19,189 nucleotides of DNA, from contig JAYEOM010000029.1 of the NCBI GenBank assembly GCA_034722955.1, positions 2,275-21,463 on the forward strand, in the 5' to 3' direction. Positions 1 to 19,189 of the stretch are shown piece by piece. Position numbers and translations under genes: made by a program. Each line of letters opens with the position of its first letter. Position 1 is the first letter of the stretch. This DNA comes from Campylobacterota bacterium. Lineage in GTDB: Bacteria; Campylobacterota; Campylobacteria; Campylobacterales; Sulfurovaceae. Below the pieces are notes generated by a model, which did no database searches, was not told where the DNA came from, and saw only the letters and a program-made list of their open reading frames with translations.

Positions 1-318
1 TCTATCTGAGCCATTTGGCTCAACCCTCTCGATGTTGATCCTTGGTGACAGATCACGAGAAAGAAGATCTATGGAGAGTTGTTGTTCTACTTCTTGAAGT
101 GAGACTTCATTATCCTCCATGCTCTCTAATTTGCCTCTGAATAGAGGATCCCTAAAAGAGAGCTTTATGCCCAAAGACTCCAGTGCCATATAGTAGGATT
201 TGTCTGTCATCAACTCTCTCAAACTCTTTAGATCGCCTCCGTAAAGTAGATGATAGTATCTGCACACAATCTCTTCAGGCTGCATGCAGTCATTGTGAAT
301 TTTACTACTATCTCTCAT
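1..318 (-). CDS. Hypothetical protein, 3' end runs off the window (possible NTF2-like/DUF4878-type N-terminal helix)
   Basis: Not in the ORF track. Manual translation is open from ATG 318 (alternative ATG 285) to base 1: MRDSSKIHNDCMQPEEIVCRYYHLLYGGDLKSLRELMTDKSYYMALESLGIKLSFRDPLFRGKLESMEDNEVSLQEVEQQLSIDLLSRDLSPRINIERVEPNGSDR. It lies 21 bp downstream of the DUF2202 gene on the same strand. Confidence 0.7.
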   Translation of the reverse strand, partial: MRDSSKIHNDCMQPEEIVCRYYHLLYGGDLKSLRELMTDKSYYMALESLGIKLSFRDPLFRGKLESMEDNEVSLQEVEQQLSIDLLSRDLSPRINIERVEPNGSDR

Positions 319-339
319 CGCAAATCAGATAAACTGTTA

Positions 340-978
340 TTATACTCTGGCGATAGCACTCTGAAATGCTTCGAGGTGGTTGTAGCTGCCTTCTCTGAGG
401 TTCTCATATACTCTAATCACATCATCAGGCATATCAAGATCATTGATAGCATGGTCGAGATCTTTAATATCAGTAACTTCGACTAGTTCGCCTACCCTCA
501 ATGCATCCGGCAAAGACTCTTCGCCTAGTCCAATACATGTATCATATAGATCCTGTAGTACAGGCAGTACAAAGTTGCCAACCTGATCTTCATCTACAGC
601 TGATATATCAATGCCATATTTTTCACAAAGTCCTTGTGCCGCATCAATATGTCTCTGCTCAGAGAGTTGGATACTTGCAAATGTATTTTCATTTGGATAG
701 AGTTTGCCTAGTGTGATATAGACATCTCTAGCCACTTTCTCCTCCTGATAGATAAAAAAGAGTTCATCTTTTTGCTCTTGTGTAAGTGCAGCTCTTGATC
801 TGCCACCGCCTTGTCCACCGCGTCCACCACCGCTTTGTCCACCGCCACTTTGCCCGCCACCGCCTTGTCCACCTCTCGCGTATACGGAAGATGAGAGAAG
901 TGCCACACTGCTAGCACCAATTACCAGTAATTTTGATAAAAAACCTCTACGGTCACTCCGCTCTCTGCTTCTACTCAT
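340..978 (-). CDS. DUF2202-family ferritin-like protein with twin-arginine signal peptide and Gly/Gln-rich linker
   Basis: DRRGFL motif, hydrophobic stretch and VYA cleavage site. Ferritin-like DUF2202 motifs EEKVARDVY, SEQRH, ExxDIxDL and NLxxGSxNHLxAF. AAGGA RBS upstream. Confidence 0.85.
   Translation of the reverse strand: MSRSRERSDRRGFLSKLLVIGASSVALLSSSVYARGGQGGGGQSGGGQSGGGRGGQGGGRSRAALTQEQKDELFFIYQEEKVARDVYITLGKLYPNENTFASIQLSEQRHIDAAQGLCEKYGIDISAVDEDQVGNFVLPVLQDLYDTCIGLGEESLPDALRVGELVEVTDIKDLDHAINDLDMPDDVIRVYENLREGSYNHLEAFQSAIARV
802..875 (-). repeat. Low-complexity tandem repeat encoding GGQ(G/S)GG units
   Basis: Repeated ccaccgccttgtcca / ccaccgctttgtcca-like units encoding RGGQGGGGQSGGGQSGGGRGGQGGG. 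Confidence 0.8.
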
Positions 979-1012
979 GGGAAATCCTTAGTTTTGATTT
1001 TTCTACACTCTA

Positions 1013-1044
1013 AGTATAACAATGAAGTGTGAATTAAATATGAA
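1013..1044 (-). promoter_or_regulatory. Extended -10 promoter (TGtTATACT) with upstream 11-bp-period direct repeat
   Basis: Minus strand TATACT at 1018-1013 preceded by TGt. TTCATA-N5-TTCACA at 1044-1028. Confidence 0.5.
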
Positions 1045-1070
1045 GAGAGGAGTTCTGCTACTAAAGAGTC

Positions 1071-2639
1071 CTACTTTCGTCTTCGATAACTCAATGCCTC
1101 CAGGGTATCCTTCTTGCTGATCTCGATATTGCCATTTAAGTCAGCGATCGTTCGGGCTATCTTTTTGATACTAGCGATACTCCTGTGAGAGAGTCCGAAC
1201 CTCTGGATCCCACTCTCTAGGATCTTCTTGGCTTCACTACCAAGGATGCAGTATCTCTCTATATCCTCTTCTGTGAGCTTTCCGTTGAGTTGTGTTTGAC
1301 CTCTCTGCTTCTGTTTTTTGAATGCTCTTATCACTGCTTTGTGCATGGATTGGGAGGTTATATCTCCTTTGTCACTGCTACTTACCTCCTGCATCACGAC
1401 AAAAAGATCGATACGATCTAGAAAAGGATCACTCAATCTATTTTGATACCGTTTGATCTCCATCTCACTGCATCTACATGCTTTTTGCTTGGAGAGGAGA
1501 TTGCCACATGGGCAGGGGTTCATAGCTGCTACGAACATGATATCTGCTTCATACTCTATCTTCGCATTGACCCGTGCGATATGTACTCTCCCATCCTGAA
1601 GAGGTTCACGCAGTGCCTCTAGTATATTTTTGGGAAAGTGTGGCAGCTCATCAAAAAAGAGTATCCCCTTGTGAGCCAATGACACTTCACCTATCCTCGC
1701 TTTTTGAGACCCTCCCCCAAAGATAGAGGCAGAGGTAGCGGTATGGTGAGGTGAACGGATAGGACGATGTGCAGAGAAGTCCGGTACTGTACCATCGAGA
1801 AACTGATGTTTGGCGATACTCAATATCTCCTCTTCGTAAACAGGAGGCAGTATATCTTTGATCCGTTTGGCAATCATACTTTTTCCGCATCCGGGATTGC
1901 CCTCCATCAAAAAATTGTGCATTCCTGCAGCTGCGATGAGTGAAGCTCGTTTGGCTATACTCTGCCCTTTGACATCTGCAAAGTTCTCTCTGTAGTGCTT
2001 TTCATAAAAGTAGGAACGGCTATCGATTGTAAAATGTTCTGCCTCATAAGAGAATGATGCTGTGTGACTCTCAAATGCTCCGCTCTCCACTAGAGCGATG
2101 GTCTCAGATAGAGTCTCTACAGCGATAAATTCAATACCTGATATATGGCTCAGATATGTTATAGCCTCTTTGGGTACGATCGCTCTCTTGATGACCCCTT
2201 GCTCTTTGAGTGAGAGGATGAGAGGGAAGAGCATCGAACTGCTCTTGATCTTGCCATCTAAGCCCAGCTCTCCAAATACAAAGAGACCATCCTCATCGAT
2301 AGTGGTTCTGTGCATAGCTATAAGAAGTGCGATAGGAAGATCAAAATGAGTGCCATTTTTCTTGATGTCACTGGGGCTGAGGTTGATTGTGATTTTTAGT
2401 GGAGGAAAGACAAAGTCATTGGTCAAAAGTGCCGATTTGACTCGTTCTTTTGCCTCCTGGATATCACTGCTTGCCAATCCTACCACAGCAAAACCGGGAA
2501 GTCCCTTGGTAAAGGTCGCTTCTACTTCGATCTCTTTTGCCTCTACACCCTCAAGTGTTGCACAGAGTATATGGTTGACGATCGTCTCTTTTTTATCCTG
2601 TTGGGGTGGAGTAATACCACTATGGGTTGAACTATTCAT
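1071..2639 (-). CDS. comM: YifB/ComM family Mg-chelatase-like AAA+ ATPase
   Basis: GLPGFAVVGL, INLSPSDIKKNGTHFDLPIA, Walker A GNPGCGKS, RSPHH, LFFDE, MNPCPCG Zn motif, DRIDL. Synteny downstream of def matches Campylobacter/Helicobacter. Confidence 0.93.
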   Translation of the reverse strand: MNSSTHSGITPPQQDKKETIVNHILCATLEGVEAKEIEVEATFTKGLPGFAVVGLASSDIQEAKERVKSALLTNDFVFPPLKITINLSPSDIKKNGTHFDLPIALLIAMHRTTIDEDGLFVFGELGLDGKIKSSSMLFPLILSLKEQGVIKRAIVPKEAITYLSHISGIEFIAVETLSETIALVESGAFESHTASFSYEAEHFTIDSRSYFYEKHYRENFADVKGQSIAKRASLIAAAGMHNFLMEGNPGCGKSMIAKRIKDILPPVYEEEILSIAKHQFLDGTVPDFSAHRPIRSPHHTATSASIFGGGSQKARIGEVSLAHKGILFFDELPHFPKNILEALREPLQDGRVHIARVNAKIEYEADIMFVAAMNPCPCGNLLSKQKACRCSEMEIKRYQNRLSDPFLDRIDLFVVMQEVSSSDKGDITSQSMHKAVIRAFKKQKQRGQTQLNGKLTEEDIERYCILGSEAKKILESGIQRFGLSHRSIASIKKIARTIADLNGNIEISKKDTLEALSYRRRK

Positions 2640-2690
2640 AGTGTGATTATGACATGGTATTGTTAAGAGTGTAGGAAATATTTCAATCTG

Positions 2691-2819
2691 AGGAGTTGTA
2701 CAAAAACAGATATACCCAAATGACGCAGGATTTTTGTTTCTAGTTGGATTGTCTCAAGGCTACCCCAAGAGGAGCAAAAGGAGAAGTCAGATGGGTATAT
2801 CTGTTTTTGGGAGACTCCT
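2691..2819. mobile_element. About 130-bp MITE/REP-like inverted-repeat element
   Basis: Arms 2691-2724 and 2786-2819 are 34-bp imperfect inverted repeats with an 18-bp perfect core (caaaaacagatataccca 2701-2718 / 2792-2809). Internal aaggctaccccaag (2756-2769) is identical to the end of the 10721-11012 element plus its flank. Confidence 0.65.
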
Positions 2820-2825
2820 AAAATG

Positions 2826-3344
2826 CTATTTTCCTCTCTTTTTCCACTCTTTTTCAAATCTTTTTCGTTTGGTATAAGATAATTTTTCAATGAAAACTTT
2901 ACCATTGAGGTGGTCCATCTCATGTTGGATAGCTATAGCTAGAAATTTGTCATCCTCTGTGGTGCAGCTGTTGCCATGTCTATCGAAATAGTCTATTTTT
3001 GCATATGAGTATCGTTCGATATCTTCATAGACACCAGGCACACTGAGGCAGCCCTCTTGATACATGGTAGAACCGCTCTCCTCTACTATGACAGGATTGA
3101 TGATCTCTAGGGTATTGCTTTTTGGTTGATCCGGTTCGCCTTCGGCTACCTCTATCGGTACATTTATGATAAGAACACGCAGTGGTACAGCGATCTGAAT
3201 CGCTGCCAATCCCACGCCATTTTTGGCAACCATCGTCTCATACATATCATCCAAGAGAGTATGAAGTGTCTCATCGAACTGCTCTACCTCTCTAGAGAGG
3301 CTCTTGAGTAGTTTGTCAGGATAGATAATAATATCACGAATCAT
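2826..3344 (-). CDS. def: Peptide deformylase
   Basis: GVGLAAIQ, EGCLSVP and QHEMDHLNG motifs. Confidence 0.97.
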   Translation of the reverse strand: MIRDIIIYPDKLLKSLSREVEQFDETLHTLLDDMYETMVAKNGVGLAAIQIAVPLRVLIINVPIEVAEGEPDQPKSNTLEIINPVIVEESGSTMYQEGCLSVPGVYEDIERYSYAKIDYFDRHGNSCTTEDDKFLAIAIQHEMDHLNGKVFIEKLSYTKRKRFEKEWKKRGK

Positions 3345-3362
3345 AGGTATTCTACTCTCTCT

Positions 3363-3950
3363 TTAGCTAAAGCTCTTGGTCAAAATCTTATCGATGAGTC
3401 CATACTCAACTGCCTCTTGTGCTGACATGAAGTTGTCTCGTTCTGTATCTTTCTCAAGACGCTTTACTGTTTTGCTAGTCTGTTCTGCCAAGACCTCGTT
3501 GAGTGTATCTTTGAGTCTCTGGATCTCTTTGGCTTGGATTTGGATATCTGTCGATTGTCCTTGGGCTCCACCTGATGGCTGGTGGATCATGATACGAGCA
3601 TTTGGTAGTGCATATCTCTTCTCCTTGGCACCGGAAGAGAGCAGAAACGCACCCATAGAGGCAGCCTGACCGATGCAGATAGTCACTATATCGGGTTTGA
3701 TATAGTTCATCGTATCATAGATAGAGAGACCACTTGTGATCACTCCCCCGGGAGAGTTGATATAGAAGTAGATCTCTTTATCTGGATCTTGTGCTTCTAG
3801 GAAAAGTAGCTGAGCGACAATACTCGATGCCACTTGGTCATTAACCTCCCCGCTCAACATAATGATCCTATCTTTGAGAAGACGCGAATAGATATCATAA
3901 GATCTCTCACCTCTGCCTGTCTGTTCTACAACATATGGAATATAGCTCAT
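3363..3950 (-). CDS. clpP: ATP-dependent Clp protease proteolytic subunit
   Basis: [31 protein letters not shown] (catalytic Ser), RIMIHQP, ERDNFM. Confidence 0.98.
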
Positions 3951-3964
3951 AAAAAATCCTTGGT

Positions 3965-5257
3965 TTACTTATCCAAACCCAAAAGTTTAGAGAAAAGTTT
4001 ATCTTCGATCATTCCCATCTTGACTGCTGGCAGGAGATTGTTATCTTGATAGTGTTTTATGACCTCTTGAGGATCTTGACTGCTTATCATCGCCTCATAA
4101 TAGATAGTTTGAGTTACCTCCTCATCAGAGACTGTAACACCTTCTGCTCGTGCTATAGCGTCTACTATAAAGGTAGCTTTGACACTATCTTTTGCATCCT
4201 CTTTTACCTCTTCACGAAGAGTCTCTACTTTTTCCGGGTTCTCCTTGTATTGAGCGAGTTCATCACTACTCATACTTCTAGCTTTCTCATTGATCTTGGC
4301 ATCTATCTCCTGCTCTACGATCGTATTTGGCAGTGCAAAATCAAAATGTCTAACTAGAGCCTCTATCATTTTGGGTTTCAACTCTTCATTGTAAAGTTTT
4401 GAAATCTTTTCATGTCTGATCTGCTCTTCTACTTTCTCTTTGACTAGATCTACACTAGGGTTCTCTTCATTTTGCAGGAGTTTGGTTGCCAACTCATCAT
4501 CTAGCTGGGGTATCACTTTTTCCTGGATCTCTTTGAGTGTTACTTTGAACTCGGCCTCTTTGCCAGCTAAATCTTCAGATTGGTACTCTTCGGGGAAAGT
4601 CACGGTGACTAGCTTCTCCTCTCCTGAGTTCATGCCTATCATCTGATCTTCAAAACCTGGGATAAATTGTCCTGAACCGATCTTGAGATTGAAATCTTCA
4701 GCTGTGCCACCCTCAAAAGGTGTGCCATCGATACTTCCAGCGAAATCTATAACCGCCATATCATCTATCTGCACTCCTCTATCCTGCTCGATCTTCTCAA
4801 ATGGAGCTTGTGATTCGATCAAACTACTGAGTCTCTCTTCGATCTCTTCACCCTCTACAGCAGGAGTCTCAAATGATGGTGCTAACTCTGCATAACCCTC
4901 AGGTGTAAAGTCTGGTCTGAGTGAAAGCTCTACTTCAAGATCGATACCATCTTCTCCCTTGTCGAATTTCTTAAATATCGGTTGTCCCAAAATCTCTTCC
5001 GGTTTCAAATCAAGTCTGTTGCTTCCTTCGTCAAGAACTTCTCTGATCAATTCACCCTCTGAATCCTGATCGAGCTTCTCACCATACATTGCTTTGACTA
5101 CATGGACTGGCACTTTACCTTTTCTAAATCCATCAACTTTGATCTGAGTACTCGCCTCTTTTGCGAGTTTGTTGATCTTCTCTTCCAGATCACTTTTAGT
5201 GATTTTTGCTGTTACCAATATATTGGCATCATCAATTCTATCTGCTGTAACTTCCAC
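3965..5257 (-). CDS. tig: Trigger factor
   Basis: GFRKGKVP ribosome-binding motif and FKBP domain (IDFAG...FEGG...[11 protein letters not shown]...FPEEY). GTG start with AAAGGA RBS. Lies upstream of clpP. Confidence 0.97.
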
Positions 5258-5290
5258 TACAATCCTTTGTCTATTTTATATAAGTTCCGT

Positions 5291-5369
5291 GATTTTATCT
5301 AAAATTTATTAAAAAAGAGAATTTTTCTCCTAAAATTAATGGTGAAAAATATCAATTTTCTGCTACAAT
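5291..5369. promoter_or_regulatory. Divergent sigma70 -10 elements for tig and folE
   Basis: Minus strand GATAAAAT at about 5299-5292 (tig). Plus strand TGcTACAAT at 5361-5369 (folE). AT-rich spacer typical of Campylobacterota promoters. Confidence 0.55.
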
Positions 5370-5391
5370 TTTGAAAAAACAGGTTTGCAAT

Positions 5392-5970
5392 ATGAATAGA
5401 GATGAAGAGTTTGAAGTAGCGATCACTAAAGTCTTGGAGCTGCTCGGTGAAGATCCAAAGAGAGAGGGGTTGGTCAAAACTCCCAAACGAGTCGCCAAAG
5501 CACTACAGTTTTTGACAGAGGGGTATCATCAAGATCCAAAAGAGATCCTAAACCAGGCACTCTTCAGAAGTACCAATGATGAGATGGTCGTAGTGAGAGA
5601 TATAGAGTTCTATTCGATGTGTGAACACCATATGCTTCCCATCATAGGGCGGGCTCATGTCGCTTATATCCCTGATGGCAAAGTTGTCGGTCTCTCTAAG
5701 ATCCCACGCATTGTCAATCTCTTTGCCCGTCGTCTTCAGATCCAAGAGCAGATGACAGAGCAGATAGCAGATGCCATCTCAGATACGATCAAGCCAAAAG
5801 GTGTCGCAGTTGTCCTGCATGCGCGTCATATGTGTATGGAGATGAGAGGAGTAGAGAAGATCAACTCTACTACAGTGAGTTCTGCTCTACGGGGACTATT
5901 CAAAAGTGATCAGCGTACGAGAAGTGAGTTTTACAATATCATCAATACACCGGCACCTTCAAACTTTTGA
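5392..5970 (+). CDS. folE: GTP cyclohydrolase I
   Basis: [42 protein letters not shown]. Start moved from TTG 5371 to ATG 5392 because 5371 is only 1 bp from the -10 box and an AGG precedes 5392. Confidence 0.96.
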
Positions 5971-6051
5971 CCCCAAATATGCAGGTTTCTCCTTTAATTT
6001 TTTTGTATTTTATGTTTATTTAAGAAATCTTAATGTAGTATGCAGAAAATC

Positions 6052-6076
6052 AATTAAGACAATTTTAGTCTTAATT
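6052..6076. promoter_or_regulatory. Palindromic operator, Rrf2/IscR-like
   Basis: AATTAAGAC-aatttta-GTCTTAATT: perfect 9-bp arms, 25 bp in total, just downstream of a putative TAGTAT -10 (6036-6041) and upstream of nifS. Confidence 0.65.
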
Positions 6077-6109
6077 AGAAAAAAGCGGCTTTTTATGCGC
6101 TAACAATAA

Positions 6110-7327
<1,218 letters not shown>

Positions 7328-7423
7328 ATTGAGTTGCCGGTTAGGCAGTGCCAAAGAGTTGATATGCTAAGGTGTTTGGTGCGACCAAACCTACGACAAT
7401 TTATGAAATAAAAAGGATAGATT

Positions 7424-8395
7424 ATGGGAATGGATAGCTTGATAGGCGGTACCATCTGGGATGAGTATAGTCAAAAAGTAACAGATTTGATGAATAACCC
7501 ACAAAACATGGGCGAGATAACAGAGGAGCAAGCCAAAGAGATGGGTGCCAAACTCATCGTTGCTGATTTTGGTGCAGAGAGTTGTGGTGACGCAGTAAGA
7601 TTGTACTGGGCGGTGCATCCAAAGAGTGATGTGATAATGCTCTCAAAATTCAAGAGTTTTGGCTGTGGTACAGCTATAGCAAGCTCTGATACTATGGCTG
7701 AGTTGTGTAAAGGCAAAACTGTAGATGAAGCGGTCAAGATCACAAATATAGATGTAGAGATGGCTATGAGAGACAACCCCGATACTCCTGCCGTACCTCC
7801 ACAAAAGATGCACTGTAGTGTTATGGCTTATGATGTTATCAAAAAAGCAGCCGCACAATACAAAGGTGTAGACATGGAGAGCTTCGAAGAGGAGGTCATC
7901 ATCTGTGAATGTGCCCGTGTTACCCTATCTACACTCAGAGAGGTGATCCGTCTCAATGACCTCACCACAGTTGAGCAGATCACTGACTACACTAAAGCCG
8001 GTGCATTCTGTAAGTCCTGTATCAGACCTGGAGGTCATGAAGCCAAAGATATCTATCTAGTTGATCTACTAGAGGAGTATGAGAAAGAGAAGATGAGCAG
8101 ATCAGCTGATGCATCAGCTAGCGGAGCAGATATAGCCTTTCTCGATATGACACTGGTGCAGAAGCTAAAAGCTGTAGATAGAGTCATAGATGACAATATC
8201 CGTCAAATGCTCATCATGGATGGTGGAGATATGGAGATACTCGATATCAAAGAGAATGGATCCAATATCGATATATATATCCGATATCTCGGTGCTTGCA
8301 ATGGGTGTGCTAGCTCAAGTACCGGAACACTATTTGCGATCGAAAATATACTCAGAGAGAAACTAGATGTAAATATCAGGGTTCTTCCTATCTAA
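7424..8395 (+). CDS. nifU: Fe-S cluster scaffold NifU (IscU-like, BFD-like 2Fe-2S and Nfu domains)
   Basis: SCGD, FGCGTAIAS and KMHCS in the N-domain. CEC...AGAFCKSC in the middle domain. DGGD...GACNGC in the C-domain. Adjacent to nifS. Confidence 0.95.
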   Translation: MGMDSLIGGTIWDEYSQKVTDLMNNPQNMGEITEEQAKEMGAKLIVADFGAESCGDAVRLYWAVHPKSDVIMLSKFKSFGCGTAIASSDTMAELCKGKTVDEAVKITNIDVEMAMRDNPDTPAVPPQKMHCSVMAYDVIKKAAAQYKGVDMESFEEEVIICECARVTLSTLREVIRLNDLTTVEQITDYTKAGAFCKSCIRPGGHEAKDIYLVDLLEEYEKEKMSRSADASASGADIAFLDMTLVQKLKAVDRVIDDNIRQMLIMDGGDMEILDIKENGSNIDIYIRYLGACNGCASSSTGTLFAIENILREKLDVNIRVLPI

Positions 8396-8417
8396 AATCA
8401 ATCCGCCCCTAGGAGCA

Positions 8418-8442
8418 CCCTAAAGGCACTTTAGGGCTTTTT
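8418..8442 (+). terminator. Probable intrinsic terminator after nifU, overlapping the convergent gene's stop
   Basis: CCCTAAAG-gca-CTTTAGGG stem-loop followed by CTTTTT. Confidence 0.55.
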
Positions 8443-8988
8443 CAGAATACCCTCTATCTCACCTTCGTTCATAGCTCCTAGCTGAATATGTTTGACCGCC
8501 CCTTTTTTGTCTGTAATGATCAGGAGAGGAACAGAGCCTTGCCACTGGATGCGTTGAGATATGTAGTTGGCAAATGGAAGGGCTTGTTGGGTATCGATCA
8601 TATGTAACCCCTTGAGATTGAGCTCGTTTTGAAACTCTTTGAGTCTGTCGGGGGTAAGTCCCTTGAGCTCGAAAGTTACAAACTCAAGATCTGAATGTTT
8701 CGTTTTGATTTTTGAAAAGAGCTTTAACTCATCACGGCACGGTTTGCCTGAGTAGATGTAGAACATCGTAATGGTATTTTTATCTTTAAGTGTAGGGAAT
8801 TTGAGTCCATCTGCTGTCTCAATGATCTTGATCTTCTCTCCCCCGATCGTTGAAAACTCAAAAGATGGTACTTTGGCAGGTTGCAGCTGAGGTGCTTGAG
8901 TGGGAGCGGTATTGGAGGGTTCATTTGCACTCAAAGGCAAAAGCCCAACTGTAGCAGCAGCCAAAATATAGAGTAGAGTGTATCTCAT
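8431..8988 (-). CDS. Exported thioredoxin-fold (TlpA/ResA-like) protein with degenerate CxxC
   Basis: Signal peptide (…LLPLSA), PSFEFSTIGGEKIKI, F-x-x-x-x-GKPCRDEL at the CxxC position, cis-Pro motif GSVP, DKKG…LGAM. Confidence 0.7.
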   Translation of the reverse strand: MRYTLLYILAAATVGLLPLSANEPSNTAPTQAPQLQPAKVPSFEFSTIGGEKIKIIETADGLKFPTLKDKNTITMFYIYSGKPCRDELKLFSKIKTKHSDLEFVTFELKGLTPDRLKEFQNELNLKGLHMIDTQQALPFANYISQRIQWQGSVPLLIITDKKGAVKHIQLGAMNEGEIEGILKKP

Positions 8989-9027
8989 AAAAATCCTTAG
9001 TTGAAATAATTGAACCCAAATTATAGC

Positions 9028-9843
9028 CTAATCTTGTAACATTTTATCTGCACTTAGGCTCGCAACCATAGAGAGGATCACATAAGCTAAGAAAAAGTAG
9101 AGTCCCATCTGCACCTCTGCACGACTCATCTCTCCCCTGCTTCCCGAGAGATAGACGAGAAAGGTCGCCACGACAAAGACATCTGCCATAGACCACTTCC
9201 CCAAAAGTTTAAAGAAGTGTACCATAGAGTGAGCTACTCTGATATTGATAAAGAGTGCGACAAAAAGCATAGAGAGTGTTTTGAGAAGTGGCAAGATGAT
9301 AGAGAAGAGGAGCAGTGCACCCCCGACGATATAATTATCCCCCTCAAAGAGTTTGCCAATTGATCCTAAAACACTTTTGGACTCCATCGTCAGTACTACA
9401 TCACCAAGATACTCTATCTCTTTATGGATACTCATCATCATAATGGGTATCAAAAGACCACCTGCCAAAGTGATCAATGCAGCCAGACTTACCGCTACAG
9501 TAAATAGCTGCAGTCTCATCACAAAATAGAGCAGTAGCAGAGATGTCCCTGCCACCATCACATAGAGAGTATAGTCTATAGCTCTTTTTTTGAAAAACCC
9601 TTGTGTCTCTAACAGCTTTTTTTCTTCTCTAAGCAGCTCATCATAACCATCATAAAGTCCCAGCGAGAGGATATCTCCTAGTTTTTTGAGTTGATTGGTG
9701 CCAAGCTCTGCTGCACTATGTCTATCTACAATAATACGCGACATCTCTTCATATGATTTGGCATTTTGATAAGCTTTTACTGAGAAAAACCCCATTGTTA
9801 CCAATATCATAGCTGCAATAGTGGTTGTGATGATCTGTTTCAT
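9028..9843 (-). CDS. Paraquat-inducible protein A (PqiA)-like membrane protein
   Basis: C-terminal FSIILPLLK…GKWSMADVFVVA…GLYFFLAY PqiA motifs. Start set at ATG 9843 (MKQIITT…) because the longer ORF overlaps suhB. Confidence 0.8.
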   Translation of the reverse strand: MKQIITTTIAAMILVTMGFFSVKAYQNAKSYEEMSRIIVDRHSAAELGTNQLKKLGDILSLGLYDGYDELLREEKKLLETQGFFKKRAIDYTLYVMVAGTSLLLLYFVMRLQLFTVAVSLAALITLAGGLLIPIMMMSIHKEIEYLGDVVLTMESKSVLGSIGKLFEGDNYIVGGALLLFSIILPLLKTLSMLFVALFINIRVAHSMVHFFKLLGKWSMADVFVVATFLVYLSGSRGEMSRAEVQMGLYFFLAYVILSMVASLSADKMLQD

Positions 9844-9922
9844 AGCGGTATTATAGCGTATTTGCTTCCCTCGAACAGTATAGGGCACCTCTAATAAAGT
9901 GCACCTTGGATATACTGTCGCT

Positions 9923-10708
9923 ATGAAAAAAATAGAGATACTAAAAGGCATTGCTCAAGAGGCAGGCAAGATTGTAAGAGATGGATTTTATGCCAACAAA
10001 AAAGTCACCCATAAAGGTCTAGTTGACCTCGTCACCGACTACGATCTGCTAACAGAAGAGTTTATACTAGAGTCACTCAAAAAAGATTTTCCTGACTATA
10101 GACTCATAGGCGAAGAGAGCCACCCCAAGCAAGAGAACTACCATTCCACCAAAGCTATCTATATAGACCCTATCGATGGAACAACCAACTTTATACATGG
10201 CATCCCTCATCTAGCGATCTCTATCGGTATCTGGGAGAACGGTGCTCCTCTGATGGCTGTCGTATACAATCCTATACTTGTAGAGCTCTTCTGGGCCGAG
10301 GCGGGAGAGGGTGCCTACTGCAATGGAGTCAAACTCTCAGTTTCACCTCAGGCAGACCTACAGCAGTCCCTCATCGCTACCGGTTTTCCATATGCCAAAG
10401 TCAATCAGGGGATAGAGTACAAATGGGTCACTCAATCCATCACAAATCTCCTGCCACACATCCGTGATATTCGACGACTCGGTGCAGCGGCACTCGATCT
10501 ATGTTATTTGGCAGAGGGGAAAACAGATGCCTTTTATGAGATCGACCTCAAGCCTTGGGATGTCGCTGCCGGTATCCTTATCCTTCTAGAGGCTGGAGGT
10601 CAAGTCACCAACACTTCAGGTGGAGTATTTGATTTTGATGACAGGGGAGTCGTAGCAAGCAATGGAAAGATTCATACGAAACTCTTGGAGTATCTGGAGG
10701 ATATTTGA
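9923..10708 (+). CDS. suhB: Inositol monophosphatase family protein
   Basis: DLVTDYD, GEE, IDPIDGTTNF, ATGFPY, RRLGAAALDLCY, PWDVAAG. Start set at ATG 9923. Confidence 0.92.
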   Translation: MKKIEILKGIAQEAGKIVRDGFYANKKVTHKGLVDLVTDYDLLTEEFILESLKKDFPDYRLIGEESHPKQENYHSTKAIYIDPIDGTTNFIHGIPHLAISIGIWENGAPLMAVVYNPILVELFWAEAGEGAYCNGVKLSVSPQADLQQSLIATGFPYAKVNQGIEYKWVTQSITNLLPHIRDIRRLGAAALDLCYLAEGKTDAFYEIDLKPWDVAAGILILLEAGGQVTNTSGGVFDFDDRGVVASNGKIHTKLLEYLEDI

Positions 10709-10720
10709 GATACTACTTTA

Positions 10721-11012
10721 GGCTACCCCAAGGAGATAAACACCCAAATAGCTTTATGAGGTTTTTCATAGACAAGGCAATCGTTTGCAGGACTAGCCTT
10801 AGCTAATTGCCCGTAGGAAATGCCCTTGGGGTACAAAAACGATTAACGAAGTCATATGGGAAACCTCATAAAGCCCGTAGGGAAGTCACCAAGAGGGCAA
10901 TCTTCACAAAATATAATTCTCCAATTAGCTATGGCTAGTCCTACGAATTATATTTTGCAAATCTTACCCTCTTGGTGACTTCTATTTGTGTGTTTATCTC
11001 CTTGGGGTAGCC
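10721..11012. mobile_element. 292-bp MITE-like non-autonomous element with 31-bp TIRs and TTA target duplication
   Basis: TIRs ggctaccccaaggagataaacac(c/a)caaatag at 10721-10751 and 10982-11012 (30/31 match). TTA on both flanks (10718-10720, 11013-11015). No transposase ORF. Confidence 0.85.
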
Positions 11013-11979
11013 TTAGCAGACCGTTTGTCCGCTCTATAAACTCTTCAACTCTCTCTGACTCATCAAACTGTGTCGATACAACTTTGAAGCTCATATCAGG
11101 ATATGCCATAAAGTTGTGATTTTCAAGTGCTTGGCGTAGGCGTGCCTCAAGGATAGGAGCCCCCTCTACACCTGTATCGGGCAGGATGATGAGAAATAGG
11201 TTCTCATCATAACGACAAGCGATATCACTGGTGCGTGTGAGAGAGTTGATCAAGCCTCCCAGGATGGACGATATATGTGACTTCTCCTGCTTGGTGTAGA
11301 CTCTGCTTTTTCTGTCGAGATTGGCTGACTCTACAGAGATCATAGAGAGTGGGTAGTCGTGACGCTTCGATCTGGAACAAGCACTCTCTAGATGGCTGAT
11401 GAGATAGTTGTGATTAAAGAGTTTGGTCGGAATATCATAGATAGTATGTTTTGATAACTGCTTGTGCATATATTCACGCACCACAAAGATCATCAGAAGC
11501 AGAAAGATAACAGTAAGCAGAAAACTGATATAGAAGATATTTTCAACTCTATTTTGTTTAAGTGAGAGCATCTTGTCTACAGTAAAAGTGACTGATTTCA
11601 CTGCTCTCCAGCACTCCAATGCATTTTTGTTCTCAGGATCTGCTCGGAGTTCTCTCCAGCAGGATAGCACTCTATCGTAATCCTCTTGAAGTGTACGCCC
11701 TCCGACATAAAACTTTATTCTCCTGTTTGATTCAAACCATGGCGTGAGCCGCTCCAAGTCTCGATCTATTCGAGATCCAATCTCTTCGCGTTTGACTTCA
11801 TCATCTATCTGCTCATAAACAAGCATCTCGCCGCCACTCCTGCTCAACTGATGCATGACTGCTGTATCGGATGCTGCATCCTGTATGGCACTGTAGTTAA
11901 AGTAAAAACTAAAAGGGAGTATCAAAATCCCAAAATAGAGTAGCAGAGTGATACGGCAGTTTGACCAAGATGGTTGCAT
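10948..11979 (-). CDS. Membrane-bound sensor protein with degenerate GGDEF domain
   Basis: Two TM segments flank a periplasmic domain. YDIPTKLFN, YPLSMI, RTSDIACRY-DENLF-LIILPDT, with DENLF in place of GGDEF. AAGGA RBS. The last 21 aa derive from the MITE. Confidence 0.8.
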   Translation of the reverse strand: MQPSWSNCRITLLLYFGILILPFSFYFNYSAIQDAASDTAVMHQLSRSGGEMLVYEQIDDEVKREEIGSRIDRDLERLTPWFESNRRIKFYVGGRTLQEDYDRVLSCWRELRADPENKNALECWRAVKSVTFTVDKMLSLKQNRVENIFYISFLLTVIFLLLMIFVVREYMHKQLSKHTIYDIPTKLFNHNYLISHLESACSRSKRHDYPLSMISVESANLDRKSRVYTKQEKSHISSILGGLINSLTRTSDIACRYDENLFLIILPDTGVEGAPILEARLRQALENHNFMAYPDMSFKVVSTQFDESERVEEFIERTNGLLRLPQGDKHTNRSHQEGKICKI

Positions 11980-12021
11980 TTTTTATCCTTAATGTAGCTT
12001 GTTTTTTGGGTTAGGGTAGCC

Positions 12022-12486
12022 TTAATGCTCTATTAGAGTACCGCGTAGAGGTATGGGAAAAGTCTCTATATCTATAAGCAGACGCAATCTATCGCAGTAG
12101 TGGTTACTGCTACTGCCAAACTCTATGATGAGAGTTTCACTCTCTGATCCTGGATTGTCGATCTTGAGGATGATACAGTCACTACTATCTTCTATGATGA
12201 TATTGGCAATATGATTGCCTGTGTCAGTCGCCTCATTTTGGTTGACCATGACACGGATACTATCGGACATATCAGACAGATGAGCCGTTGTCTCTCCCCT
12301 GGCGACTGCATAAGAGACTATATCATTGGCTGCTGTCATAATGTTTTGTGCTTTTACCGAGAGCTTTGCATCCCATCTGGTAGCAGAGAGTTTAGGGATA
12401 GCAACCGCTGCCAAAATACCGATGATTACGATAACAAAGATCAACTCTATCATGGTGAAAGCTTTTCTATTTTTTATAATTAACAT
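12022..12486 (-). CDS. Type IV pilin/pseudopilin-like protein (prepilin N-terminal cleavage/methylation domain)
   Basis: RKA|FTMIELIFVIVIIGILAAVAIPKL class III signal with Glu5, two Cys in the C-terminal domain, AGGAG RBS. Confidence 0.88.
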   Translation of the reverse strand: MLIIKNRKAFTMIELIFVIVIIGILAAVAIPKLSATRWDAKLSVKAQNIMTAANDIVSYAVARGETTAHLSDMSDSIRVMVNQNEATDTGNHIANIIIEDSSDCIILKIDNPGSESETLIIEFGSSSNHYCDRLRLLIDIETFPIPLRGTLIEH

Positions 12487-12651
12487 AATCTATGACTCCT
12501 GATATGGGTAGTATATCAAAATATTCAATTTTTTCCAAAACAGATCCAATAAGAAAATTTTGCAAAATTTTAATATTTACCAAAGCTTTTATAGTGTAAA
12601 ATTTGTATAGACCAATTATTGAGTTGGTACTTAATTTCCAAGGAGTTTATC

Positions 12652-13020
12652 ATGAAACGCGGATTTACTATGATCGAATTGATCTTTGTTATCGTTATTA
12701 TCGGTATTTTGGCAGCGGTTGCCATCCCTAAACTAGCAGCGACTAGAGATGATGCTAAAATCAGTACAGAGTTGAACAACCTATCGACTTGTATCAATGA
12801 TGTTGGTTCTGCATATACTGCACGAGGTGTATATGATAAGGACACACAGGCTTGTAATGCAGTAAAATGTTTTACTTTTACCAATAGTCAATATAACCTT
12901 CAGGTCTCGAATAATTCTGATGGTGGGTCACATTGTCCACAGGCAAATAGTGCTGCTAATTCAAAAGGTCTTGTAACTACTCATATCTTTGCAGGTACAG
13001 GTATAGACTACGACCAATAA
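12652..13020 (+). CDS. Type IV pilin-like protein (prepilin N-terminal cleavage/methylation domain)
   Basis: MKRG|FTMIELIFVIVIIGILAAVAIPKLAATRDDAK, four Cys. AAGGAG RBS places the start at ATG 12652 rather than 12619. Confidence 0.9.
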   Translation: MKRGFTMIELIFVIVIIGILAAVAIPKLAATRDDAKISTELNNLSTCINDVGSAYTARGVYDKDTQACNAVKCFTFTNSQYNLQVSNNSDGGSHCPQANSAANSKGLVTTHIFAGTGIDYDQ

Positions 13021-13036
13021 ATATATGGCTGCTGTT

Positions 13037-13063
13037 TAGAGCTTCTCTTTAGAGAAAGCTCTA
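13037..13063 (+). terminator. Stem-loop after the pilin gene (terminator or mRNA-stabilising hairpin)
   Basis: TAGAGCTT-CTCT-tt-AGAG-a-AAGCTCTA, with no immediate U-tract. Confidence 0.45.
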
Positions 13064-13084
13064 GGCACGGTTTAGATTTTATTT

Positions 13085-13124
13085 TTTAGATAAAATTAAT
13101 TAGAAATATTTAATTTTATCTAAA
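13085..13124. promoter_or_regulatory. Perfect 15-bp inverted repeat containing -10-like GATAAAAT on both strands
   Basis: TTTAGATAAAATTAA-N10-TTAATTTTATCTAAA upstream of pglB. Confidence 0.5.
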
Positions 13125-13187
13125 GAGTATTTTATCTCCAAGATATTAGACAAAGCTTCATATATCTCACTATATACAAAGGAGTAT

Positions 13188-15380
13188 TTGTTGACTATCA
13201 CAACAAGACTACAAAAAACAATCAGTTCACTTCTGTTGCCACAAGAAAACAGTAGTAGCAAAAAATTTTTACTCTACATACTTTTTGCTTATCTCTTTGG
13301 GATGATTGTTAGATTGACAACACTGGTGCAAGCACTGCAGATAGAAGCTTTCTGGCAAGATGGCAACCCTGTGGCTATCTGGACACCGGATGCAGGACGA
13401 TATGGATACTATGCGAAGGTTCTTTTGGATGGGGGTGACCTCCCTCTGAGTGCTGACTATCTGACCGGCTATCTTGTGGCGGGTCTCTCCTCTCTCTTCT
13501 CTATATCTGTAGAGTGGGTGATGCTCATACTCCCGGTTATCATCGCACCATTGATCGTGGTACCTATGATGATGATAGCCAAGAGCATAAACCAGCTCAC
13601 ACTGGGATTTTTAGCTTCTCTGATCGCAGTGAGTGAAAGCTACTACTATGCACGAACCAGTTTGGGATTTATGGACACTGATGGTGTCAATCTGCTTTTG
13701 ATCTTGTTCTCTTTGGCATTTATAGTCAAATCTATTCTGGAGAAAAAGCTGAGCTACGCTGTGACTGCTGCTCTATTTTTGCAACTCTTTTCACTATGGT
13801 ATCACTCCTCCAATATTATAAATCTCTTGATAATAGGTGTCTCTCTTGTGGTTGTATTGGTCTACTATCGCAGAGAGGCGGCAGCGGTACAACTCATATT
13901 TTTATTGGGAGTATCTGTTATACCTATCTCTTTTGGATTAAAACTGCTGGCTCTGTCTCTGCTATTTCTGCTCTTTGCTCTACTGAACAGATATAGAAAG
14001 ATATCTCCCAAAATCTACTTTTTTGTACTCTTCTCCTCTATAGCTATAGTAGCACTCTATATAGGGCCGGCACACTATCTCCATCGTGCAATGATCTATC
14101 TATCTCCAAATATTCAGCTGCACTACGGCACAAATGGCATTGACTACTCTTATGCAAATGACCTGCTGTCTGTTAGTGAAGCATCACCCTCAAGATTATG
14201 GGATTCTGGGGCTCCCCATTTTATGACAGATTTTTATCTGATGGTTGGGATAGTAGGGTATATACTCTTTGCTCTAGTCTATCCTCCTATGCTCTTTGTG
14301 GCTCCACTATTTGTGCTTGGTGCATTGTCTGCTTGGGGCGGTATACGCTTCTCTATGTATGCTACACCGGCATTGGCGTTTGGTGCTACCTATCTCCTGT
14401 ATCTACTGAAAGAGCTTTTTGCTAGATATCTCAAACCCTCAAGATATAGCAGTAGATTCCCATTCTATGTGACGACGCTCATCTTGCTATTGATGATATA
14501 TAATATTTTGATGATAAATATGTCTGCAATGCTAAAGACCAATATATATGCTCCTGAGGCAAAAGCACTAAAGGCAATTTCAAAAGATTTGAAAGATAGA
14601 GATACTATCATCAGCTGGTGGGATTATGGCTGGCCCCTATGGTACTATACCGGATATGACAATACTCTGGTTGACAATGGTAGGCACGGTGGTCCTGATT
14701 CATATATTATCGCTCGCATGTTGATAAGTTCAGATCCAGAGTACACTCGTAATACAGCTGTTATCTTAGGTGACAATAGATTGAAGTCAGTTGATAGGGG
14801 ATATAAGTTTGTATTGCCATACTTGGCGGAAGAGCATAACCTCTCAGCTCTCTTCTCTATGGACAAGAGAGATATAGAACTCTCCAAAGAGAGTCCGAGT
14901 GGTGATATATATATCATGCTTCACCATAAGATGTTGGATTATCTTGGTGTGTTAAATAGCTTTTCAAGAGAGAAGTTGACGGGTGGTTCATCAGGCTCTC
15001 TGCCTGTTGTGCGTATAACTGATCTTGTAAAGCCCTTCTCCTCCAACCATAGCCTAGTGGAGGGGTATTCGTATATACTAGATAGCAGTGACGGCAAGGT
15101 GCTAGATGCCAAAGGCAACAAAACAGCAGTCTCGGCAGTCACTATAGTCTCTGGTAACAAGAGAGAGAAGGGCTATCGATTTGAACATAAAGATGAAGAG
15201 ACTAAAGGTCAAGTAATAGTTTATCAAAATAAGTTCATCTGGCTAGACCAAGAGCTCTATGATAGTTTTTTCATCCAAGCAATGCTCTTTGATCTATATG
15301 ATAAAGATCTTTTTGAGAAGGTAGCTGAGACAGAGAGGATCAAGATCTTTAAGATAAAGAGATCCGGCAAGGATCAATAA
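13188..15380 (+). CDS. pglB: STT3/PglB-family N-oligosaccharyltransferase
   Basis: Multi-TM N-terminal domain. WTPD, YYART…DTD, SVSE, GIRF, WWDYG (14616-14630) and DNGRH motifs correspond to the PglB catalytic motifs. TTG start with AAGGAG RBS. Confidence 0.92.
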   Translation: MLTITTRLQKTISSLLLPQENSSSKKFLLYILFAYLFGMIVRLTTLVQALQIEAFWQDGNPVAIWTPDAGRYGYYAKVLLDGGDLPLSADYLTGYLVAGLSSLFSISVEWVMLILPVIIAPLIVVPMMMIAKSINQLTLGFLASLIAVSESYYYARTSLGFMDTDGVNLLLILFSLAFIVKSILEKKLSYAVTAALFLQLFSLWYHSSNIINLLIIGVSLVVVLVYYRREAAAVQLIFLLGVSVIPISFGLKLLALSLLFLLFALLNRYRKISPKIYFFVLFSSIAIVALYIGPAHYLHRAMIYLSPNIQLHYGTNGIDYSYANDLLSVSEASPSRLWDSGAPHFMTDFYLMVGIVGYILFALVYPPMLFVAPLFVLGALSAWGGIRFSMYATPALAFGATYLLYLLKELFARYLKPSRYSSRFPFYVTTLILLLMIYNILMINMSAMLKTNIYAPEAKALKAISKDLKDRDTIISWWDYGWPLWYYTGYDNTLVDNGRHGGPDSYIIARMLISSDPEYTRNTAVILGDNRLKSVDRGYKFVLPYLAEEHNLSALFSMDKRDIELSKESPSGDIYIMLHHKMLDYLGVLNSFSREKLTGGSSGSLPVVRITDLVKPFSSNHSLVEGYSYILDSSDGKVLDAKGNKTAVSAVTIVSGNKREKGYRFEHKDEETKGQVIVYQNKFIWLDQELYDSFFIQAMLFDLYDKDLFEKVAETERIKIFKIKRSGKDQ

Positions 15381-16726
15381 CTCCCCCTCTTGTATATAAC
15401 TGCGTCTAGTGTTTTGATCAAAATCATGATATCGAGATCAATAGACCAGTTGCGTACATACCATACATCCAACTGTACCCGCTCCATATAGTCAATATCA
15501 TTTCGTCCGCTCACTTGCCATAGACCTGTGATACCAGGGTTGACGGCAGAAAAATAGTGGAAATACTCCCCATATTTTACTATCTCCTTTTTGACAATAG
15601 GACGGGGTCCCACTAGTGACATCTCACCACGAAGGACATTGTATAGTTGTGGGAGTTCATCGAGAGATGTTTTGCGTAGGAAGTTGCCTATAGGGGTGAT
15701 GCGAGGGTCATTTTTGAGTTTATGCTCCCGCTCCCACTCTCTCCTAGCATTTTCATCTCTAGCTAGCACTCTCTCTAGTGCTTCATCGGCATCTGTTCGC
15801 ATAGTTCTGAACTTATAGATAGCAAATGGTTTACCTCTCCTTCCGATACGCATCTGAGTATAGATGGGATTGCCCGGACTTAGGAGTATGATCATCAGGT
15901 ATATGATCAGAAGTATAGGCAGAAGTGTGATGGTAATGAGCAGTGCTAGCATAAGATCAAAACTGTTTTTAATAAACTTGTCTAGTGGATGGAGGAGATT
16001 GTTTTTGATACTAAATGCAACACCTTTTTGAGTGATAGATCCGATGATCTCTGCATTTATGAGTGGGACTTTGCTAAGTTTTGGCAACAGAAGCAGGCGG
16101 CTAAAATCTTTTTGGAGTGTCTCTAGCCATTGAAAAGTTTCATCCATAGTGGCAGACTCTATCGCCACGACTACTGCGTAGAATGATTGATGGTTTGAGA
16201 TCATCTCTAACTCTCTAGGTATATCAGTATGCTCTTCGAGTAGGATAGTCTCTGCAATGACAAAACCAAAGGTCTCCTTTCCGTTGAACCAAGCATGGAC
16301 TTTTTTCAAGCCTTCGTCATCACAGATCACAAGAATCTGCTCTTGCAACCATGGGTATCTCAGCAGTATCTGCCGGATAAAATAGATGGGCAGAGGCAGT
16401 AGTAGATTGAGCATAAAATAGCTGATAACGATGAAACGAGAGTACTCTTCACTCTGCTTGGAGACAAAAAGGATCGAAAATAGTGCGATGAGTGCAAGAG
16501 TATCTGCTTTTATGATATTGAGCGATTGGGTTGAGCTTGCCATTCGGTTGCCAAAGAGCCCAAAGACAAAAAAAAAGAGAGCATATACCCCTATAAACCA
16601 AAAGTAGTGACCAAGAGGATGTGCTGCTATATCGCTGATGAAATAGCTAGATAGTGTATGGGCGACCAGTAGATTGACAAAGAGAAAAAAGATGTAGAGT
16701 GATGCCATAGTGACAAAGTAACGCAT
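15374..16726 (-). CDS. wbaP: Undecaprenyl-phosphate hexose-1-phosphate transferase, WbaP family
   Basis: N-terminal TMs and C-terminal Bac_transf domain: KNSFD, YKFRTM, KLKNDPRIT, LRKTSLDELPQ, MSLVGPRP, PGITGLWQVSGRN, YVRNWS. TGATG coupling to the upstream gene. Sugar specificity cannot be proven from sequence. Confidence 0.88.
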   Translation of the reverse strand: MRYFVTMASLYIFFLFVNLLVAHTLSSYFISDIAAHPLGHYFWFIGVYALFFFVFGLFGNRMASSTQSLNIIKADTLALIALFSILFVSKQSEEYSRFIVISYFMLNLLLPLPIYFIRQILLRYPWLQEQILVICDDEGLKKVHAWFNGKETFGFVIAETILLEEHTDIPRELEMISNHQSFYAVVVAIESATMDETFQWLETLQKDFSRLLLLPKLSKVPLINAEIIGSITQKGVAFSIKNNLLHPLDKFIKNSFDLMLALLITITLLPILLIIYLMIILLSPGNPIYTQMRIGRRGKPFAIYKFRTMRTDADEALERVLARDENARREWEREHKLKNDPRITPIGNFLRKTSLDELPQLYNVLRGEMSLVGPRPIVKKEIVKYGEYFHYFSAVNPGITGLWQVSGRNDIDYMERVQLDVWYVRNWSIDLDIMILIKTLDAVIYKRGSY

Positions 16727-17514
16727 CAAGATCTCCTCCTCCTGCTGAAGATCTTGCGCTTGAGCATCTCCATACCTTTGTTAAATAGATCTTCTCCTTC
16801 TAGATTGACTACTTCTAACTCAACAGTATTTAGAGTGTTGTGTCGTAACCAGACATTGAAGAGTCGCTCTCCCATAAATCCAAAAACCCGTTTCTGATAA
16901 GCATCGCGACCACTAACATCGATCTTCTCCTCTAGCGAGAATAGTAGAGGAAAGAGCCACTGGCAGTAGCTATCAAAGAGAGAATCGGACATCACAAACA
17001 TATTGTAGAGATAGAGTGATCGTTGCTTCAAAACTTGGTCAAAGGCTTGTAGATACTCAGGTGATCTCTCAAGAACTACCTCTCTGAGTATATCCATATC
17101 TTTATGGTAGTGAGCATGAGCATAGTGCGAAGAGATGGTTTCGATGTAGTAGTGTCGTTTTTTTGGGACGATGACATCATATGATGAGAGCAGGGTTTTG
17201 ATACTATCCTCATCGAGTATAGAGAGCTCTCCAAATTTATCGCTCGCAAACTTCTCATCCCCTGCAAAATAACGACGATAGTGTACTAGTCCAACATAGT
17301 CACTATCATCAAAATATCTGTTTTTCCAAGCCCAATAGAGTGCTGTAAGCTCACAAAAAGTGTCGTTTTTATCTGAAATATTATCTCCACTACTATCATA
17401 TAGGTAACCGAACCTAATGGTTCTAAGTGCTGTACCTACCTGTATGGGATGATAGAGTGGATCTTCAGGAAACTGGTATGGTCTGTGTGTTGCCACTAGT
17501 ATAGTACTTCTCAA
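16726..17514 (-). CDS. DUF4422 glycosyltransferase (GT111-type, putative galactofuranosyltransferase)
   Basis: VATH, PIQVG, GDNISDKNDTFCELTALYWAWKN, GLVHYRRYF, NMFVM, RVFGFMGERLFNVW. Coupled to glf by a TTGA overlap. Confidence 0.85.
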   Translation of the reverse strand: MRSTILVATHRPYQFPEDPLYHPIQVGTALRTIRFGYLYDSSGDNISDKNDTFCELTALYWAWKNRYFDDSDYVGLVHYRRYFAGDEKFASDKFGELSILDEDSIKTLLSSYDVIVPKKRHYYIETISSHYAHAHYHKDMDILREVVLERSPEYLQAFDQVLKQRSLYLYNMFVMSDSLFDSYCQWLFPLLFSLEEKIDVSGRDAYQKRVFGFMGERLFNVWLRHNTLNTVELEVVNLEGEDLFNKGMEMLKRKIFSRRRRS

Positions 17515-18653
17515 AATATCTCCTCAAAAAGTTCTAATGCCCTAGATACGATATCATCCATATCATAGTACCTGTATTCAGCAAGTCTCCCTATAAGTAT
17601 AAGGTTCTCTATCTCTTGTGCTCTCATAGCATATCTCCTATATTTTTCTTGATCTTTTAGTCTAAAGAGTGGGTAGTAGGGTAGATTTTCTCCTCGTATG
17701 TATGGTTGTGGGTACTCCTTGAGGATAGTTGTATTTTCGGTCGTCACGGGGTGGATATGTTTGAACTCTGTAATGCGTGTAAAGTCATACTCATTGGGGT
17801 AGTTGATGACACTCTTGGCTTGATACCACTCTTTTGAAATGTATTCAAAATCGAGCCGAAGAGAACGGTAGTCAAGCGATCCGAAGCACTCATCAAAGAG
17901 CTCATCTATCATACCCGTGAATAGCAATTTTCCCCCAAAGGGCTCACCACGGTAATAGATCTGGTCGCCCTCTATTTTGATCTCACTCTGAAAGGGTGTA
18001 TCAAGAGAGAGGGCGATCAGAGGATGTGCCAATAGCCTTTCAAATAGAGCCGTATAGCCCTCATTTGGCAGCTGTTGATATCTATCTTGAAAGTAGCGGT
18101 TGTCCCTGCTGATATGGACAGGTACTCTCGCTGTGACATCGAGATCTATCTCTTCAGGTCTCATCCCCCACTGCTTGATGGTGTAGTTCAAAAAAACATT
18201 TTTGTAAATATAGTCACTAAGCTCCTTTAGGTCAGTATCATCTGTTTTTTGTAACTCCAGAATGGGTACTTTGTCTCCATAGCCATATCGCTCTATCAGT
18301 TTGGCTTCAAGCTTTTTGGCTCTCTCTTCAGGGAAAAGCATATCGATACTATTGAGGTTGAAAGGTATCGGTACCTCCCTCCCTTCGATAGATGCCAATA
18401 CTTCATGCTCATAAGATTCCCAATCAGTAAAATTGGATAGATAGTCAATGACAGCTCTGTTGTCTGTATGGAAAAGGTGGGGTCCATACTGATGTATGCG
18501 AATGCCATTGGTATCTATAGTATCAAAACAGTTACCCCCAATATGAGAGCGTTTTTCGATGATATTTACGCTTTTGCCTAGCAGAGTAGTGATCCGTTCC
18601 GCCATCACCGCCCCGGCAAATCCTGCACCTACTATTAGATAATCATACATCAC
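17511..18653 (-). CDS. glf: UDP-galactopyranose mutase
   Basis: YLIVGAGFAGAV FAD motif, HIGGNCFD, YGPHLFHT, YTIKQWG, YFQDRYQ, TRITEFKH, PYYP, GRLAEYRYYDMD. Start is GTG 18653 or ATG 18650. Confidence 0.96.
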   Translation of the reverse strand: MMYDYLIVGAGFAGAVMAERITTLLGKSVNIIEKRSHIGGNCFDTIDTNGIRIHQYGPHLFHTDNRAVIDYLSNFTDWESYEHEVLASIEGREVPIPFNLNSIDMLFPEERAKKLEAKLIERYGYGDKVPILELQKTDDTDLKELSDYIYKNVFLNYTIKQWGMRPEEIDLDVTARVPVHISRDNRYFQDRYQQLPNEGYTALFERLLAHPLIALSLDTPFQSEIKIEGDQIYYRGEPFGGKLLFTGMIDELFDECFGSLDYRSLRLDFEYISKEWYQAKSVINYPNEYDFTRITEFKHIHPVTTENTTILKEYPQPYIRGENLPYYPLFRLKDQEKYRRYAMRAQEIENLILIGRLAEYRYYDMDDIVSRALELFEEIF

Positions 18654-18865
18654 TACTCAACCTTTTGGTAGATTACTTCTACTGTATTATGAGATAAATT
18701 ATAGGGTTTTATGGCTTTGAATAAGGTTGCTACTACTCTTTTCATAACTAGATGTCAAAGGCAATACTCTATCCAACGCTTCATTTATGATTTTTTTCCT
18801 TGTCAAGTCTTAAAAATACGCTAAAGCCCCTGCTGTAGAAGACCGACTCGTTTGTATTTTTTATC

Positions 18866-19189
18866 TCAGCTCAAATACTTGTCTATAAAATCCAAACTGG
18901 ACATCAGCATCATGCTATCACTGTAGAAATCTTTATCATTGGTGATGATCATATCACATTTAAATTTTTGGGCACAAATATACTGCAAATTATCTTCGAG
19001 ATCGTTATTTGGGATCTGCAGTGCACTCCCCATAGTCTCGTTGGAGCCGCCAACTACTTGAAATACCCTGTTGATCAATACGAGAAACTCTTGCAGATCC
19101 TTCACCTGTTTTTGAGCAATATAGTCGATATTTAAAACAGTGATATCCAAAATCACACCTTCATATATCTTTTTTTCTATGGCGTTAAA
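18866..19189 (-). CDS. PIN-domain (VapC-like) protein, 5' end outside the window
   Basis: The frame stays open from 19189 (FNAIEKKIYEGVILDIT…). C-terminal PIN motif DLEDNLQYICA…CDMIITNDKDF. Confidence 0.78.
   Translation of the reverse strand, partial: FNAIEKKIYEGVILDITVLNIDYIAQKQVKDLQEFLVLINRVFQVVGGSNETMGSALQIPNNDLEDNLQYICAQKFKCDMIITNDKDFYSDSMMLMSSLDFIDKYLS

Follow-up and report, generated by a model that had tools for sequence, protein, structure and literature searches.

The window analysed here is a stretch of 19,189 nucleotides from a member of the Sulfurovum group, a bacterium that oxidises sulfur, and corresponds to positions 2275-21463 of contig C29 (21463 bp); its right edge is thus the contig end, and anything past the terminal PIN gene lies out of view. 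In agreement with the original prediction, ORF coordinates and domain matches place a type IV pilin gene ahead of an STT3/PglB gene that faces a convergent glf-DUF4422-WbaP operon. Specifically, the pilin B gene (12652..13020, + strand; 122-aa precursor; N_methyl 1.4e-06, TIGR02532 3.7e-08) begins at an ATG preceded by the ribosome-binding site aaggag, and the leader of its product reads MKRG followed by FTMIEL. Directly after its stop codon sits a stable hairpin followed by a T-rich stretch (13027..13072, +; -27.4 kcal/mol, z = -4.2, equalled by 1 of 200 shuffles), likely a terminator or attenuator separating pilin B from the oligosaccharyltransferase gene. The latter (13188..15380, +; STT3 1e-21, STT3-PglB_core 8.4e-17), for which the second TTG, at 13191, is probably the start codon, encodes a 730-aa PglB paralogue of the STT3 family.

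To the left, a second pilin gene, pilin A (12022..12486, -; 154 aa; N_methyl 8.4e-07, TIGR02532), divergent from pilin B, had been overlooked in the original prediction. The pilin pair is flanked on its left by a conserved gene (10948..11979, -) that encodes a degenerate-GGDEF membrane protein (Pfam GGDEF 6.2e-12, a partial match to 2-113 of 161) whose translation reads DENLF at the GGDEF position, and the final ~22 codons of the gene lie inside a repeated element. Its orthologues, of 28-43% identity, adjoin pilin pairs in L059, G026, G036, G032, G073 and G090.

The 3' end of the PglB gene overlaps, by the expected 7 bp (15374-15380), a gene for a WbaP-type polytopic phosphoglycosyl transferase (15374..16729, -; 451 aa; Bac_transf 9.8e-66). 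This gene is the last of an operon that begins with glf, encoding UDP-galactopyranose mutase (17511..18653, -; 380 aa; TIGR00031 484 bits, cut-off 304), and continues with a stand-alone DUF4422/GT111 glycosyltransferase gene (16726..17514, -; 262 aa; PF14393 2.2e-89). Both junctions overlap by 4 bp, and each downstream gene has a ribosome-binding site within the preceding one (gaggag ... TTGA; aggagg ... TGATG), features that fit the translational coupling proposed for the operon. The 212 bp of non-coding DNA upstream of glf (18654..18865, -) are probably the operon's own promoter region, in which promoter matches are at consensus level only. The PIN-domain gene fragment that follows (18866..19189, -; PIN_3 1.4e-4, below the Pfam cut-off) is truncated by the contig end and is 55% identical to a PIN gene found directly after wbaP in L010. 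As anticipated, the scanned ORFs of the window contained no pglA/C/D/E/F/H/I/J/K-like gene; likewise, they include no flippase, and a Pfam scan of the window returned no Wzy_C gene.

A divergent PglB paralogue

Judged from its sequence, the PglB paralogue gene is intact and its product retains the metal-binding and catalytic residues. The protein aligns over its full length with C. lari PglB 3RCE (E 4e-58; 20-726 against 9-713) at ~25% identity, keeps the equivalents of D56, R147, D154/D156, E319 and R375 as well as the WWDYG motif, and is nested within the Campylobacterota PglBs in a tree; D68, R156, D163, D165, E331 and R387 are invariant in 22 clade members. It is thus homologous throughout to the C. 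jejuni and C. lari enzymes (GT66; 3RCE, 5OGL, 6GXC), although, unlike these, it lies in a pilin locus instead of a pgl cluster, and its partner initiating enzyme is of the WbaP type, not the PglC type. It reaches only 225 bits against the NCBIfam PglB equivalog (cut-off 1300), has no Pfam match to the PglB C-terminal beta-barrel domain, and carries Tyr in place of the Ile of the MxxI motif and SVSE where C. lari PglB has TIxE. It belongs to a distinct Campylobacterota subfamily, here called WWDYGW-type.

Two substitutions bear on specificity. Firstly, the column of Tyr468 (C. lari numbering) holds Trp in 46/46 WWDYGW-type sequences and Tyr in 3/3 canonical ones. [quoted passage not shown] Its replacement fits a hexose-initiated donor, in line with the point of the original prediction that a hexose at the reducing end would be unusual for a PglB; it could also signal a different or lost activity, which counts against a role in pilin glycosylation. 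Secondly, the Arg331 column holds Pro, Ala or Ser in 16/16 sequences of the clade to which the window enzyme belongs (clade A) and Arg in 3/3 canonical sequences; the window enzyme itself shows Ser in the pairwise alignment to 3RCE and Pro in the multiple alignment, in which 14 of 16 clade members have Pro. PglB with Ser at this position prefers non-acidic residues at -2, according to a passage of PMC4894442, and the clade-A loss of the Arg that reads an acidic -2 residue fits the short sequons of clade-A pilins.

The search for a second pglB in the genome identified a canonical copy on contig C35, 26% identical to the window enzyme, with the PglB C-terminal domain and an adjacent small pglC, which makes the window copy an extra paralogue. 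A canonical PglB orthologue was found in 95 of 121 family genomes, and the WDYGWP motif in only 6 of the 121. A comparable situation is described for Helicobacter pullorum, in which a second, divergent pglB with conserved catalytic residues exists beside a working PglB1 and scattered pgl genes (PMC6025236, in part); this likeness need not mean membership of one subfamily, and the passages of that source make no mention of a pilin.

Gene neighbourhoods and pilin sequons

Pilin genes directly adjoin the enzyme in all five loci with readable context (the window, L050, L051, L052 and L059) from clade A, which has ~20 other members (P0004-P0026). Their position relative to the enzyme varies (upstream, downstream or both), as do the outer flanks. 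Pilins 64-68% identical to pilin B are found in L051, L052 and L059, and a pilin A orthologue (62%) in L059; glf recurs near the enzyme in L050, and Wzy_C genes stand beside a third pilin in L050 and L059. The pilin-PglB pairing of the original prediction is therefore recurrent, whereas the full pilin-pglB-wbaP-DUF4422-glf order was seen at no other locus. In particular, none of the other four clade-A loci has wbaP next to the enzyme, which weakens the case for a pilin glycosylation module. WbaP adjacency is instead a trait of the sister group, where 12/14 loci have a WbaP-type gene no more than 3 kb away, mostly convergent and abutting, and no pilins stand beside the enzymes. Together with WbaP-type neighbours in L076 and L091, which represent two deeper branches, this distribution makes the donor-side partnership look ancestral to the WWDYGW-type subfamily.

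The sequons of the pilins offer a mixed picture. Asp or Glu occupies the -2 position in 1/23 sequons of pilins adjoining clade-A enzymes, compared with 68/102 (16/24 + 52/78) in homologous pilins from genomes without the WWDYGW type (Fisher P about 2e-8, although the genomes are related and so do not count as independent samples). At homologous sites N-x-T persists while the acid is lost, with DGN[IV]T being replaced, for example, by GGNLT, QGNLT or TNNLT. Similarly, a third-type pilin encoded on C63 of the source genome reads DENHS where the enzyme-adjacent pilins of L059 and L050 read SANHT. In the seven clade-A pilins of the B type and the third type, 22 sequons were counted where 14.4 are expected (P = 0.014). 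Several observations argue in the opposite direction. When all nine clade-A pilins are pooled, the excess is marginal (23 against 17.0, P = 0.056). Pilin B has two N-X-S/T sites (NLS at mature position 39, NNS at 83) where 1.6 are expected by chance (P = 0.5), and lacks the two best-conserved sites, with NLQ instead of NLT; pilin A has none. Moreover, pilins of genus g5, in which three queries for STT3/PglB returned 0/9, 0/5 and 0/7 genomes, have Asp or Glu at -2 in 10/19 sequons despite the lack of a detectable PglB, so that the acidic bias is not strictly tied to one. Finally, G012 carries a clade-A-like fragment (49% identity), yet the one pilin examined from it, on another contig, has acidic -2 residues in 2/3 sequons.

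A candidate pilin N-glycosylation system

Taken together, the extra paralogue and its recurrent link to pilins favour, while the unique gene order and the few sequons in the window disfavour, the proposal that the locus is a module for glycosylating pilus subunits, centred on a second, specialised N-oligosaccharyltransferase; we put the chances of this at about even. The donor enzymes have informative relatives. The DUF4422 protein, a predicted UDP-Galf transferase, matches residues 31-279 of Klebsiella WbbM (6U4B, 6e-33), the homologous GT111 N-domain. GT111 enzymes transfer Galf, and Kingella pamA-pamB likewise pairs a stand-alone GT111 with a mutase (PMC12269835, in part). The initiating enzyme is closest among solved structures to the Gal-1-P transferase WbaP of S. 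enterica (8T53, 5e-75; PglC 2e-32), and scores 402 bits against TIGR03022, just under the cut-off of 403. The Klebsiella, Kingella and Salmonella systems make LPS galactans or O-antigen, whereas the three genes of the window, of which glf and GT111 occur once each in the genome and solely here, abut N-oligosaccharyltransferase and pilin genes.

From these relationships we infer the following route. Glf would make UDP-galactofuranose, the WbaP-type enzyme would prime undecaprenyl phosphate with a hexose-1-phosphate, probably galactose, and the GT111 enzyme would add galactofuranose. The short lipid-linked glycan would then be flipped to the periplasmic face by a flippase encoded elsewhere, for which a Wzx (C129) and an ABC transporter (C25) are candidates, and the WWDYGW-type paralogue would place it on the Asn of N-X-S/T sites in neighbouring pilins, pilin B being the candidate acceptor in the window. 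Glycosylated pilins could subsequently be assembled by MSHA-like type IV pilus machinery; the genome encodes a prepilin peptidase, an MshE-like ATPase with an MshEN domain, a platform protein, a secretin and two PilT-like ATPases.

Such a route suggests pili coated by a dedicated N-glycosylation system, a kind not yet described in bacteria; the coat may conceivably act as a phage shield, as the original prediction proposed. The nearest parallel is archaeal AglB, an STT3-family enzyme that modifies type IV pilins and archaellins at short N-X-S/T sites, in some cases with hexose-linked glycans; unlike AglB, the window enzyme is of the bacterial PglB lineage and presumably takes its glycan from undecaprenyl diphosphate. 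Pseudomonas TfpO/PilO and TfpW and Neisseria PglL also combine a glycosyltransferase gene beside a pilin with an undecaprenol-linked glycan, whose units may be common to O-antigen, but are O-linking enzymes of the Wzy_C family or GT-C arabinosyl type.

It is unlikely, in our estimate, that the paralogue is instead a second general N-oligosaccharyltransferase, serving many periplasmic and surface targets with a second glycan and adjoining pilins through co-regulation or shared descent. The sister group, which adjoins a conserved 160-aa lipoprotein, and further branches with other neighbours would accord with such breadth, as would the few sites on the window's pilins; in addition, the L059 genome, which may be incomplete, shows only the WWDYGW type (one PF21436 match), which would have to serve all N-glycosylation there. 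Against this, pilin adjacency persists in 5/5 clade-A loci despite rearrangements and differing flanks, the acidic -2 residue is seen to be lost specifically in adjacent pilins, the C63 pilin keeping it, and four of the five lipoproteins encoded upstream of sister-group enzymes lack sequons. Rather improbable, too, is a main role for the glf-GT111-wbaP operon in LPS O-antigen or another surface polysaccharide, with a WaaL-type ligase as the end point and the PglB adjacency irrelevant to protein glycosylation, or the glycan merely shared. A Wzy_C/WaaL-type gene does lie in the genome's LPS core cluster, alongside heptosyltransferases, a lipid A acyltransferase and an MsbA/PglK-like ABC transporter, and a ligase of this type could use the same lipid-linked glycan, which tells against dedication to pilins; LPS galactans are the products of GT111 and Glf in Klebsiella and Kingella (PMC12269835, in part), and the contig stops 0.5 kb past glf, leaving room for further glycan genes. 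The repeated abutment of WbaP-type and WWDYGW-type genes in the sister group and deeper branches is, however, difficult to account for unless the two are functionally linked, the synteny of the PIN gene past glf with that after wbaP in L010 suggests a three-gene operon, and the window contains no polymerase, chain-length regulator or ABC exporter.

Least probable, and by our reckoning very unlikely, is that WWDYGW-type enzymes are not protein glycosyltransferases at all, and instead release the lipid-linked glycan by hydrolysis as free oligosaccharide or pass it on to a non-protein acceptor. The uniform Trp at the otherwise essential Tyr468 lends itself to this, as does the lack of transfer by H. 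pullorum PglB2 in three assay systems (PMC6025236, in part). The Helicobacter result may not extend to the WWDYGW type, since a search for WWDYGWP among the named Helicobacter and Campylobacter records of genome_contigs found no match. Furthermore, the residues for metal binding and catalysis are all invariant, as are the WWD motif for peptide binding and the equivalent of Arg375, and N-x-S/T is kept at homologous sites of the neighbouring pilins.

Organization of the pilin locus and its glycan genes

ORF and profile analysis of the window showed the gene layout of the original prediction, that of a pilin gene, a PglB gene and a glf-DUF4422-wbaP operon that might form a dedicated pilin N-glycosylation module, to be real as a layout, and its statement that the window holds no flippase and no further pgl genes was borne out among the scanned ORFs. 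Specifically, pilin B (12652-13020, + strand) starts at an ATG preceded by a ribosome binding site and carries MKRG/FTMIEL as its prepilin motif, and a second pilin gene absent from that prediction, pilin A (12022-12486, - strand; KA/FTMIEL), lies divergent from it; both products show class III signal peptide features, each matching PF07963 and TIGR02532. A strong hairpin (13027-13072; folding energy -27.4 kcal/mol, z = -4.2) lies 3' of pilin B and is followed by the STT3/PglB gene (13188-15380, + strand), encoding 730 amino acids. The last 7 bp of this gene are overlapped by the end of a convergent, minus-strand operon composed of glf (17511-18653), a DUF4422/GT111 gene (16726-17514) and a wbaP-type gene (15374-16729), in which stop and start codons overlap and a ribosome binding site precedes each start. 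The remaining genes are of the housekeeping kind (ComM-like, Def, ClpP, Tig, FolE, NifS, NifU, PqiA-like and inositol monophosphatase), apart from a PIN-domain gene fragment (18866-19189, - strand) truncated by the contig end, which is also the end of the window. Neither Rfam at the gathering threshold nor a tRNA scan detected RNA genes in the window, and a promoter consensus scan gave 27 matches versus 21.4 +/- 4.7 in shuffled sequence, which is no excess. A search for sequencing runs returned four DNA entries, all from one study, and none of RNA.

The products of the convergent operon point to a glycan containing galactofuranose (Galf). Glf scores 484.3 bits against the TIGR00031 equivalog (cut-off 303.75), and the DUF4422 protein (PF14393, 299.5 bits), which matches residues 31-279 of WbbM (6U4B) at 6e-33, is predicted to be a GT111 UDP-Galf transferase homologous to the WbbM N-domain. 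In the excerpted text of one study, the GT111 domain of WbbM is a UDP-Galf transferase, and a stand-alone Kingella GT111 encoded beside a mutase is thought to add the first Galf (PMC12269835). The WbaP-type protein carries a Bac_transf domain (PF02397, 221 bits), scores 339 bits against TIGR03025 (cut-off 296) and has as its best PDB match the Salmonella Gal-1-P transferase WbaP (8T53, 5e-75), PglC being matched at 2e-32; as its score of 402 bits against the WbaP model TIGR03022 falls one bit below the cut-off of 403, any sugar assigned to it is putative. Elsewhere in the genome, a second WbaP-type transferase of 440 amino acids, 51% identical over the catalytic domain, is encoded on contig C38 (L093 3407-9900) near a GtrA-GT2-PMT_2 (ArnT-like) trio, together with which it would, by gene content, constitute a separate lipid-linked sugar modification system.

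Other functions that pilus assembly and glycan synthesis might draw upon are dispersed across the genome. These include a prepilin peptidase (Peptidase_A24, C89), an MSHA-like cluster (C131) encoding an MshE-like ATPase with an MshEN domain, a T2SSF platform protein, a secretin and an AAA_22 protein, a separate type II secretion-like cluster (C17), two PilT-like ATPases and two additional pilin genes (C63), as well as a Wzx flippase within a glycosyltransferase cluster (C129), a PglF-like gene (C28) and several DegT aminotransferases.

Two further observations concern the region beside the pilins. A degenerate-GGDEF membrane protein with DENLF at the GGDEF position (10948-11979, - strand) is encoded beside the divergent pilin pair in a position conserved within the family (L059 4774-5730; L104, L105, L106, L100, L102), and the order GGDEF-pilin A-pilin B is kept in relatives without the paralogue; together with the MshEN domain of the C131 ATPase, which is of a c-di-GMP-binding type, this neighbour hints at control of the pili by c-di-GMP. 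Between the inositol monophosphatase and GGDEF genes lies an element of about 300 bp (10719-11017) with terminal inverted repeats taggctaccccaaggagataaacac ... gtgtttatctccttggggtagccta, which encodes the final ~22 codons of the GGDEF ORF; with about 20 further matches to this 22-residue end in the genome, it looks like a MITE-type repeat.

The WWDYGW-type PglB paralogue

Nearly all understanding of bacterial N-glycosylation derives from the PglB system of Campylobacter, for which the reducing-end sugar must be N-acetylated and the sequon must have the extended form D/E-X-N-X-S/T. Helicobacter and some Campylobacter species have for more than a decade been known to carry second PglB copies, to which the excerpted reports assign no function (PMC6025236, PMC4894442). 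The original prediction had called for a search of this genome for a second pglB, and one of canonical type was indeed found on contig C35: its product is 26% identical to the window enzyme, possesses the C-terminal beta-barrel domain, the WWDYGY motif and an Arg331-type Arg (C. lari numbering), and its gene is followed by a PglC-type gene encoding 198 amino acids.

By its domains and catalytic residues the window enzyme belongs to the STT3/PglB/AglB (GT66) family. It contains the STT3 domain (PF02516, 78.4 bits, cut-off 24.5) and the STT3/PglB core periplasmic domain (PF21436, 62.4 bits, cut-off 23), and its alignment with C. lari PglB (3RCE, E 4e-58) spans the whole length and reaches the C-terminus. 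Within this alignment D68, R156, D163/D165, E331 and R387 are equivalent to C. lari D56, R147, D154/D156, E319 and R375, of which R375 binds pyrophosphate and D56, D154/D156 and E319 are catalytic or metal-binding residues; WWDYG is found at 477-481.

Several membership features of canonical PglB are nevertheless missing, and as judged from score, C-terminal domain match and three specificity positions the window enzyme falls outside canonical PglB. Its score against the NCBIfam PglB equivalog NF050801 is 225 bits, below the cut-off of 1300, and it has no Pfam match to the C-terminal beta-barrel domain PF18527, which the C35 copy matches. At the column of Tyr468 the window enzyme has Trp482, as do all WWDYGW-type sequences (W in 46/46), while the canonical sequences have Tyr (3/3); according to excerpts of the published work, Tyr468 is essential and forms a hydrogen bond with the N-acetyl carbonyl of the reducing-end sugar (PMC6215017). 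The Arg331 column, in a loop whose alignment is uncertain, holds P, A or S in 16/16 sequences of clade A, the pilin-linked clade that includes the window enzyme, versus R in 3/3 canonical sequences. As excerpted, the literature proposes Arg331 as the reader of the -2 Asp, though not as the sole determinant, and describes a Desulfovibrio PglB with Ser at this position that favours non-acidic -2 residues (PMC4894442). The broader idea that no WWDYGW-type enzyme has an Arg331 equivalent proved wrong: under the same uncertain alignment, R is present in 1/10 sequences of the sister group, formed by enzymes from Sulfurimonas-like genomes, and in 3/20 others, and the claim of Arg331 loss is thus confined to the pilin-linked clade. 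Lastly, the MxxI motif reads MLDY in the window enzyme, its Ile column being Y, F or S in 16/16 clade-A sequences and aromatic in 15/16. Two of these changes, in the Tyr468 and Arg331 columns, could account for altered donor and acceptor specificity.

Distribution, phylogeny and gene neighbourhoods

Canonical PglB is present in 95 of the 121 sampled genomes of the family, and the WDYGWP motif in six, namely this genome and five of the six genomes of one other genus. None of the 13 other genomes of the window's genus contains the motif; one genome of this genus, G012, holds a 160-residue fragment 49% identical to the window enzyme. In a search of one genome per species across bacteria and archaea, 65 matches to the WWDYGWP coding pattern were obtained, about 40 of them in Sulfurovum, Sulfurimonas, Sulfuricurvum, Nitratiruptor and related MAGs, with a further occurrence in Arcobacter sp. 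15-2; among the 65 matches to this exact motif, none fell in a named Helicobacter or Campylobacter. A large protein database yielded 23 further relatives at 40-74% identity.

In a FastTree tree of 49 sequences, rooted on the canonical copies and judged by its topology, clade A (the window enzyme, the database homologues P0004-P0026, and L050, L051, L052 and L059) appears monophyletic, with the enzymes from Sulfurimonas-like genomes as sister group. Pilin genes directly adjoin the enzyme in 5/5 clade-A loci with readable context. Two pilins lie upstream of the oligosaccharyltransferase (OST) gene in the window; L059, from a Sulfurovum MAG, has the order GGDEF, pilin A (-), pilin B (+), OST, third pilin, convergent Wzy_C, ManC and Gmd; L050 has a pilin fragment, OST, pilin, convergent Wzy_C and Glf; and in L051 and L052 the OST and a B-type pilin are followed by unrelated or sugar-nucleotide genes. 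The sister-group loci contain no pilin genes. A WbaP-type gene instead lies within 3 kb of the OST in 12/14 of them, convergent and abutting or overlapping in nine; GT4 genes and a two-component system frequently lie beyond it, and WbaP-type neighbours are also seen in two deeper branches (L076 and L091). In the window, pilin genes as found in clade A are thus combined with a WbaP-type neighbour of the kind that characterizes the sister group. Here, glf and GT111 sit between wbaP and the PIN gene, which is 55% identical to a PIN gene directly following wbaP in the sister-type locus L010, suggesting that glf and GT111 were inserted between the two.

Several neighbours of these enzymes merit separate description. 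Wzy_C-family proteins include O-antigen ligases, polymerases and pilin O-glycosyltransferases, and the Wzy_C genes located after the clade-A OST and convergent to the third pilin (L050 3013-4281, - strand; L059 9545-10879, - strand), followed by glf in L050 and by GDP-mannose pathway genes in L059, may encode a glycan polymerase or a second, O-linking pilin enzyme. The module conserved in Sulfurimonas-like genomes (L010, L066, L067, L068, L007) consists of an aldo-keto reductase, a 160-aa lipoprotein, the WWDYGW-type PglB and a convergent wbaP, after which come GT4 genes and then genes for a response regulator and a histidine kinase of the HisKA_2 type. The gene for this lipoprotein is found upstream of the OST in all five sister-group loci with a readable upstream side; since four of the five copies have no sequon, the lipoprotein was ruled out as a general acceptor and is probably not the acceptor of the sister-group OST. 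L011, L012 and L013 represent a different subfamily branch, in which two genes downstream of the OST and in its orientation encode conserved proteins of ~220 and 620-715 amino acids that match no Pfam family.

Pilin sequons and the proposed mechanism

Evidence for a change in acceptor preference comes from the residue at -2 of the pilin sequons. In four genomes encoding only canonical PglB (WWDYGY checked for three), D/E occupies -2 in 16/24 of all N-X-S/T sequons, and in a set of 31 pilin B-like proteins, drawn from 20 additional genomes that lack WDYGWP (loci L107-L126; canonical PglB in 18/20), in 52/78. The latter set contains 78 sequons versus 52.0 +/- 6.1 expected from shuffling, and 52 extended D/E-X-N-X-S/T sequons versus 5.4 +/- 2.3, a number reached in 0/5000 shuffles, with recurrence at EDN[ST]T, DGN[IV]T and D[LM]NGT sites. 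From this excess, type IV pilins look like regular targets of canonical PglB in the Sulfurovum group, which suggests that pilins are regular N-glycoproteins across these chemolithotrophs. Among the nine pilins adjoining clade-A enzymes, D/E is found at -2 in 1/23 sequons versus a pooled 68/102 for the canonical-only sets (Fisher P ~2e-8, overstated since the sequences are kin), and at homologous sites Asn and Thr are retained while the acid is lost (DGN[IV]T versus GGNLT, QGNLT and TNNLT). A genus with a different WWDYGW-type branch together with canonical PglB has D/E in 10/29 sequons. Counting against pilin glycosylation by the paralogue, a G012 pilin, the one inspected, has an acidic -2 in 2/3.

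The idea that acidic sequons strictly mark the presence of canonical PglB was also considered and is contradicted by genus g5 of the family: three queries detected no STT3/PglB in any sampled g5 genome, and g5 pilins (G017, G079, G102, G095; loci L201-L205) have D/E at -2 in 10/19 sequons, a result that also counts against pilin glycosylation by the paralogue. The enzyme may have been lost recently, a transferase may have escaped detection, or the motif may serve a structural purpose. The acidic -2 contrast is consequently retained between groups only; four other genomes with no detectable PglB have an acidic -2 in 1/8 pilin sequons.

Donor, acceptor and role are inferred from the gene identities, residues, synteny and statistics, and the proposed mechanism is as follows. 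Und-P would be primed with a hexose phosphate, Galf would be added to the primed lipid, the lipid-linked glycan would be flipped by a transporter encoded elsewhere, the window paralogue would transfer the glycan to Asn of N-x-S/T in pilins, and the MSHA-like machinery would assemble the pilus. As a whole, we consider this mechanism to have an even chance of being correct. In its mode of action such a locus would resemble both PglB systems and the AglB-dependent glycosylation of archaeal pilins, and it is unlike those of the O-linking enzymes that modify pilins, TfpO/PilO, TfpW and PglL.

Pilin glycosylation has to be weighed against readings in which the pilins are not the principal acceptors. 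The pilins of the window itself count against the pilin reading: pilin A has no N-X-S/T sequon, pilin B has only NLS and NNS, at chance level, with NLQ at the best-conserved site, and sequon enrichment in these two proteins, when tried, was not significant. Pooled over the nine clade-A pilins the enrichment is marginal (P = 0.056), and for the seven B-type plus third-type pilins P = 0.014. A broader second N-glycosylation system is unlikely in our estimation. Slightly less likely again is an operon serving mainly LPS, which would not exclude the pilin reading. In the genome, glf and GT111 occur as the window copies only, and there is no Wzy_C gene beside the pilins in the window, the sole genomic copy being a WaaL-type gene in the LPS core cluster on C25, beside an MsbA/PglK-like ABC transporter. 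A paralogue with non-protein or hydrolytic activity appears improbable; the catalytic residues are invariant across 22 clade members, and the catalytic E of the SVSE motif is present in 49/49 sequences.

Under the pilin glycosylation reading, the locus provides this PglB paralogue subfamily with a candidate acceptor, the neighbouring pilins, and a candidate donor pathway, in which a WbaP-type enzyme primes the lipid and Galf is then added. More tentatively, and with somewhat less confidence than in the mechanism, WWDYGW-type PglBs may form a separate class of N-OST for hexose-started, WbaP-primed glycans by way of the Tyr468-to-Trp change, with one clade N-glycosylating pilins at minimal N-X-S/T. 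To our knowledge, N-glycosylated type IV pili have so far been described for archaea only, and a full-text literature search, in the excerpts returned, found only archaeal N-linked and bacterial O-linked pilins. If true, bacterial pili bearing N-glycans would here be seen for the first time, and the enzyme would be a natural one free of two limits of PglB in glycoengineering, the reducing-end N-acetyl sugar and the extended sequon; confirmation would extend N-glycosylated type IV pili to bacteria and supply an enzyme of potential practical value in glycoconjugate production.

A separate sequon-rich protein was observed in Arcobacter sp. 15-2, where a 464-aa protein with no Pfam family (L091 5290-6684, - strand) is encoded at the head of an operon that contains four pseudopilin-like genes and diverges from the gene for a deeply branching WWDYGW-type PglB. 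This protein contains 18 N-X-S/T sequons, 14 of them with D/E at -2, and a canonical PglB is encoded on the same chromosome, 13 kb from the locus.

Follow-up and report, generated by a model that had tools for sequence, protein, structure and literature searches.

In PglB of Campylobacter lari, R331, which lies 12 residues past the catalytic E319 of the TIxE motif, forms a salt bridge with the acidic -2 residue of the sequon D/E-X-N-X-S/T. In the TfpO/PilO systems, the gene for an O-oligosaccharyltransferase (O-OTase) lies directly beside the gene for its pilin. PglS is likewise encoded directly beside the pilin that it serves, ComP (PMC8457361). What determines the bacterial "minus-two rule" is described as still unsettled (PMC4894442, PMC12229607). 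The single-subunit PglBs of Desulfovibrio (DgPglB, DmPglB, DdPglB and DvPglB) carry SVxE-like motifs and are reported to need no acidic residue at -2, and DdPglB (S358) and DvPglB (Y381) lack the Arg (PMC4894442, PMC12229607). Within the Campylobacterota, Helicobacter pullorum has, in addition to a working PglB1, a second, divergent PglB2 that keeps the catalytic residues and is described as having no detectable activity (PMC6025236). The archaeal STT3-family enzyme AglB places N-glycans on type IV pilins and archaellins at plain N-X-S/T sites (e.g., PMC5131992). For bacteria, we found no report of N-glycosylated type IV pili; the abstracts searched describe such pili for archaea only. Mills et al. 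2016, as cited in PMC6025236, treats PglBs from deep-sea vents, and PglBs that lack R331 may already be described there.

Here, we analysed a stretch of 19,189 nucleotides (the window) that carries a PglB-type gene with likenesses to each of these systems. The encoded protein resembles the C. lari and C. jejuni enzymes (3RCE, 5OGL, 6GXC) over its full length, in its catalytic residues and in its WWDYG motif, but it has SVSE for TIxE, Pro for R331 and Tyr for I572, and its gene lies outside a pgl cluster, beside pilin genes and a gene for a WbaP-like transferase. With the Desulfovibrio enzymes it shares the SVxE-like motif and, with two of them, the missing Arg; however, those enzymes are characterised, belong to another phylum and contain WWDWG and NL motifs (PMC12229607), whereas the window copy has WWDYG and MxxY, accompanies a canonical PglB, is linked to pilin genes and has a specificity that we predict. 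Like H. pullorum PglB2, it is a second, divergent copy with its catalytic residues kept, and the passages of PMC6025236 mention no link to a pilin. Unlike AglB, which belongs to another domain of life, the window protein is PglB-like, and its best matches in the PDB are PglBs. Finally, the resemblance to TfpO/PilO and PglS is confined to gene logic: those enzymes are O-OTases of the Wzy_C family, whereas the window copy belongs to the STT3 family, and a Pfam scan found no Wzy_C domain in it or elsewhere among the 20 scanned ORFs of the window.

The second PglB and its clade

The open reading frame at 13188-15380 (+ strand) comprises 730 codons from a TTG at 13188; there is a second TTG at 13191, and the protein is 729 aa long in the database copy. 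It is preceded by a ribosome-binding site, AAGGAG (13179-13184), that was rated strong. We found that its product scores above the Pfam gathering cut-offs for both STT3, the N-terminal membrane domain (78.4 bits against 24.5), and STT3-PglB_core (62.4 bits against 23). As a single sequence, its residues 20-726 match residues 9-713 of C. lari PglB (3RCE) with an E value of 4.2e-58, and a profile of 24 members of its clade matches the same structure at 2.6e-87. Residues D68, R156, D163, D165, E331 and R387 align with C. lari D56, R147, D154, D156, E319 and R375; the catalytic acidic and basic residues, which are those expected of GT66, are invariant in 23-24 of the 24 clade members. Similarly, the sequon +2 binding motif is present as WWDYGW (14616-14633, + strand), with WWD at C. 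lari W457-D459. The protein falls below the cut-off of the NCBIfam PglB equivalog (225 bits against 1300), as does the canonical-type paralog from the same genome (483.7 bits). Judged by these sequence features, the ORF is an intact, divergent N-oligosaccharyltransferase of the PglB/STT3 type, predicted to be active.

The genome contains two STT3 genes, of which the window copy is the second. The canonical paralog, on contig C35, combines TVRE with Arg at E+12 and MLRI, and a gene for a 198-aa Bac_transf protein (a small PglC) comes after it. A tree of 109 rows places the window copy in a clade of 27 rows (starred) with no K/R at the R331 column and with Tyr or Phe at the I572 column in 25 of the 27; in the canonical clade, all 14 rows carry Arg and Ile at these columns. 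The window clade consists of Sulfurovum-type sequences and sequences from vent or brine metagenomes, and it is rare: a window-type PglB (E <= 1e-110) was found in 1 of the 401 genomes that were sampled from the order, and none was found in 13 genomes of the same genus, save one fragment. Such rarity would fit an inactive or decaying duplicate. Against this, the frame is open over its full length behind its strong ribosome-binding site, and the catalytic residues have stayed invariant across 24 members whose identity to the window protein is only 39-74%; we regard decay as very improbable.

The acceptor-binding loop

A first-pass annotation of the window had described an SVSE motif, a Pro 12 residues after its E, an Arg at E+5, an MLDY motif and two pilin sequons, NLS and NNS, and all of these translate at the positions it gave. 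The SVSE motif (14169-14180, + strand) corresponds to the TIxE/SVxE motif of external loop 5, and E331 (14178-14180), which aligns with C. lari E319, is invariant in 53 of 53 sequences aligned with MAFFT. The annotation had further claimed, from an alignment without a gap up to the next transmembrane helix, that the R331 equivalent is missing. Both points were borne out: between TIME (316-319) and the following helix, the 24-member profile aligns with 3RCE without a gap and places Pro343 (14214-14216, + strand) at position 331, and a MAFFT alignment that included the canonical paralog of this genome gave the same column (TVRE...N-R at E+12). In external loop 5, a single-sequence phmmer alignment to 3RCE was off by 3 residues and contained a gap; the profile alignment was used in its place. 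Across the clade (n=24), the R331 column holds Pro in 20 members and Ala, Ser, Leu or Val in one each, and K/R in none.

The reading of MLDY (14931-14942, + strand) as the replacement of MxxI was also correct: it aligns with C. lari M569-L-R-I572, with Tyr585 at I572, and 22 of the 24 clade members have Tyr or Phe in that column. In addition, a Trp at E+7 is invariant in the clade. Three features of the canonical Campylobacter-type enzyme, Arg at R331, TIxE and MxxI, are all absent from the window protein.

The enzyme could nonetheless be a functionally canonical duplicate that still requires an acidic -2 residue and reads it with another basic residue. Arg336, at E+5 (14193-14195, + strand), or any K/R in E+1 to E+5, might substitute in the -2 pocket; Arg336 lies within the five residues after the TIxE position, and in AfAglB these five are reported to sit near the -2 position (PMC12229607). 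However, only 2 of 24 clade members have Arg336 and 12 of 24 have K/R somewhere in E+1 to E+5, D339 aligns with C. lari V327, which lines the pocket, and none of the 35 sequons in the PglB-linked pilins described below is acidic. We give this explanation very little credence.

The annotation had also taken the loss of R331 as a predictor of a relaxed sequon, and here it proved unreliable. The relaxed DgPglB is reported to retain the Arg (PMC4894442), and the pilin-adjacent PglB of locus L041 also keeps this Arg (E+12) although 4 acid-free sequons are found in its pilin. A relaxed sequon or acid-free sites thus do not require loss of the Arg, and the data establish neither that this loss suffices nor that it is by itself the cause.

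Pilin genes beside pglB and their sequons

The proposed acceptor is a type IV pilin encoded at 12652-13020 (+ strand), with a ribosome-binding site, AAGGAG, ahead of its ATG at 12652. The prepilin begins MKRG|FTMIELIFVIVIIG, a class III signal peptide (G-1, F+1, E+5) followed by a hydrophobic helix, and it matches Pfam N_methyl (28.1 bits against 21.2) and NCBIfam TIGR02532 (33 bits against 16.3). Just after its stop, between the pilin gene and pglB, lies a hairpin with a T-rich tract (13027-13072, + strand; -27.4 kcal/mol, z -5.2), a likely terminator or attenuator; none of 200 shuffles folds as well. A second, divergent pilin gene (12022-12486, - strand; N_methyl) is transcribed away from the first and is conserved in the module, its product being 60% identical to that of L031:3730-4200. 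Next to it lies a gene for a GGDEF-domain protein (10948-11979, - strand; Pfam GGDEF). Elsewhere, the genome encodes pilus machinery: a prepilin peptidase, PilB/PilT-like ATPases, platform proteins and secretins.

We compared the window with 8 metagenome loci (42-48% identity). In 8 of these 9 clade loci, pglB and a homologous pilin gene are about 4-180 bp apart, and the window pilin is 50-70% identical to the pilins beside clade PglBs. The order GGDEF/divergent pilin/pilin/pglB is conserved in the window and in loci L031, L036 and L043. The exception is L035, a clade member with SWDYG and no pilin neighbour. No pilin ORF was found beside PglB relatives of <=30-35% identity (genome loci L003-L030; a regex match in L009 is a non-pilin), and other second PglBs of the family that lack R331 are not pilin-linked. 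The GC content of the module (0.38-0.39) is slightly lower than that of the rest of the window (0.41-0.46), which is indecisive as to horizontal origin.

These data bear on whether the enzyme is instead a general periplasmic oligosaccharyltransferase (OST) with a relaxed or altered sequon, similar to those of Desulfovibrio, for which the pilin is just a neighbour or one of many substrates. Both L035 and the unlinked second PglBs would fit such an enzyme, and naturally relaxed PglBs of the SVxE type are reported to act on many acceptors (PMC4894442, PMC12229607). The close pilin adjacency in 8 of 9 loci argues against it, as does the finding, presented below, that the linked pilins are enriched in N-X-S/T and have sequons unlike those of pilins not beside an OST. 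We consider a general OST unlikely.

As the first-pass annotation stated, the window pilin contains two sequons without an acidic -2 residue, and the divergent pilin (12022-12486) contains no N-X-S/T. The sequons are N-L-S (LN-NLS; 12778-12786, + strand; L at -2), at alignment column 38, and N-N-S (VS-NNS; 12910-12918, + strand; V at -2), at column 117 between the two Cys of the C-terminal half of the pilin. Their number is at chance level (1.97 expected from shuffles of the pilin's own composition); at both columns unlinked pilins carry acid-free sequons too, 17 of them at column 38, and a site shared by related pilins at column 111 is lost from the window pilin (QYNLQ).

For a wider comparison, all pilin ORFs of each locus set were scored by one rule and against 1000 shuffles. 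We found that 10 PglB-linked pilins contain 35 N-X-S/T sites, compared with 22.0 +/- 4.0 in shuffled sequences (3 of 1000 shuffles reach 35), and D/E occupies -2 in none of them. The 53 pilins that have no OST next to them, taken from 25 related PglB-bearing genomes, contain 111 sites (75.2 +/- 7.2 shuffled), of which 67 have D/E at -2 (expected 8.6 +/- 2.9; reached by 0 of 1000 shuffles). Seventeen pilins from six genomes at least 90% complete, in which no STT3 was found, have 16 sites against 16.1 expected, 4 of them acidic, and are not enriched. Counts of the forward and mirror motifs were 35/20, 111/53 and 16/12 for the linked, unlinked and no-STT3 pilins, respectively.

The contrast of 0/35 with 67/111 acidic sites, together with the 8 of 9 loci, supports the enzyme-substrate match claimed by the annotation at the level of the clade, in which enzyme and substrate appear to have changed together; the two sequons of the window pilin, with their chance-level count, lend it no support. 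Nine of the 10 linked pilins belong to one clade, and the comparison therefore amounts to about 2-3 independent contrasts, so that the evidence is weaker than its Fisher P of 2.9e-12 suggests. The depletion of -2 acids is weak when only the linked pilins are considered (0/35 versus 8/70 non-sequon Asn, P 0.05), and the divergent, P0003-type pilins of L031, L036 and L043 contain 7 sequons, 3 of them acidic. A PglB-less genus (g5), used as a control, looked contradictory when taken whole (17/24 sequons acidic), but it splits by genome completeness: 2 of 5 sequons are acidic in two genomes at least 90% complete, and 15 of 19 in two genomes that are 67-74% complete and in which no STT3 was found. 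The latter count speaks against the match.

We next compared individual sites between the 10 linked pilins and the 32 unlinked ones that share at least 45% identity with the pilin of the window. At column 111, the sequon is D/E-x-N-x-S/T in 26 of 26 unlinked pilins and acid-free in 5 of 5 linked pilins; similarly, columns 58/59 are acidic in 9 of 9 unlinked and acid-free in 6 of 6 linked pilins. The same contrast appears within this genome: a type-B pilin encoded on C63, with no OST nearby, has D-E-N-H-S, whereas linked type-B pilins have S-A-N-H-T. In addition, the linked pilins carry sequons at clade-specific columns (55, 62, 92, 106, 121 and 128).

Alternatively, the second PglB may not act on the pilin at all. 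The genes would then share a surface-glycan island, the pilins would be unmodified or O-glycosylated by a Wzy_C enzyme, the acid-free sequons would be decayed canonical sites, and the PglB would have a role elsewhere (other acceptors, or release of free oligosaccharide). Genes of the Wzy_C type (O-antigen-ligase/PglL-type) flank the module in L031, L034 and L039, so an O-linked route is possible; variable sugar genes also surround the module, and the activity of H. pullorum PglB2 is described as elusive (PMC6025236). In the window itself, both the chance-level sequon count and the strong hairpin that parts pilin and pglB speak against glycosylation of the pilin by this enzyme. Decay, however, predicts a loss of N-X-S/T enrichment, yet the linked pilins retain it by both the shuffle and the mirror-motif comparisons, and their sequons at clade-specific columns are therefore gains, not only remnants; moreover, the window holds no Wzy_C gene. 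We judge it unlikely, to the same degree as a general OST, that the enzyme leaves the pilin untouched.

The proposed acceptor and glycan

Our preferred reading, to which we assign a probability of roughly 0.6, is that the window encodes an accessory PglB that N-glycosylates the adjacent pilin at acid-free N-X-S/T, beside a canonical PglB. The window copy would be the second, accessory N-oligosaccharyltransferase of the PglB family, with an acceptor-binding loop apparently remodelled by SVSE, the invariant Trp at E+7, Pro in place of the -2-reading Arg and Tyr/Phe in place of the MxxI Ile, and part of a conserved module that also holds type IV pilin genes. The adjacent pilin would be N-glycosylated in the periplasm, where an acid at -2 would be unneeded and possibly disfavoured, and the canonical PglB encoded on C35 would serve D/E-X-N-X-S/T sites.

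Two PglB types thus occur in one family, and both in this genome, while homologous pilins switch between acidic and acid-free sequons at the same columns. Together, these make a natural experiment for mapping specificity determinants, among them the Pro/Arg column, the invariant Trp at E+7 and MxxY. The preferred reading also implies that bacterial type IV pili can be N-glycosylated. The enzyme would offer a new PglB scaffold for glycoengineering, one that may work on eukaryote-like sequons and perhaps with glycans initiated by a hexose.

More tentatively, and at somewhat less than even odds, we propose a wider picture in which vent and brine Campylobacterota N-glycosylate their type IV pili, in most genomes of the family with the general PglB acting at conserved acidic sequons of the pilin. 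In a rare lineage, a dedicated, pilin-linked PglB paralog would have lost the -2-reading Arg, and the pilins would have dropped the acid at the same sites, a natural co-evolution of OST specificity and sequon; this paralog may transfer a galactofuranose-containing glycan, built on a hexose attached by a WbaP-like enzyme, that the canonical PglB refuses.

In the preferred reading, the glycan is probably made by the products of three adjoining genes on the - strand. The first, convergent with pglB, encodes a WbaP-like polyprenyl-phosphate hexose-1-phosphate transferase (15374-16729; Pfam Bac_transf) that scores 402 bits against a cut-off of 403 for TIGR03022 and 339 bits against 295.6 for TIGR03025. 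It is followed by genes for a DUF4422 protein, a putative glycosyltransferase (16726-17514; PF14393, 299.5 bits), and for the UDP-galactopyranose mutase Glf (17511-18653; TIGR00031, 484 bits against a cut-off of 303.75). A glycan made by these neighbours, Glf included, would then contain galactofuranose; loci L034 and L039 likewise have a glf gene next to the module.

A divergent PglB with proline at the R331 position

The open reading frame at 13188-15380 (+) encodes a PglB-like membrane protein of 730 residues (729 in its database copy). Its sole candidate starts are two tandem TTG codons (13188-13193, beginning at 13188 and 13191, +) that lie 3' of AAGGAG (13179-13184), with no ATG ahead of the first membrane helix. 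The product scored 78.4 bits against Pfam STT3 and 62.4 bits against the STT3/PglB core domain, was matched over its whole length by C. lari PglB (3RCE; E 4.2e-58), and carries WWDYGW at 14616-14633 (+). By sequence, the window PglB belongs to the STT3/PglB family. Public names for members of its clade include "STT3 domain-containing protein [Sulfurovum sp.]".

The first-pass annotation had proposed that this enzyme lacks the equivalent of R331 and would therefore accept a relaxed N-X-S/T sequon, matching the adjacent pilin. Each motif and sequon it listed translates as claimed; in the enzyme these are SVSE (14169-14180), Pro at the R331 position (14214-14216), an Arg at E+5 (14193-14195) and MLDY (14931-14942), all on the + strand. 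Single-sequence phmmer against 3RCE set the EL5 loop three residues out of register with a gap, and we used a profile alignment instead. A profile of 24 close homologues aligned to 3RCE ungapped, with T/S-V-x-E on T316-I-M-E319 and the clade Pro on R331, bearing out the annotation's ungapped alignment; MAFFT alignment with the second PglB of the same genome gave an identical R331 column. Across the 24-member clade alignment, this column holds Pro in 20 members, Ala, Ser, Leu and Val in one each, and Lys or Arg in none. The Arg at E+5, the candidate substitute, occurs in 2/24 members, and a Lys or Arg anywhere within E+1 to E+5 in 12/24. E+7 is Trp throughout, Tyr or Phe fills the I572 position in 22/24, and D68, R156, D163, D165, E331, R387 and the WWD motif are conserved in 22 to 24 of the 24. 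Altered WWD motifs (SWDYG, WWEYG, TWDYG, PWDYG, EWDYG, FWDNG), with catalytic residues otherwise kept, occur in relatives at L035:4932-7088, L012/L049, L052 and L059/L060 and in proteins P0026 and P0051.

The window's genome contains two STT3 genes. The other copy lies on contig C35 and carries TVRE, an Arg at E+12 and MLRI; a small PglC-like transferase is encoded after it. In a FastTree phylogeny of 109 PglB relatives, Arg and Ile were present in 14/14 rows of the canonical clade, the window PglB belonged to a 27-row clade of good support in which the R331 column is never basic, and the remaining non-canonical clades were variable there (Q, N, G, L, Y, sometimes R). Among species-representative genomes the window's clade is rare: at E <= 1e-110 it was found in 1/401 genomes sampled from the taxonomic order, the window's own, and it was not found, one fragment excepted, in the 13 same-genus genomes searched.

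Compared with canonical Campylobacter PglB, the window enzyme departs in R331, in the TIxE and MxxI motifs and in its NCBIfam PglB equivalog score (225 bits vs cut-off 1300). Its SVxE motif and missing Arg recall the naturally relaxed PglBs of Desulfovibrio; unlike them, it keeps WWDYG, is a second copy and is linked to a pilin. Passages of PMC4894442 describe DgPglB as relaxed with the Arg kept, and DdPglB and DvPglB as lacking it; by this literature, the Arg is not the sole determinant of sequon specificity. The residues that follow TIxE are placed near the -2 position in part of PMC12229607.

Acidic and acid-free sequons in pilins

The pilin beside pglB contains NLS (12778-12786, +) and NNS (12910-12918, +). 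As two sequons compare with 1.97 expected, the window pilin by itself is no proof of a matched substrate. Its sequons lie at alignment columns 38 and 117, where pilins with no OST nearby (unlinked) are also acid-free, and it has lost the column-111 site. Ten pilins of its type, each encoded beside such a PglB (linked), contain 35 N-X-S/T sequons vs 22.0 +/- 4.0 in shuffles (35 was reached by 3/1000), and D/E occupies -2 in 0/35.

For comparison, a family-wide search with the window pilin matched 105/121 genomes, and no OST genes were found in its best 29 loci. Four of these, from genomes without a PglB match, were omitted; all pilin ORFs of the other 25, whose genomes match PglB, were used. 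These 53 unlinked pilins contain 111 sequons vs 75.2 +/- 7.2 expected, of which 67 are acidic at -2 vs 8.6 +/- 2.9 expected (reached by 0/1000 shuffles). This excess implies that the general PglB would glycosylate type IV pili in these family members. A stricter unlinked set gave 55/86 acidic sequons: of 61 pilin ORFs, 39 cover 95 or more residues of the window pilin, and the 32 of these that are 45% or more identical to it made up the set. Forward motifs exceeded their mirror images in linked pilins (35 vs 20), unlinked pilins (111 vs 53) and unlinked acidic sequons (67 vs 8). At column 111, 26/26 unlinked pilins have D/E-x-N-[ILV]-[ST], vs GGNLT, TNNLT (twice), ANNVT and QGNLT in linked ones; at columns 58/59, 9/9 unlinked sites are acidic vs 6/6 acid-free in linked pilins. 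Similarly, a type-B pilin on contig C63 of the window's genome, far from any OST, has D-E-N-H-S at the position taken by S-A-N-H-T in linked type-B pilins. Among six genomes of 90% or greater completeness in which no STT3 was found, 17 pilins contain 16 sequons vs 16.1 expected, four of them acidic. Genomes G047 and G073 (L110, L117, L106) have 15/19 acidic sequons and yielded no STT3 with three queries, but being only 67-74% complete they cannot show PglB to be absent. Sequons of the canonical bacterial N-glycosylation type (DGNIT, EDNST, DLNGT) are conserved in type IV pilins of at least nine genera in the family (L080-L108, e.g. L099, L089, L081).

The linked-unlinked difference gives Fisher P 2.9e-12, a value that overstates the evidence because 9/10 linked pilins come from one clade, leaving only two or three independent transitions. 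One of the ten adjoins L041:383-3029, a sister-group PglB with MFNY that retains Arg at E+12 (ESRGRFD); its pilin has four acid-free sequons despite this Arg, making the pair a useful counter-example in specificity mapping. Without it, nine pilins carry 31 sequons, none acidic. Divergent-type pilins of three relatives have seven sequons, three acidic.

The proposed enzyme-substrate interpretation is partly supported. Sequence comparison across the clade (0/35 vs 67/111 acidic) provides good evidence for a matched, acid-free pair. Neither the window's own sequons nor the single-residue mechanism counts as evidence by itself.

The pilin-pglB module and its sugar genes

The neighbouring gene (12652-13020, +) encodes a type IV prepilin (MKRG|FTMIE, cleavage site marked), and a second, divergent pilin lies on the opposite strand (12022-12486, -). 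The genome also encodes a prepilin peptidase, PilB- and PilT-like ATPases, platform proteins and secretins. We compared the window with eight metagenome loci whose PglB is 42-48% identical, and in 8/9 loci pglB and a homologous pilin gene are about 4-180 bp apart; at L031 pilin genes flank pglB on both sides, and L035, whose enzyme has SWDYG, is the sole locus without one. PglB relatives of 35% identity or less had no pilin neighbour. The window, L031, L036 and L043 share one gene order (GGDEF, divergent pilin, pilin, pglB), and the divergent pilins of the window and L031 are 60% identical. Just 3' of the pilin stop, 13027-13072 forms a strong hairpin (-27.4 kcal/mol, z -5.2) with a T-rich tract behind it, making pilin-pglB co-transcription uncertain; it is consistent with a highly expressed pilin and limited read-through into pglB. 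Archaeal AglB-pilin systems and pilin-adjacent O-OTases resemble this arrangement in logic only, and a title- and abstract-level literature search found no description of bacterial type IV pilins N-glycosylated by a PglB.

Genes downstream of the module vary, yet are always sugar genes: a WbaP-like transferase, DUF4422 and Glf in the window, and Wzy_C, Glf, ManC and GMD in relatives. Wzy_C (O-antigen ligase/PglL-type) directly adjoins the module's type-B pilin at L031:7548-8879, L034:3016-4281 and L039:1218-2849. This adjacency makes an O-linked route possible, and N- and O-linked pilin glycosylation may both be present in these three relatives. In the window, the initiating transferase beside pglB (15374-16729) is not a small PglC but WbaP-like, of the hexose-1-phosphate type (TIGR03022, 402 bits vs cut-off 403). 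Should it supply the window OST, the reducing-end sugar would have no C2 acetamido group, which canonical PglB requires according to part of PMC6025236.
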